From assembly GCA_965243025.1 (NCBI GenBank), contig CBDETY010000003.1, forward strand, positions 5,792,001 to 5,856,000: DNA of 64,000 nt. Reading direction: 5' to 3'. A program made the position numbers and the translations under genes. Below are positions 1 through 64,000 of this stretch, piece after piece (the first letter of the stretch is position 1; every line of letters begins with the position of its first letter). Below the pieces are notes generated by a model. That model had not been told where the DNA came from. It saw only the letters and a list, made by a program, of their open reading frames with translations, and ran no database searches. The stretch comes from Candidatus Latescibacterota bacterium (lineage in GTDB: Bacteria; Latescibacterota; UBA2968; UBA8231).

Positions 1-2
1 TG

Positions 3-1139
3 TCCGTTACCCTGACGCTCGACGACCTGCGCGCATCCACGGGAGAGGTTCGCACCTTCACCGTCGACAAACTGCTTCCCGGCGAGGGAAAGCCGGTTTT
101 CTTCGACCTTGCCGGGAACGAGTTCTCCCCCCTCGATCCGCTTTCGATCCGGCTATCCTGGGAAGCCAGGACGCTGGGGATGGAGACCGGGGCGACCCTC
201 CGGGCCGAGGACGAGTTGCGGGTAGAAGCACGTCCCGGAACAATACTGTTCAACCGCCTGGAGGGGACTCTGGACAGGGTCGAGCTGCCAATGGAAACGG
301 TCACAGATACCATCGATTTTCCAGACGGCCTGAATAACGTCGCCTTGAGCTCCACCTCGCTCGCGGTCTACGCGACCTCGGCGGCCGCGTACAGCAGCGA
401 GCTGAATCTGTCGATAACCGGCACCAACCAGGGTGGGGAAAGCAGCACCCTGCTGGAAACAGAGGTTCTTCCACCGGGGGATCCGGACGACCCGGTCGGC
501 ATCGCGATCGAACGGGACTCCGAAGACCTGGTCGGTTTCATGAACCTCCTGCCTACCGAAATCACCATTGTCCCGGAGGTCTTCCTCGGTGACGGCGCCC
601 GCCCCGGCGTGATCGAGACCGGTGACTGGGTCCGGCTCGACAGCCTCGTGTTCGATGTTCCGGGGCGCTTCCGGATCACCGGTGAAACCCGGATCGAGCC
701 GGATCCGGTTCATCGCGAGTTTTCGGACGACGAATGGCGGCGGCGCATCCGCTCCAACCTCAAGAGCGCCTCGGTCACAACGAAGATCGAGAGCCATATT
801 CCCCTGGGATTGACGGTAAGCGTCCAGGTCGGCAGGACCGCGGAGGAGGTTTACAGAAACCCGGCACTGACCATACCCGTCGACGGGACCGGCTTCGGCG
901 TCGCCGCAGCTCTCGTCGACGACCACGGCCGCGTCGTCGCAACGACGCGGTCCGAGAAGGTGGTGGAGCTCACCGCAGAGGATGTTCTGGTCTTCCTGGA
1001 GGAGGGAGGGGTCTACTCCGGAGTGCTCGTGCAGATCGAAAACACGGACGGCGAAATCGAGCTGTTCGGCAGCGACTTCTTCACCGTGCAGGCGGGGGCG
1101 CAGATCTTCATCGAGATGAACGAGAGCCTGGTGGAATAA
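3..1139 (+). CDS. 5'-truncated hypothetical beta-rich envelope protein
   Basis: Frame is open from base 3 (SVTLTLDDLRAST...) to TAA at 1137-1139; acidic, beta-strand-rich; directly upstream of an outer-membrane barrel gene. Confidence 0.75.
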   Translation, partial: SVTLTLDDLRASTGEVRTFTVDKLLPGEGKPVFFDLAGNEFSPLDPLSIRLSWEARTLGMETGATLRAEDELRVEARPGTILFNRLEGTLDRVELPMETVTDTIDFPDGLNNVALSSTSLAVYATSAAAYSSELNLSITGTNQGGESSTLLETEVLPPGDPDDPVGIAIERDSEDLVGFMNLLPTEITIVPEVFLGDGARPGVIETGDWVRLDSLVFDVPGRFRITGETRIEPDPVHREFSDDEWRRRIRSNLKSASVTTKIESHIPLGLTVSVQVGRTAEEVYRNPALTIPVDGTGFGVAAALVDDHGRVVATTRSEKVVELTAEDVLVFLEEGGVYSGVLVQIENTDGEIELFGSDFFTVQAGAQIFIEMNESLVE

Positions 1140-1155
1140 CCGGAGCTGGAGACAG

Positions 1156-2574
1156 GTGACCGGGAAACCGAAAACCGGCATGGTTTCCATTCGCAGGCGG
1201 GAAATCGCCGCCGCGACAATGCTGACCCTTTCCCTGGAAGGGGCCGTCCATGCACTCAGCGACACCGAACCCCGGGCCCTGGCACTGGGGCAGGCGTACA
1301 CTGCCCTGGCGCGAGGTCCGGAAGCGGTCTTCTGGAATCCGGCAAACCTGGCGCTGAGTGGGGAGCCGGAACTCAAATGGGAGATGCTGGGTGCCGGTCT
1401 TACCCTGATAACGGAAAACAACAGCTTCTCCGTCCGGACCTACAACGAGCACTTCACCGACGACACCCACAGGATCGGGACCGCCGAAAAGGAGAAGCTG
1501 CTCGGGGATATCCCCAAGGATGGATTGAGGTTCAACTCCGACCTCGTACCGTTCCTCTCCGCCGGCCTGCCCGTCAACGGGGGCATCTCGTTTCCGCTCG
1601 GGAATGGAATTCGGGCCGCCGTCGCCACCAACGTTGCCTTCGGAGTGGAGGGGGAAGTGCCGAAGGACATGTTCGAGCTGATGTTGTTCGGCAACGAGTT
1701 CGACCGCCGCTACGAAATCGCCAGGTGGGACGGGTCGTCCTGGCTTGTGGGGGGAGTGAACTTTGCGGGGGCGAAACCCTGGATGCCCGACAGGTTGGCT
1801 CCGCATCTGAGCGAGTTCACCGTTGGCGGGACCCTGAAGATCTCGGGAGGGACCTACGGCGAAATCACCCGGTCCGACGGCGGCATGATCTCACGCATCC
1901 AGGGAACCGACCTGGAGGGGTTTGCACTCGTCCGGCGCAGCGGGGGCATCGGCTTCGGCGTGGACTTCGGGGTGGCCGGCGTCTCCACGGACGGCAGGAC
2001 CACCTTCAGCGCCGGCATGCTCAACCTCGTGGATTTCATCAGCTGGAGCATCGGATCGCGGCAGGACTCGGTGTATGCCAGGGCGACGAGGCTGCGGGTG
2101 ACCCGCTTTCTCGATCCGGACCAGGTCCGGATGAGGGACGTGCTCGAAAACGAGGACATCGACGGGGACGGCGATCCCGATTTTCGAGAGAAGTTCAGCG
2201 AGAAGGGCTTCTCCCGCTCGCTGCCGGCGATGCTGCGCGCCGGGGTCGCGCACTGGCCGATGCCCCACATGACGCTGGTCGGCAACTACGACCAGGCCTT
2301 CAGCGCCGGTTTCGGGATTTCCCCGATGCCCAAGATCTCGACCGGAGCGGAGTACCGGCTGGTTCCCTGGTTTCCGGCGCGAATCGGTCTGTCGATCGGG
2401 GGCCGCAGCAGCAGCACGGGTGTCGGTTTCGCCTTCGGGCCGTTCAACGTCGGCCACGCTCAGTTCGAGTTCTTCGATCTCGCCCTGGTGACCCGCGGGG
2501 GACTGCTTCCGGGGTTCTCGAAAGGCTCGGCCATGTCGGTCATGCTCTTCCGTTTCAACCTGATCAACGCCTGA
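1156..2574 (+). CDS. Outer-membrane beta-barrel protein (PorV/FadL/DUF5723-like)
   Basis: Signal peptide followed by RALALGQAYTALARGPEAVFWNPANL, a typical N-terminal motif of this superfamily; alternating beta strands. Confidence 0.7.
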   Translation: MTGKPKTGMVSIRRREIAAATMLTLSLEGAVHALSDTEPRALALGQAYTALARGPEAVFWNPANLALSGEPELKWEMLGAGLTLITENNSFSVRTYNEHFTDDTHRIGTAEKEKLLGDIPKDGLRFNSDLVPFLSAGLPVNGGISFPLGNGIRAAVATNVAFGVEGEVPKDMFELMLFGNEFDRRYEIARWDGSSWLVGGVNFAGAKPWMPDRLAPHLSEFTVGGTLKISGGTYGEITRSDGGMISRIQGTDLEGFALVRRSGGIGFGVDFGVAGVSTDGRTTFSAGMLNLVDFISWSIGSRQDSVYARATRLRVTRFLDPDQVRMRDVLENEDIDGDGDPDFREKFSEKGFSRSLPAMLRAGVAHWPMPHMTLVGNYDQAFSAGFGISPMPKISTGAEYRLVPWFPARIGLSIGGRSSSTGVGFAFGPFNVGHAQFEFFDLALVTRGGLLPGFSKGSAMSVMLFRFNLINA

Positions 2575-2804
2575 AGTTCACAAAGGCCGCGTGTCGTTCG
2601 TCCCGGTACCGCGGCTTGCGGCCGGGGGCGCGATCGTGTTGTTCAGGGTTCCGAGAGATCCATCGCCGGGTGAACGGCTTGCCCGGAATGAACCCCGATC
2701 CCTGCCAATGTGGCACTATCCCTTCCGCGAAAGATCGAAACGAACCGCCTTTGTTTTTTCTTAGTTGAATAAAAACATTGATTTAAATAAAATACCCTCG
2801 CTGC

Positions 2805-2820
2805 GGGAACGGGATTTGCT
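2805..2820 (+). promoter_or_regulatory. Putative sigma54 (-24/-12) promoter of clpB-degP
   Basis: GGGAACGGGATTTGCT matches TGGCACG-N4-TTGCW with exact GG-N10-GC spacing; AT-rich tract and TGCCA-N3-TGGCA palindrome upstream. Confidence 0.55.
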
Positions 2821-2892
2821 CAAGCAGAACCAACTGCTTCACCAGGTGTCGAACTGACCAGACCAAACCCGGCTTCGCAAGGGGATCGCCAG

Positions 2893-5520
<2,628 letters not shown>

Positions 5521-5606
5521 CCGGCTCTCTTGGGAACCGATCAGGCTCCCTTTAGTCTTGTATTGCTCGAAAGGCAACAACGAACCAGAATGGAGAGAAA
5601 CCGGAA

Positions 5607-7037
5607 ATGAAAGGGACAGGAAACCGGATGGTCCTCAGAATCGTCCTGGTCGCGGCAGCCATCTGCGCCGCGACGGCTTCCGGCGGACAAACCGCCGCGG
5701 AGCTGCAGAAGTGGAGCGACGGCTTCGCCGAGATCGTTGCCCAGGTGAAGCCGGGGGTGGTTGCGATCTCCACCGAGTCAAAGGCCCGGGTGGCCCCCGA
5801 CACTCGCGGCGCCCCCTTCGAGCACGGCACCCCGTTCGAGTTCTTCTTCGGCCGGCCCCAACCGGATTTTCGGCCGCGCCAGGGACAGGGGTCAGGCGTG
5901 ATCGTCACCCATGGAGGGGAGTATTTCATCCTGACCAACTACCACGTGATCCGCGGCGCTGACGAGATCACCGTCGAGCTGACCGACGAACGCCACTTCC
6001 CCGCCGAGGTGGTCGGTACCGATTCCCTCAGCGACCTCGCGGCCCTGCGCATCGACGCGGACGGTCTTCCCTCGGTATCCTGGGGGAGATCGGCGGATCT
6101 CAGGGTCGGGGAATGGGTGCTGGCGATCGGCAACCCGTTCGCACTGGAGCACACCGTGACTCAGGGGATAGTCAGCGCACTGGGACGGGACCGTTTCAGC
6201 GTTCAGGAATACGGCTCCTTCATCCAGACGTCCGCGGCGATCAATCCGGGGAACAGCGGCGGCCCTCTGGTCAACCTGAGGGGGGAACTGGTCGGCATCA
6301 ACACCGCCATCGTAACCCGCAGCGGCGGGGACCAGGGGATCGGATTCGCCATTCCCGTAGACCTCGCCAGGGACGTGCTGTCGCAACTGATCGAATCCGG
6401 AGAAGTGAGGCGCGGGCTGCTGGGGATAGACATCCGCAACATCGACGCGTTGATGGCGGAAGCGCTGGGAATGGATAACACGCGTGGAGTACTGGTAATG
6501 GGGGTCAGGGAGGGCAGCGGTGCAGAGGAGGCGGGTCTGCAGGTGGATGACGTGGTCGTCGCCGTCGACGGGGACCCGGTGAGGAACACCACCCAGCTCA
6601 AGAGCCGCATCGGGGCCACTCCTCCCGGCACCGAGGTCGAGATCGAGTTTCTGCGCGACGGCAAAGGCAAGAGGGTCTCCGTCGAACTCGGGGAGGTGAC
6701 ACAGGAGGTCCTCGCCAGAGGGCGGTCCGTCGCGGAAGAGGCAGAAGCGGAAACCGCCTCCCTCGGGCTTCGACTCCGCGAACTCACCCCGGAGCTGGCG
6801 GAGCGGTTCGGGTACGACGATACCGAAGGCGTGCTGGTAACCAGGATACGGTCCGGGAGCGAGGCCTTCCGCCGGGGACTGCGCCGAGGCGACCTGATTG
6901 TCGAGGTCAACCGCCAGCCGGTGAGTTCGGTGAAGGAGTACCGCGAAATAATCGAAGAGCTGGATTCCGGCGCCGCGGTATTGTTTCGGGTTCGCCGCGG
7001 GGATGCGAACCGGCTGATAGCCTTGCGCCTTCCGTAG
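5607..7037 (+). CDS. Do/DegP-DegQ family periplasmic serine protease with two PDZ domains
   Basis: Signal peptide, LTNYHVI, DLAAL, INPGNSGGPL catalytic motifs. Confidence 0.93.
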   Translation: MKGTGNRMVLRIVLVAAAICAATASGGQTAAELQKWSDGFAEIVAQVKPGVVAISTESKARVAPDTRGAPFEHGTPFEFFFGRPQPDFRPRQGQGSGVIVTHGGEYFILTNYHVIRGADEITVELTDERHFPAEVVGTDSLSDLAALRIDADGLPSVSWGRSADLRVGEWVLAIGNPFALEHTVTQGIVSALGRDRFSVQEYGSFIQTSAAINPGNSGGPLVNLRGELVGINTAIVTRSGGDQGIGFAIPVDLARDVLSQLIESGEVRRGLLGIDIRNIDALMAEALGMDNTRGVLVMGVREGSGAEEAGLQVDDVVVAVDGDPVRNTTQLKSRIGATPPGTEVEIEFLRDGKGKRVSVELGEVTQEVLARGRSVAEEAEAETASLGLRLRELTPELAERFGYDDTEGVLVTRIRSGSEAFRRGLRRGDLIVEVNRQPVSSVKEYREIIEELDSGAAVLFRVRRGDANRLIALRLP

Positions 7038-7080
7038 TTCCCCCGCCACCTTCCATTCTTCCGCGTCCCATCGCCAGGCG

Positions 7081-9258
7081 GTGGGACGGCGAACCTTCAA
7101 CCCCTCAGGGAAGATGACGGAAGGCCGTCCCGTCTGGGACAGGGGAAGCTCCCCCGGGCTGTATCTGAGGTCGTCGATGGCGGCCTCCTCTGCAGGAAAG
7201 GTCGAGTTGAACTGCGCCTGTACGGGCCCCTTCGAGCTGCGCCTTGACGGACAGCTGGTCGCCTGCCGCCGTGGGGGGGCGCTGACCGAGCGTCCCCTTC
7301 TCCACCGCATACCCTTGCAGCTCAGGGGTCCGGGTCGCCACACCCTCACCGTGCGCGCCGCCAACCATCCGGCGGTTGCGGCGCCCTGGTTCGCCTGTTC
7401 GGGTCCGGCGGTTTCTCCCACCGCGGGGGACGGCACCTGGACCGTCCGGGCACTCCCCCGGCCCCTCGAAGATCCGGGGGTTGACGAATTCCACGATGCC
7501 GGGGAGGATCCCCTGGACGGCGATGCGGCCGATGCCGGCGACGGCTGGGAGCCGGCGGTCGAGGTGGACGCGGCAGTTCCCGCCACGGTCCGGGAGCCGG
7601 GTGGCATCATGGAAGAGCCGCTGCAGGCAGTCGCCGTGGCGGCCGCGGGGGAGTGGAGCGGCGACTCCCCGGAACCGGAGCGTCTGCAGGCGCTGGCTGA
7701 CTGCAAATGCGTCCATCCCCAGGGCCTGCTTTCCGGCCGCGTCGCGCGCACCATCATCAGGACCGCCCCCTGCAGATCGGTAGTCATCCAGCTCGATCTG
7801 GGGCGCATCGCCAGCGGGTGTCCGGAAGTGCGCCTCGAGACGGAGGAGAGCGGCGGCATCGTCGACCTCTACTTCGGGTACGTCCGCGGCCGCACACACG
7901 CTCAGGTTCGCTACATCGCCCGGGCAGGCAGGCAGGGCTGGCGCGCCCTGCGGGAACAGGCGGGCCGCTACCTGACTGTCCGTCTCAGCGGGTTTGCCGA
8001 GAACTGCCATCTCGAATCGGTGTCCGTTGTAACCCGCAGCGACCCCGGCCCCGAGACGACTGCCACCGTGGAACAGGACGGGATGGTTGCCCCGCACCGG
8101 GTCGGACGGGAAACTCTCGATTCAGTGCGGCAGGAGATCTACTCCCTGCAGCTTCCGCCCCGCCCGTACGACTGGCTGGCGATGCTGACCGCCTTCGTCA
8201 CGGATTTCTACCTCACCGGCAATACTGCGACGGCGCGAACGGTGCTGAGAACGGCAGCCGGCGGCGCCGCCAGCCGGGGCCCGCAGTCCTCGTGGGCGGC
8301 GTTTCCGCTCTTTGTCGAGGCCTACCACTTGTTGAGCGGTGACGGGGAGACCGTGTCGGGGCTGCTGTCGGATCTGCTTTCTCCGGCAGCCGCGGTCCCC
8401 CCGGACCCCGGCGGCGAGGTGCCGACCGCGCAGGCGGCTCTCGCCGCGGCGAGCGCCGCTGCCGCGGGGCGCGTTTGCCGCGGCCTGGGCAATACCGGGG
8501 CGGCCGTGGACTGCCAGGCGGAAGCACGGCGCTTGCGGGACCTGGTGCAGGGGCGCTGGCGCGAACCGGAGGGTCTGTTCCCGGAGACAACCGCCGAGGC
8601 GGCACGGTTCACCCAGTGGTCCAACGCCCTGGTCTTGTACGGCTCCCTGGCGAGGGTGGATCAGAGGGAACGAATCGCCGCAGCCATCGGGAATCCGTCG
8701 CTGTCGCCGGTGGGGGGACTGATCCAGGCGTGGTTTCTCTGCGAAGGGCTGTGGCGCGTCGGTGCCGAACAGCACGCCCTCGAGCACGCCGGGATGCACT
8801 GGGAAGGCATGGCGGCGAGGCCTGGAGAGACCTGGGCGGACCGGGCGCCACGGCCTTCCGCGCCGTACGAGCCGGGGCCTGAGTACCTGGCCGGGGCGCA
8901 CCTGCTCGGGGTAGAGCCGCTCCGACCCGGGTTCGCCGTCGCCCGCATCAGGCCACCCCGCAGCGTCGCCACCCGCGCCTCCGGGTCGGTACCCACGCCA
9001 GCCGGAGATATCGCCGTCTCCTGGAGCCGGGAAGCAGACAGCTTCGATGTCGAGACCGAGCTGCCCGCCAATATCGAGGGCCGTCTGGTCCTGCATCGCG
9101 GCGGCAGGAAGATGCCCACCATCCTGGTCAACCGGGTCACCGTGTGGCGAAACGAGAAGATGTACCCCAACCCCTTCGTGCAGCGGATAGTCGCCGATGG
9201 CGAGGATATCGTACTTGCCCTGACCCAGGGGGGGCGCTCCCGGGTCGAAGTGGTCTGA
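7081..9258 (+). CDS. Divergent alpha-L-rhamnosidase (GH78)-like protein; start uncertain
   Basis: LDLGRIASGCP, GRYLTV, LLGVEPLRPGF...ASGSVPTPAGDIAVSW resemble GH78 domains; catalytic motifs not recognisable. Confidence 0.55.
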   Translation: MGRRTFNPSGKMTEGRPVWDRGSSPGLYLRSSMAASSAGKVELNCACTGPFELRLDGQLVACRRGGALTERPLLHRIPLQLRGPGRHTLTVRAANHPAVAAPWFACSGPAVSPTAGDGTWTVRALPRPLEDPGVDEFHDAGEDPLDGDAADAGDGWEPAVEVDAAVPATVREPGGIMEEPLQAVAVAAAGEWSGDSPEPERLQALADCKCVHPQGLLSGRVARTIIRTAPCRSVVIQLDLGRIASGCPEVRLETEESGGIVDLYFGYVRGRTHAQVRYIARAGRQGWRALREQAGRYLTVRLSGFAENCHLESVSVVTRSDPGPETTATVEQDGMVAPHRVGRETLDSVRQEIYSLQLPPRPYDWLAMLTAFVTDFYLTGNTATARTVLRTAAGGAASRGPQSSWAAFPLFVEAYHLLSGDGETVSGLLSDLLSPAAAVPPDPGGEVPTAQAALAAASAAAAGRVCRGLGNTGAAVDCQAEARRLRDLVQGRWREPEGLFPETTAEAARFTQWSNALVLYGSLARVDQRERIAAAIGNPSLSPVGGLIQAWFLCEGLWRVGAEQHALEHAGMHWEGMAARPGETWADRAPRPSAPYEPGPEYLAGAHLLGVEPLRPGFAVARIRPPRSVATRASGSVPTPAGDIAVSWSREADSFDVETELPANIEGRLVLHRGGRKMPTILVNRVTVWRNEKMYPNPFVQRIVADGEDIVLALTQGGRSRVEVV

Positions 9259-9267
9259 GTCGCTGGA

Positions 9268-9924
9268 ATGCCCCTCCATTTCGTCGCGGGGAAATCGCCG
9301 GCGCAAGGTGCTCCACTGCTTGTGCTTCTGCACGGATACGGCAGCGACGAGGGTGATTTGATGGGCTTGGCGCAAGTCCTCGACCCCCGCTTCCAAGTCG
9401 TCAGCGTCCGCGCTCCCCTTCCGCTCCCCGAGGGTGGCTTTGCCTGGTTCACCCTGGCGATGACGGACCGCGGGCTGGCGGTCTCGTTCGAGGAAGCCGA
9501 GGCGGCTCGCGACCAGGTGTGCGAGCTTCTCGACGCTCTCCAGCAACGGTACGAGGCCTCGGGGCGCACGCTGTTGCTGGGTTTCAGCCAGGGGGCCGGG
9601 ATGGCGCTCTACAGCGGCCTCCGGATACCCGGGACCATCGGTGGAATAGCCTTCCTGAGCGGCCTGTTCCTTCCGGAGATGGTACCCGACGGGGGGGCGG
9701 GGGACTCGCTGATCGACACCCCCGTCTTCATGTCGCACGGCCAGTTCGATCCCCTGATCCCGATCTCAAGGGGCAGGGAATCGCGCGACCTGCTGACAAG
9801 CCTGCGGATGCGGATCGTCTACAACGAGTACTCAATGGGTCACGAGATCAATGCGGAGTGTCTCGGGGACCTGCAGGAATGGCTGAGGAAGCGGGCGGAC
9901 GAACTGTGCGGTGCCGGGCGCTGA
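9268..9924 (+). CDS. Phospholipase/carboxylesterase (alpha/beta hydrolase)
   Basis: LLHGYGS, GFSQGA nucleophile motif, HGQFDPLI, MGHEI. Confidence 0.9.
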   Translation: MPLHFVAGKSPAQGAPLLVLLHGYGSDEGDLMGLAQVLDPRFQVVSVRAPLPLPEGGFAWFTLAMTDRGLAVSFEEAEAARDQVCELLDALQQRYEASGRTLLLGFSQGAGMALYSGLRIPGTIGGIAFLSGLFLPEMVPDGGAGDSLIDTPVFMSHGQFDPLIPISRGRESRDLLTSLRMRIVYNEYSMGHEINAECLGDLQEWLRKRADELCGAGR

Positions 9925-10177
9925 TCGAAGCCTCCTGAAAACCTGAACGCCGGTTTGTCCCTGGTGGCCGGGGCGGCGCGGTTCCGTCCAGGACTGGATG
10001 GCCCCTTACCGTTCCCGGGTTCCTGCGAAGTTCCCGGGCCCGTCGGCAACAGGCTCTGAAACAGGTGCCTCCCCAATATCGGCGCCGGACTTTGCGGCGG
10101 GCGCAAACAGGCAGGGGAGGCGTTTTACGAGGGGCCGGCAAGCGGGCAACCACCCGGTTGCGGCGGACCCGGCCCCT

Positions 10178-11188
10178 TCAGATCCAGCCGCTGCTTTCCC
10201 TGCGCACCAGGGAAGCCATGGCGTCGAGCCAGCGGGGATGGCTGTTGAGACAGGGAACGAGGTGCAGACGGCCGCCCCCGGCAGCGCGGAAGGTCTCGTC
10301 GCCTTCACGCCCGAGCTCGTCGAGAGTCTCCAGGCAGTCGGCGGTGAATCCCGGAGCCACGACTCCGAGGCGCCCGCCGCCGCGTCCCAGCTTCTCCAGC
10401 ACATCTTCGGTGTACGGCTGCAGCCACTCCTCCCTGCCGAAGCGGGACTGGAAACCCAGGTGCCAGCGCTCGCGATTCAGGCCGAGGGCCCCGGCCAGAA
10501 GGGCCGCGGTCGTCTCGCACTGAAGGCGATAGGGATCCCCTTCGTCGACGTAGCGTTTGGGAATGCCGTGAAAGGTGATCAGGAAGCGGTCCGGCGGATC
10601 CTGCATGGGGGCGAGGGAATCTTCCACGACCGACCTGAGACTGTCGATGTAGTCGCAGTCGTCGAAGTAGGGGGGAACGAAGCGCAGCGCCGGCATCGAG
10701 CGCCTGCGGTCGAACAGGAACGTTCCGCTTCGTCCCAGAGCGGCTTTCGCGACCGCGTCGTAGACGGATCCGGTGGTCGACGCCGAGAATTGCGGGAACA
10801 TCGGCAGTACCACGATGCGGTCGATCTTTTCCGCCTCCATCCGCCCCATGGCGCTCTCGATGCCCGGCTCGCCGTAACGCATTCCCAGAACCACCCGGTA
10901 GCGGTCTCCCAGACGCTGCTGAAGTCCGGTTTCCTGGGCGCGGGAGTGAAGCAGGAGCGGGGAGCCCTGGTCGGTCCAGACGTTTCGATAGAGGGCGGCG
11001 GAGCGAGCCGGCCGCCGCCGGAGAACGAAGAGGTACAGAACGGGCAGCCATTTCCAGCGCGGCAGGTCGATGACGCGAGGGTCGGACAGAAACTGCTTCA
11101 GGTACGGCCGCAGGGAGGCCGCGCTGGGGGCGGCCGGGGTACCCAACTGGGCGACGAGAACGCCGATCGGGGGTGAAGCTCTACTCAT
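10178..11188 (-). CDS. hemH: Ferrochelatase
   Basis: QLGTP, FLSDPRVI, SPLL, TFHGIP, FQSRFG..WLQPYT, GFTADCLETLDE. Confidence 0.95.
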   Translation of the reverse strand: MSRASPPIGVLVAQLGTPAAPSAASLRPYLKQFLSDPRVIDLPRWKWLPVLYLFVLRRRPARSAALYRNVWTDQGSPLLLHSRAQETGLQQRLGDRYRVVLGMRYGEPGIESAMGRMEAEKIDRIVVLPMFPQFSASTTGSVYDAVAKAALGRSGTFLFDRRRSMPALRFVPPYFDDCDYIDSLRSVVEDSLAPMQDPPDRFLITFHGIPKRYVDEGDPYRLQCETTAALLAGALGLNRERWHLGFQSRFGREEWLQPYTEDVLEKLGRGGGRLGVVAPGFTADCLETLDELGREGDETFRAAGGGRLHLVPCLNSHPRWLDAMASLVRRESSGWI

Positions 11189-11339
11189 GAGGCAGCTGCC
11201 CGTCCGCACCGGAAAAACAGCGTTGATCCCGGCAGTGGGCCGGGGTACCTTGCACCCGCGGAGGCGACGCCGAGGGCTGCGGAAAGCAGGCCCCGGGCGG
11301 GCTCTTCTCCGCAATCAACCAAAGGGAGAACCGACCACC

Positions 11340-12065
11340 ATGCGCTGTATTTTCGTCGGCATCGAGTACGCGGGAAAAACGACATTGATCAATCTGCTCA
11401 AGGAGTACTACGCCAGGCGCCGGCAGCCCGTCCATATGGACGATCACTTCACCATTCCGGATTCGACTCTCAGTCCGTCGTCCCGTGAGGAGATGGTGAA
11501 CTACCCCGACGACGTCAAGGAGCGCATGCAGCGGATGCAGATCCAGTACCACATCGAGGTGATCCGCAACTACGCCCACGTGCTGATCAGCGGCTGGCAT
11601 ATCGAGGAGAGCATCTACTCGGAGTTCTACGGAAACGACCCCGACAGCCCTTATTATCCCAATTTCTGGCACGCCAACAAGCGCACGCACGAGGCCCTCG
11701 TGCACGAAGCCCGCGTCCCGGACATGGTCCTGGTTCACGTGACCGCAAGCGACGGCGCCATTCGGGAACGGATGACCTCGGATCCGCACCGGTACCAGAT
11801 CGTCAGGGAAGGGGACATCGGCGCCCTGAAACGCCGCTTCGAGGAGGAGTGCGACCAGTCGCTGCTCGGCAAAAGGGGCAGGATCGACCTCGATACCACG
11901 GACAGGACGCCCGGTCAGTCGCTCGACGAGCTGCTGCTGAAATCCGAGCCGATGATCACCCCCGGGGAGCTCGCCGTCCGGACCATGGCGGTTCCCGACG
12001 GCGACTACGAGGTCGTTTACGAAAACGGCGTGCGCAAAACCGTGCCCGCGGGAAGGCGCGGGTGA
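11340..12065 (+). CDS. P-loop nucleoside/nucleotide kinase-like hypothetical protein
   Basis: N-terminal GIEYAGKTT Walker A, VLVHVTAS, DTT; SD-like GGGAG upstream. Confidence 0.7.
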   Translation: MRCIFVGIEYAGKTTLINLLKEYYARRRQPVHMDDHFTIPDSTLSPSSREEMVNYPDDVKERMQRMQIQYHIEVIRNYAHVLISGWHIEESIYSEFYGNDPDSPYYPNFWHANKRTHEALVHEARVPDMVLVHVTASDGAIRERMTSDPHRYQIVREGDIGALKRRFEEECDQSLLGKRGRIDLDTTDRTPGQSLDELLLKSEPMITPGELAVRTMAVPDGDYEVVYENGVRKTVPAGRRG

Positions 12066-12757
12066 TCCGTCCGGCCTCAATCGGCAACCTCGCGGCTCTG
12101 GTCTCTCTCTGCGCGGCCGTGGAGGCCGTCCCTCTCGACAGTCTGAAAGCCGACGCCCGGCGACTGCTTGCACCGCCGCGGCTGCATCTGGTCCTTGCCG
12201 GGATGGCCGTGGGCGGGCTGGCAACCCGCATCGACGACCGGCTGGAATGGGAGCTGCCCGGAGGCGGCATCCCCGGTGCCGCCTTCGATTTCGCCGGGTA
12301 CTACGGTTCTACCGGAAAAACGGCCGCCGCGGGAGCCGTTCTGTGGACCCTGGCCAGATGGCGGGAAGCGGACGGCTTGAGAACCCAGTCCGAGGAGGTG
12401 CTGCGCAGTATCGCCGCTGCCGCCCTCATCGTCGCCCCCCTGAAGCTTGCTACCCGCAGGCGCAGGCCGGACGGGGGCGACAGGCTGTCGTTTCCATCCG
12501 GTCACACAGCAACCGCATTTGCCCTTTCATCCGTTCTCGCCCGTCGCCATGGTTTTCGGATCGGATTGCCGGCGTACGGTTTGGCGGTGCTGGTGCCCGT
12601 GGGGCGCGTCGGTGAAAAAAAACACCACTTTTCCGACGCGGTGGCAGGGGCCTGCATCGGCGCGGCGGCAGGGTGGGCGGTAGGAATCGGCCACGGCAAC
12701 CCCGCCCTGCAGGCCCGATTCGATCCGGCGGGAATGCGGGCCCACTGGGCATTCTGA
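12062..12757 (+). CDS. PAP2-family membrane phosphatase
   Basis: KLATRRRRP, SFPSGHT, R....HHFSD motifs; GTGA overlap with the preceding gene. Confidence 0.85.
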   Translation: MIRPASIGNLAALVSLCAAVEAVPLDSLKADARRLLAPPRLHLVLAGMAVGGLATRIDDRLEWELPGGGIPGAAFDFAGYYGSTGKTAAAGAVLWTLARWREADGLRTQSEEVLRSIAAAALIVAPLKLATRRRRPDGGDRLSFPSGHTATAFALSSVLARRHGFRIGLPAYGLAVLVPVGRVGEKKHHFSDAVAGACIGAAAGWAVGIGHGNPALQARFDPAGMRAHWAF

Positions 12758-12963
12758 ACATCCGGGTCGGGGATTCCCCGATCAACCATCTCGGGACCGT
12801 ACCGTTCTAACTCTGCGGCACCCAAGAGGTTGCAGGCTTCCGGGGGAGCTGGGGCAGGACGGCTGCCGGTTCTGGCCAGGGGTTCTTCAGGGCCATTGAA
12901 GGTCACTTTTTCACGGTCGGCCAAAAGGCAGCGGATTTCTGGGGATTTCACTGCGAATCATAG

Positions 12964-12992
12964 TGGCCGAGAATCGCGATTGTCAGTATGAT
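12964..12992 (+). promoter_or_regulatory. Putative sigma70 promoter for the leader/adhesin transcript
   Basis: TGGCCG-N17-TATGAT followed by AT-rich sequence; weak -35. Confidence 0.35.
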
Positions 12993-13106
12993 TGTACAAA
13001 TTCTTTTTGAACGAAGGCTGCAACAGGCAGGTCTCGACCGGAGTTGGAGACATGAGCCCCTGCCTCCGGGGCCGCACTTCCCTTCTCCATCCACAAGGAG
13101 AACCAA

Positions 13107-13163
13107 ATGACGAACACGATTGTCACCGCATTCCTTGAAATGGGTGGAAGGCAGGATCCTTGA
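13107..13163 (+). CDS. Putative 18-aa leader peptide MTNTIVTAFLEMGGRQDP
   Basis: AAGGAG Shine-Dalgarno 6 nt upstream of ATG; stop codon lies at the loop/3' arm of the terminator-like hairpin. Confidence 0.45.
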   Translation: MTNTIVTAFLEMGGRQDP

Positions 13164-13183
13164 TCCGCCATCCCATTTTTTTT
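13140..13183 (+). terminator. Intrinsic terminator/attenuator hairpin upstream of the repeat array
   Basis: ATGGG..GGC.GGATC-ctt-GATCC.GCC..CCCAT imperfect stem followed by 8 T. Confidence 0.6.
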
Positions 13184-13201
13184 GCTGCAGAGCATACCTG
13201 C

Positions 13202-13619
13202 CCATCCGCGAAGGAAAGGCCCGGAACATTCTGATTGACCACAGAATAATCGCCTGACAACGCAACCATACCATCCGCGAAGGAAGGGCGCCGGAACATT
13301 CTGATCGACCACAGAATCAGCCGCCTGACAACGCAGCCATACCATCCGCGAAGGTAAGGCGCCGGAACATGCTGATTGACCACAGAATTAATCGCGTGAC
13401 AACGCAGCCATACCATCCGCGAAGGAAAGGTGCCGGAACATGCTGATTGACCACAGAATTGATCGCGTGACAACGCAACCATACCATCCGCGAAGGAAAG
13501 GTGCCGGAACATGCTGATTGACCACAGAATTAATCGCGTGACAACGCAACCATACCATCCGCGAAGGAAAGGCGCCGGAACATGCTAATTGACCACAGAA
13601 CCAATCGCGTGACAACGCA
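13202..13619 (+). repeat. Six tandem ~71-bp direct repeats containing the RBS, start codon and first codons of the adhesin
   Basis: Unit CCATCCGCGAAGGAAAGGTGCCGGAACATGCTGATTGACCACAGAATTAATCGCGTGACAACGCAACCATA starts at 13202 (69 bp), 13271, 13342, 13413, 13484 and 13555 (partial); no unique spacers. Confidence 0.95.
13369..13588 (+). other. Chain of three overlapping 25-aa uORFs (13369-13446, 13440-13517, 13511-13588)
   Basis: Each reads MLIDHRI(N/D)RVTTQPYHPRRKGAGTC* and stops inside ATGCTGA/ATGCTAA of the next start. Confidence 0.55.
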
Positions 13620-16600
13620 TCCCGTCCGTGGCGGATGCGCGGCCATAGTCTCCCTGGCCGCCCTGCTCTGTACCTCTTCCTCCTGGGCTCAAATCGGCTT
13701 GAGTCCGTCATTCGGGGACGGGACCGTTCAAAACCAGGTTTATATCGCAGACGCGGCGATCGAGCCGTTGGTGATGCCGGAAGCTTCGGGAGGGGACGGC
13801 GAGCTGGGATACCACGTGCTTCCAGAGCTTCCGGAGGGGTTGGTGTTCGAGAATGTCTCGAGAACCCTGTCGGGGACACCTGTGACCCCCCAGGCCGAGA
13901 CACTCTACGAATTGTTCGCTACCGACGCCGACGGCGATGCGGCCACCGTCTTCTTTTCCATCGAGGTACTCGAAGATCTGATGCCGGGCTTCGCTGAAGA
14001 TGTCGAGGATCGGATCTGGGCGGAAAACCAGGAGATCGAGCCGTTGGTGCTGCCAACGGCGGAGGGCGGCAACGGCGAGCTTTCGTATTCACTGGAGGGA
14101 GAGCTGCCCGAGGGGCTGGAATACGATGCGGCAACCCGGACGGTATCGGGAACCCCTGCAGTTTCCCCGCCCCCGACCGAGTTCACTTGGACAGCCTCCG
14201 ACGTGGACGGAGACTCGGATGAAGTGCGCTTCTACATCTTCGGGTCGGTTGCGGAGGACCTGGTGCCGGACTTCGCCGAAAGGGTCCCGGATCAGGTCTA
14301 CGTCGATGGTTGGCCTATTGAGCCTCTTTCGTTGCCAGATGCCACGGGAGGCACCGACGAGCTGGAATACTCGCTGGAGGGAGAGCTGCCCGAGGGGCTG
14401 GAATACGATGCGGTCACACGGACGATTTCGGGCACCCCTGTCGGGGCCCGGGCCCCCGGCGAGTACACATGGACAGCCACCGACGCCAACGGCGATGCGG
14501 CGGACCTGATCTTTTCCCTGGTGGTGGAAGAGGACGTCAACCCCGAGTTCACCGGAGAAGTGCAGAATCAGACGTGGATCCAGAACTCGGAGATTGCGGT
14601 GCTGAGATTTCCCGGTGCGGAAGGGGGCAACGCGCCGTATGTCTATTCGGTGTCACCTGAGCTTCCGGCGGGGCTGAGCTTCTGGGCAGGCGACCAGACG
14701 ATTTCCGGCACGCCGACGGAGGTCCGGGAACGGACCGTCTATGTGTACCGGGCCGTCGATGCCGACGGGGACCCGGTGGAACTGACTTTCTCACTGGAGG
14801 TGATCGAGGACCTGATGCCCAGCTTCGCCGAAGGTGTGGGGGGGCAGATCTGGACGGAAGATTCCGAAGTCGAGCCGCTGGTTCTGCCGGTGGGTTCGGG
14901 CGGAAACGGCGATTTGACCTACGAGCTCTCTCCGGAACTGGCACAGGGCCTGGTTTTCGATCCGGAGACGCGAACGATCTCGGGAACGCCCGTGGTACCC
15001 AAGGAACGGACCCGCCACGTGTACCGGGTGCTTGACGTCGACGGCGACGCCGCGGTTCTGACCTTCTCGGTGGAGGTTCTGAAGGATCTGATGCCGAGCT
15101 TTCCCGAGGCGGTGCAGAACCAGACCTGGATCCAGGACTCGGAAATCGCGGCCCTGGATTTGCCGGGTGCGGAAGGTGGCAACGGCGCGATCTCCTATTC
15201 GATTACTCCGGAACTTCCCGCGGGGCTGACATTCCGGCTGGGCGACCAGACGATAATGGGAACGCCGACGGAGGTCCAGGAACGGACCCTGTACGTGTAC
15301 CGGGCGGTTGACGCCGACGGAGATCCTGTGGAGACGACCTTCTCGCTGGCGGTGTTGGAAGACCTGATGCCGAGCTTCTCCGAGAGCGTGGAGGCTCAGA
15401 CCTGGACGGAGGATTCCCCCCTTGTCGAGCCGCTCCAGCTGCCGGCAGCGGAAGGGGGCAACGGTGCCTTGTTCTATTCGCTGTCTCCGGAGCTTCCGGA
15501 GGAGATGTCATTCGATGCGAGGACCCGGTTGATTTCAGGCAGGCCGACAGATCCACTTGATGAAACCGAGTACACGTTGACGGCAACCGACGGCGACGGC
15601 GACCCGGTCGATCTGGTCTTCTCGGTGACGGTGCTGGAGGACCTGATGCCGAGTTTCCCGGCAGTGGTTGGGAACCAGCTCTGGACGCAGGATTCGGAGA
15701 TCGAGCCGATCCAGGTTCCGGAGGCCGAGGGCGGCAACCGCGAGCTGGCCTCCATGAGGTATACGCTTACCCCTGAGTTGCCGGCGGGAGTGACGTTCGA
15801 CGCGGAATCGCTGACGATATCGGGCACCCCGGAGAATCCGCAGGATCTGACGCGCTACGTGATCCGGGCGAGAGACGCCGACGGGGACGTGGCGGGATTC
15901 GCGTTTACCGTGAGGGTTCTCGAGGATCTGATGCCGAGCTTCCCCGAAACCGTGGAGGATCAGATCTGGACGCAGGATTCGCCGATCGGGACGCTGGCGC
16001 TTCCGGTGGGCGAGGGGGGCAACGGCGTCGACCAGGTCGAGGGTCTGCTGAGCTATACGCTGTCACCGGACCTTCCGGACGGTCTGATGTTCGAGGGCAC
16101 CCGTCAGCGGATCCGGGGCACGCCGGCGGTGCCGATGGATGAGACGACGTTCACGTACACGGCCACGGACAACGACGGCGACTCGGTGGAGCTGACGTTC
16201 TCGCTGACGGTGCTCGAGGACCTGATGCCGAGCTTCCCGGCAGAGGTCAGGAATCAGCTCTGGACGCAGGATTCGGAGATCGAGCCGATCCAGCTTCCGG
16301 CGGCCGAGGGCGGCAACCGCGAGTTGGCCTCCATGAGGTATACGCTGACCCCTGAACTGCCGGCGGGGGTGACGCTTGACGAGGGGTCGCTGACGATTTC
16401 GGGCACCCCGGAGAACCCGCAGGATCTGACCCGCTACGTGTTCCGTGCGAGGGATGCGGACGGGGACGTGGTGGGGCTGGCGTTCAGCGTGAAGGTGCTG
16501 GAAGACCGGATGCCGAATTACGACGAGGGCGTGGAGGATCAGGTCTGGACGCAGGATTCTCCCGTCAGCCTGGCTCTTCCGGTCGGGATGGACGGCAACG

Positions 16601-19600
16601 GGGTCGACGGCGTCGAGGGCCTGTTGAGTTATACCCTGTCACCGGACCTTCCGGACGGTCTGATGTTCGAGGGCACCCGTCAGCGGATCCGGGGCACGCC
16701 GGCGGTGCCGATGGATGAGACGACGTTCACGTACACGGCCACGGACGACGACGGCGACTCGGTGGAGCTGACCTTCTCGCTGACGGTGCTCGAGGACCTG
16801 ATGCCGAGCTTTCCGTCAGAGGTCCGGAATCAGCTCTGGACGCAGGATTCGGAGATCGAGCCGATCCAGCTTCCGGAGGCCGAGGGCGGCAACCGCGAGC
16901 TGGCCTCCATGAGGTATACGCTGACCCCTGAACTGCCGGCGGGGGTGACGCTTGACGAGGGGTCGCTGACGATATCGGGCACCCCGGAGAACCCGCAGGA
17001 TCTGACCCGCTACGTGTTCCGTGCGAGGGATGCGGACGGGGACGTGGTGGGGCTGGCGTTTACCGTGAAGGTGCTGGAAGACCTGATGCCGAGTTTCGGC
17101 GAGAGCGTGGAGGATCACATCTGGACGCAGGATTCTCCGATCGGGACGCTGGAGCTTCCGGTGGCGGAAGGGGGCAACGGCGTCGACGGCGTCGAGGGTC
17201 TGTTGAGTTATACGCTGTCACCCGACCTTCCGGACGGTCTGATGTTCGAGGGCACCCGTCAGCGGATCCGGGGCACGCCGGCGGTGCCGATGGATGAGAC
17301 GATGTTCACGTACACGGCCACGGACGACGACGGCGACTCGGTCGAGCTGACCTTCTCGCTGACGGTGTTGGAGGACCTGATGCCGAGTTTCCCGTCAGAG
17401 GTCAGGAATCAGCTCTGGACGCAGGATTCGGAGATCGAGCCGATCCAGGTTCCGGAGGCGGAAGGAGGCAACCGTGAGTTGGCCTCCATCAGGTATACGC
17501 TGACCCCCGAGTTGCCGGCGGGGGTGACGTTCGACGATGAGTCGCTGACGATATCGGGCACCCCGGAGGATCCTCAGGATCTGACGCGCTACGTGCTTCG
17601 GGCGATCGACGCGGACGGGGACGTGGTGGGGCTGGCGTTTATGGTGAAGGTGCTGGAAGACCGGATGCCGAGTTTCGACGAGAGCGTGGAGGATCAAATC
17701 TGGACGCAGGATTCTCCGATCGGGACGCTGGAGCTTCCGGTTGCGAAGGACGGCAACGGCGTCGACGGCGTCGAGGGTCTGTTGAGCTATACGCTGTCAC
17801 CGGATCTTCCGGAGGGTCTGGTGTTCGAGGGCACCCGTCAGAGGATCCGGGGTACGCCGGCGGTGCCGATGGATGAGACGACGTTCACGTACACGGCCAC
17901 GGACAACGACGGCGACTCGGTGGAGCTGACCTTCTCGCTGACGGTGTTGGAGGACCTGATGCCGAGCTTCTCGGCAGAGGTCCGGAACCAGGCCTGGACG
18001 CAGGATTCGGAGATCGAGCCGATAGAGCTTCCGCAGGCTTCGGGTGGCAACGTGGAATTGACCGGTGAGTTGACTTATACGCTGACCCCTGAGTTGCCGG
18101 CAGGAGTGACGCTGAATGGCGCGACCATTTCAGGCACCCCGACGGTGGATCAGGAGCTCACCCGTTATGTGTACCGGGCGATTGACGCGGACGGGGACGT
18201 GGCCGGGGTGGCCTTCTGGGTGGTGGTCGCCGAGGACCTGACGCCGGAGTTCACCGAAGGCGTGGAGGACCGCGACTACCTCACCGATCTGGCGATCGCC
18301 GCATGGGTGCTGCCGGAAGCCACCAGCGGCAACGGCCTCCTGGTTTACACGCTGACCCCCGATCTACCGGAGGGTCTGTCGTTCGACCCGCCGTCGCGAA
18401 AGATAACGGGAACCCCGACGGTAGCTCAGGATCGCAGGGAATACACCTATACCGCGACCGATGCCGACGGGGACACAGGTTCGTTGACCTTCGGGCTGAC
18501 CATTACCCTGGCGAAGCCGACGGCGCGGAATCTCCTGCCTGACCTCCAGCTGCTGGCCGGCGGCAATGCGGCCAGTGTCAATGTGGACGGGCTGTTCACT
18601 GGTCAGAAACTGGAATACCAGTTCGAGTCGAACGACACCGATGTCGCCACGGTGCAGTCCGACGGGGCTTCTGCGGTGGTGACGCCGAAGCATGAAGGTT
18701 CGGCGATGGTAACGGTAACGGCGACCAATCCGAGCGGTTCTGTGGCAATCGAATTTTCCGTCGCTGTCAGCACCGCTCCGGAAGAGCGCGCCGTACTCGA
18801 TAACGTCCTCGCCGGTCTGGCGCGGGCGCGGCTGAGCAGTCTGACCGGTGTGATCGGCCGCCGCTTCGAGGCTGGTGCAGCTTCATCCATGAGCGCCTCC
18901 CAGGCTTCCAGGTACGAAGCCAGCCGCCGGGACCTGTGGTTCGACGATCTGGACGCGTCCCTGGGTGGCTCTGGCGGTTATGGCTTTGGCGGTCCCGGGG
19001 ATTCCCACCGGAAGCCGACCTCCAGACTGTGGGGCCGCACCTTTGCGGTGGCGCTCGGAAGCGGTGAAAGTGGCATGGGCGGCGAGTGGGCCGGGGCCGG
19101 TTCTGTTCAGTCCATGTCCGAGTCGTCGTTCAAGGTGCGCTGGAGCCTTTGGGGCGCCGGAGACCAGCAGAGTTTCAGCGGAGGCGAGTCCAACCAGTAC
19201 GAAGGGGACCTGCGCTCGGTGTACGTGGGTCTGGACGGCGAATTCGGGAAACCGTGGCTGGGTGGCAGTCGCTGGCTGAGCGGAGTGTCGGTTGCCAGCA
19301 GCAGCGGTGAAGCCGAGTACGATTTCACCGAGTCCGACATGAGCGGCAGCGGCACCCTTACGACGAGTCTGACGAGCGTTTACCCTTACATGCGGGGCGT
19401 GCTCGCCTCCGGCCTGGAGCTGTGGTCCATCGCCGGGGCAGGCTCCGGCGAGGTGACCAACGAACGGGCCCACCTGGACGGCACAACCGACGAAGGCGAC
19501 CTCACCATGGGGCTGCTGGCGTTGGGTATGCGCAAGCCACTGACGGCTGCGCAGACTCGGCTGACGCTGTTGGGAGATGCTGCACAGGAGTGGCTTTCCG

Positions 19601-20268
19601 CCAACGGCGCGGGTTCGCTTGCCTATAGCCCGGTGTCGTCGGTGCAGCGCGCGCGCATGGGTGTCGAGGTGGCGCGCCGCATGGGCGGCCTGGAACCGTT
19701 CGGCGAGGTGAGCGGCCGTTACGACGGCGGCGACGGGGACGCGGGATCGGGCGTCGAGGTGGCGGCCGGTTCGCGCTACCGCAGCGCCCGCCTCGACCTG
19801 GAGGCGCGGGGCCGCATGCTCGCCATGCACTCGGCCTCGGGCTACAAGGAGACCGGCTTCGGGGCGCGCATCCGGGTGCGGTCGCACGCCGACGGCACCG
19901 GCATGTCGATGTCGCTGTCCCCGCGCTGGGGCCGGGCGGAAGGAAACGGCACCTTGTGGAGAGACCAGGCCCTGCAGCTGAGGAGCGGGGGAGCAGTCGC
20001 TTCCGGACTTCGAGCTCCGGCGCTTGGGGGGGAAATCGGTTACGGTTTCGCCGCGGCGCAAGGTGTGCTGACTCCGACGCTGCAGATGCACCGCAGCGAC
20101 TATGGCAGCACGCGGTTGGGGCTGGCCCTGGGTTACACTCCCACGCCGGCCATGATGCGCGCCTTCGATATATACGGTGCGATGCTTGACCTCGGCATCG
20201 GTCGGGCCGAAAGCCGCGGCTCCGATCCGGAGCACGAAATCCGCATGAGGGGCCGGATGCGGTTGTAA
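13582..20268 (+). CDS. Giant surface adhesin/autotransporter-like protein: signal peptide, about 17 putative-Ig (He_PIG/cadherin-like) repeats, one further Ig-like domain, C-terminal beta-barrel
   Basis: Signal peptide ending SSWA|Q; repeated LPEGLxF...ISGTP...YTATDxDGD...EDLMP; barrel-like C-terminus (WSLWGAGD, YDGGDGDAGSGVEVAAG, LSPRWG). Confidence 0.88.
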   Translation: MLIDHRTNRVTTHPVRGGCAAIVSLAALLCTSSSWAQIGLSPSFGDGTVQNQVYIADAAIEPLVMPEASGGDGELGYHVLPELPEGLVFENVSRTLSGTPVTPQAETLYELFATDADGDAATVFFSIEVLEDLMPGFAEDVEDRIWAENQEIEPLVLPTAEGGNGELSYSLEGELPEGLEYDAATRTVSGTPAVSPPPTEFTWTASDVDGDSDEVRFYIFGSVAEDLVPDFAERVPDQVYVDGWPIEPLSLPDATGGTDELEYSLEGELPEGLEYDAVTRTISGTPVGARAPGEYTWTATDANGDAADLIFSLVVEEDVNPEFTGEVQNQTWIQNSEIAVLRFPGAEGGNAPYVYSVSPELPAGLSFWAGDQTISGTPTEVRERTVYVYRAVDADGDPVELTFSLEVIEDLMPSFAEGVGGQIWTEDSEVEPLVLPVGSGGNGDLTYELSPELAQGLVFDPETRTISGTPVVPKERTRHVYRVLDVDGDAAVLTFSVEVLKDLMPSFPEAVQNQTWIQDSEIAALDLPGAEGGNGAISYSITPELPAGLTFRLGDQTIMGTPTEVQERTLYVYRAVDADGDPVETTFSLAVLEDLMPSFSESVEAQTWTEDSPLVEPLQLPAAEGGNGALFYSLSPELPEEMSFDARTRLISGRPTDPLDETEYTLTATDGDGDPVDLVFSVTVLEDLMPSFPAVVGNQLWTQDSEIEPIQVPEAEGGNRELASMRYTLTPELPAGVTFDAESLTISGTPENPQDLTRYVIRARDADGDVAGFAFTVRVLEDLMPSFPETVEDQIWTQDSPIGTLALPVGEGGNGVDQVEGLLSYTLSPDLPDGLMFEGTRQRIRGTPAVPMDETTFTYTATDNDGDSVELTFSLTVLEDLMPSFPAEVRNQLWTQDSEIEPIQLPAAEGGNRELASMRYTLTPELPAGVTLDEGSLTISGTPENPQDLTRYVFRARDADGDVVGLAFSVKVLEDRMPNYDEGVEDQVWTQDSPVSLALPVGMDGNGVDGVEGLLSYTLSPDLPDGLMFEGTRQRIRGTPAVPMDETTFTYTATDDDGDSVELTFSLTVLEDLMPSFPSEVRNQLWTQDSEIEPIQLPEAEGGNRELASMRYTLTPELPAGVTLDEGSLTISGTPENPQDLTRYVFRARDADGDVVGLAFTVKVLEDLMPSFGESVEDHIWTQDSPIGTLELPVAEGGNGVDGVEGLLSYTLSPDLPDGLMFEGTRQRIRGTPAVPMDETMFTYTATDDDGDSVELTFSLTVLEDLMPSFPSEVRNQLWTQDSEIEPIQVPEAEGGNRELASIRYTLTPELPAGVTFDDESLTISGTPEDPQDLTRYVLRAIDADGDVVGLAFMVKVLEDRMPSFDESVEDQIWTQDSPIGTLELPVAKDGNGVDGVEGLLSYTLSPDLPEGLVFEGTRQRIRGTPAVPMDETTFTYTATDNDGDSVELTFSLTVLEDLMPSFSAEVRNQAWTQDSEIEPIELPQASGGNVELTGELTYTLTPELPAGVTLNGATISGTPTVDQELTRYVYRAIDADGDVAGVAFWVVVAEDLTPEFTEGVEDRDYLTDLAIAAWVLPEATSGNGLLVYTLTPDLPEGLSFDPPSRKITGTPTVAQDRREYTYTATDADGDTGSLTFGLTITLAKPTARNLLPDLQLLAGGNAASVNVDGLFTGQKLEYQFESNDTDVATVQSDGASAVVTPKHEGSAMVTVTATNPSGSVAIEFSVAVSTAPEERAVLDNVLAGLARARLSSLTGVIGRRFEAGAASSMSASQASRYEASRRDLWFDDLDASLGGSGGYGFGGPGDSHRKPTSRLWGRTFAVALGSGESGMGGEWAGAGSVQSMSESSFKVRWSLWGAGDQQSFSGGESNQYEGDLRSVYVGLDGEFGKPWLGGSRWLSGVSVASSSGEAEYDFTESDMSGSGTLTTSLTSVYPYMRGVLASGLELWSIAGAGSGEVTNERAHLDGTTDEGDLTMGLLALGMRKPLTAAQTRLTLLGDAAQEWLSANGAGSLAYSPVSSVQRARMGVEVARRMGGLEPFGEVSGRYDGGDGDAGSGVEVAAGSRYRSARLDLEARGRMLAMHSASGYKETGFGARIRVRSHADGTGMSMSLSPRWGRAEGNGTLWRDQALQLRSGGAVASGLRAPALGGEIGYGFAAAQGVLTPTLQMHRSDYGSTRLGLALGYTPTPAMMRAFDIYGAMLDLGIGRAESRGSDPEHEIRMRGRMRL
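15646..17958 (+). repeat. Four near-identical intragenic 576-579-bp repeats (two Ig domains each)
   Basis: Equivalent ATG codons of EDLMPS at 15646, 16225, 16801, 17380 and 17959; long identical DNA stretches. Confidence 0.92.
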
Positions 20269-20294
20269 GCTGACCGGGCCTCCCAGTGGAATCG

Positions 20295-20328
20295 AAACCC
20301 GCGCGGAAGTGATTCCGCGCGGGTTTTT
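20295..20328 (+). terminator. Intrinsic terminator of the adhesin gene
   Basis: Perfect 14-bp stem AAACCCGCGCGGAA-gtga-TTCCGCGCGGGTTT plus T tail. Confidence 0.85.
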
Positions 20329-20516
20329 CGGTATGGTTTCCGTTTCAGGCGAAACGCCTTCAGCCTCCCCGGTTTGGATCAATCCAGGATCGTTGACGTG
20401 GCAGCCGGGTCGGTTCCGACATCATCCCGGGATGAGGGGGGATTCGCCCTGACGCCCCGGCCGGAAACACGGCTCGGACCGGTTGCCAGCCGGCGTTCCC
20501 AGCAAAGGAGATACCA

Positions 20517-20990
20517 TTGATCGACCGAGAGCACATCCCGTCCCGGCCCCCGGCCGCCGGAATGCTCGCCTGCTGCCTGATCGCTTTTCTCGCGGCCGGA
20601 GTCGAAGCCCGCAGCAGTCGGGTTTCCCAGATTCCAAACGGTGGCGAAAACCGCTGCGCGAACTGCCATGTCAACCCGGGAGGCGGGGGGACCCTGAGCC
20701 TCTTTGGCCAGGTGGTCGAGGAGAGCTTTCTCACCGAAGCCGGCAGCCGCGGTTCGGTCATCTGGGGCCCCGAGCTCGCCGGGCTCGACGCAGATGAAGA
20801 CGGCTTCACCAACGGCGAAGAGCTCGGAGACCCGGAGGGGACCTGGACCTTCGGCGACGATCCCCCCGGCCATCCGGAAGCGGTAACCAACCCCGCGGAC
20901 CCGGACAGCCACCCACCGGAACCGGAGGCAACCGCAGTCGCGTTGACGACGTGGGGCCGGGTCAAGGGCATCCTGCAACTGCTTCGGTAA
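20517..20990 (+). CDS. Secreted temptin-like protein with CxxCH motif and C-terminal TTWGRVK motif
   Basis: AAGGAG + TTG start, signal peptide, IPNG..CANCH..GGGG, LDADEDGFTNGEELGDP. Confidence 0.7.
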   Translation: MIDREHIPSRPPAAGMLACCLIAFLAAGVEARSSRVSQIPNGGENRCANCHVNPGGGGTLSLFGQVVEESFLTEAGSRGSVIWGPELAGLDADEDGFTNGEELGDPEGTWTFGDDPPGHPEAVTNPADPDSHPPEPEATAVALTTWGRVKGILQLLR

Positions 20991-21063
20991 GCGTCGTTCC
21001 AGAATCTGGTTGAACGCAGCCTGTCGAGGAGGAGGCTTCCCGGAAGGGAACGCTCCGAACTCC

Positions 21064-21092
21064 TTGACAGGGGGGATGGCGGCTGCGATTCT
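21064..21092 (+). promoter_or_regulatory. Putative sigma70 promoter of the Tm-1-like operon
   Basis: TTGACA-N17-GATTCT with an extended TG; GGGTTGCAACCC palindrome just downstream. Confidence 0.45.
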
Positions 21093-21201
21093 CCTGCCTT
21101 GTGAAGGGTTGCAACCCCTGTTAAACGCTTCCTGAATCCTGTCGCCTGACCGGTCCCCGCTGAAAGGGGGGATTCCTTCTGCATTCAGGCCAACTGGAGA
21201 A

Positions 21202-22440
21202 ATGCGGATGAGCAAGACAATCCTGCTTATCGGAGCATTCGACACCAAGGGAACGGACTACGATTTCGTCCGCTCCGAGATCGCCGGCCGTGGGCACTCC
21301 GTACTGACGGTGAACTGCGGCGTGCTCGGGAGCACCGATCTGTTTCCCGTCGATGTCGAAGCCTCGGAAGTCGCCAGCGCCGGGGACGGCAGTCTCGGGG
21401 AACTGCGCGGCACCCGGGACCGCGGCGAGGCGATGAAAGTCATGACCGCCGGTGCCGGAGTCGTCGCCGCCCGGCTGCACGCGGAGGGCCGCTTCGACGG
21501 CGTCATCGGGTTGGGAGGGAGCGGCGGCAGCACGGTGGTCACTTCCGCCATGCGCGCCCTGCCTCTCGGTGTCCCGAAGCTCTGCGTCTCGACAGTGGCC
21601 TCGGGCGACACGTCGGCGTACGTCGGGCTCAAGGATGTCACCCTGATGCCGTCGGTCGTGGACGTCGCCGGGCTCAACCGCGTTTCGCGGATCATTTACG
21701 CGCGCGCCGCCGGAGCGATCTGCGGAATGGTCGAGGCTGAGCCGGAGACAGGAAAGGGGGGTGACAGACCGGTGATCGCCGCGTCGATGTTCGGCAACAC
21801 CACCGAATGTGTCGAGGCATGCGTAGAGGCCCTCTCCGCCCACGGCTACGAGGTCCTGGTCTTCCACGCCACGGGAACCGGCGGAAGAACGATGGAATCC
21901 CTTGTCGACGAGGGATTGGTCGACGCCGTGCTCGACATAACTACCACCGAATGGGCCGATACGGTTTGCGGAGGATTTTTCGACGCCGGTGAGGACCGCC
22001 TGTCTGCCCCGGGCCGCCTGGGAATTCCTCACCTGATCGTGCCCGGCTGTGTCGACATGGCCAACTTCCACGGGATCGAGACGGTGCCGAGCCATTACCG
22101 GGATTCCGGCCGGAACCTGTACGAGTGGAACCCCTCCGTGACCCTGCTGCGCACCAATGTCGAGGAAAACCGGCGCATGGGGGCCGCATTTGCGGAGAAG
22201 GCGAACCAGGCCGGGGGCCCGGTGGCCTTCCTTCTGCCGCTGAAAGGGGTGTCGATCCTCGACGGAGACGGGCAGCAGTTCTGCGATCGCGAAGCGGATT
22301 TCGCCATGTTCGAGGCGATCAGGTCCGGGCTGAGGGAGGACATCCCCGTTCACGAGCTCGATGCGAACATCAACGATCCCGAGTTCTCGGCACGCGCCGT
22401 AGAGCTGATGCTCGAGCTGATGGCGCAGAAGCGGGGTTGA
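21202..22440 (+). CDS. Tm-1-like ATP-binding domain protein (UPF0261)
   Basis: IGAFDTKG, GLGGSGGS, ALPLGVPKLCVSTVASG, PSVVDVAGLN, FHATGTGG, DITTTE, PGCVDMANF. Confidence 0.88.
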   Translation: MRMSKTILLIGAFDTKGTDYDFVRSEIAGRGHSVLTVNCGVLGSTDLFPVDVEASEVASAGDGSLGELRGTRDRGEAMKVMTAGAGVVAARLHAEGRFDGVIGLGGSGGSTVVTSAMRALPLGVPKLCVSTVASGDTSAYVGLKDVTLMPSVVDVAGLNRVSRIIYARAAGAICGMVEAEPETGKGGDRPVIAASMFGNTTECVEACVEALSAHGYEVLVFHATGTGGRTMESLVDEGLVDAVLDITTTEWADTVCGGFFDAGEDRLSAPGRLGIPHLIVPGCVDMANFHGIETVPSHYRDSGRNLYEWNPSVTLLRTNVEENRRMGAAFAEKANQAGGPVAFLLPLKGVSILDGDGQQFCDREADFAMFEAIRSGLREDIPVHELDANINDPEFSARAVELMLELMAQKRG

Positions 22441-22563
22441 TGAAGGCACCATGCACCAACGGCAGCAAGGGCGGGATTGCATCCTGCGCCGCTTGTCGGG
22501 AGGTGTACCCCTTCCGGGAGCCGGCAACCCACCCTTGAGAATCCGGAGGCCCGGAGGGAATCC

Positions 22564-22986
22564 ATGTCCAGGAAACTGACTTTCGTCCAGCCGGAAGATG
22601 TAGAGACCCAGGTTTTCGACTGGGGCAGGCTTTCGTGGCTGTCCGAGCCGAGCGTCACCGCCGCAGAGCGCTTCAGCGCCGGGGTCGTCAGACTCGAGCC
22701 CGGCAAGGGGCACGAACGCCACAACCATCCGTACAGCGAGGAGATTCTCTACGTGGTTCGCGGTACCGGTCTGCAGACGGTCGAGCTTCCCGAGGGGGAA
22801 TTGGAGGAGGAGATCGGCCCCGGAACCCTGGTCCATATCCCGACGGCGCTGTACCACTCGACGATCAACAGCGGCGAGGACACCCTGGAGATGATCGCCA
22901 TCTACGCCCCCTTCGGTCCGGAGGCGGAGCTGCGCCGCATGGATGGAGTGGAACTCGAACCCCCGCGACGACCGCGGCAGGAGTAG
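22564..22986 (+). CDS. Cupin domain protein
   Basis: HERHNHPYSEEILYVVRGTG and IPTALYHSTIN cupin motifs. Confidence 0.88.
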   Translation: MSRKLTFVQPEDVETQVFDWGRLSWLSEPSVTAAERFSAGVVRLEPGKGHERHNHPYSEEILYVVRGTGLQTVELPEGELEEEIGPGTLVHIPTALYHSTINSGEDTLEMIAIYAPFGPEAELRRMDGVELEPPRRPRQE

Positions 22987-22989
22987 ACC

Positions 22990-23817
22990 ATGGCTTTCAC
23001 GAGGGATGAAGTTCTGGGGCGCCTGCACAAGCTGATCGATCAGGGGACTCCGATCCTGGGAGCGGGAGCCGGAACCGGAATCAGCGCGAAGTTCGAAGAG
23101 GCGGGCGGCGTCGATCTGATCGTCATCTACAACTCCGGCCGTTTCCGCATGGCGGGCCGCGGCTCCCTCGCCGGCCTGATGCCGTACGGCGACGCCAACG
23201 CCATCGTCATGGAGATGGCGGGAGAGGTGCTGACGATCGTCGAGGACACCCCGGTGCTGGCAGGGGTCTGCGGCACGGATCCGTTTCGACGCATGGAGGT
23301 GTTCCTGAAACAGGTGGAAGAGGTCGGCTTCTCGGGGGTGCAGAACTTCCCGACGGTGGGGCTCTTCGACGGCATGATCCGCCAGAACCTCGAAGAGACC
23401 AACATGGGGTACGGCCTCGAGGTCGAGATGATCCGCCTCGCATCCGGGATGGGGATGCTGACCACGCCGTATGCCTTCAACCCCGGCGAAGGTGAGCGGA
23501 TGGCCGAAGCCGGCGCCGACATCGTCGTCGCCCACATGGGGCTGACGACGAGTGGTTCGATCGGGGCCGAGACCTCGCTGACCCTGGAAGAATCGGCGGG
23601 GCGGGTGCAGGCGATCTGCGATGCCGCGCGCCAAGTCAACCCCGAGGTCATTGTGCTCTGCCACGGCGGACCGATCGCCATGCCGGCCGACGCCGAGTAC
23701 GTGCTCCGCAACACCGACGGCGTCAACGGTTTCTACGGGGCTTCCAGCATGGAGCGGCTGCCCGTGGAAACCGCCATGGTCGAGCACATCCGCAAGTACA
23801 AGCAGATCGAATTCTGA
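22990..23817 (+). CDS. TIM-barrel PEP-hydrolase-like protein (Tm-1 C-terminal domain family)
   Basis: GAGAGTGISAK, YNSGRFRMAGRGSLAGL, GVQNFPTVG, HGGPI, GASSMERLP. Confidence 0.88.
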   Translation: MAFTRDEVLGRLHKLIDQGTPILGAGAGTGISAKFEEAGGVDLIVIYNSGRFRMAGRGSLAGLMPYGDANAIVMEMAGEVLTIVEDTPVLAGVCGTDPFRRMEVFLKQVEEVGFSGVQNFPTVGLFDGMIRQNLEETNMGYGLEVEMIRLASGMGMLTTPYAFNPGEGERMAEAGADIVVAHMGLTTSGSIGAETSLTLEESAGRVQAICDAARQVNPEVIVLCHGGPIAMPADAEYVLRNTDGVNGFYGASSMERLPVETAMVEHIRKYKQIEF

Positions 23818-23847
23818 AACCGCCCGGTTCCGGACGCCGGGAAAGCG

Positions 23848-24372
23848 ATGCTGCCCCTCCGCAAGGTCGAGATACGCCGGCTCTTCGAGCGGGCGGCCCG
23901 CGACTACCCGCCCCGGTGCGAGATCGCCTTCCTGCTGCAGAACTTCGACGATCCCCGCAACGTCGGTTCGCTGTTCCGCGTCGCCGACGCGGTGGGGGCG
24001 AGCGAAATCATCTGCACGGGGAAAACCCCAACCCCCCCGCATGAGGAGATCGACCGCACCTCGAGAGGGCACGACCGCCGTGTGCCATGGCGCCGCATCC
24101 CGAGGATCGACGAGGCGACGAAGACCCTGAAAGCCGAGGGCAATCACCTCGTGGCTCTCGAGACGGCGCAGGGAACCTGTTGCTACCTCGACTATCCGTA
24201 CGCCGAGCGCACCTGCCTGGTCCTCGGCAACGAGGCGAAGGGGATTCTGCCGGCAACACTCCGGGACTGCGACGGCGCGGTTTTCGTCCCGATGTACGGC
24301 AAGGGGCCGTCGATGAACGTCCACGTCGCGGCCGCCATCGTCTCCTACCAGGCGCGGATCGGACGCCGCTGA
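23848..24372 (+). CDS. SpoU/TrmH-family RNA methyltransferase
   Basis: DDPRNVGSLFR, LVLGNEAKG, VPMYG..SMNVHVA. Confidence 0.9.
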   Translation: MLPLRKVEIRRLFERAARDYPPRCEIAFLLQNFDDPRNVGSLFRVADAVGASEIICTGKTPTPPHEEIDRTSRGHDRRVPWRRIPRIDEATKTLKAEGNHLVALETAQGTCCYLDYPYAERTCLVLGNEAKGILPATLRDCDGAVFVPMYGKGPSMNVHVAAAIVSYQARIGRR

Positions 24373-24493
24373 CTGGCCCCCCCGAAAGAGCGCGGGTGTG
24401 GCCGGTCAGTTACGGCAGCCCTGCGGAACCGGCCGGGTTCAAGCCGCGGCCCGATGCAGGAGCACTCATCTTTCCATGTCCTGCCGGGGCGAG

Positions 24494-26062
24494 TCAGCCG
24501 GCGTGCAGGCTTTCCAGGCGGCGGTAATCCTCGACCAGATCGTCGTAGACACCCCGGGCGGAAGGGTCGGGCTGCAGCGTTGAACCGGGGACGGGTCGTG
24601 TAAAGGGAGCGACGATTTCAGACCAGTTGCGCTCCGGCCCAGCCTGCCTGAAGTGCGCGTGCGCGGCGCGCAGCGCCGCTCCGAGAGCGGCGGAGTTGGT
24701 CGTCCGGTAGCGATGCACCGGGGCCCCGTGCACGTTGGCGAAGATGCGCAGGATTTCGGTGTTGGCCGATGCCCCCCCGGTCACCGAGAGCGAACGCACC
24801 GGGACCTGCATCCACTCGCAGTGAATCCGCGACGAGAGGGCCTGCGCCTCGATCACGGCTCTGACATTGCAGTCGGCATCTCCGGGATCCAGTCCCTTGC
24901 GGATGACACCGGGTTCGGCGACGCGAGGAACGATCTCGGGGTCGAAGTAGGGAAGCATCAGGGCGCCGCCGTTTCCCGCTTCGGTGCGCTGCAGGGCCGC
25001 GGTGAACGTCTCCCAGTCGAGGCCGTGCTCGTCCCTGACGGCCTCCCTGGCCAGGCTGCCGTTCATGAAGCAGACGAGGGCCATGTAGTTGAGTCCGTCT
25101 GGTGATGCGAAGACGGCCCCCTCTCCCGAAGCGGAAACCCGCGGTTCCCCCATGCATGCGAACAGCGTGTCAGAAGTGCCGAGACTCAGGGCCACCTGTC
25201 CCGGCTCGACCAGCCCCAGGCCGATCAGGCTGCTGGGGTTGTCCCCCGAGAAGGGCAGTACCTGGCATCCGGGAGCAAACCCGTAGCGGCCTGCGAATCG
25301 GGGGCTGATGGTGCCGGCAGGGGAATCGGATGCGGCGACCGGCAGGAGCTTTGCAGATAACCCGGGTGCGGTCGCCGCCATCGCTTGCGGGCTCCACCTG
25401 CGGGTGCGGATATCCATGAGGTTGGTGCCGCTGCCGTCTCCGGCGTCGACCCCGACCAGCCGGCCGGCAAGGAGGCTGGCGATGAACGAGCTGACCAGGC
25501 AGACCGCCGCGGTCGCCTCGTACCCTTCGGGGTCGGTCTGGAAGAACTTGCGGACCTGGGGGCCGCTGAAGCGCTCGAAAGCGGCGTTGCCGGTCAGCTC
25601 GAGGAGCTTGTTGCGGCCACCGACCCCGGCCTCGATCTCGCGGCACTGGGACGCGGTCGACGAGTCCATCCAGACCGGGGCGGTGGCGCGCGAGAAGATG
25701 CCTGAAAGCGCATCGGCGGGGGCTTCCCCGGGGCCGAACCGCGCCAGGGCGGAGGCGGCGGTGGCGTTGAGATAAACGGTGCCGTGCTGTTGGCCGCACC
25801 CGGAGATCGCCGCTATGGAAGCGAGATCGCACCTTTCCCGGAGCCTCTCGAGCAGCAGGTCGAGGGCTTCGACCCACATCAGGGGAGGGGCGTGCACTTC
25901 TCCCGGGCCGAGCTCGAGAACCCCGTTGCCGACACCGTAGCGGTCGCCGAAGCGCTCGTCGAAAAGGATGGACTCCTCGGCGACGATGGCTTCCGTCGAG
26001 AAGTCGACGACCAGTCCGGTCATCGACTGGGTGCTGGAATCGATGCCGAGGAATTTGCTCAT
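24494..26062 (-). CDS. Xylulokinase (FGGY family, eukaryote-type)
   Basis: GIDSSTQ, GQQHGTVY, WMDSST, ERFSGPQ, GDNPSSL, SLGTSDT, NGSLARE. Confidence 0.85.
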   Translation of the reverse strand: MSKFLGIDSSTQSMTGLVVDFSTEAIVAEESILFDERFGDRYGVGNGVLELGPGEVHAPPLMWVEALDLLLERLRERCDLASIAAISGCGQQHGTVYLNATAASALARFGPGEAPADALSGIFSRATAPVWMDSSTASQCREIEAGVGGRNKLLELTGNAAFERFSGPQVRKFFQTDPEGYEATAAVCLVSSFIASLLAGRLVGVDAGDGSGTNLMDIRTRRWSPQAMAATAPGLSAKLLPVAASDSPAGTISPRFAGRYGFAPGCQVLPFSGDNPSSLIGLGLVEPGQVALSLGTSDTLFACMGEPRVSASGEGAVFASPDGLNYMALVCFMNGSLAREAVRDEHGLDWETFTAALQRTEAGNGGALMLPYFDPEIVPRVAEPGVIRKGLDPGDADCNVRAVIEAQALSSRIHCEWMQVPVRSLSVTGGASANTEILRIFANVHGAPVHRYRTTNSAALGAALRAAHAHFRQAGPERNWSEIVAPFTRPVPGSTLQPDPSARGVYDDLVEDYRRLESLHAG

Positions 26063-26136
26063 GAAAATCGCCTTGGTTAGGTTGACTCGCCCCCGCGAAA
26101 CTTTCCTGCAGCGAATACTCGCACAGATCCGGAAGT

Positions 26137-27483
26137 ATGCCAAGCCTCAGAGAGACAGATCCGGCGGTCGCCGGCATCCTCGACGCCGAGAACCGCCGCC
26201 AGCACCGGAAAATCCGCCTGATTCCATCGGAGAACTACAGCAGCCGGGCGGTGCTCGAGGCGACCGGTTCGATCCTGACCAACAAGTACTCCGAAGGGTA
26301 TGCCGGAGACCGCTACTACGAGGGACAGCAGCAGATCGACCGCATCGAGGAGCTGTGCGTGCAGCGGGCGAGGGAGCTGTTCGGGGCGGATCACGTAAAC
26401 GTCCAGCCGTACTCGGGATCGCCCGCCAACCAGGCGGTCTACGTCGCCTTCGCAAAACCGGGGGAGAAGGTCATGGGTATGTCGCTGGCTCACGGAGGCC
26501 ACCTGACGCACGGGGCGGAGGTCAGCGTCTCGGGCCGGTTTTACGAATCGGTGGCCTACGGGGTCGATCCCGGGAGCGGCCGGCTCGATTACGATGAAAT
26601 CGGCGACCTGGCGCAGCGCCACCGGCCCAAACTCCTGTTCTGCGGCGCCACGGCCTATCCGCGCGTCATCGATTTCGAGCGTTTTGCCGGGATCGGCCGG
26701 GAGGCCGGCGCTATCGTGGTGGCAGACATCGCCCACATCTCCGGCCTCGTTGCCGCCGGCGTCCATCCCAGTCCGGTGCCCCATGTGGACATCGTTACGA
26801 CGACGACCCACAAGACCCTGCGAGGCCCGAGAGGGGGCATGATCATGTGCCGCGCCGAATACGCCGAGGCGGTCGACAAGGCGGTGTTTCCAGGGTTGCA
26901 GGGCGGCCCCCACAACCACGCGACCGCGGCGATCGCGGTGGCGCTGAAAGAGGCGGCATCCGGAGAATTCCGGGAGTATGCTGCGCGGGTCGTCAGCAAT
27001 GCGAAAATCCTTGCGGATGCGCTGAGCGCGCGCGGCTTCGACCTGGTCTCCGGAGGTACCGACAATCACCTGCTGCTGATCGACGTCACCAACAAGGGGA
27101 TCACCGGCCACCAGATGGCCAGGGCCCTCGACGCAGCCGGAATCGTCTGCAACCGCAACCTGGTGCCTGGAGACCGGCGGCCTGCCCGCCGCCCCAGCGG
27201 CATCCGCATAGGCACGCCGGCGATCACCAGCAGGGGCTTCGGTGACCGGGAGATGGTGCAGCTGGCGGACTGGATGCAGCAGGTGGCGGCCGCCAGGGCG
27301 GACGACGCCCTCGACCTCGAGGGGCGCCGGAGATTCTACAGGGAGATCGCCGGGCAGGTGAAGGAGCTGTGCGACCGCTTTCCGGCGCCCGGTCTGGACT
27401 ACCCGGCAGGCGGGTTGCAGGAAGCCCGCCGTCGCCCGGATACCCCCGACAGCGCCCATTTCCCGAAGCAGCGAGACCCATGA
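26137..27483 (+). CDS. glyA: Serine hydroxymethyltransferase
   Basis: LIPSENY, NKYSEGY, HGGHLTHG, TTTHKTLRGPRGG, GGTDNHL, SGIRIGT. Confidence 0.96.
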   Translation: MPSLRETDPAVAGILDAENRRQHRKIRLIPSENYSSRAVLEATGSILTNKYSEGYAGDRYYEGQQQIDRIEELCVQRARELFGADHVNVQPYSGSPANQAVYVAFAKPGEKVMGMSLAHGGHLTHGAEVSVSGRFYESVAYGVDPGSGRLDYDEIGDLAQRHRPKLLFCGATAYPRVIDFERFAGIGREAGAIVVADIAHISGLVAAGVHPSPVPHVDIVTTTTHKTLRGPRGGMIMCRAEYAEAVDKAVFPGLQGGPHNHATAAIAVALKEAASGEFREYAARVVSNAKILADALSARGFDLVSGGTDNHLLLIDVTNKGITGHQMARALDAAGIVCNRNLVPGDRRPARRPSGIRIGTPAITSRGFGDREMVQLADWMQQVAAARADDALDLEGRRRFYREIAGQVKELCDRFPAPGLDYPAGGLQEARRRPDTPDSAHFPKQRDP

Positions 27484-28691
27484 ACGAGCGAGGAAACGTC
27501 TACTCCCGGCTGGGAGTGCGCACCATCATCAATGCCTCGGGGCCGTCGACGCGCCTCAGTGGCTCGATCATGCCTCCCGAGGTCGCCGCGGCGATGAGCG
27601 AGGCATCCCGGTTCTGTGTGGATATCGCCGAGCTTCAGGGGCGGGCATGCGAGAGGATCGCCGCAGTCACCGGGGCGGAGGCGGGTTACGTGACCAGCGG
27701 CGCAGCCGCCGGGCTGCTGCTCGGCACCGCGGCCTGCGTTACCGGTCTCGACCCGGACAGGATGAACCGCCTGCCCGACACGGCCGGCATGCGCAACGAA
27801 GTGATCATGGCGCGCAGCCACCGCAACTTCTACGACCACGCGATTCGCACGACAGGAATACGCCTGGTGGAGGTGGGAATTTCCGACCGCTTCAGCGGCG
27901 CCGGGGTCCGCGACGCGGAACCCTGGGAGATCGAGGCGGCGATCAACGACAGGACCGCGGCGATCTGCTACGTCGCGTACAGCCACACGCAACCGCCGCT
28001 GCCCGAGGTCGTCGCCGTTGCGCGTGCCGCAGAGATCCCGGTCATCGTCGACGCGGCGGGTCAGCTGCCTCCTGCCGATAACCTGAAGCGCTTCATATCC
28101 GAGGGGGCCGACCTCGTGGCCTTCAGCGGGGGCAAGGCGATCCGGGGTCCGCAGAGTTCGGGCATACTGTGCGGCCGCCGCGACCTCGTTCAGGCCGCGG
28201 CCCTGCAGCACCTCGATCTCGACGTCTACTGGGAGCAGTGGAATCCCCCGGCTGTCCTGATCGACAAGGAGCGCCTGCCCGGGGCCCCCCATCACGGCAT
28301 CGGCCGTCCCTGCAAGGTGGGCAAGGAAGAGATCGTCGGACTGCTGACGGCGCTGGACCTGTTCGTCGAAGAGGATGGATCAGAACGCCGGAAGCGCTGG
28401 TTGGACCTGATGCATTCGCTGCGGGAATCGCTCGCCGGCCTGCCGTGGTGCGAGGCCCTGCTCGTCGACGATCCGAAGCGTTCGGAGATCCCGGTGGTGC
28501 ACCTGAAACTGGACGAAGCCGGTATCGGAAAGACCGCGATGCAGGTGGTCTGCGAGCTGCAGGAGGGGGATCCGGCCATTCACGCCAACCCGTCCCATGT
28601 TCGCGACGGCATCGTCGCCTTCGGCCCGCTCTGCCTGAAGGAGGAGGAAGTGGGCAGGATCGCCCCGCAGCTTGCCCGGATCATCGGCTAG
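27480..28691 (+). CDS. SelA-like PLP-dependent enzyme (DgaE-type ammonia lyase family)
   Basis: IINASG..T.LSGS, TSGAAAG, VDAA, FSGGKAIRGPQSSG, IGRPCKVGKEEIVG; ATGA overlap with glyA. Confidence 0.82.
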   Translation: MNERGNVYSRLGVRTIINASGPSTRLSGSIMPPEVAAAMSEASRFCVDIAELQGRACERIAAVTGAEAGYVTSGAAAGLLLGTAACVTGLDPDRMNRLPDTAGMRNEVIMARSHRNFYDHAIRTTGIRLVEVGISDRFSGAGVRDAEPWEIEAAINDRTAAICYVAYSHTQPPLPEVVAVARAAEIPVIVDAAGQLPPADNLKRFISEGADLVAFSGGKAIRGPQSSGILCGRRDLVQAAALQHLDLDVYWEQWNPPAVLIDKERLPGAPHHGIGRPCKVGKEEIVGLLTALDLFVEEDGSERRKRWLDLMHSLRESLAGLPWCEALLVDDPKRSEIPVVHLKLDEAGIGKTAMQVVCELQEGDPAIHANPSHVRDGIVAFGPLCLKEEEVGRIAPQLARIIG

Positions 28692-28738
28692 CTGCACCAG
28701 CGGAAGTCGCAAACCAGGGCCCGCCCGCAGGCCGGATT

Positions 28739-29278
28739 TCACCCGGCCCCGTATCTCTCCAGCACTTCCCCCCACGTCCCCTGCGCCTTCATCAACAGCT
28801 CGATCACCTCCCTGATCGCCCCGCTGCCCCCCGGCGTAGTGGTTACGTAATCGGCCCGTTCCTTGACTTCCGGACGGGCGTTGGCCACGGCGACCCCAAG
28901 GCCGACCCGGTCGATGAGGGGAATGTCCGGAAGGTCGTCTCCGAGGTATGCGACCTCCTCGTCGGCGACGCCGGCGGCGGCGCAGATCTCCTCGTAGGGA
29001 GGTGTCTTCTCCAGGTGCCCCTGGCGGATGTAGGTGATTCCGAGCATCTGCGCGCGATGGGTCACTCCCGGGGAGTCGCGCCCGCTGATCAGCCCGCTCG
29101 CCAGTCCGGAGGCGTGCGCCCAGCGCAGCGCCATCCCGTCCTGGGCGTGCGACTGCTTGGCCTCGACCATGCCGCCGTCAGGTCCGGGAACGTAGAACAG
29201 GTTTCCGTCGGTCCAGACCCCGTCCACGTCCATGAGCAGCAGGCGGATTCCCGCCGCTTTTTGTTCCGCGTCCTTCAT
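28739..29278 (-). CDS. kdsC: KDO-8-phosphate phosphatase (HAD)
   Basis: DVDGVWTDG, GDDLPD, GGSGAIREV. Confidence 0.88.
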   Translation of the reverse strand: MKDAEQKAAGIRLLLMDVDGVWTDGNLFYVPGPDGGMVEAKQSHAQDGMALRWAHASGLASGLISGRDSPGVTHRAQMLGITYIRQGHLEKTPPYEEICAAAGVADEEVAYLGDDLPDIPLIDRVGLGVAVANARPEVKERADYVTTTPGGSGAIREVIELLMKAQGTWGEVLERYGAG

Positions 29279-29293
29279 GCCGCCGCCCGGTGG

Positions 29294-30427
29294 TCAGGCA
29301 CGGAGCGGAACCGCTCCGCTCTGCGACTCGATGGCTGCGAGGAGCTTTTCGAAGGGCTCGACGAACAGCCGCACAGCGTCCACCTGGAGCCGGTCGGTCA
29401 CTTCCCTCATCGAGATCCCCGTTTCCTCGACCCTGTCCATGATCCGCTGCGCCTCGTCCAGGTCCTCTTCCAGGGAAGGCCTCACCTCGCCGTGGTCCCT
29501 GAAGGCCGTCAATGTCGCCTCGGGCATGGTGTTTACCGTGTCCGCTCCGACCAGCTCTTCGACGTACATCACGTCGCGGTACTCCGGATTCTTGGTGCTG
29601 GTGCTCGCCCACAGCAACCGCTGCGGTCTGGCCCCCCGAGCCGCCAGGGCGCCCCAGCGTTCCCCGGCGAACAGCTCTCCGTACCGGCGGTAGGCCAGCT
29701 TCGCGTTGGCGACGGCCGCCTTGCCGAGAAGACTTCGCAGTTCCTCCGCTTCGGGGGGCGATGCTCCTTCCAGGCGTTTCTCCAAAAGTCCGTCGACCAT
29801 GGTGTCGATGCGGCTGACGAAGAAGCTCGCGACACTGGCCACGGCTCCCGGGTCGCCGCCGCGGCTCAGGAGCTTTTCAAGACCGGACATGTAGGCCTCG
29901 GCGACCTCGACGTAGTTCCGGCGCGAGAACAGCAGGGTGATGTTGATGTTCAGTCCTTCTCCTACGAGGTGCTCGACGGCCGGCACTCCCTCGGGTGTAC
30001 CGGGGATCTTTATCATCAGGTTCGGGCGGCCCACCGCGGCGGCCAGCCGCAGGGCTTCGTCGATGGAGGCCGGAGTGTCCCCGGCCAGGTGAGGAGAAAC
30101 TTCGAGCGAAATGAAACCGTCGCTGCCTCCGGTCTCTTCGAAAACCGGAAGCAGCAGGTCCGCTCCCCACTGGATGTCCTCGACAGCAATTGTCTCGTAA
30201 ATCTGTAACGGCGACAGTCCCGAAGCCGCCAGATTCCCCAAGGCTCCCTTGTAATGGCTCGACCCGGCGATCGCTTTCTCGAAGATCGCGGGGTTCGAAG
30301 TCACCCCGCGCACGCCGTCTGCGGCGATCAGGCGCTGCAGCTCGCCCGATGTGATCATGCCGCGGCTGATGGTGTCGTACCAGACGCTCTGGCCGCGGCT
30401 TTGGAGGTCCAGCAGTGGGTTCGACAT
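29294..30427 (-). CDS. tal: Transaldolase
   Basis: GVTSNPAIF, SLEVSP, MIKIPGT, NITLLF, FFVSRID, LWASTSTKNP. Confidence 0.93.
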   Translation of the reverse strand: MSNPLLDLQSRGQSVWYDTISRGMITSGELQRLIAADGVRGVTSNPAIFEKAIAGSSHYKGALGNLAASGLSPLQIYETIAVEDIQWGADLLLPVFEETGGSDGFISLEVSPHLAGDTPASIDEALRLAAAVGRPNLMIKIPGTPEGVPAVEHLVGEGLNINITLLFSRRNYVEVAEAYMSGLEKLLSRGGDPGAVASVASFFVSRIDTMVDGLLEKRLEGASPPEAEELRSLLGKAAVANAKLAYRRYGELFAGERWGALAARGARPQRLLWASTSTKNPEYRDVMYVEELVGADTVNTMPEATLTAFRDHGEVRPSLEEDLDEAQRIMDRVEETGISMREVTDRLQVDAVRLFVEPFEKLLAAIESQSGAVPLRA

Positions 30428-30648
30428 TTTCGATCTTCTCCAGGTCGCCCTAAGCACGTCTCACCCGGGTAAGGGGGCTTTTGGCCGAGGGGATTGCTGT
30501 TGTCGGGGTTGGAAATATCCCGCTTGCAGCCCGGGGTCGCAAACGACCCCGGGTCCGGGCGCCGGTCCTTTGCCGGGGGTTTTTCTAACTTTGTCAGCGG
30601 GCGGCCAGCCTGGTTCCCAACGGCGGGGTCGAGCCGTGAGCGCCTTCC

Positions 30649-30678
30649 TTGCCCGGCCCGCCGAATTCGATGTATACT
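30649..30678 (+). promoter_or_regulatory. Putative sigma70 promoter
   Basis: TTGCCC-N18-TATACT upstream of the 2-PGK-like gene. Confidence 0.4.
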
Positions 30679-30740
30679 TACCACAAACAACAACATATGG
30701 ATTTTTCCCCCAACGGTTTCAGGCGGTTCGCGCGGTTGGT

Positions 30741-31976
30741 ATGGCGACGATAATCGACGGTAAGAGACGCATTCCCTTCATGCGGGGAATGCTCGTCCAT
30801 CACCTGATCCAGCTAGGTTTCGACTACGATCAGGCTTACCTGCTTGCCGATGATGTGCGCGCTGCCCTGCGCGAGAAAACGGATGTAGACAAGAAGACGA
30901 TCACCCGGGTCATCCGTCAGCTGCTCTCCACCCATCACCAGGACCAGCCGGTTGGCGACCTCGTTTTCTGGGAACCGCGGCCGATGAGCGTTACCGTCGG
31001 CAGCCGGCCGTTCTCCCGGGAGATGTTGTCCAACTCGATCCAGGCCTCCGGTCTGCCGGCGGATCAGTCATTCCAGATCGCCCGCGACATCGAGACCCAG
31101 CTGATCAACAGCCGCCGCGGCAACATACCGGACGGGGAATTGCAGGTTCTCGCCGCCGACCTGCTCGAGGAACGGCACGGGGTGGACTATGCGGAGCGCT
31201 ACCAGGTCTGGCGGGCGTGGGGCGACCTCGACAAGCCGCTGGTAATCCTCATCGGCGGTGCCAGCGGGGTCGGCAAGACCTCCCTGGCGATCGACCTCGC
31301 CCACTTGCTGAACATACCGCGCGTGGTGGCCACCGACGATATCCGGCAGATCATGCGTCTGACACTGGCGCCCGAATTCATGCCGACGATTCACACCTCC
31401 TCCTATTCCGCGTGGTCCTCCTTGAGGGATTCAGACGTATCCGATGCCGTAATCGAAGGGTATAACGAACAGGCCCGGGTGGTGGCCGTCGGCGTTCAGG
31501 CAATTCTCGCCCGTTGCATCGAGGAAAACAGCAGCGTCATCATCGACGGCGTGCATGTCCTTTCTCCGTACATTGATCTCTCTCCGACCCGGGACACGGC
31601 GTTCGTTGCTCCCTTATGCCTTGCCGTGAGCGACCGAGCTTCGTACGCGGCGCGTTTCGCCAAACGCGCTCTCGAAGCTCCCAAACGGCGCCGCAATCGA
31701 TATCTCGATAACCTCGATCACATCATGCGCATCCAGGAATACCTGGTCGGCCGCTGCGTGCAGGAGGACATTCCGGTGATCGACGCCGAGGCGGTGGAAG
31801 ACGAAACGAGCGCCGCGGTAATGGTGGTCGTAGAGCGGCTGCAGGAGCAGGAGGAGGTGCGGGCAAGGCTGGCGGCAAACGGAAAAAACGGCAAACCTGT
31901 GGGAAAAAAGAAAAAGAGACGAAGGCAAACCGAAGAACGGTCTTCAAGGCCTCAACACGGGAAAGTGAGGGCGTAA
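30741..31976 (+). CDS. 2-phosphoglycerate kinase-like protein (two ATP-cone-like domains + P-loop)
   Basis: PFMRGML and PFSREML cone starts; ILIGGASGVGKT, TDDIRQIMR, IHTSSY, IDGVH. Confidence 0.8.
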   Translation: MATIIDGKRRIPFMRGMLVHHLIQLGFDYDQAYLLADDVRAALREKTDVDKKTITRVIRQLLSTHHQDQPVGDLVFWEPRPMSVTVGSRPFSREMLSNSIQASGLPADQSFQIARDIETQLINSRRGNIPDGELQVLAADLLEERHGVDYAERYQVWRAWGDLDKPLVILIGGASGVGKTSLAIDLAHLLNIPRVVATDDIRQIMRLTLAPEFMPTIHTSSYSAWSSLRDSDVSDAVIEGYNEQARVVAVGVQAILARCIEENSSVIIDGVHVLSPYIDLSPTRDTAFVAPLCLAVSDRASYAARFAKRALEAPKRRRNRYLDNLDHIMRIQEYLVGRCVQEDIPVIDAEAVEDETSAAVMVVVERLQEQEEVRARLAANGKNGKPVGKKKKRRRQTEERSSRPQHGKVRA

Positions 31977-31977
31977 G

Positions 31978-32394
31978 ATGCTTGGAAGGAAAGAGAACGG
32001 CCCCGCAAACGGGAGCGGACAACCCCTCAACACGATCATCGGAAGCGGTACCCTGTTCGAGGGGACCATGAAGGTGGACAACAGCGTCCGCGTCGACGGC
32101 ACCTTCAAGGGGGAACTATCCTGTTCCGGAGCCCTTACCATCAGCCAGTCGGGGGAAGCGTACGCCCAGATCGAAGGGGTGGAGGTCTACATCAACGGCA
32201 TAGTCAAGGGCACGATACGCGCCGAAAAGGTCCGCCTCGACAGCCAGGCGCGTTTCGTTGGCGAGGTCCATACCAGTTCCCTGTCGGTTTCCGAGGGAGC
32301 CGTCTTCCACGGCAACTGCGTCATGGAGACGACCGACGAGGTCGAAGAGACCGAAGATCAGGAGCCGGCAAAGCTGCTGCCGATGGAAGGGTAG
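31978..32394 (+). CDS. Bactofilin (polymer-forming cytoskeletal protein)
   Basis: TIIGSGTLFEG..VRVDG..G, SVSEGAVFHGNC. Confidence 0.9.
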   Translation: MLGRKENGPANGSGQPLNTIIGSGTLFEGTMKVDNSVRVDGTFKGELSCSGALTISQSGEAYAQIEGVEVYINGIVKGTIRAEKVRLDSQARFVGEVHTSSLSVSEGAVFHGNCVMETTDEVEETEDQEPAKLLPMEG

Positions 32395-32483
32395 TTACTT
32401 CCGGGACGCAGCAGTCTCGAACAGACCCGGGAACGGTCCGTCCGCAAGGAGAACCCCGGTTCCGGCGGTCGGCGGCGCTCCAC

Positions 32484-33473
32484 CTACCTGCGAACAGCGT
32501 AAAACCTGAGGTCGGGGTATACGCGGATCGCCGGGGCCGGCAGGTGGATCCAGTTGAGCTGGGATTTCAGCGATTTCCACCAGGCCGCCTCCCCGGGCAG
32601 ATCACGGAGATCGAAGTCGAAGGCGATCAGGATTTCCGGTTGCCCGTCGGGGAGGTTCCGGAACCCCCTGAATGGCCCCTTGCTCTTTACGTTGCTCCCG
32701 TGCAGACCCGTACCGCTGTATCCCAGTGCCAGTCCGAGGAAGTCAGGCCAGATGCGGGCCTCCCGGTCCGGAAGAAACTCCTCGACTGCCACCGTCATCC
32801 AGAAGGTCATGCCCTGGTAGTCGTCGATCAGGTGATCGGTGTGGGGCTGCTGCGCTCTGGAGCGCTGAACCCGCTCGAGATACAGGGGCGACGGCCAGTA
32901 GCTGAACTTGAAGCCGAAGGCGCGGCTGGGTGGACAGGCGGCGTAAACAAGCGGCACCGTCGCTCCCAGGGTGTTGAAGAAGAAATCCGGAATGCTGAAA
33001 CCCCAGTGCACGAAGTAGGCGTCTCGCATTTCGATTTCGAACAGCGCCCCCCAGCTCGTGAGAGTTCCCAGAGCGGTAGATGTCCCGGTGTCGAACCCCG
33101 CCCAGGAATAGGCATTCGAAAACAGGCTCGACAGAAAAAGGCCGCCCATGAAGTGGCCGCCCTTGTCGAGATTCAGGTAGGTGTCGCCAGCCCAGTCGTT
33201 GAGCCAACGGATCGAGTCGCGCTTCTCCCCCTGGTACCAGGTGCGGTCGAAATAGCGGAACCCCAGATAGTGGACGGCGGCGCCGGCGCCGCACAGGGCC
33301 AGCACTCGTTCGAGGCGGACGCCGGGGATTTCGGCGGATTCCTGATCCTGGCTCGTGTAACGGGGGGAAATCGCATCGCTCCGGCCGGCTTCGGATGCGC
33401 CGGGGCAGATGACGGCGACTGCAAGAAACAGGGCCGGAGAACACCGCAGGCAGGCCGTCAGCTTGTATCGCAA
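32484..33473 (-). CDS. DUF2279/YfiM-like exported protein
   Basis: Signal peptide, DKGGHF, WGFSIPD..NTLG, DDYQGMTFW. Confidence 0.75.
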   Translation of the reverse strand: MRYKLTACLRCSPALFLAVAVICPGASEAGRSDAISPRYTSQDQESAEIPGVRLERVLALCGAGAAVHYLGFRYFDRTWYQGEKRDSIRWLNDWAGDTYLNLDKGGHFMGGLFLSSLFSNAYSWAGFDTGTSTALGTLTSWGALFEIEMRDAYFVHWGFSIPDFFFNTLGATVPLVYAACPPSRAFGFKFSYWPSPLYLERVQRSRAQQPHTDHLIDDYQGMTFWMTVAVEEFLPDREARIWPDFLGLALGYSGTGLHGSNVKSKGPFRGFRNLPDGQPEILIAFDFDLRDLPGEAAWWKSLKSQLNWIHLPAPAIRVYPDLRFYAVRR

Positions 33474-33579
33474 TCCAGGGAACCGGTTTACCTTAAATGG
33501 GGTTTCAAGTAGTTGTAGTTTAATGTATTAAGGGACAACGGCAATCGAAAACGCCGCCGACAGACCGGCAGCCGGTTAG

Positions 33580-35370
33580 ATGGCCGGCAGCGATGGCATC
33601 AGTTCCGCCGGTGCCCGGCAGCGGGACCGGGGGCCGGGAACCCGCCCGTCGGTCCGCAGACGCCGCCCCGGCAGCCGGATCGATTTCCCGCCGGGGGCGC
33701 CTGCAGGTCCGCAGACGGGCCGGCGCTCTCGAGTGCGCCGATGGCTCTCGAGGATCGTCTCTTCATGGGGGCCGTCACCGACCTTCCGCATCTTTCTCTT
33801 TCTCGGCGGTATCATCGCCACCATGGGGTTTTTCCTGTACAACGAGTACGTGATCGACCAACTCAGGAGGCAGGAGAGAAACAGGGCAGCCCTCTACGCC
33901 AACCTCTACGGTCTGGCCTCGTCCCACCATCTCCACGAGGACTTCTCCGAACAGATCTGGAAAACTGTAATCTTCAACCCGGAAATCGACTTCCCGATAA
34001 TCGTCACCGACCACCGGGAGGAGGTCGTGCTGGTTAAAGGAAAGGGCCTTCCCGCCGCAGGCGACACGTCCGCAGCTGCTGCCGCCCGCCTTCGGCGGAT
34101 CCTCGAGCGGATGGACGCCCGCCATAAACCGGTGCGTTTTTTCGAGTCGCCCCTTGCCCGGGGACTTGTCTACTTCGACGGCGCCGACCTCGTGCTCACC
34201 GACCTGTCGGGCCGGGTCGTCACCTGGGCGGGCCCGGGTCTTACCGCTGCGGGTGATTCGACAGGGGCGGCAATTTCAAAGGCGGCGGCGGTGCTGCGGG
34301 TTCTTCGCACCGGGGTTGCTCCAGACTCGGTGGCAGTCGCCGCAGACCGCCGCAGCAGTCTGTATCTGGACGGGGACCGCTTCCTCGTCGTCGATTCCTC
34401 CGGGAAGGTCGCGGCCTGGGGCGGCAGCCGGCTGCCCGAGGGTCGTTCTCCCGCTGCCCTGGAGGAAGTACAGCGGGCGCTGAAAACCTGGCCAACCGGG
34501 CGGCCGCCGGTTTCGTTCCGAATCCCAACGGAAAAGTTCATCCACTTCGGCCAGTCCGACATGATCGGGCAGATTTCCCTCGCTCCCCTGGTTTCACTGG
34601 CAGTCCTGGCGGTCTTCGGCCTTATCGGCTACATCGGTTTTCGCAACATCCGCCGCGGCGAGCAGCGCTCGATCTGGGTCGGTATGGCCAAGGAGACGGC
34701 GCACCAGCTCGGAACGCCGCTTTCCTCGCTGGCCGGGTGGCTGGAACTGATGGCGGGCAGTCGCGGAAAGGTGCCGGAGGAGAGGGATGCGATCGTGCGC
34801 GAGATGCAGAAGGATATGCGGCGCCTGAATCAGATCGCATCGCGATTCAGCCAGATCGGCTCGGTGCCGGAGCTGCCCCTGACCGACGTGGCCTCGGTGA
34901 TCGCGGAAACCATCGGCTATTTCAGCGGACGCGGCCCTCAGTTCGGGCGCCATGTCTTCGAAGTCGATATCGGCGATCTGCCTAGGGTTCCATTGAACGC
35001 GGAGCTGATGGGCTGGGCTTTCGAGAACCTGTTCAAGAATGCCATGGACGCCATAGGGGGGAAGGAAGGAACCATCGCCGTGCGCGCCAGGCTGCGCGAC
35101 CCGGAAACCGTGAGCATCACCGTCAGCGACAACGGGCGCGGCATTGACGCCGACAGCCTTGCCCGGGTTTTCCAGCCGGGATTCTCCACCCGCAAGCGGG
35201 GCTGGGGCCTGGGGCTGGCCTTCGTCAAGCGAATCGTGGAGGAGTATCACGGCGGACGCATCCAGATCGCTCACAGCGCTGCGGGCCGGGGGACCACCTT
35301 CGAGATAGAGCTGCCGGTCAGGGGCGAGGGAACCGACTCCGGAGAGGAGCCGGGCTCGAGAGGGAAGTGA
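33580..35370 (+). CDS. Membrane sensor histidine kinase
   Basis: Two TM segments, WVGMAKETAHQLGTP H-box, ENLFKNA, DNGRG, GWGLGLA; start uncertain. Confidence 0.92.
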   Translation: MAGSDGISSAGARQRDRGPGTRPSVRRRRPGSRIDFPPGAPAGPQTGRRSRVRRWLSRIVSSWGPSPTFRIFLFLGGIIATMGFFLYNEYVIDQLRRQERNRAALYANLYGLASSHHLHEDFSEQIWKTVIFNPEIDFPIIVTDHREEVVLVKGKGLPAAGDTSAAAAARLRRILERMDARHKPVRFFESPLARGLVYFDGADLVLTDLSGRVVTWAGPGLTAAGDSTGAAISKAAAVLRVLRTGVAPDSVAVAADRRSSLYLDGDRFLVVDSSGKVAAWGGSRLPEGRSPAALEEVQRALKTWPTGRPPVSFRIPTEKFIHFGQSDMIGQISLAPLVSLAVLAVFGLIGYIGFRNIRRGEQRSIWVGMAKETAHQLGTPLSSLAGWLELMAGSRGKVPEERDAIVREMQKDMRRLNQIASRFSQIGSVPELPLTDVASVIAETIGYFSGRGPQFGRHVFEVDIGDLPRVPLNAELMGWAFENLFKNAMDAIGGKEGTIAVRARLRDPETVSITVSDNGRGIDADSLARVFQPGFSTRKRGWGLGLAFVKRIVEEYHGGRIQIAHSAAGRGTTFEIELPVRGEGTDSGEEPGSRGK

Positions 35371-36932
35371 TGGAGTCCAACCGGCGGAAGGTTCTATGGG
35401 CGGACGACGAGATCGACATGCTCCGCTCACACTGTCTGTTCCTGAAGGAGCGCGGCTACGAGGTAACCCCGGTCAGCAACGGGGAGGACGCCATCGCCCT
35501 GATGCGTCGCGAGCATTTCGACATAGTGCTTCTCGACGAAATGATGCCCGGTCTCGACGGCCTCGCTACCGTCGAGCAAGTGAAAAACCAGGATCCCAAC
35601 GTCCCGGTGATCATGATCACCAAGAGCGAGGAAGAGCGCCTGATGGACGAAGCCATCGGCCGCCGCCTCGACGATTACCTGACCAAGCCGGTCAACCCGA
35701 GCCAGATTTTCATGGCGTGCCGGAAAATCCTCGACTCCAGGCAGATTCGCCAGAACCAGGCTGGTCCGGCCTACGTATCCCAGGCCAATCAGATCCGCGA
35801 ATGGCTGTCGGGACCACAGACCTGGCATACCTGGATCGACATCCACCGTCTGTTGTGCGAGTGGGACATCGAGATCTCGCGGATCGGCGAACCCGGGCTG
35901 ATGCGGATGATCGAGGACCAGCGGCGGGAATGCAACCAGGAGTTCGCCCGTTTTGTCGAGCGGGAATATCCGACCTGGGTAAGGAGCGAGGGGGACTCTC
36001 CCCCGCTGTCCGTCGATGTCGTCTCCGAGAACGTCGCGCCGCATCTTCGGGCCGGGAAGCAGGTCTTCTTCATCGTAATCGATTGTCTGCGGCTCGATCA
36101 CTGGCTGACGGTGGAGCCGCTGATTTCGGAGTTTTTCAACGTACGGCGGTCGCACTACTACTCGATCCTGCCAACGGCGACGCCGTACGCCCGCAACGCC
36201 CTGTTCAGCGGTCTGTTTCCAGGCGAGATAGCGTCAAAGTACCAGAAGCTGTGGTCGGCCGGGAACGAAGACGAACGGAGCCTCAACCGTCACGAACACC
36301 GCTTCATAGACGACCTGATCGCCGCGGAGGGGATCGAGCTCGCCGGGTCCACGTGCTACTCCAAGATCCTGGAGGCAGGAGAGGGACGGGATACGGCTCG
36401 CAGGGTGGATTCGATGGCGCACTTCGCGCTGGTTGCCCTGGTCTACAACTTCCTCGACATGCTGGTACACGGCCGCTCCAGCTCGGAGATCCTGCGGGAA
36501 ATAGCACCTGACGAGAGCGCCTTTCGCTCGCTCGTGCAGTCGTGGTTCGAGCACTCGTCGCTCTTCGAGGTGCTCAAGAAGATTTCGCGAATGGACGCTG
36601 TCGTCGTCCTGACCACGGATCACGGAGCCGTGCGCGGCAGGCGGGCGACAGTGGTCCACGGCGACCGCCAGACATCGCCCAGCCTGCGCTACAAGCGGGG
36701 GCGGAACCTGCGCTGCGATTCCAAGGATGCCCTGCTCATTTCGGAACCGCTCGCGTACGGACTCCCCGAGGTCGGGCTGGGGGGCAACTACCTGATCGCA
36801 AAGGAAGATTTCTTCTTCGTGTACCCGAAGAATTTCCGGGAGTACCGGCGCCATCTCAGAGACAGCTTCCAGCACGGCGGCATCTCCCTGGAGGAGATGA
36901 TCCTTCCCATGGTCACCCTCGAGCCGCGATGA
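35367..36932 (+). CDS. porX: PorX-like response regulator with PglZ/alkaline-phosphatase domain
   Basis: WADDEID...LDEMMPG, MITKSEEE, IDCLRLD, ILPTATPYARNALFSG, TTDHG, FQHGGISLEE; followed by tsaE as in Bacteroidota. Confidence 0.88.
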   Translation: MMESNRRKVLWADDEIDMLRSHCLFLKERGYEVTPVSNGEDAIALMRREHFDIVLLDEMMPGLDGLATVEQVKNQDPNVPVIMITKSEEERLMDEAIGRRLDDYLTKPVNPSQIFMACRKILDSRQIRQNQAGPAYVSQANQIREWLSGPQTWHTWIDIHRLLCEWDIEISRIGEPGLMRMIEDQRRECNQEFARFVEREYPTWVRSEGDSPPLSVDVVSENVAPHLRAGKQVFFIVIDCLRLDHWLTVEPLISEFFNVRRSHYYSILPTATPYARNALFSGLFPGEIASKYQKLWSAGNEDERSLNRHEHRFIDDLIAAEGIELAGSTCYSKILEAGEGRDTARRVDSMAHFALVALVYNFLDMLVHGRSSSEILREIAPDESAFRSLVQSWFEHSSLFEVLKKISRMDAVVVLTTDHGAVRGRRATVVHGDRQTSPSLRYKRGRNLRCDSKDALLISEPLAYGLPEVGLGGNYLIAKEDFFFVYPKNFREYRRHLRDSFQHGGISLEEMILPMVTLEPR

Positions 36933-37429
36933 CGGGCGAGACCTCTGCGGGGGTACCCCTCTCCTGGCCGGAACCAGGCTTCACCGGCCGGCGCGCGACG
37001 ACCCGCTCGGCAGCGGAGACACAGGCACTCGGGGCCCGTTTCGCCGCCCTGCTGCGCCCCGGGGAGCTGGTGGCTCTTTCCGGAGAACTGGGAGCCGGCA
37101 AGACCTGCTTCATACAGGGTATCTGCAGCGGACTCGGTGTCGAAGAGACGGTGAACAGCCCGACATTCATACTGATGAACCAGTACTCCGGACGCCGCGA
37201 GGGCATTGCGATTTCCATCTACCACTTCGATTTTTACCGCCTCTCCGGCGCCGGGGAGCTCGACAGCTTCGGGGCGGACGAATTCTTCGACGGAGAGGGC
37301 ATATGCCTGGTAGAGTGGGCGGAGCGGGCGCCGGAGCGGCTCCCGCCGCGGCGCTGGCAGGTCGAAATGGAGTACGCCGGAACCGGGTCGCGGGCGCTGC
37401 GTTTCTGCAAGCTCGGCCCCGGCAGCTGA
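36929..37429 (+). CDS. tsaE: tRNA threonylcarbamoyladenosine biosynthesis ATPase
   Basis: GELGAGKT, SPTF, HFDFYRL, VEWAE. Confidence 0.93.
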   Translation: MTGETSAGVPLSWPEPGFTGRRATTRSAAETQALGARFAALLRPGELVALSGELGAGKTCFIQGICSGLGVEETVNSPTFILMNQYSGRREGIAISIYHFDFYRLSGAGELDSFGADEFFDGEGICLVEWAERAPERLPPRRWQVEMEYAGTGSRALRFCKLGPGS

Positions 37430-37446
37430 CCAGGAAGGGAAACGGA

Positions 37447-38241
37447 TTGCCGCACCAGACAGGAAGGACGATCAGCGGGGTCTTCACGGTATTGCTGCTT
37501 TGCGGGGGTGTCCGGGCGCAAGAGCCCGAACCGGTGAGGCTGGTCGACAGCCCGACCGCCGGACTGACCTCCAAGGGGCGCTTCGGCATAGACACGCGGC
37601 TGTTCTCGAACGGCGGCGTAACCGGCGAGGTGAACGCCGGGATCCTGAAGCGCATCGCGATCGGCCTTTCCTTCGGCGGCACCGGGATCATCGGCGACGA
37701 CGAGGTCTCCTGGTATCCCCGGGTAGAGGCTGCGGCCCGCTACCGCGTGATCGAGGAGAGCTCGGCGATGCCGGGGGTGGCGATCGGATACGAAACCCAG
37801 GGGTACGGGGCCTACGAAGAGAAACGCTACCAGATAAAGTCCAAGGGCCTGTTCGCGGCGTTCAGCAAGAACTACGCCTCCGCCCTCGGCCAGTTCGGCC
37901 TTCATGCCGGAATCAACCTGACCCGGGAGGACGAGGACGACGGGGATCTTTCCGGGTGGCTGGGCGTCGACAAGAGCATCGGAAGACAGCTGTCGATAGT
38001 CGGGGAGTACGACCTGGCCCTCAACGACAACGAAGACGACTCGCTGGGCTCGGGAAAGGGCTACCTCAACCTCGGGGCCTACTGGTCGGCGGTGCCGAAC
38101 ATCGGCATCGGAGTCCTGCTGAAGAACGTCCTGAGGAATCGGGAAGATCCGAAAACAGGAGTCCCGATCCTCGAACAGCAGCTGTCGGCCGATCCCGACG
38201 TCAGCCGGGAGATATCCATTCGCTATACCGAGGAGTTCTGA
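37447..38241 (+). CDS. Outer-membrane beta-barrel protein (YjbH-like)
   Basis: TTG start after AGGAAGGGA, signal peptide, LVDSPTAG, terminal Phe. Confidence 0.65.
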   Translation: MPHQTGRTISGVFTVLLLCGGVRAQEPEPVRLVDSPTAGLTSKGRFGIDTRLFSNGGVTGEVNAGILKRIAIGLSFGGTGIIGDDEVSWYPRVEAAARYRVIEESSAMPGVAIGYETQGYGAYEEKRYQIKSKGLFAAFSKNYASALGQFGLHAGINLTREDEDDGDLSGWLGVDKSIGRQLSIVGEYDLALNDNEDDSLGSGKGYLNLGAYWSAVPNIGIGVLLKNVLRNREDPKTGVPILEQQLSADPDVSREISIRYTEEF

Positions 38242-38242
38242 G

Positions 38243-39556
38243 ATGATGCGGAGATTCCGGGAGTCCGCAGTAGTGACCTCGCTGGCGCTGGCGATTCCGG
38301 CGTTTGCCCAGGAAGAGCGCGCCGTCGACCACTTCGCCGGGGTCGGGGTGCGGGCCATGGCGATGGGGGGAGCCTACTCGGGAGTGGCGGATGATTTCAC
38401 CGCGGTCTTCTGGAACCCGGCCGGACTGGTGCAGGTGCAGGAGCGGGAAGTCCATGTCGCCTTCCTGCGCAACGGGGTCACCAACGACTCCGAGCTGGAC
38501 GGCACCGCTTCGAGCTCCGAGCTCAGCAACACCCGCTTCGGTTCGCTCGGATTCGTCTATCCGTATCCCGTGTACAGGGGCAGCCTGGTGTTCGCCGCCG
38601 GTTTCAACCGCGTCAAGGATTTCGACTGGAGCCTGCGGGACCGGGGCTTCGTCGCCGCCGACAGCCTGTCGTTCGACAATTACTTCAGCCATGAAGGGGA
38701 GCTCGCCATGACCTCGGTGGCGGCCGCCGTCGACGTCTCGCCCTCGATCTCCCTCGGTGTCGCCGCGAGCCTGATTTCCGGGGAGGACGAGGCGGTCAAC
38801 GAATACGAATCGCTGGACAGCGAAGACTATTTCCTCGAAAAGAGGTTCACGGCGAGAGAGGTATTTGTCGACGACTACGAGACGACCTACCAGGTCACCC
38901 TTGGCGCCATGGTCCGGTCGCCGGTGGTGCGGTTCGGGGCGACGGTCGGAACCGGACCGACGCACGAGGTCAGCTACACATTCAAGGCGCCTCCCGACGC
39001 AGGCTGGAATTCGATCGAATACGACGACGGCTCGTTGGTGGAGACACCGAACGAGCAGATAAGGGATTCCTACGAGATCTCGTTGCCGCTCGAGTTCGGG
39101 GTCGGCGCGTCGCTGCGTCCGGTTTCCGGGTTGCTGTTCGCCGCCGGCGTCCACGTCGCCGAGTGGACGCAGACCGAGTACCGCGGAAAGGACGAAAGCG
39201 AGGTTCGCGCCAACACCTCCTTCGAGTCGCAGTACCGGGACGGAACCCGCTACCACTTCGGGATGGAATGGCAGGTGCCGGTGGTGGCCCTCGACCTGCG
39301 CGCGGGGTACTACACCGACCCCCTTCCCTTCGTCGGTCCGCGCGATCCGGGTCGTGAGGTCGACAGCGAGACCAATCCCCTCGTAATCGCCAGCCGGGAC
39401 CGAGCCTTCCTGACCCTGGGGGCCGGCCTGGAAATGGAGGAGGCCGTGGAGGTGAATCTCGCGTGGAACCGCGGAACCTTCGAGCGCCTGGAGCATCCCC
39501 TTAAGGAAGAGGTCACAGTGGACCGGGCATTCATAGGGTTGTCCTATCACTTCTGA
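38243..39556 (+). CDS. FadL/PorV-like outer-membrane transport protein
   Basis: VRAMAMGGAYSGVADDFTAVFWNPAGL, LRAGYYTDP, terminal YHF. Confidence 0.82.
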   Translation: MMRRFRESAVVTSLALAIPAFAQEERAVDHFAGVGVRAMAMGGAYSGVADDFTAVFWNPAGLVQVQEREVHVAFLRNGVTNDSELDGTASSSELSNTRFGSLGFVYPYPVYRGSLVFAAGFNRVKDFDWSLRDRGFVAADSLSFDNYFSHEGELAMTSVAAAVDVSPSISLGVAASLISGEDEAVNEYESLDSEDYFLEKRFTAREVFVDDYETTYQVTLGAMVRSPVVRFGATVGTGPTHEVSYTFKAPPDAGWNSIEYDDGSLVETPNEQIRDSYEISLPLEFGVGASLRPVSGLLFAAGVHVAEWTQTEYRGKDESEVRANTSFESQYRDGTRYHFGMEWQVPVVALDLRAGYYTDPLPFVGPRDPGREVDSETNPLVIASRDRAFLTLGAGLEMEEAVEVNLAWNRGTFERLEHPLKEEVTVDRAFIGLSYHF

Positions 39557-39571
39557 CCCTCGGGGCGAGCC

Positions 39572-39600
39572 TTGGATCTGATCCATACCAGATGTATATT
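39572..39600 (+). promoter_or_regulatory. Putative sigma70 promoter
   Basis: TTGGAT-N17-TATATT. Confidence 0.45.
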
Positions 39601-39684
39601 GAAGGCATGGCTGCTTGTGAAGGGTTTGTCCGGGAATGCGGAAAATAGTCACAACAGGCTGAAAAACAGGAGGTTGTGTCCATC

Positions 39685-40404
39685 ATGAAAAAAGCGACGG
39701 TTATCGCGGTCACCGGCCTGGGGGTCGTCGCCCTGTCGTTGAGCGGATGTTACACGGTGCTGAAATCGCCGTACGCCGCCGATGATGCCAGGGACGATTC
39801 CCGCTACTCCCGATGGGAAGAGAAGAACTTCGACGACGACCCGTACGCACCTACCATCGGGCGATTCGACGACGGCGACCGGTGGGACAGCCCCTACGAC
39901 TACGGCCGCCAGGGTTTCCCGGTCTTCGGGTATCACTCACAGTACGGCGGCTACGGCATGGGGGGATTCGGCAACCCCTACGGTGGGTACGGGGGCTACA
40001 GGTCCCCTTACGGCTACGGTTATGACCCGTACTACGGCTACGGTCAGGGTCCGTACGGCTACGGCTACGACCCGTATTACCAGAATCCCGGCGGAGTCTA
40101 CGTACCTCCAGGGTACGAGCTGGTGACCACCTCGGAGCTCGAGCGGCTGAGGCGGGAAATCCAGACACTCAATACCACCCAGGATCGTCTGCCGACTGTC
40201 GATGAAGAGGCATTGCGGATGCAGAGGATCGAAACCGACAGACAGACCTGGCAGCGCCGAAACACACCTCGCGCTACCACGAAGTCGGCCCCCACGACCC
40301 GGCGGGAGACAACCGCCACATCTCCTGCTCCGGCCGCCAAGAAGAAGGGGTCGGAAAAATCTTCGGGTGAGTCGAGTGCCGGGAGCCGGAGGAGCCGCCG
40401 TTAG
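39685..40404 (+). CDS. Lipoprotein with a Gly/Tyr/Pro-rich low-complexity region
   Basis: MKK..LSLSGC lipobox; repeated PYGYGYDPYY. Confidence 0.75.
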   Translation: MKKATVIAVTGLGVVALSLSGCYTVLKSPYAADDARDDSRYSRWEEKNFDDDPYAPTIGRFDDGDRWDSPYDYGRQGFPVFGYHSQYGGYGMGGFGNPYGGYGGYRSPYGYGYDPYYGYGQGPYGYGYDPYYQNPGGVYVPPGYELVTTSELERLRREIQTLNTTQDRLPTVDEEALRMQRIETDRQTWQRRNTPRATTKSAPTTRRETTATSPAPAAKKKGSEKSSGESSAGSRRSRR

Positions 40405-40438
40405 CGCGGTTCAGCGGACGAAAACCAGGCGACACGAG

Positions 40439-40477
40439 AAAGGCGGATGACCCGTTTCGGGCCATCCGCCTTTTTTT
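40439..40477 (+). terminator. Intrinsic (possibly bidirectional) terminator
   Basis: AAAGGCGGATG.CCCG-ttt-CGGG.CATCCGCCTTTTTTT between convergent genes. Confidence 0.85.
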
Positions 40478-40508
40478 GTCCGATACGGCACCTGCGGCTC
40501 GGCTCGGC

Positions 40509-41225
40509 TCATTCTCCGGAGAGGTCGAAGTGCCGGCCCTCCTGCGTCGGCGGAGGAGCCACGCGCCGCAGGAACTGCCTCAGCGGCGCCGCAAGGGCGG
40601 ACAGCAACTGACGCTCTCCGCCGTCCCCGCCGCCAAGCAGATTCACCTGCATCGGCTGCCAGTTGCTGCTGCGCTGGCGCTGCTGGGTCCAGGACTGGCC
40701 GGTCACCAGATTGATCAGGGTAAGTTCCAGATCGACCGAGATGTTCATGCCCGGCGTGTGCACCAGTCCGTAAGGACTCGGAGATACCGGAGTCATCTGC
40801 GCCTGGAAGCTTTCCAGGACGACATAGATAACCGCGCCGATCTCCAGCTCGTCTCTCAGGGCGGTGCGGTGCTCCTGGGCGGCAAGCCAGGTGGAGTCGA
40901 AGAACACCTCCTTGAAATGCCAGCGAATCTCGTCCTGGGTGATGACCCGGCTCTCCGGGAGGTTGCGCCCGATCGCCTTGGCGGTGGCATCGGTAAGGCG
41001 GCCCATCACCTTCTCTATATCAACCCCCCGAACCTCCTCGATGTTGGTTCCGGACAGGACGCCGATGGTCTCCACCTCTGCGAGGAGAGGGGAAAGCTCC
41101 GGGTCGGGAAGCGCGGGGGCCCGGAACTCGACCTGCTTGAACGAACCCCCCGAACGGCCCGCGCACGAGGCCAGACCGACGGCGAGGGCGGCGGCCGCCA
41201 GGGCGACACTAAAAGCTTTTGCCAA
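40509..41225 (-). CDS. Hypothetical lipoprotein
   Basis: LASC lipobox; overlaps the end of the Omp85 gene. Confidence 0.7.
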   Translation of the reverse strand: MAKAFSVALAAAALAVGLASCAGRSGGSFKQVEFRAPALPDPELSPLLAEVETIGVLSGTNIEEVRGVDIEKVMGRLTDATAKAIGRNLPESRVITQDEIRWHFKEVFFDSTWLAAQEHRTALRDELEIGAVIYVVLESFQAQMTPVSPSPYGLVHTPGMNISVDLELTLINLVTGQSWTQQRQRSSNWQPMQVNLLGGGDGGERQLLSALAAPLRQFLRRVAPPPTQEGRHFDLSGE

Positions 41226-44200
41226 AACTGAAATGCATGCGCCAGTCGGAGAAGTCCTTCATGTCCGTCTGGCGGGCGAACTCGAAGTTCATGGGAGCGA
41301 GGAAGTAGACGAGCAGGCCGAATCCCACTCCGGCGCGCAGCTTGCGCGGATCTCCCTTGTCTTCGTGGGGGGCGTCCGGCGGCATCAGCGGCCACGGATC
41401 GAGGGTGTCTCCGTCGTCCCAGGTTCCGCCGATGTCGAAAAAGAAGCTGCCGTCGACCGCCGGGATGGCGAAGGTTCCGGGCCAGCCGAAGGTGATGTTG
41501 CGGATGAAGGGAACGCGGATCTCGCTGTTGAAAAGCAGGACGCGGCTTCCGGTGAACTGGGAGAACGGGTACCCGCGCAGCGGCCCGACGTTGAGGTTGT
41601 AGCCCGGAAAGAATGGCAGGACCCAGGAGGGGCCGCCGAGATTGTAGGTCAGCCCGTCCCTGCCCAGCGACCCGACGCCGACGCCGCGCAGCCCCAGCAC
41701 CGACCACCTGCCCAGGCGGATGTAGTGGCGATAGTCCGCTTCGATGTGGGAGAATGAGCGGTCGCCTCCAGTGAGAACGAGGGTGCGCCCGACCGAAAGG
41801 TAGTACTTGCGGCCCGACGTCGGACCGAGAAGGCCGTTGTTGAGCGAGTCGTGGACGTAGGAGGTCTTGAACAGGTGGGTGCTGAAGCTCTCGATGGTCT
41901 CCGTATCCGGCCACACCAGCTCCCGCCGCTCGTCGACGAAAGAGTAGCTCAACTCGACGCGGCGGTATACGTCGAGGGGATACGTAGCGTCTGCGAGAAG
42001 CCCTCCCTGACGGCTGCGTACCAGACCGCGCACCAGGCGGCCCCGATAGAAAAAGAGGCGGTCCTGGGTGTCGTTGAAATACTGGTTCCAGTTGAAGATC
42101 GTGGCGCTGTAGGTCGGCCGGCGGCCGTAGTAGCTGTAGCCGACGGCGAAGGTGAAGTCGCTGTTGATCTCCCGCGAGCCGATGTAGTCGGTGAACAGGA
42201 TCAGCTGGTGATTGCCGAGGAGGTCGCTCATGCTCAACTGGCCGATGCCGGACAGAAACCCGTTGTAGTAACCCATCTGGAAGGAGACGCCGTCGAACTC
42301 CAGCCTCGGTGTATAGCGCCGGCGGGGCAGTTCTCCCAGGGATACGTCCCCCTTCCCGGCGAGGCCGGACTCGAGCTGGACACCACCGGAGGCCAAGGGA
42401 GTTGCGACCGCCTCACCCGGGGGTGGATCGGGGATTTCGGAAATCCCCGCGCCGGTGTCCAGGGGCTGAGACACCTCCGCCAGTTTCACCGCCTTCCCCC
42501 GACCCGCGGCCCCCTGCTCGAGGAGGGGTGGAACCGCATCAGCGAGTCCGTCGAGCGGCGCCTTCCTGAGGACGGCCGCCAACGCGGAAGTGTCCGCGGC
42601 CGCCGTGGCCTCCGGCTCGGCCGCCTCCGGAGGGGAGGCGGCAACCGCCGGGTTCTTTCCCGGAATCCGGGCGGCGAGCTCGGCATCCCTGCTCTTGATC
42701 TCAGGCCAGTTCGGCATGTCCAGGCGGTACAACTCCTGGCGGCCGTGGTAGTAGGTTCCCAGCACGATCTGCTTGCCGTCGGGTGACAGCGCCGGCGACA
42801 GTATTCCGCTGATGGTGCGCGTGATGCGGAACTCCTGCCCTGTCTCCAAGTGGTAGACGAAGAGGTCGTTTATGCGCTCCCGGGTCGAGACGTAAAGCAT
42901 CTTGTTGCCCTCGGGGAGCCACTGGGGCCACAAGTCGTCGGTCGGGCTGGAAATCAATCCCCGGGTGCGGCCGGTCTCGAGGTCGTATTCCCGGATGTCG
43001 AACTGGCCGTTGCGCTTGGCGCTGAAGGCGATCCTGGCGCCATCCGGGGACCACGCAGGGTAATCTTCGCGGGTCGGGGTGCCGGTCACCTGCGTCAGCT
43101 GGCGGGTCTCGACGTCGACGTAGTAGATGTCGCTCTGGCCGTACCCGGTGCCGACGAACGCCAGGAGCCGGCTGTCGGGAGCCCAATCGAGACTCCTGAT
43201 GACCTCGATATCTTCGAAGACAATGGAACCGGTCACCTCCTTGTCGTACAGGTCCCACAGAAGAAGCAGGTCCTTGGGCCCTTTCTTGGCGACGAAGGCG
43301 ATGGTGCGGCCGTCGGGTGCCCAGGCGACCGAGCCCTGGCCGAAGGTCAGGTCGTCGAAAATCGCGGTGCGCATCCCCGTGGTGACACGCTCGACCACCG
43401 TGCCGTTGCGCAGCCTGATGATGTCGACGTGCTCCTCGACCCCGTCGGTGGAGAGCACGGCGAGCATGTCGCCGCTGAGCGACCAGCGCGGCCCCGCGTA
43501 GAGCGAATGGACGTCGTCGTCCTGCACGACCCGGGTGGCGAATTCCGAGACGTAGTCGCGGTTCTGCAGCAGCGGCCAGTACTTCTTGCGCATGTGCGCC
43601 TGCCAGCGTTCGTCGAGGGTCTTCATGTCGACGTCGATCAGCCGTTCCAGGAGCTTGTCGGTGTCGGTCCGGCTGTCCCAGACGCGGAGAATGCGGCTGA
43701 TCTTTTCCGGGCCGTAGTTCGCCGCGATGTACTCCATCAGGCTGTGGCCCTGCTTGTAGGCGAGGAACGTATTCGGCAGGTAGTCCCACGAGGAGTCCAT
43801 CACCTCGAGGGGAATCAGCTCGTCGGTGAGGATGGCGTCGCGCAGCACCATCTCGTCGATGGTGCCCATGCCGGCCTCCCCTTCGGCGAACTGCGCCATC
43901 CCCTCCATGATCCAGGTGGGCGGGCGGGCGACCGGGTTGGTGATCCGTTTGACAGGTCCGCGGTTGACGATGTCGTACTGGAATATGTGCATCAGCTCGT
44001 GCACGAGGACGTTGCGGAAGTTGTCGAGGTCGCCGTCGAATGGGATGACCATGCGGTAGCGCAGCGGCTCGGCGAAGCCGGCCACTCCGGGAGGAAGAAA
44101 GGCCTGGATGATGTTGGTCTGCTGGAACTCGTAGTGCGACTTGAAGATGACAATGGGCGGTTTCGTCGACAGCTCGTGGCGCATCAGGCCGCTGATGTGA

Positions 44201-44448
44201 TCGTAGGCCTCCTCGAGAAAGAGGATGGCGCGGTCGGCGAGATCCTCGAACTCCGGCTCGTAGTGAAGCAGCAGGTGCTCGCTTTCGGCATAGTGCCAGT
44301 CGAAGTCCTTGTAACGCACCTTGTTCTTGCCGAACCCCTGGCGCAACTGTGAGGACACGACGTCCTGGGCAGCCACCTCGCCGGCGCCAAGGAGGAGGCT
44401 GACCAGGAGTGCCCCGGTGGGTCCGGTTTTTAGAATGCCGGGTTTCAA
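41209..44448 (-). CDS. Omp85/BamA-TamA family protein with N-terminal zinc-peptidase-like domain and PD40/TolB beta-propeller
   Basis: HELMH..EGMA, repeated P.WSPDG, LRGY and EIRVP barrel motifs, terminal FSFGKSF; TTG start inferred. Confidence 0.85.
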   Translation of the reverse strand: MKPGILKTGPTGALLVSLLLGAGEVAAQDVVSSQLRQGFGKNKVRYKDFDWHYAESEHLLLHYEPEFEDLADRAILFLEEAYDHISGLMRHELSTKPPIVIFKSHYEFQQTNIIQAFLPPGVAGFAEPLRYRMVIPFDGDLDNFRNVLVHELMHIFQYDIVNRGPVKRITNPVARPPTWIMEGMAQFAEGEAGMGTIDEMVLRDAILTDELIPLEVMDSSWDYLPNTFLAYKQGHSLMEYIAANYGPEKISRILRVWDSRTDTDKLLERLIDVDMKTLDERWQAHMRKKYWPLLQNRDYVSEFATRVVQDDDVHSLYAGPRWSLSGDMLAVLSTDGVEEHVDIIRLRNGTVVERVTTGMRTAIFDDLTFGQGSVAWAPDGRTIAFVAKKGPKDLLLLWDLYDKEVTGSIVFEDIEVIRSLDWAPDSRLLAFVGTGYGQSDIYYVDVETRQLTQVTGTPTREDYPAWSPDGARIAFSAKRNGQFDIREYDLETGRTRGLISSPTDDLWPQWLPEGNKMLYVSTRERINDLFVYHLETGQEFRITRTISGILSPALSPDGKQIVLGTYYHGRQELYRLDMPNWPEIKSRDAELAARIPGKNPAVAASPPEAAEPEATAAADTSALAAVLRKAPLDGLADAVPPLLEQGAAGRGKAVKLAEVSQPLDTGAGISEIPDPPPGEAVATPLASGGVQLESGLAGKGDVSLGELPRRRYTPRLEFDGVSFQMGYYNGFLSGIGQLSMSDLLGNHQLILFTDYIGSREINSDFTFAVGYSYYGRRPTYSATIFNWNQYFNDTQDRLFFYRGRLVRGLVRSRQGGLLADATYPLDVYRRVELSYSFVDERRELVWPDTETIESFSTHLFKTSYVHDSLNNGLLGPTSGRKYYLSVGRTLVLTGGDRSFSHIEADYRHYIRLGRWSVLGLRGVGVGSLGRDGLTYNLGGPSWVLPFFPGYNLNVGPLRGYPFSQFTGSRVLLFNSEIRVPFIRNITFGWPGTFAIPAVDGSFFFDIGGTWDDGDTLDPWPLMPPDAPHEDKGDPRKLRAGVGFGLLVYFLAPMNFEFARQTDMKDFSDWRMHFSFGKSF

Positions 44449-44467
44449 GACTTCACCTGCTTTCCGG

Positions 44468-45337
44468 TTAAGTGCCGGGATTCCGCCCGTCAGGATCGCC
44501 GCTCTCGCCAGCGTCTTCGCCGGACTCGACAGGGGCATCCAGTCCGAGATCATCAAGCCCCGTCGCCAGCGAGTCTACCTGTTCCCCCTCTCCGAGGACC
44601 TCTCTCGATTTGCGTCCCTGCAGCTGCCGCAGGTTGATTCTGTACGCTTCCCGGCGCGGATTGAGGGCGCGCGCCCGCTGATAGGCGAGCTCGGCCTTCT
44701 CCCGCTCTCCAAGGCGCTCGTACACGACGCCGAGATTGTTGGAAAGGCTCGCCGACACGCTGTCCGCGGCGAGGGCCTTCTCGAGGTGCAACCGCGCTTC
44801 CTTCCACATACCGTTTTCGATGCACCAGAGCGCGTATTCGTTTACTCGCTCGACCTTCTCCTTCTGGCTGCGGGTGCGGGCGGCGTGCAGGGATTGCAGC
44901 TTGCGGTCCAGCTCGGGGTTCCTGCCGCTGAAGATTTCACCTTCACCCGCAGGGCGGGCTTTGGAACCCCGGCGGCGCGCTTCTGCCGCTCTTGAGGGGG
45001 GTGCGTCCATCCCGGCTGCAAAGTCCGGGTCAGGGGCCGCGGTATTCACCGGCAGGGAGTCCCCGGCACTGGCAACGGAGCCGTCGTCCCCCGCAGTCGA
45101 TACCGCCCCTCCAGCGGCCGTATCTTCTTGGACAATCTCACCTTGCGGACGGTTCCCCGGGTCGTCCCACCAGGGCTTTTCGGTATCGGGGCGGCGTTTG
45201 ACCACCTCGAAGCAGCCGCTCCAGACCAGGCATGAGGCCGCAAGGATGGCGGCGCTCAGGGGAACGGCACGGCCCGGGCGCGGCCGGGAACCGCCCGTTT
45301 CCGGTTCTGAAGCGACCCTGGAAAGATTCGTTGCCAT
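44468..45337 (-). CDS. TPR-containing putative lipoprotein
   Basis: WSGC lipobox-like; NNLGVVYERLG...AYQRARALNP TPR. Confidence 0.75.
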   Translation of the reverse strand: MATNLSRVASEPETGGSRPRPGRAVPLSAAILAASCLVWSGCFEVVKRRPDTEKPWWDDPGNRPQGEIVQEDTAAGGAVSTAGDDGSVASAGDSLPVNTAAPDPDFAAGMDAPPSRAAEARRRGSKARPAGEGEIFSGRNPELDRKLQSLHAARTRSQKEKVERVNEYALWCIENGMWKEARLHLEKALAADSVSASLSNNLGVVYERLGEREKAELAYQRARALNPRREAYRINLRQLQGRKSREVLGEGEQVDSLATGLDDLGLDAPVESGEDAGESGDPDGRNPGT

Positions 45338-45590
45338 GGCTGTCTGCAGTGCGGCCGACGGCGGCTGACGCCTTGGGAGTGCGGAGTTCCGGGGGCCTCT
45401 CCTGCCCGCCAGCCGCCGGGAAGCCCTTGCCGGCCCGGCGAAGCGGGCGCGCATGCTGGTCGACTTGCGGCACGGCGGCCGGTTCCCGGAAGCCCCGAGA
45501 CAGAAAGGGGAACCCGTTTTCGAGAATATAAGCAGTGACCTGCCGGACCTCATAAGAGCAGGAGGAAGGCAGTTTCGGTTTCGGCTCCCG

Positions 45591-46940
45591 TTAGCGGAGA
45601 GAAGGCAGCCGTCGGCGAAGGATCGGGACACCCGCCAGCAGAAGGTAAAAGGGGGCGAACTCCACCAGCCTGACCCAGGCCTGCTCTTCCCATACGCCGA
45701 GGTGGAGGTAGCGGCCAAGTACTTCGTAGGAAAGCACCACCAGCCCGGAGAGGCAGAGCCAGGCGGGGTTGGGAAAAAACGGCAGAAAGGGGAGAATCCA
45801 GAGCAGGTACCAGGGATGCAGAGTCGGGGACAGCAGGGTGAACACGGACAGAACCACGAACAGCACGCGCAGCGGATCGGCCATGAGCACGGGAGCTGCC
45901 AGGCAGGTAAGCGCCACTGCACCGGCGCAGAACAGGCGGGCCCCGGAATGGGCTCCCTCCGCGTCGACTCCGGCCAGGCGCAGGCCCTCGACTGCAAGGG
46001 AGAAAACCGAATCGTTGAAGCGCCACCTCGCCGCGTACGCCGACAGGCCGTCGAAGAGACCGGAACCCGCGCCTGAGTAGGGAAGGTACCCGGCCAGGAC
46101 GCCGACGGGAAGAAGCAGCAACGGCATGCGCCCCCTCAGGCTGAGCCAGGCGCGCAGGTCCCTCCCTCCGTGGTTCCCGAACTCGCGCCAGAACAGGGGT
46201 GCCGCCAGCAACGGAATCAGCTTGGCCAGCACTGCCGCCGCCAACGCCAGGGCCGCCGCCCCCCGGCGTCCATTGAGCATCAGGGACGCAGCTGCCATGA
46301 GCAGCGCGATGCCGAGGGGGTCGATGTGGCCGCTGCCGGCGATCTCGACTACGGCAAGCGGGTTCCACAGGTAGAGGAGCACCCATCGGGGGTCGCGCCC
46401 GGAGCGCCGCAGCAACAGGATCAGGATGGCGGCCAGCAGCGCCTCGCAGCAGAGAAGGGCGGCCTTCATCGCGGTCACGGTATGGCTGACCGCGGAAACC
46501 CCGAGAAAGAACAGCTGCGCCAGGGGCGGATAGATCGTCGGCACGTCCTTGTGGTTGATGTGGGGGTAGTGGACGTCCCGCAGCTCCTCCACGGCGGGGT
46601 CCCCGGGGGAGTGCATATACGGGTTGATCCCGGCTAGCTGGACGCGGCCGTCCCACAGGTAGCGGTATATGTCGTCGGACAGGCTGGGAGCCGCCGGCAG
46701 GAGGGTGAGACGGAAGACCGCGGCACCGATCAGGACGGCGGCCAGGGAGCCCCGCCGCACGGCAACGAATGCGGCTCCCCCGGTATACGCCGCGAAAGCG
46801 ACGGCGAAAAGCATCCAGAACCAGGGTATGGCGGGGCGCAGGTCTCCCAGCGAGGCGAGAACCAGCCAGGCTCCCTCCATGGCCGCGGCGCAACCATAGA
46901 GGGGGGCATCCCGTTTCAGGCGCTGCAGCTGGAGGGGCAT
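45591..46940 (-). CDS. GT-C membrane glycosyltransferase (GT87/DUF2029-like)
   Basis: SDDIYRYLWDG, INPY, TIYPP, LWNPL..EIAGSGH.D, HPWY. Confidence 0.85.
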   Translation of the reverse strand: MPLQLQRLKRDAPLYGCAAAMEGAWLVLASLGDLRPAIPWFWMLFAVAFAAYTGGAAFVAVRRGSLAAVLIGAAVFRLTLLPAAPSLSDDIYRYLWDGRVQLAGINPYMHSPGDPAVEELRDVHYPHINHKDVPTIYPPLAQLFFLGVSAVSHTVTAMKAALLCCEALLAAILILLLRRSGRDPRWVLLYLWNPLAVVEIAGSGHIDPLGIALLMAAASLMLNGRRGAAALALAAAVLAKLIPLLAAPLFWREFGNHGGRDLRAWLSLRGRMPLLLLPVGVLAGYLPYSGAGSGLFDGLSAYAARWRFNDSVFSLAVEGLRLAGVDAEGAHSGARLFCAGAVALTCLAAPVLMADPLRVLFVVLSVFTLLSPTLHPWYLLWILPFLPFFPNPAWLCLSGLVVLSYEVLGRYLHLGVWEEQAWVRLVEFAPFYLLLAGVPILRRRLPSLR

Positions 46941-46953
46941 CCGGGCGTGGAAA

Positions 46954-47475
46954 TCAATAGGTCAGCCGGCGGGCGCCGGCGTAGCGGCTGCCGAAATAGG
47001 GCTGGTTGAGACTGTCGATTACCCCGCCCCGGCTCAGGCTGGCGTGGATGAAGCGGTCGTCCCCGACGTATACGCCGACGTGTGAAATCCCCGGGCCGGA
47101 GGCGGCGATGCGGAAGAAGAGGAGGTCTCCGGGCCGCAGGTCATCGCGGTTGGCGATCGGGGAGCCGACGACGAACATCTGCTTCGAGGTCCGGGGAAGC
47201 TCGATGCCGTAGGCCTCGCGCACGATGGCCCGGGTCATGGCGGAGCAGTCCATCCCTGTGCGGGTGGTGCCTCCCCATTTGTAGGGGATTCCGAGGTACC
47301 CGTTGGCCACCTCCAGCAACCGCCGGGGACTGCTGTTGCGCAGGGCGCGCTGGCGGGCCCGCAGCTCCTCGACGACCGTGCGGCCGCCGGGGGGCTCGCT
47401 CGTGTAGCGCGGTGCCGGTGCGCAGGCGGCCAGCAGGGAGAACACCGCGAGGGCCTGCACCGGTTGGCGCCTCAC
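46954..47475 (-). CDS. NlpC/P60 (C40) peptidase lipoprotein
   Basis: LAAC lipobox; PYKWGG...DCS, LPRTS, GDLLFF, SHVG..FIHAS; GTGA coupling with rluD. Confidence 0.9.
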   Translation of the reverse strand: MRRQPVQALAVFSLLAACAPAPRYTSEPPGGRTVVEELRARQRALRNSSPRRLLEVANGYLGIPYKWGGTTRTGMDCSAMTRAIVREAYGIELPRTSKQMFVVGSPIANRDDLRPGDLLFFRIAASGPGISHVGVYVGDDRFIHASLSRGGVIDSLNQPYFGSRYAGARRLTY

Positions 47476-48437
47476 GCCGGCCTCCGCAGCAGCTCGAGGA
47501 CCCTCCCGATATCCTCCGGCAGCGGCGAGGAAAAGCTCGCGGCCTTTCCCGTGGAGGGGTGTTCGAAGGCGAGCCTGCTCGCGTGCAGGGCCTGGCGGCC
47601 GATCAGCCCGAGCGCCTGGCTCGCGGCGCCGCGGTGCCCGGGGGCGATTCCGCGCAGGCGCGAGCGTCCCCCGTAGACGGGGTCGCCGAATACGGGGTGG
47701 CCGGCGTGCTGCATATGCACGCGGATCTGGTGCGTTCTGCCGGTTTCCAGCTCGACGCGAAGCAGGCTCAGGAAACCGAGCTTTTCGCAGGTCGTGAAAC
47801 GGGTTACGGCGCGGCGGCCATCTTCGCGAACCGCCATCTGCACCCGGTCCCGGGGATTGCGGGCGATGGCGGCTTCGATCCGGCCGGCGCCCGGATCTCC
47901 CCAGACGACGGCGGCGTAGACCCGGCTGAGGGTCCGCGCCTCGAGCTGTGCTGCGAGACTGCGGTGGGCGCGGTCGTTCTTGGCGACGACCATCAGCCCG
48001 GTGGTGTCGCGGTCGAGGCGGTGTACGATGCCGGGCCGCAGGGCCCCGTTGATCCCGGACAGATCGCGGCAGCGGTGGAGGAGGGCGTTCACCAGGGTTC
48101 CCGTCCGGCATCCTGGAGCCGGGTGAACGGTCATCCCGGCAGCCTTGTCGACAACGAGGAGATCGTCGTCCTCGTATGCAACCGACAGGGGGATCTCTTC
48201 GGGAAGGAGGTCGAGCCTGCCGGGGGCGGGAATCGTCATGTCGACGCGGTCTCCTGCCCTGACCCTGTAGCTGGCTCGCCGCGGTTTTCCCCCTACGCGA
48301 ACGGCTCCGTCGCCGATCAGCGTCTGTATCCGGCTGCGCGAAAGCGAGCCGCAACGGTCGGCGAGGAACCGGTCCAGGCGTTCTCCCTCCTCCTCGTCGG
48401 GAATGACGACTCGAACCGAAGCGCCGGGTTCGGACAT
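47472..48437 (-). CDS. rluD: 23S rRNA pseudouridine synthase
   Basis: S4 domain, GIVHRLDRDTTG, TGRTHQIRVH, ALHA. Confidence 0.92.
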   Translation of the reverse strand: MSEPGASVRVVIPDEEEGERLDRFLADRCGSLSRSRIQTLIGDGAVRVGGKPRRASYRVRAGDRVDMTIPAPGRLDLLPEEIPLSVAYEDDDLLVVDKAAGMTVHPAPGCRTGTLVNALLHRCRDLSGINGALRPGIVHRLDRDTTGLMVVAKNDRAHRSLAAQLEARTLSRVYAAVVWGDPGAGRIEAAIARNPRDRVQMAVREDGRRAVTRFTTCEKLGFLSLLRVELETGRTHQIRVHMQHAGHPVFGDPVYGGRSRLRGIAPGHRGAASQALGLIGRQALHASRLAFEHPSTGKAASFSSPLPEDIGRVLELLRRPA

Positions 48438-48483
48438 GCCTTGCGGAAGCGCAGCTGGCCGCCGTGGATCCCGTGTGGGTGCG

Positions 48484-49053
48484 TCAGCTCCCGGAGACGC
48501 GATCCGACTCGGCGACCTCGGGCCCCCCCTCACCCGGACGCGGCCCGGGTTCCTTTCGGCGGCCGTAGCCGATGGCGAGAATGACGATGCCGACGGTGAC
48601 GAACGAGTCGGCGACGTTGAAGACCGGCCAGCGCCAGTCCGGGCCGATTCCGAAGTCGAAGAAGTCGATCACCTCCCCCAGGCGAATGCGGTCTATGATG
48701 TTGCCGAGCGCCCCGCCGAGAACCATGGTCACCGCCGCCCGCAACAGCCCCGAGTCGGAAGGCAGGGTGCGGAACAGGTAGGCGAGAACGACGAGAGCCG
48801 CTACCGATACGAAGGTATGGATCTCGGGGCCGCCGAAGCTGAGACCGAAGGCGGCGCCGCGGTTGTGGATGTAGGTCAGGCGAAAGAAACCGCCGAGAAC
48901 CTCTATCGAATCGTTCCGGGCCATCGTGGCGGCGACCAGGAGCTTGGTCGCCTGGTCGAGCGCCAGAATCAGGGGAAGGAGAACGGGGAGGGAAAACCGC
49001 CGCCACGGGGATTTTCCGTCGCCGCCCGGGCTACCAGCTGCCGGCCTTGTCAT
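48484..49053 (-). CDS. lspA: Lipoprotein signal peptidase II
   Basis: DQATK, NRGAAFG, GALGNIIDR, VIDF, FNVAD; start uncertain. Confidence 0.92.
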   Translation of the reverse strand: MTRPAAGSPGGDGKSPWRRFSLPVLLPLILALDQATKLLVAATMARNDSIEVLGGFFRLTYIHNRGAAFGLSFGGPEIHTFVSVAALVVLAYLFRTLPSDSGLLRAAVTMVLGGALGNIIDRIRLGEVIDFFDFGIGPDWRWPVFNVADSFVTVGIVILAIGYGRRKEPGPRPGEGGPEVAESDRVSGS

Positions 49054-49411
49054 CCTTCGACTTGCAGGCGATGCACTGGGTAGCCGTCGGCACCGCTTCC
49101 AGCCTGGGGCGGCCGATCTCGCCCCCGCAGACGCGGCAGATGCCGAAAGTGCCGTCCGCGATCCGCTGCAGGGCCTCGTCGAGGTAATCGATGTAATTCC
49201 CCTCGCGCTGGGCGAGCAGGAGGTTCTTCTCCCGCTCCATGGCGTCCGTGCCGCGGTCGGCCATGTGCAGCGAGTACGCCGAGCGGTCTTCGGAAGACTC
49301 CTGCGCGTCGTCGCTGCGAGACACTCTCTCCAGCTCTTCGAGGTCGGCATTCGCCTGGACCCGTTTTTCGGTGATCAGGCACTTGAAGTAGGCGAGATCT
49401 TCGGCGTTCAT
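49031..49411 (-). CDS. DksA/TraR C4 zinc-finger protein
   Basis: HMADRGTD coiled-coil tip, GICRVCG..RLEAVP...CIAC. Confidence 0.9.
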   Translation of the reverse strand: MNAEDLAYFKCLITEKRVQANADLEELERVSRSDDAQESSEDRSAYSLHMADRGTDAMEREKNLLLAQREGNYIDYLDEALQRIADGTFGICRVCGGEIGRPRLEAVPTATQCIACKSKDDKAGSW

Positions 49412-49451
49412 CGGTTTCCAGCTCTCTGTAGTGATCGTCCAATCGAAAGGC

Positions 49452-52400
49452 TCAGGCACGAACGATCGCGAAGACGACGGTCTCCCCGTCGATGTCGCTT
49501 TCCTGGCGCAGCAGGGCCGTTCCGGGAAGTTCGTCAAGCCGAATCTCGATTGCCAACGTCTCCGCGGCAATGTAGCCGCTGTGGTGCCGGGTGGCCGACA
49601 CGACCGCTTCGGAACCGGCGGTCCACAGGCGGATCCGGTCCGATACCTCGAGGCCGGCAGCCTTGCGCATGTTCTGCACCCGGTTCACCACTTCGCGCGC
49701 CGTCCCCTCGCGGACCAGCTCTTCGTCGAGATTGACGTCGAGGCCGACGCACAGGTTGCCGTCGACGGCGACCACGACCCCCTCTTTCTCGCTGCGGGTC
49801 AGCTGCACGTCGCCAGCGCCGATGCTACCGCCGGCGACGCGGAGGCGCTCGCCTGCTTCCAGGCGCGCCACCTCGGCGCGGGTCAGCTTCTCGATGAAGG
49901 CGGCCGCCTCCTTGACGCGCTTGCCGAAACGGGGTCCGAGAGCGCGGTAGTTTGCCTTGCAGGAGACCTCGCTGATCTCCGCCTCGTCCTCGACGAAAAC
50001 GACCTCCTTGACGTTGAGCTCGTCGGCGACGAGGTCGGCAAGGGCGGCGAGCATCTCCCCTCCGGTGTCGTCCGGGGGGAGCAGCAGCAGGCGGCCGAGG
50101 GGCTGGCGGATCCTGATCTCGTGCCTGCTGCGCAGGGAGCGCCCCAGGGCAACCGCCCGGGCGGCCAGCGCCATCTGCTCCTCGAGGCCGGAATCGCGCA
50201 TCTCCTCGTCAGCGGCGGGCATGTCGCACAGGTGCACGCTCACCGGAGCGTCGCGGTCCCATGAGCGCACCAGGTTCTGGTAGATCTTCTCGGTCGCGAA
50301 CGGCAGCACCGGCGCCAGGCTCTTCACGAAGGTTACCAGCACGCGGTAGAGGGTGGCGTACGCCGACGCCTTGTCGTCGTCGTCCTCCGATTTCCAGAAG
50401 CGGCGGCGGCTGCGGCGGATGTACCAGTTGGTGAGCTTCTCGACGAAGGCGACCATGGCCGGCACCGTCCGGTACAGGCGGTAGGCCTCCATCTCGGCGT
50501 TGATGTCGTGGACGAGTGTCTGCAGCTCCGAGAGGATCCAGCGGTCGAGCAGGTTCTCCGCCCCCGGGTCGCGCCCCCCGGCCGGGGACCAGCGGTCGAC
50601 CTCGGCGTAGGTGACGAAGAAGCTGTAGGCGTTCCACAGCGGAATGATGACGTCGCGCAGACTCTGCCTGATGCCGGTCTCGGTCAGGCGCATCTCCTCG
50701 GCTTTCAGGGCCGGAGAGTTCAGCAGGTACAGGCGCAGCGCGTCGGCCCCGTAGAGTTCGAGCATCTCCGTCGGCTCGGGGTAGTTCTTCAGCCGCTTGC
50801 TCATCTTGCGGCCGTCTTCGGCGAGCAGCATGCCGGTTACGATGCAGTTGCGGTACGCCGGCTTGTCGAACAGGGCCGCGGCGAGGATGGTCAGGGTGTA
50901 GAACCAACCGCGCGTCTGGTCGAGCGACTCGGTGATGAAGTCGGCGGGGAAGTTCTGCTCGAAGAACTCGCGGTTCTCGAACGGATAGTGGTTCTGCGCG
51001 TACGGCATCGACCCGGATTCGAACCAGCAGTCGAGCACCGCGGGGACTCTCTTCAGCACCCCGTTGCCCGACGGCGCCGGGATCTCGATGTGGTCGACGA
51101 ACTGCTTGTGCAGGTCGGTGACCGTCCGTCCGCTGAGCCGTTCGAGCTCATCGACGCTGCCGACGCAGACCGCTTCCCCGGTTTCGTCGTTGCGCCAGAC
51201 CGGCAGCGGCGTTCCCCAGTAGCGGTCGCGGCTGATGCACCAGTCGCGGGCCCCCTGCAGCCATTTTCCGAAGCGCCCGCCGCGGATGTGCTCCGGGATC
51301 CACCAGATCTGCTCGTTGGCGCGCAGCATCGCGTCCTTGACGCTCTCGACGCCGACGAACCAGCTCGAAATGGCGCGGTAGATCAGGGGGGACTCGCAGC
51401 GCCAGCAGAACGGGTAGGAATGCACCAGCGTGCTCTCGCTGAAAAGCTGCCCCCGGCGCCGCAGGGCGCGGATGATGTCGCTGTCGGCGTCCTTTACGAA
51501 GCGGCCGGCGTAGTCGCCGACGGCGCCCGTGAAGCGGCAGTCCTCGTCGATCGGGCAGACTGCGGGCAGTCCTTCCCGGAGGCCGAGCTGATAGTCGTCC
51601 TCGCCGAAACCGGGGGCGATGTGGACGACGCCGGTACCGTCGTCGGTCGACACGAAGTCCGCGGCGACGACGCGGAACGCGCCCTCGTTTCCGAGCCCGG
51701 CGAAACAGTCGAACAGCGGCTCGTAGCGGAGACCGAGCAGCGCCTCTGCAGGCTGCTCATCGACCGCGGCGATCTCGCTCTCGCGCTGGCTGAAGACCGC
51801 GTCGATGCGCTCGCGGGCGAGGATCAGCCGTTCGCCGCCGCGCAGCTGCACGCGGGCGTACTCGCAGTCGGTGGAGATCGCCAGGGCCATGTTGGCCGGA
51901 AGGGTCCAGGGCGTCGTGGTCCAGGCGAGGATCGAGGTGTTCTCCGCCCCCTTCACCCGGAAGCGGACCGTGATCGAAGGGTCCTGGGTGTCGCGGTACC
52001 CCTGGTTGACCTCGAAGTTCGACAACGCCGTGGCGCAGCGCGGACAGTAGGCGAGGGACTTGTAGCCCTCGTAGACGAGCCCGCTGTCCCAGAGGCGTTT
52101 GAATACCCACCAGACCGACTCCATGAACTCCGGGTCCATGGTGAGGTACTGGTTGTTCCAGTCGACCCAGCGCCCGACGCGGCGGACCAGCTGCTCCCAC
52201 TCCGCCGTGTAGCGCAGCACGAGGGAGCGGCAGTAGTCGTTGAAGCGCGGCACGCCGTACTCGAGGATGTCCTTGCGCGATTGAAGGCCGAGCTGAAGTT
52301 CCGCCTCGTTCTCCACCGGCAGGCCGTGACAGTCCCAGCCGAAGCGGCGCTCGACCCGGTAGCCGCGCATCGTCCAGTAGCGGGCAACCACGTCCTTGAC

Positions 52401-52625
52401 GATGGAAACCAGCAGGTGCCCGTAGTGGGGAAGGCCGCTGGCGAACGGCGGGCCGTCGTAGAAGACGAAGGGGTTGGACTCCGGTCTCGACTGCACCGAC
52501 CGCTCGTAGGCCGCTGTCTGTTCCCACAACTCCAGGGTTTCCCGCTCCTGGGCCGGGAAGTCGACCTGGGAGGGGACCGGATCGAAGATGGGGAACGGAC
52601 TCTGTTTGCGGGCGGTTTCCACCAT
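49452..52625 (-). CDS. ileS: Isoleucyl-tRNA synthetase (type 2)
   Basis: PPFASGLPHYGH, GWDCHGLP, WTTTPWTL, DQTRGWF, KMSKRLKN. Confidence 0.96.
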   Translation of the reverse strand: MVETARKQSPFPIFDPVPSQVDFPAQERETLELWEQTAAYERSVQSRPESNPFVFYDGPPFASGLPHYGHLLVSIVKDVVARYWTMRGYRVERRFGWDCHGLPVENEAELQLGLQSRKDILEYGVPRFNDYCRSLVLRYTAEWEQLVRRVGRWVDWNNQYLTMDPEFMESVWWVFKRLWDSGLVYEGYKSLAYCPRCATALSNFEVNQGYRDTQDPSITVRFRVKGAENTSILAWTTTPWTLPANMALAISTDCEYARVQLRGGERLILARERIDAVFSQRESEIAAVDEQPAEALLGLRYEPLFDCFAGLGNEGAFRVVAADFVSTDDGTGVVHIAPGFGEDDYQLGLREGLPAVCPIDEDCRFTGAVGDYAGRFVKDADSDIIRALRRRGQLFSESTLVHSYPFCWRCESPLIYRAISSWFVGVESVKDAMLRANEQIWWIPEHIRGGRFGKWLQGARDWCISRDRYWGTPLPVWRNDETGEAVCVGSVDELERLSGRTVTDLHKQFVDHIEIPAPSGNGVLKRVPAVLDCWFESGSMPYAQNHYPFENREFFEQNFPADFITESLDQTRGWFYTLTILAAALFDKPAYRNCIVTGMLLAEDGRKMSKRLKNYPEPTEMLELYGADALRLYLLNSPALKAEEMRLTETGIRQSLRDVIIPLWNAYSFFVTYAEVDRWSPAGGRDPGAENLLDRWILSELQTLVHDINAEMEAYRLYRTVPAMVAFVEKLTNWYIRRSRRRFWKSEDDDDKASAYATLYRVLVTFVKSLAPVLPFATEKIYQNLVRSWDRDAPVSVHLCDMPAADEEMRDSGLEEQMALAARAVALGRSLRSRHEIRIRQPLGRLLLLPPDDTGGEMLAALADLVADELNVKEVVFVEDEAEISEVSCKANYRALGPRFGKRVKEAAAFIEKLTRAEVARLEAGERLRVAGGSIGAGDVQLTRSEKEGVVVAVDGNLCVGLDVNLDEELVREGTAREVVNRVQNMRKAAGLEVSDRIRLWTAGSEAVVSATRHHSGYIAAETLAIEIRLDELPGTALLRQESDIDGETVVFAIVRA

Positions 52626-52693
52626 GTCGGTTGCCGGGCTGTCGCCTGCGGTGATTTCTGCTGTTCAGAAGCGGGCTTTGCGGGAATCGGGCC

Positions 52694-52984
52694 TTACACC
52701 CGGATGCTGCGCAGAAACCAGATGACTAACTGCAGCAGCAGGATCAGGAACAGAGGGGTGAAGTCCAGTCCCGTCGACCACAGGACATTGGGCACGTAAC
52801 GGCGCATCCTGGCGAGCGCGGGCTCGGTTACGGCGCGCAGAAACCTGACGATCGGGTTGTAGGGGTCGGGGTTGATCCACGAGATCACCACGGCGACGAT
52901 CACCACCCACGTGTATACGGTAAGCAACGAGGTGATGATCCCGATGACCCCCATCAGGAAATAACTGTGATCGAACAATGGCAA
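52694..52984 (-). CDS. yggT: YggT family membrane protein
   Basis: ISWINPDPYNPIVRFL..VTEP, LDFTP. Confidence 0.88.
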   Translation of the reverse strand: MPLFDHSYFLMGVIGIITSLLTVYTWVVIVAVVISWINPDPYNPIVRFLRAVTEPALARMRRYVPNVLWSTGLDFTPLFLILLLQLVIWFLRSIRV

Positions 52985-52987
52985 CTC

Positions 52988-53683
52988 CTATGGCGCTGCT
53001 CGCGGTCCGAATATCGCCGTTCCCACCCGCACCATCGTGGCACCCTCCTCGATGGCGATTTCGAAGTCGCCGCTCATTCCCATTGACAGGACGGAGGTCC
53101 CGACGCCTTCGATATCCGCCCTCGTCAAGTCTTCGGACAGGGAGCTCATGCGCGCGAAACAGGAGCGAAGGCGGGCTTCGTCCGAAGTGAACTCGGCGAT
53201 GGTCATCAACCCGAGTACCCGCAGATGCGACATCCCGGCGACCTGTTCCGCGAGGGCCAGGGTATCCTCGGGAGGAACACCCCCCTGCCCGGGTGCCCCC
53301 GAGCTGTTGACCTGAAGCAGCACGTCGAGCGAGCGCCCGGCTTGGACCGCACGCCGTTGCAGTGCGGCAGCCAGGCGCGTGCTGTCCACTGACTGCACGA
53401 CCTCGAACAGTTCCACCGCCCTGCCCGCCTTGTTCGACTGCAGGCGGCCGACCAGGTGCCAGGCAGCGGCAGATTGCACGCATCGCCGTTTCGATTGCGC
53501 CTCCTGGACCCGGTTCTCGCCGAGGTGGGTCACCCCGGCGGCAATCGCCGCCTCGATCTCCCCGGCAGTACGGGTCTTGCTTACGGCTACGAGCGTTATG
53601 TCGCTCCGCCGCCTTCCGGCGCGCTCCGCCGCCCCTGCGATTCGCTCCTCGACGGCCTGAAGATTGCGGGCGATCTCTTTCAC
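52988..53683 (-). CDS. yggS: PLP homeostasis protein
   Basis: VAVSKT, GENRVQE, HLVGRLQSNK, LSMGMSGDF, VRVGTAIFG. Confidence 0.93.
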   Translation of the reverse strand: MKEIARNLQAVEERIAGAAERAGRRRSDITLVAVSKTRTAGEIEAAIAAGVTHLGENRVQEAQSKRRCVQSAAAWHLVGRLQSNKAGRAVELFEVVQSVDSTRLAAALQRRAVQAGRSLDVLLQVNSSGAPGQGGVPPEDTLALAEQVAGMSHLRVLGLMTIAEFTSDEARLRSCFARMSSLSEDLTRADIEGVGTSVLSMGMSGDFEIAIEEGATMVRVGTAIFGPRAAP

Positions 53684-53864
53684 GAAGGCCTGGTCTGGTC
53701 GGGAAAACCGCAACTCTCCAATGTACGGATGCCCCCCTCGGAGGCACAATTTGAGGGGCCTCGCCGGGAGGCGGCCGCGTCCCGCAAATGCCTGGTTTCA
53801 GCTGACTGAAACCTATTGTCCGTCAGACGGAGGCAAGCGCGGTCCGCGTTTGTTGAAAAGGGCG

Positions 53865-55217
53865 TCAGCGCGCGGGGGAGCCGGTGGATTCGGCAGCCTT
53901 GCCCAGGGGGGGCTCGGCGGGTTGTTCGGGCTCGAAGAGGGCATGGTCCCGGGAGGGCAGGAACCGCCGCGCGAGCGCCGAAAGGAGGACGGCGTAAAGG
54001 AGCAGGTTGGCAATGGCGAACTGGCGAACCAGCTCGGAGAGGGGGTGCGCAAACAATGAAGCCACGCCCTCGGGCCTGCAGGCGATCTCGTACAGCAGCG
54101 CCCCCGCGGGCAGGAGCAGCAGGCCGTGGCGGCGGGAAAACCCGGCGCCGGCCATGGGAAGCGGATGCCAGGCGAGGGGGGCGGGCAGGCGCGCCGCGAC
54201 GACCGCGAAAAGCTGAAGGAGCAGCAGTTCGTACAGACCCGGAACCGGGGAGGTCGCCAGCCGTAGGGGGTCGAGGGAGGCTCCGGCGATGGCGAAGAAG
54301 ACCAGGCCTGCGGGTGCGCGGCCCGGCTCGAGCATCTGCCGCAGGCCGGTCCGGTCCAGGGAAGCGAGCACGACCCCGGCGCCCAGTCCGGCGATCAGTG
54401 CGAACAGGTGGGTGTCGCGGACGAGAATCCCCAGCAGCAGGAATCCCGCGCCAAGGGCGACAACCGATGCCGTGCGCGTGCCCGGGAGCCGGAGCCGCCA
54501 CAGCATCACGGCCAGGAGGGAGCCGGCTGCGGCCGAGGACCACAGGCGCAGCAGGACCGACCCGGGGGCGCCGTCAAAAGAATCCCTTTGCGCTGCGAAG
54601 AGCAGGGCCGCACTCAGAAGAACCAGGGCGAACGCCGAGCCGAGGGCGGCGGCCAGCACCGGCTCGTTTCTGCGCATCAGCGTCGATGCGACGATCGGTC
54701 CCCACAGGGCGGCCAGGGCGCCGAGGGCGAGGGCGGATTCGGTGGAGAGCCCTGCCAGCAGGATCGCGCCGCCCCCGAAAACCGCGGCCGTTCCCAGAGT
54801 CGACAGGAAGATCGCCAGGGGAAGGGGCGGTCTGCGCCGTTCCCAGCGAAGGTCGAGGCCGAGGCCGGCAAGGCAACCCAGCCACAACGCCGCAAGGGTG
54901 TAGGCGAGTTCGACGCTGCCGGAGGCAGCGGGAAGCACCGCCCGCATTCCTCCCTCTCCGAGGATCAGCCCGGCCGCCATCCAGCCGACGACGTCGGGGA
55001 GGCAGATGCTGCGGGCGACCTGTTGGGCGACGAAGGCGAAGGCCAGGAGCAGCCCGAGGGACCATGCGGCGTCGATATCCGGCCGCGGCTCGGGAGTCAC
55101 CAGCGCCATGAAGAGCAGCAGGCAGCACACCGCCCAGCGGGCGTTCAGGGGGAATTGCGCCGGGATTCCCAGGGAGGATCTCGCCCTGCGAAGCCCTCCG
55201 GTTCCCAACCTTTTCAT
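53865..55217 (-). CDS. Multi-pass membrane protein, cation:proton antiporter-like
   Basis: About 12 hydrophobic segments; LPDVVGWMAAGLILG, VFFAIAGASL. Confidence 0.6.
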   Translation of the reverse strand: MKRLGTGGLRRARSSLGIPAQFPLNARWAVCCLLLFMALVTPEPRPDIDAAWSLGLLLAFAFVAQQVARSICLPDVVGWMAAGLILGEGGMRAVLPAASGSVELAYTLAALWLGCLAGLGLDLRWERRRPPLPLAIFLSTLGTAAVFGGGAILLAGLSTESALALGALAALWGPIVASTLMRRNEPVLAAALGSAFALVLLSAALLFAAQRDSFDGAPGSVLLRLWSSAAAGSLLAVMLWRLRLPGTRTASVVALGAGFLLLGILVRDTHLFALIAGLGAGVVLASLDRTGLRQMLEPGRAPAGLVFFAIAGASLDPLRLATSPVPGLYELLLLQLFAVVAARLPAPLAWHPLPMAGAGFSRRHGLLLLPAGALLYEIACRPEGVASLFAHPLSELVRQFAIANLLLYAVLLSALARRFLPSRDHALFEPEQPAEPPLGKAAESTGSPAR

Positions 55218-55342
55218 CGGCGGGCCCTCCTCAGTTCAGCGCGGAGGGGACGCCGCTCAAGGTATTCTGACGGCGTCTCCATGGGGATCCCGGAAGCCGG
55301 GGTGCCGCATTTCCCAACTCCCCGGCGTGGGCCTGTCGGGGC

Positions 55343-58003
55343 CTACCTGCCGCTTCCGCCCCCGCGCTGCTGCCGCCGGGAGCGCTCCTGCCTCCGTTGC
55401 GAGCGCTCGTGACCGGCCAGCAGCACCGGGCTGGCGACGAACACGGAGGAGTAGGTCCCCACGAGGATACCGACGGCGAGGGTCAGGGTGAAGTCGCGAA
55501 TCACCTCGCCGCCCCAGACCATCAGGACGGTGACGGCGATCAGGGTTGTCAACGACGTAATCACGGTGCGGCTCAGGCACTCGTTGATGCTGATGTTGAG
55601 TGTGTCTCCGAACTCCGCCCGCATGCCGCCGCGCAGGTTTTCGCGGATGCGGTCGAAGACGACGATGGTGTCGTTGAGGGAATAGCCGACGATGGCGAGG
55701 ATCGCCGCGACCACCGCGAGAGTGATCTCGATGTCGAGAATCGAGAGCAGGCCGAGGGTGATGAGCACGTCGTGGGCGAGGGCGGCGACCGCGGCGATGC
55801 CGAACAGGAACTGTTTGAACCGCCAGGCCATGTAGACGAGGATCAGCGCCAGCGACACGATCACGGCGCGAACCGCCGCCCCGGTCAGCTCCTCGCCGAT
55901 CTTGGGACCGACCTTCTCCTGCCGCCGTACCCAGTCGGTCTCGGCGATGCTGCCTCCCAGCCCCGCCCTCAACACCTGCTTGATGCCGTCGGCTACGTCG
56001 GTGCCCGCCTCCGATTCGGTGACGCGGATCAGGATGTGCTCCGGCGCCCCGAACTGCTTGATCTCGCTCGAGCTGTAGTCGCGCGTCCCCTCTCCCAAGG
56101 GAACCGCCCCGAGATTGGAGCGGATCTCCTCGACCGTTACCGCGGGCTCGAAATGCAGCTCGAGCAGGGTGCCCCCGGCGAAGTCGATACCGGGGGTCAG
56201 CTTGTTTACCGCCGCCACCGAGACCAGCCCGACGGTCAGGACGGCGGCCGAAACGAGCATGGCGACCTTGCGGAAATTGATGAAGGGAATGCTGAGGTTC
56301 GACAGCACTCCGACCGGGCCGATGCTCAACGACTCGACCCGCTCCCTGGCGGTGTACAGCTCGAAAAGGCTGCGGGTGACGATGAGGGCCGTGAACAGGC
56401 TCGAGGCGATCCCGATGCACAGGGTGAGGGCGAAGCCGCGAATGGGGCCGGTGCCGAACTCGTAGAGGACGATGCCGACGATGAAGGTGGTGAGGTTGGC
56501 GTCGATGATGGCGGAGAGCGCGTTGCCGTAGCCGCTGTCGATCGCCGAGCGCACCGTCTTTCCCGAGCGCAGCTCCTCGCGGATGCGCTCGAAGATCAGC
56601 ACGTTGGCGTCGACCGCCATGCCGATGGTAAGGATGATACCGGCGATTCCCGGCAGGGTCAGGGTGGCATCGAAACCGGCGAGAACGGAAAACACGAAGA
56701 GGATGTTCAGGGCCAGGGCGACGTTGGCGACGAGGCCGGCGAAGCGGTAGTAGAGGAGCATGAAAACGGCGACGATGGTCATGCTGATCACCGCGGCCAC
56801 CCGCCCCTGCTCTATCGAGTCCTTACCGAGGGAGGGGCCGACGGTGCGGTCCTCGATCACCTCGACCTTGGCGGGCAGGGCCCCGGCGCGCAGCACGATG
56901 GCAAGGTCCTTCGCCTCCTCCTCGTTGCTGAGACCCGTGATTTCGGCGCGCCCGTTCTGGATCTTCGTCACCAGCTCCGGGGCCATGTACACGGCGCCGT
57001 CGAGAACGATGGCGAGGCGCTCGCCGATGTGGGCGCCGGTGATCTGACGGAAGAGGCGGACCCCTTCGTCCGTGGTCCACAAGGCGACGACAGGCTGCCC
57101 CAGCTGCTCGATCGCCTGACTGATCTGGACCTGGGCGTCGCCGATCATGTTGCCGGTCATCTCCGGTTTCTTGCGCACCAGAAACAGCTTCTGGAACAGC
57201 TGTCCCGGGACCCCCTCGGCCTTGCTGCTGAACAGGAACTCGACGTCCTCGGGAATGACGGCCCGGGCGCGGGGGTCTCCGAGGTGGGCCTTGACAGCGG
57301 GGATGTCCTCCACCCGGATGACGACGTCGTCGCGAAGGCCCTGCAGGAGCGACGACAGCTCGCGGTAACCGGGGTCTTCCTTCTCAGGCTCCTCGAACAG
57401 ACCGGCATCCTCGGTCTCGGTGTCGAACAGGCTGACCGGTTCCTCCCCGGCGGAATCCGCAAGGGCGGCCTCTTCCAGTTCCTGGTCGGCGTCCCCGGAC
57501 GAGGCCACGGTGTCTCCGGCGCCGGCGGCGAGCAGGCCGCTTATGCGCTGCAGCAGGCGGTTGCGGTCCTCGATCGGCTCGACGAGCTGGAACTCGAGAA
57601 GGGCGGTCTGTCCGATCAGGTTCTTGGCGCGTTCGACGTCCTGCAGCCCGGGGAGCTCGACGATGATGCGGTTGACTCCCTGGCGCTGAATGGTGGGTTC
57701 GGCGACACCGAACTGATCGACGCGGTTGCGGATGACTTCCTGCGCCCGCGCCACGGCGTCCTGCGCCTGCTCGTCAGTCATGCCCTCGATATCCACTTCC
57801 ATCACGAGGTGAATGCCACCCTGCAGGTCGAGTCCGAGTGTAATCGCGCGACCGTGGAGGTCGAAGTACTCGGCGGGGGAATTGAGCTTCATCTTCTCGC
57901 GGTCCGCGCTCGACATCCCGTACAAGTCGAGCGACGGGTACAGGTAGAAAGCGGCGACGGCTATCAACGCCAGGGTCAGGAGAGCTTTCCAGTTCTTTCT
58001 CAT
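55343..58003 (-). CDS. secDF: Fused protein translocase subunit SecDF
   Basis: LGLDLQGG, GMAVDANVLIFERIREE, GIDFAGG, GYSLNDTIVVFDRIRE. Confidence 0.95.
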   Translation of the reverse strand: MRKNWKALLTLALIAVAAFYLYPSLDLYGMSSADREKMKLNSPAEYFDLHGRAITLGLDLQGGIHLVMEVDIEGMTDEQAQDAVARAQEVIRNRVDQFGVAEPTIQRQGVNRIIVELPGLQDVERAKNLIGQTALLEFQLVEPIEDRNRLLQRISGLLAAGAGDTVASSGDADQELEEAALADSAGEEPVSLFDTETEDAGLFEEPEKEDPGYRELSSLLQGLRDDVVIRVEDIPAVKAHLGDPRARAVIPEDVEFLFSSKAEGVPGQLFQKLFLVRKKPEMTGNMIGDAQVQISQAIEQLGQPVVALWTTDEGVRLFRQITGAHIGERLAIVLDGAVYMAPELVTKIQNGRAEITGLSNEEEAKDLAIVLRAGALPAKVEVIEDRTVGPSLGKDSIEQGRVAAVISMTIVAVFMLLYYRFAGLVANVALALNILFVFSVLAGFDATLTLPGIAGIILTIGMAVDANVLIFERIREELRSGKTVRSAIDSGYGNALSAIIDANLTTFIVGIVLYEFGTGPIRGFALTLCIGIASSLFTALIVTRSLFELYTARERVESLSIGPVGVLSNLSIPFINFRKVAMLVSAAVLTVGLVSVAAVNKLTPGIDFAGGTLLELHFEPAVTVEEIRSNLGAVPLGEGTRDYSSSEIKQFGAPEHILIRVTESEAGTDVADGIKQVLRAGLGGSIAETDWVRRQEKVGPKIGEELTGAAVRAVIVSLALILVYMAWRFKQFLFGIAAVAALAHDVLITLGLLSILDIEITLAVVAAILAIVGYSLNDTIVVFDRIRENLRGGMRAEFGDTLNISINECLSRTVITSLTTLIAVTVLMVWGGEVIRDFTLTLAVGILVGTYSSVFVASPVLLAGHERSQRRQERSRRQQRGGGSGR

Positions 58004-58046
58004 CTTCTCACGTATCCATCGTTTCTTGTCCGCGGGATTCTTCCGG

Positions 58047-59075
58047 CTATTCCAGAGGATTCCGCGGGACTGTCATTTCCTTCAGCCGGCCGTCGAGGCC
58101 GGACGAAGCCCGGTGTCGGACGGCGCCGTCCTCGAGGAAGAAAACCACCGCCTCGGCCCGCGGGAGCGTCTCGACGAACCCGATGCCCTCGCCGGGTCCC
58201 ATTACGAAGGCGGCGGTCGCCAGGATATCGGCGTCGAGCGCGGTTTCCGTCCAAACGGAGGCGCTGATCGCCCTCGCGGCGGGGTATCCCGTGGCCGGGT
58301 CGAGCAGGTGGTGGTAGCGTCTCCCCTCGAACTCGAAAGCCTGCTCGTAATCTCCGGAAGTCGCCAGGGCCGGAAGTCCCACCTTCTCCGCTACCAGGTA
58401 GCGCTCGCGTTCCCTGGGATGCAGCAGGCCCAACCGCCAGTCGCTGCCGTCCGGCTTCTCTCCCCAGTAGCGGATGTCGCCGCCGGCCTCGACGAGACCC
58501 GCCTCGACGCCGGCATCCCGCAGCGCCTCGACGGCGCGGTCGACGGCGTATCCCTTGGCCGACCCGCCGAGATCGACCCGCATCCCCGGCGCCGACAGGA
58601 CGGTCCCGGCGGGGCCGGCCTGCACCAGGCGGAAGTCGACCAGGGCGCGGGCCGAGTCGACGAGAGCCGAATCGGGCGGTGCCACCGCCTCGGGAAAGTT
58701 CCACAGGGCCGTCAGGGGGCCGACGGTCGGGTCGTATGCCCCGCCGGTCCGGCGCGACCAGTGGAGGCACCGCTCCAACACGAACCCGAGTTCGGGCACC
58801 CCGCCGCCGGCACCGAGACTGCCGGCGCTGTTGAGGCGGCCGACGCCGCTTTCCGCCCGGTGGTTGCTCAGCGACGAATCGATGGCGTCGATCTGTTCGG
58901 CGGCCAGGGCAAAAAGTTCATCCGCTTCCTCCTCCCCGGCGTACAGCGCGATCCGCACGACCGTGCCCATGGCGACGTGGTGCTTTTCCACGGGAGACGC
59001 GACTTGGGCGGGGGGCAGCAGAAGAAACAGGAGAAGAAGCCCCGCGCCGCCCAGAAAGATGCGCGTCCATATCAA
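58047..59075 (-). CDS. apbE: FAD:protein FMN transferase
   Basis: AMGT, YDPTVGPL, DLGGSAKGYAVD, ATSGDYE, HHLLDPATG; TTGA coupling. Confidence 0.9.
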   Translation of the reverse strand: MIWTRIFLGGAGLLLLFLLLPPAQVASPVEKHHVAMGTVVRIALYAGEEEADELFALAAEQIDAIDSSLSNHRAESGVGRLNSAGSLGAGGGVPELGFVLERCLHWSRRTGGAYDPTVGPLTALWNFPEAVAPPDSALVDSARALVDFRLVQAGPAGTVLSAPGMRVDLGGSAKGYAVDRAVEALRDAGVEAGLVEAGGDIRYWGEKPDGSDWRLGLLHPRERERYLVAEKVGLPALATSGDYEQAFEFEGRRYHHLLDPATGYPAARAISASVWTETALDADILATAAFVMGPGEGIGFVETLPRAEAVVFFLEDGAVRHRASSGLDGRLKEMTVPRNPLE

Positions 59076-60040
59076 TTTTTGCGTTCGACCACGAGGCGCG
59101 CCGCCGTTTCGAGGATGGCCAGGGGCACCGAGGGCTCCAGACCCTTCAGGCACTCCCGGGCCATGCCGGCGTAACGTCGGGCCTCCTCGGCCGCCGAGCC
59201 GATCCCGCCCTGTGTCTCGACGAAGTTCACGACCTCCTCCCAGTCGGATTCCGCCTGATCCTCGCGCCGGAGAATCGCCTCGATCCGCTGGCGCTCGCCG
59301 TCGCGTGCGGAGGCGAGGGCGCGAATCAGCGGCAGGGTGATCTTGCCCTCCCGCAAATCGGAGCCGACCGGCTTGCCCATGGTGTCTGCGTCTCCGGTGA
59401 AATCGAGCATGTCGTCGGCGATCTGGAAGGCGAGCCCGAGGTACTCGCCGTATTTGCCCAGGGCTTCCGCCGTCCCTTCAGGCGCCCCGGCGATCAGGGG
59501 ACCGATCCTGCAGGAGGCCGAGATCAGCGAGGCGGTCTTGTCCCCCACCATGGCGAAGTAGGAGGACTCCCTCGTATCGCGCTGCAACGAGATCTGGGAC
59601 TCGTGGATCTCTCCCTGAATGAGGCGTTCGGTGGCCCCTGAAACCGCGGCCAGGGCATCCCGGTTGCCGAGGCCGACGAGCAGGGAGAGTGCGCGGGCGA
59701 ACAGAAAGTCCCCGAACATCACCGCGGTGTGGTCGTTCCACTTGGAGTTTACCGACGGCTTGCCCCGCCGCGTTTCGGCGCGGTCGACCACGTCGTCGTG
59801 GATCATGGTGGCGGCGTGGATCATCTCGACGGCGACTCCGGCGTCGATGACGCGATCGTCCCACGAACCGGCCGCCTTGGTACAGACCACCGCCAGGGCC
59901 GGCCGCAGTCTCTTCCCCTTGAGGGCGGCCATGTAGCGGGCCACCTGGTGCACCATTTCGACGTCGGACCGCAACATTTCGTCGAGGCGGCGCTCGAAGA
60001 GGTCGATCTCTTTCTGAATGGGGCCGAGGAGCTGGTCCAT
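59072..60040 (-). CDS. Long-chain polyprenyl diphosphate synthase (IspB/HepT-like)
   Basis: GKRLRP, HDDVVD...RRG, FQIADD, GKPVGSDLREGKITLP. Confidence 0.92.
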   Translation of the reverse strand: MDQLLGPIQKEIDLFERRLDEMLRSDVEMVHQVARYMAALKGKRLRPALAVVCTKAAGSWDDRVIDAGVAVEMIHAATMIHDDVVDRAETRRGKPSVNSKWNDHTAVMFGDFLFARALSLLVGLGNRDALAAVSGATERLIQGEIHESQISLQRDTRESSYFAMVGDKTASLISASCRIGPLIAGAPEGTAEALGKYGEYLGLAFQIADDMLDFTGDADTMGKPVGSDLREGKITLPLIRALASARDGERQRIEAILRREDQAESDWEEVVNFVETQGGIGSAAEEARRYAGMARECLKGLEPSVPLAILETAARLVVERKN

Positions 60041-60124
60041 GTGAGGTCGGAAATGCCGCGAACAGGCGGCCGGCAATGGCGCCGGCTTCTACAAAACAGC
60101 GTCTGAAGGGCGGAAAGTTCGGTG

Positions 60125-60157
60125 ATTATAAAGAAAGGCAGATAGGTGGAGTGTCAA
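60125..60157 (-). promoter_or_regulatory. Promoter-like element upstream of polyprenyl synthase
   Basis: Perfect TTGACA and TATAAT on the minus strand, but separated by 21 nt. Confidence 0.4.
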
Positions 60158-60197
60158 AAATGGCGGGGCGCGAGGGCCTTCCTGCCGCAACCGGGGA

Positions 60198-61361
60198 TCA
60201 AAGGCCGGGGTACATGCGCCCCGGGTTCAGTGTCGATCCGGGATCGAGGGCCTTCTTCAGCGCCCTGTTGGCCGCCATCAGGGGAGGCGTAAGCGGTGTG
60301 AACGCCTCTTCGTTGTCGTCCTGCGGGCCGGTCGAGAAGCGCCAGGCGCCGCCCCCGCAGCCCAGGGCGTCGGCGTGCAGGGCGGTCCCGTCGCAAGCGG
60401 CCGGCATCAGGGCCCACACGGCAGCCCCGGCCTGGTCGAGGCCGCAGCGCCCCATTCCCTGCGATCGCAGCCGTTCGACCAGGGAGACCGCCGCGCTCGC
60501 CGGGACCGCGAAGCGCCACAGCTCCTCTCCTGCTCCAGGCTGCATCGCCGAGAGCTCGCGGATATTCCGCCACGTCCGGCGGGACTGGTCGGCATCCAGT
60601 ATTCCGGCGCCGCTTCCCGCTTCCCGCGCCAGCGTTTCCGCCTGCTCCACCACCGCCGCCTGCAGCCCCTCGACGCGGGCGAAGGCGCGGTTGCCGGCGT
60701 CTTCCGGGAACCAGGAAAGGCCGCTGATTTCGAAGGGCAGACGGGCCCAGGTCACCAGTTTTTCCGCGGCTGCTCCGATCTGCAGACCCTCGATTACCAC
60801 GGTGCGCTCGCTTTCCGGCCGCGGCCACAGCTTCAGGCAGATTTCGGTCAGCACCCCGAGAATCCCGAAGGAACCGGTCATGGCGCGGGGCAGGTCGTAG
60901 CCGGTGACGTTCTTGACCACCTTGCCGCCGGCGCGCACCAGCTCTCCACGGCCGTCGACGAACTCGACCCCGAGGACGAAGTCGCGCGCCGCCCCGGCCT
61001 TGAAACGCCGCGGTCCGGAAAGCCCGCAGGCGATCGTGCCTCCCAGGGTGGCGGCCAAAGACCAGTGCGGCGGCTCGAAGGCCAGGTGCTGGCCGCCCTC
61101 GGCAAGGAGCTGTTCCAGCGCGGTCAGCCTCATTCCGGGGCGCGCGACGACGATCAGCTCGTCCGGCTCGTAGCTGACGAGGCCGTCCAGCCCGCAAAGC
61201 TCAAGCCGGTCTCCCTGCGGGGCCCGGCGGCCGAGAAAGGAGCGGGTGCCGTTGCCGGCGATCACCAGGTTGCTCCCGCGGTCGGCTGCGCGGCGCACCG
61301 CCTCGCCCACTTCGGCCGGGTCGCGGAGAAGCTGTTCCTCGACGGGGGTCGCCCGGGTCAT
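60198..61361 (-). CDS. glcE: Glycolate oxidase FAD-binding subunit GlcE-like
   Basis: YEPDELIV, LAFEPP, TLGG..SGPRR, GGKVVKNVTGYDL, LNPGRMY. Confidence 0.85.
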   Translation of the reverse strand: MTRATPVEEQLLRDPAEVGEAVRRAADRGSNLVIAGNGTRSFLGRRAPQGDRLELCGLDGLVSYEPDELIVVARPGMRLTALEQLLAEGGQHLAFEPPHWSLAATLGGTIACGLSGPRRFKAGAARDFVLGVEFVDGRGELVRAGGKVVKNVTGYDLPRAMTGSFGILGVLTEICLKLWPRPESERTVVIEGLQIGAAAEKLVTWARLPFEISGLSWFPEDAGNRAFARVEGLQAAVVEQAETLAREAGSGAGILDADQSRRTWRNIRELSAMQPGAGEELWRFAVPASAAVSLVERLRSQGMGRCGLDQAGAAVWALMPAACDGTALHADALGCGGGAWRFSTGPQDDNEEAFTPLTPPLMAANRALKKALDPGSTLNPGRMYPGL

Positions 61362-61364
61362 TCC

Positions 61365-62849
61365 TCAGAAACGCTCGAGCCCGGGAAAGGAGAGCTGGCC
61401 GCCGTGCACGTGCATGCGCCCTTCCGCGCAGCGCCGGAGCACGGGGTACACCTTGCCGGGATTCAGCAGGTGGCGGGGATCGAAGGCAGCCTTGACGTGC
61501 TCCTGGGCGTCGAGGTCGGCGTCGCCGAACATGCAGGGCATGAGGTCCCGCTTCTCGATGCCGACGCCGTGCTCCCCGGTCAGCACGCCTCCGGCGGCGA
61601 CGCAGAGCTTGAGGATCTCCGCGCCCAGCTCCTCGGCCGTCTCCAGCTGCCCCGGCTGGTTGCCGTCGTAGAGGACGAGGGGATGCAGGTTGCCGTCACC
61701 GGCGTGGAAGACGTTGGCCACGGCGAGGCCGTAGATCCGTGAAAGCTCCTGGATGCGGCTGAGGACCTCGGGCAGCCGCCCCCGCGGAATGGTGCCGTCC
61801 ATGCAGTAGTAGTCCGGAGTGATCCTCCCCATCGCGGGAAACGCCGCCTTGCGGCCGGCCCACAGCTGCAGCCGCTCCGCCTCGTCGGCGGACTTCCTCA
61901 TCTGCGTCGCACCCGCTGCCGCCAGCAGCTCTTCGAGCCGCGGGAACTGGGCCTCGACCTCGGCCCGGGGACCGTCGAGCTCGACGAGCAGCAGCGACTC
62001 GACGCCGCGCGGGTACCCGCACCCGAGGAAGTCCTCGACCGCTTCGATCGCCAGCCGGTCCATGATCTCCATGCCGGCGGGGACCATCCCGGCGGCAATG
62101 ATGTCGGCGACCGCGCGCCCGGCCGCCTGCACGCTGTCGAAGACGGCCATGACGGCGCGCGCCGTCTCCGGTCTGGGCAGAATGCGCAGCGTCGCCCGGG
62201 TGATGAGGCCGAGCAGACCCTCGGACCCCGTCATCAGGGCGAGCAGGTCGTAGCCGTTGCACTCGAGGCCCTTGCCGCCGATTTCGACCACCTCTCCGTC
62301 CGCCAGCACGATCTGCAGTCCGAGGACGTTGTTGGTCGTCGTGCCGTACTTGAGGCAGTGCACCCCGCCCGAGTTCTCGGCGACGTTGCCCCCGATGGTG
62401 CAGGCGAGCTGGCTCGAAGGGTCCGGGGCGTAGTAGAACCCCCGGTGCTGCACGGCGTGAGTCACCCCGAGGTTGGTAACCCCCGGCTCCACCGTGACGG
62501 TGCGGTTGTCGAAGTCGATGTCGAGGATGCGGTTCATCGCCGCCATGCTGACGACGACGCCGTCCCGCAGCGGCAGGGCGCCTCCCGACAGCCCGGTCCC
62601 GGCCCCCCAGGGGACGATCGGGATGCCGAGGTCGCAGCAGGTCTTCATCAGGGCGGACACCTGTTCGGTCGAGCGGGGCAGGACCACGGCCATGGGAACC
62701 TGGCGGTACGCCGACAGGGCGTCGCACTCGTACGCCACCAGGTCCTCCCGGCGGTGGATGACCTGGTTTTCGTCGAGGAGCCGGCGGAGTCGGCGCACCA
62801 GCTCGTCGCGGCGCTGCAGGCGGGCGGGGTCGGGTTGCGGAAGCTGCAT
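61365..62849 (-). CDS. glcD: Glycolate oxidase subunit GlcD-like
   Basis: GAGTGLSGG, PDPSSQ..CTIGGNVAENSGG..CLKYG, HAGDGNLHP, GEHGVG. Confidence 0.9.
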   Translation of the reverse strand: MQLPQPDPARLQRRDELVRRLRRLLDENQVIHRREDLVAYECDALSAYRQVPMAVVLPRSTEQVSALMKTCCDLGIPIVPWGAGTGLSGGALPLRDGVVVSMAAMNRILDIDFDNRTVTVEPGVTNLGVTHAVQHRGFYYAPDPSSQLACTIGGNVAENSGGVHCLKYGTTTNNVLGLQIVLADGEVVEIGGKGLECNGYDLLALMTGSEGLLGLITRATLRILPRPETARAVMAVFDSVQAAGRAVADIIAAGMVPAGMEIMDRLAIEAVEDFLGCGYPRGVESLLLVELDGPRAEVEAQFPRLEELLAAAGATQMRKSADEAERLQLWAGRKAAFPAMGRITPDYYCMDGTIPRGRLPEVLSRIQELSRIYGLAVANVFHAGDGNLHPLVLYDGNQPGQLETAEELGAEILKLCVAAGGVLTGEHGVGIEKRDLMPCMFGDADLDAQEHVKAAFDPRHLLNPGKVYPVLRRCAEGRMHVHGGQLSFPGLERF

Positions 62850-62864
62850 CGGGGGAATCCCGGA

Positions 62865-63878
62865 TCAGGCGGCGCCGTCGAGCCCGAGCTCTTCGGAGTA
62901 GGCGAACAGGGCGGGGGTGCCGCCGGTGTGCACGAACACCAGGGTGTGTTCGCCGGACCACCAGCCGCGGGAGACGTGGGCGATCAGCCCGGCCATGGTT
63001 TTTCCGGTGTACGAGGGGTCGAGGAGAAGCCCCTCGGCGCGGGCGGCCAGCCTGATGGCGTCCCGGGCCTCTTCGGTGACGACGCCGTAGTCCGGTCCGA
63101 CGAACTCGGAGTAGCTCTCGAACTCGGCCGCCTCGAACTCGAGGTCGAGGTCGAGGATGCTGGCGTGCTCGGCGGCCAGGGCCGCCATCCGCCGCGCCGC
63201 TTCGGCGTCGTCGCGCGGGGCGGGGCTGATTCCGACGATGCGCAGGCCGAGTCCCAGGGCCTTGCCGGCGACCACCATGCCGGTATGGGTGTGGGCTCCG
63301 GAGCAGAGGTAGATGGCGTCGGGCTGAACCTCCATTCCCTGCAACTGCTCCCACAGCTCGAGGAAGCCGTCGACATAGGCGATGCCGCGGTACTCGTAGC
63401 CGTCGGTGCTGGTGTTGAAGGGGCGGTGGCCGGCGGCTCGCAGCTCCTCCATGCGCGTCGCGATCGCCTCGGTCTGGCAATCCGGGGGGGCCAGAAGGAC
63501 CTCGGCCCCGAAAAGGCGGGACAGCAGCAGGTTCCCCTGGCTGTGGGCGTGGGCGTCCCGGCGGCCGACGACCACGGAACGCAGTCCGAGCCTGGCGGCG
63601 ACGGCGGCGGTCTGGCGCGACTGGTTCGACTGCGCCGCGGCCCCGTGCAGCAGCACGTCGCAGCCCTGTTCCACGGCCGGGGCCAGCGAGTACTCGAACT
63701 CCCTGATCTTGTTTCCGCCCATGGCCAGACCGGTGTGGTCCTCCCGCTTGACCAACAGCCGGGGCCCCAGCTCGGCGCTCAGCCGCGGCAACGGCTCCAG
63801 CGGGGTGGGCAGGACGGCCAGGTCAAGGCGGGGAAGGCGCCCGAGGCGCTCGCGGATTTCTTCAGCGGTGTAGGTCAT
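62865..63878 (-). CDS. D-cysteine desulfhydrase/ACC deaminase family PLP enzyme
   Basis: PTPL, KREDHTG..GGNKIR, QSN, EGLLLDPSYTGK, HTGG. Confidence 0.88.
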   Translation of the reverse strand: MTYTAEEIRERLGRLPRLDLAVLPTPLEPLPRLSAELGPRLLVKREDHTGLAMGGNKIREFEYSLAPAVEQGCDVLLHGAAAQSNQSRQTAAVAARLGLRSVVVGRRDAHAHSQGNLLLSRLFGAEVLLAPPDCQTEAIATRMEELRAAGHRPFNTSTDGYEYRGIAYVDGFLELWEQLQGMEVQPDAIYLCSGAHTHTGMVVAGKALGLGLRIVGISPAPRDDAEAARRMAALAAEHASILDLDLEFEAAEFESYSEFVGPDYGVVTEEARDAIRLAARAEGLLLDPSYTGKTMAGLIAHVSRGWWSGEHTLVFVHTGGTPALFAYSEELGLDGAA

Positions 63879-64000
63879 GGAAGTTCCCTCCCGCCAGCCG
63901 GGAGAAGTCAAGAAGATAGGTTCGGGCAGTCCGGTGAGCCACCGGCACGGGCAGGTCCGACAGCATATAAGTTCAATCCAGCAAACAAGTTGTCGGATTC

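Follow-up and report, generated by a model that had tools for sequence, protein, structure and literature searches.

Our analysis of a 64,000-nt stretch of DNA (the window; all coordinates count from its first letter) revealed six head-to-tail copies of a 71-bp unit at the start of a gene encoding a 2228-aa surface protein. This array is probably a tolerated, lineage-specific minisatellite which disconnected an older start of the gene and whose effects on translation are incidental. According to this reading, a 71-bp segment reaching from -25 to +46 nt around the first base of a conserved ATG would have been duplicated and then amplified to six copies. The ancestral state has a single copy of this segment, whose ATG is an internal Met codon of a frame opening 40-41 codons further upstream with a strong Shine-Dalgarno sequence. 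A duplication of 71 nt would sever this upstream start, and a 1-nt deletion in the leader would have the same effect. The protein would now be made from the ATG at 13582 in the last unit, which has its own Shine-Dalgarno-like GAAAGG 9 nt upstream. A duplication spanning a start is among the few non-triplet ones that a gene can survive, because the last copy rebuilds an intact start and gene. The upstream units would be remnants, of which units 3-5 represent recent copies forming 25-codon ORFs by chance. Ribosomes on the upstream ATGs might pass to the following start, either through termination-reinitiation or by unfolding the RNA, or they might occlude this start. We infer a modest net effect of the upstream units on translation and no dedicated switch.

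The ORF of the surface protein (13582..20268, plus strand) contains 16 He_PIG (PF05345) stretches and ends in a 488-aa C-terminal region. By eye, the N-terminus resembles a signal peptide with a basic n-region, the hydrophobic stretch CAAIVSLAALLC and then SWA|Q. Residues 1741-2228 gave no match in Pfam, NCBIfam or PDB sequences. An Atlas feature search with the C-terminal region yielded autotransporter beta-domain clusters at 0.96-0.97 in 27 of 30 matches, and among the 120 homologues listed for it, 14 carry PF03797. The label autotransporter-like surface protein thus seems reasonable, and a function as adhesin may be supposed.

Anatomy and authenticity of the array

Tandem Repeats Finder delimited the array to 13202-13619 with a period of 71, 5.9 copies, 92% matches and a score of 696. 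Together with the comparison of the units this confirmed the six-copy head-to-tail array of ~71 bp described in a previous sequence-only reading of the window. Unit boundaries were counted from ATCCGCG, resulting in unit starts at 13204, 13273, 13344, 13415, 13486 and 13557 on the plus strand. Units 1 (13204..13272, 69 nt) and 2 (13273..13343) are decayed and have in common CGCC and an ATT, located at 13228 and 13298, respectively, instead of the ATG. Unit 1 carries two 1-nt deletions, and unit 2 differs from unit 5 at 9 positions. Unit 3 (13344..13414) has retained its ATG at 13369 behind a weakened Shine-Dalgarno sequence, GTAAGG. Units 4 (13415..13485) and 5 (13486..13556) differ from each other at 1 position and contain GAAAGG followed by the ATGs at 13440 and 13511. 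Unit 6 (13557..13619), comprising GAAAGG at 13567-13572, a 9-nt spacer and the ATG at 13582, appears to be the ancestral copy, since it is nearest to the single unit of the related genome G001 (11 differences, compared to 18-23 for units 1-5). Judged from these differences, the distal units 1-2 are older and decaying, and the middle units are recent copies. The former proposal that the upstream copies duplicate the ribosome-binding site, the start and the first ~12 codons of the gene is correct for units 3-5 but not for units 1-2 with their ATT. In the genome, 6.8 Mb in 3 contigs, the unit is confined to its own locus. A search at E<=10 resulted in 7 matches of which 2 represent the array, and the other 5 are chance matches of 15-20 nt with E values of 0.26-5.9.

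The array is no assembly artefact. Logan contigs of the runs X1, X5 and X6, which derive from three studies, are identical to the window at copy-specific junctions. The pieces 13256-13390, 13472-13532 (13469-13532 in X6) and 13503-13568 (13503-13569 in X6) were present in all three. The piece connecting unit 6 to the gene, 13543-14100, was found in X1 and X5 only, and 12700-13284 was also covered in X1. In X1, which is possibly the source sample of the window assembly, contig depths of 27, 9, 15.7, 14.5 and 18 follow the 31-mer multiplicities of 3, 1, 1.74, 1.61 and 2 (~9x) expected when computed from the six-copy reference. X5 and X6 have lower depths, which by our own arithmetic agree only roughly with the multiplicities. 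The identical copy-specific junctions in three studies and the fit of the X1 depths to six copies thus argue for a genuine array, and the suspicion that it was created by misassembled reads, raised together with the sequence-only reading, can practically be dismissed. Assemblers do not invent mutual differences as seen between the units, and the junction pieces are 100% identical across the three studies. What speaks for a misassembly is that positions 13391-13471 inside the near-identical units 3-5 were bridged by no listed contig in any run. For the exact count of the middle units, the evidence consists of the assembly plus the depth ratios. Copy-number variation within samples, as envisaged before, was not seen: the contigs of 4 runs, in which rare variants would be dropped, contained no unit-skipping joints.

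Copy number in relatives and a probably disconnected upstream start

We compared the genome of the window (G000) to the two congeneric genomes G001 and G002 and to L016, a MAG contig labelled Candidatus Aminicenantes bacterium that resulted from a scan of species-representative genomes. Searches at the DNA level in 40 relatives matched the locus in G001 and G002 only, and so did the protein search in 75 family genomes. Neither of these sets contained an orthologue outside the genus. Scans of public metagenome contigs with degenerate patterns gave 0 matches. In G001 and G002 the unit occurs once, with the same surroundings and with conservation of its ATG and the preceding GGAAAGG. L016, a short-read MAG contig of 5.8x coverage that is possibly chimeric, carries two units identical to units 5 and 6 of G000. 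It lacks window positions 13032-13482, corresponding to the leader ORF, the hairpin and units 1-4, and this segment is absent from the remainder of the MAG as well. The search for start-region duplications in relatives, proposed together with the sequence-only reading, showed that copy number differs, with 1 unit in G001, 1 in G002, 2 in L016 and 6 in G000. This natural series of 1, 2 and 6 units among close relatives illustrates a change of the start site with the gene surviving.

Units 5 and 6 are identical between G000 and L016 at 137 of 137 positions, whereas the 200-nt flanks share only 88.6% and 84.2% identity. This could result from recent recombination, from selection on the two proximal units or from a chimeric MAG contig. 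The identity makes L016 less reliable as an independent witness, and the penultimate unit may be functional. If it reflects selection on the last unit with an upstream ORF (uORF), it would speak against a merely tolerated minisatellite. A general constraint on the unit is unlikely, because the units of G001 and G002 differ in 16 of 74 columns and the orthologous protein P0002 differs in its first 12 residues.

Hints to the age of the array were obtained from the RNA library X20 of a relative. Its contigs cover 12859-13022, 13078-13258 and 13659-14100 at 91-96% identity; since they stem from a relative and possibly include DNA, they carry no evidence on transcription of the array, the transcript start or translation. 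One contig, with 16 differences in 181 nt, runs without gaps through unit 1 and includes the 1-nt deletion specific to this unit. Hence, the array with its decayed unit 1 is older than the separation of two lineages that now differ by several per cent. Over such a period a neutral tandem repeat would be expected to collapse, and the persistence of an old array is a second observation which is not easily reconciled with a tolerated minisatellite. X5 also holds a contig of a single-unit relative, whose loose end before 13554 translates, in our own translation, as PNLLASEQI of the orthologous protein P0003.

Seven orthologs were available for the 5'-region, namely G000, G001, G002, L016 and the proteins P0002, P0003 and P0007, which were found via the C-terminal domain. 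Four of them (G001, G002, P0003 and P0007) possess an in-frame ATG 40-41 codons upstream of the conserved Met. This extension is absent in G000, L016 and P0002, the latter beginning at the internal Met. These three are also nearest to G000 in the C-terminal domain (100, 98 and 94% identity). An open frame of 553 codons leads from the upstream ATG over the conserved Met to the end of the locus in both G001 and G002. The upstream ATG, preceded by AAGGAGAAC in G002 and AAAGAGAAC in G001, has a stronger Shine-Dalgarno sequence in the extended orthologs than the conserved internal Met. Extension lengths differ by whole codons only among the four. The 71-nt unit corresponds to ..IPSA(T/K)ERRR(K/N)-M-LIDHR..TT of the relatives. 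Being of non-triplet length, the duplicated unit shifts the frame and disconnects the upstream start. In G000, 1-nt deletions affect the leader as well as unit 1.

A leader ORF of 18 codons, MTNTIVTAFLEMGGRQDP, is located at 13107..13163 on the plus strand, with AAGGAG at 13095-13100, 6 nt before its ATG. The alignment identifies it as a truncated remnant of the relatives' 40-41-codon extension. The frame is closed in G000 by the 1-nt deletion after 13145, and when the frames were followed across this break the downstream part still resembled the extension. The assumption that the array duplicates the start region of the gene itself stands with respect to the copied ATG and Shine-Dalgarno sequence, but the same ATG is an internal Met in four of the seven orthologs, so that the duplication falls within a former N-terminal extension. 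A non-triplet duplication over an internal Met with its own Shine-Dalgarno sequence, which disconnects the older start, would represent a route by which start codons change. The case also contains a warning for annotation, as gene callers chose differing starts for the orthologues.

Translation of the extension is suggested by the open frame in four lineages and by the whole-codon differences. Against it stand a GC3 of 0.49-0.55, compared to 0.70-0.75 in the gene body, and the lack of a match to the extended signal peptide region of autotransporters (ESPR, Pfam PF13018). A Pfam scan of the extended N-terminus of G001 (117 aa) at E<=5 did not detect ESPR and returned only Methyltransf_10 with an E value of 0.15. 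The extension resembles an ESPR in preceding an ordinary-looking signal peptide, with 40-41 aa in four of seven orthologs, in an autotransporter-like protein. In contrast to an ESPR it has no match to the family, is longer than usual and was lost in G000, L016 and P0002. Judged by its composition and by the lack of an ESPR match, it may be a leader rather than coding sequence. In this case 13582 would always have been the start, which is a further observation against an older start having been disconnected by the minisatellite.

Loss of a strong start by frameshift and duplication might also indicate that the gene is being silenced, with only weak initiation left and the array marking its way to becoming a pseudogene. 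In G000 the upstream start, whose AAGGAG is ideally spaced, is indeed disconnected, and contig C7 of G001 contains a degenerate, frameshifted partial copy of the same 5'-end, demonstrating that this region does decay. Nevertheless, we consider silencing highly improbable. G000 and P0002 each have the complete long ORF of 2228 aa, and in L016 no stop interrupts it over 1366 codons up to the end of the contig, which argues for a gene still under selection despite the absent extension. Moreover, a well-spaced Shine-Dalgarno match of 6 nt precedes the internal ATG and is kept in all genomes compared.

The chain of short ORFs and the start of translation

The ATGs of units 3, 4 and 5 open ORFs of 25 aa each at 13369-13446, 13440-13517 and 13511-13588, all reading MLIDHRI(N/D)RVTTQPYHPRRKGAGTC. 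Their stops are located in the ATGCTGA, ATGCTGA and ATGCTAA of the following start. ORF coordinates and stops thereby verified the three short ORFs with 7-nt stop/start overlaps that had been noticed before, including the TAA of the last one overlapping the main ATG. The stop/start spacing is -7, and GAAAGG, or GTAAGG in unit 3, is found 9 nt before the ATGs of units 3-6. All three forward frames are closed within every unit. Thus, in this genome the long ORF can only begin at 13582 in unit 6, as the sequence-only reading had assumed. The 16S rRNA gene ends with GGATCACCTCCTTTCT, and its tail CCUUUC is complementary to GAAAGG at 13567-13572. The tail, ending in CCTCCTTTCT, fits GAAAGG and the 9-nt spacer. 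An in-frame GTG at 13609 is replaced by GCG in G002.

Uncoupled from the idea of a tolerated repeat, the three ORFs could form a working relay or rheostat in which the number of units (1, 2 or 6) sets the amount of surface protein. Ribosomes loading at one of the three upstream ATGs might complete the 25 codons, terminate 7 nt beyond the following ATG and either reinitiate at it or unfold the hairpin around it. We regard this as rather unlikely, although it is favored by several lines of evidence. Three intact uORFs follow each other at -7 spacing, each behind GAAAGG or GTAAGG, the hairpin predicted around each ATG would be opened by a ribosome translating the preceding ORF, copy number varies among relatives, and the array was kept across diverged lineages with units 5 and 6 being identical in L016. 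According to a 2025 review (excerpt of PMC12548453), coupling is known at small overlaps and is best at spacings of -4 to +3, declining with larger overlap. An excerpt of a 2026 study on S. meliloti (PMC13285730) describes that upstream ribosome-binding sites, including those of uORFs overlapping the main ORF, can couple to or occlude the main site. By analogy, either coupling or occlusion would be possible at the -7 spacing of the array.

Several observations, in contrast, argue against the relay. Units 3-5 are near-identical and recent, so that their intact ORFs say little on selection, and the older units have lost the ATG. The overlapping stop is an accident of codon 2 (Leu, CTG or CTA), which together with the next A forms the stop. 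The single-copy G001 has a TAG at the same position. Hence, the 7-nt overlap needs no design. The first entry ATG at 13369 has the weakest Shine-Dalgarno sequence and is predicted to be paired. Four orthologous lineages get by with one unit, and the single-unit relatives have no out-of-frame uORF. Skipping joints within the array, as described above, were absent from the contigs of 4 runs. In addition, similar arrays occur at the start of an unrelated gene and at a gene end in the same genome.

In each unit, folding predicted pairing of CAUGC with GCGUG around an inner stem. The three upstream ATGs had predicted unpaired probabilities of 0.13, 0.12 and 0.05, and the main ATG had one of 0.20, compared to 0.45 and 0.80 for the corresponding ATG in G001 and G002, respectively. 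With distal units lacking the ATG and predicted hairpins burying the remaining upstream ATGs, the notion of a maintained relay is not supported. Structure clearly beyond chance was detected neither for the whole array (z -1.52) nor for a single unit (z -1.77; 8 of 200 shuffles folded equally well). The substitutions special to units 3-5 (CTA to CTG and CC to TT) strengthen the predicted hairpin around their ATGs. Based on these folds they could represent adaptive silencing of the upstream starts or a preparation for coupling of the unfolding type, and they constitute another observation not readily explained by a tolerated minisatellite.

A more elaborate version, which we find less probable still than the relay as such, assumes that a symbiont clade kept the array after the frame-breaking duplication had separated the long extension of the signal peptide, and enlarged it stepwise (1, 2, then 6 units) into a translational dial, in which hairpin-locked starts are opened or fed by the preceding unit. 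If the uORF chain acts on translation, it would provide an easily evolved dial for a symbiont surface protein, with the number of units setting the level of a giant host-facing protein. It would then be a natural, evolvable and stacked version of the engineered delivery of ribosomes by leader ORFs, derived from the start of the gene itself.

Upstream region, known systems and other arrays of the genome

The units may act in a way independent of the uORFs, e.g. by repeatedly binding a regulator or small RNA, by multiplying promoters or by serving as spacer or stabilizer of a long 5'-leader. Every unit contains TTGACC, which has 5 of 6 matches to the -35 box, and GGA-rich motifs. Upstream of the leader, a block with the palindrome AATCGCGATT (12957..13004) is unchanged in the alignment of G000, G001, G002 and L016 and is considered a candidate promoter or operator region. 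The 7-mer AATCGCG is common to this block and 4 of 6 units (3, 5, 6 and overlapping into unit 1). Between the block and the array, an 8-bp hairpin with one bulged A (13150-13169) is followed by a T8 run (13176-13183), together spanning 13150..13183 on the plus strand in fold and alignment. The hairpin pair 13154/13166 is G-C in G000 and A-T in G001, G002 and the X20 relative. This putative terminator or attenuator, if it acts as a terminator, would require a transcription start further downstream.

Evidence against such roles led us to consider them improbable. A sigma-70 scan of 12700-13900 detected no plus-strand promoter, its sole match being located on the minus strand (12986..12957), and an Rfam scan of 12500-14000 at E<=1 matched no family. 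The T-run behind the hairpin is absent in G002. In the genome, which is 96% complete, the search for CsrA yielded no gene, whereas control genomes scored. Neither the G002 unit nor unit 2 contains AATCGCG, and as a shared 7-mer picked post hoc it is insignificant by our estimate. Three specific candidates were rejected: a CsrA sponge or target, suggested by the many GGA motifs, an operator array of AATCGCG, and sigma-54- or ECF-type promoters. The latter motifs were inspected by eye in the unit and the invariant block, and either their spacing was off by one or the -10 part was missing in L016. Terminator-like scan matches were located on the minus strand only, within the units. The position of the transcription start, like the start used by the relatives and the translational effects considered above, is a prediction from sequence.

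The sequence-only reading had recognized no described architecture in the array. This has to be revised, since the MIRU-VNTR repeats of mycobacteria carry an ORF at start codons which is coupled to the gene start at -4 spacing (Supply et al. 1997, via the excerpt of PMC12548453). The MIRU repeat is the closest described system; the array lacks its defining dispersal and has the features of a local VNTR. In both, units of tens of bases are repeated in tandem at a start codon, the stop of a short ORF overlaps the next start, which could let translation proceed into the gene, and copy number differs between strains. MIRU repeats are described there as dispersed over many loci and apparently mobile with -4 spacing, whereas the 71-bp array occupies a single locus with -7 spacing, and its unit copies sequence of the gene itself and has a single-copy ancestor. 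A description of the tandem amplification of the start region of a bacterial gene was not found in the open-access full text of PMC or bioRxiv.

Short ORFs in front of main starts are known from other bacteria. Coupling or occlusion by a uORF in a bacterial 5'-leader was reported for iraD (excerpt of PMC5574718), and a synthetic design uses a short ORF for delivering the ribosome to the gene start (excerpt of PMC12548453). Like the uORFs of iraD, S. meliloti and the synthetic design, the short ORFs of the array contain the next Shine-Dalgarno sequence and end on or just past the main start. Those uORFs are single, conserved or engineered, and their effects were measured. In contrast, the array has three stacked, unconserved copies known from sequence. 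At the level of the gene product, the 7-bp repeats upstream of the adhesin genes hmw1A and hmw2A of Haemophilus influenzae are comparable (excerpts of PMC2424069, PMC8262952 and PMC12721329). They too are tandem repeats in the 5'-region of a large adhesin gene, whose copy number could alter the output without touching the frame. According to these excerpts, however, they vary within populations and act on transcription or on processing of the 5'-UTR, whereas the unit of the array comprises 71 bp and contains the start site. Phase-variable simple sequence repeat loci likewise differ from the array in having units of 1-9 bp and length heterogeneity, in contrast to the 71-bp unit without within-sample variation in the contigs of 4 runs.

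Bacterial minisatellites and VNTRs form by local tandem duplication and slippage. The array shares with them the head-to-tail copies, a single-copy progenitor in relatives, a varying copy number and newest copies that are near-identical. It differs from most arrays overlapping genes, which have triplet periods, in that it is non-triplet and survives by spanning the start codon. In the genome-wide Tandem Repeats Finder results (period >=20, >=2.5 copies), periods were divisible by 3 in 145 of 161 rows, and the 71-bp array was the best-scoring exception. Among the five non-triplet arrays with a period >=50 and >=2.5 copies, 2 are located at a start codon, 1 at a stop codon and 2 look intergenic, as classified by eye from ORFs and independently of a gene caller. 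Next in score are a 103-bp x 3 array, which duplicates the Shine-Dalgarno sequence, ATG and first codons of a gene for a PLP-dependent decarboxylase, and a 92-bp x 2.8 array, in which the end of a 664-aa gene is repeated with its last ~23 codons and its stop. These findings fit survivorship: tandem duplications would arise with any length, and those overlapping a gene would persist only if they are a multiple of three or span a gene boundary. Accordingly, gene-touching non-triplet arrays of other genomes should gather at start and stop codons with one intact copy of the gene remaining. The three best non-triplet arrays of this genome conform to this rule.

Elements upstream of the adhesin gene

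A block of 48 bp (window 12957-13004), upstream of the 18-codon leader ORF, is unchanged across the source genome of the window (G000), the two other genomes of the genus (G001 and G002) and L016, a MAG contig carrying two units of the 71-bp array. It contains the palindrome AATCGCGATT. The sole sigma-70-like match of the region also falls within the block, in minus-strand orientation (CTGACA-18-TATGAT, 12986..12957). In G001 the block is partly duplicated.

[quoted passage not shown] The pair 13154/13166 is G-C in G000 and A-T in G001, G002 and the relative represented in the RNA-library run X20, which amounts to one compensatory double change. Hairpin and T8 run may serve as an attenuator or, alternatively, be structure formed within the presumed former coding extension.

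Array units shared with L016 and a second copy in G001

Units 5 and 6 of the array, nearest to the adhesin gene, are shared with L016 without a single difference (window 13483-13619 and L016 2970-3106, 137 of 137 bases), and the flanks of the two lineages are 84-89% identical. This identity could stem from recombination or from selection, or L016 could be a chimera.

G001 also harbors a second, degenerate copy of the 3'-end of the PAP2 gene and the 5'-end of the adhesin gene (L011, G001:C7:10400-11100, minus strand). This copy has lost the leader and start region and carries a frameshift in the signal peptide; its ORF stops after about 60 codons.

Arrays at start and stop codons elsewhere in G000

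Outside the window, a tandem array of 3.0 copies of 103 bp (92% match) was found on the minus strand at G000:C3:5213530-5213833 (L019). The copied segment belongs to a gene for a PLP-dependent decarboxylase (PF00282) and comprises AGGAGA, the ATGs and the first approximately 11 codons; the upstream copies form mini-ORFs of 6-7 codons ending in TAA or TGA. The array part of this locus had no match in relatives. A perfect 25-bp x 2 duplication including AGGAG and ATG (G000:C3:25799-25849) is possibly another duplicated start region.

The counterpart of the start-codon arrays at a stop codon is a tandem array of 2.8 copies of 92 bp (98% match) at G000:C3:4354810-4355071, in which the stop and the last approximately 23 codons (..GKGHAILHG*) of a minus-strand 664-aa gene are copied.

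Coding repeats and the adhesin protein

Long coding arrays are numerous throughout G000, and their periods of 126, 72, 99, 129, 354 and 36/63 bp are the usual ones for WD40-, LRR-, ankyrin-, NHL- and collagen-like repeats, which are candidate families for them. The adhesin gene itself contains 276-bp repeats (window 14560-15406) and the motif ACGGCGTCG recurring at a spacing of 579 bp. For its product, P0001 (window 13582-20268), PF28597.1 was not reported by our own Pfam scans; it is present in the precomputed Pfam list and may describe the C-terminal domain.
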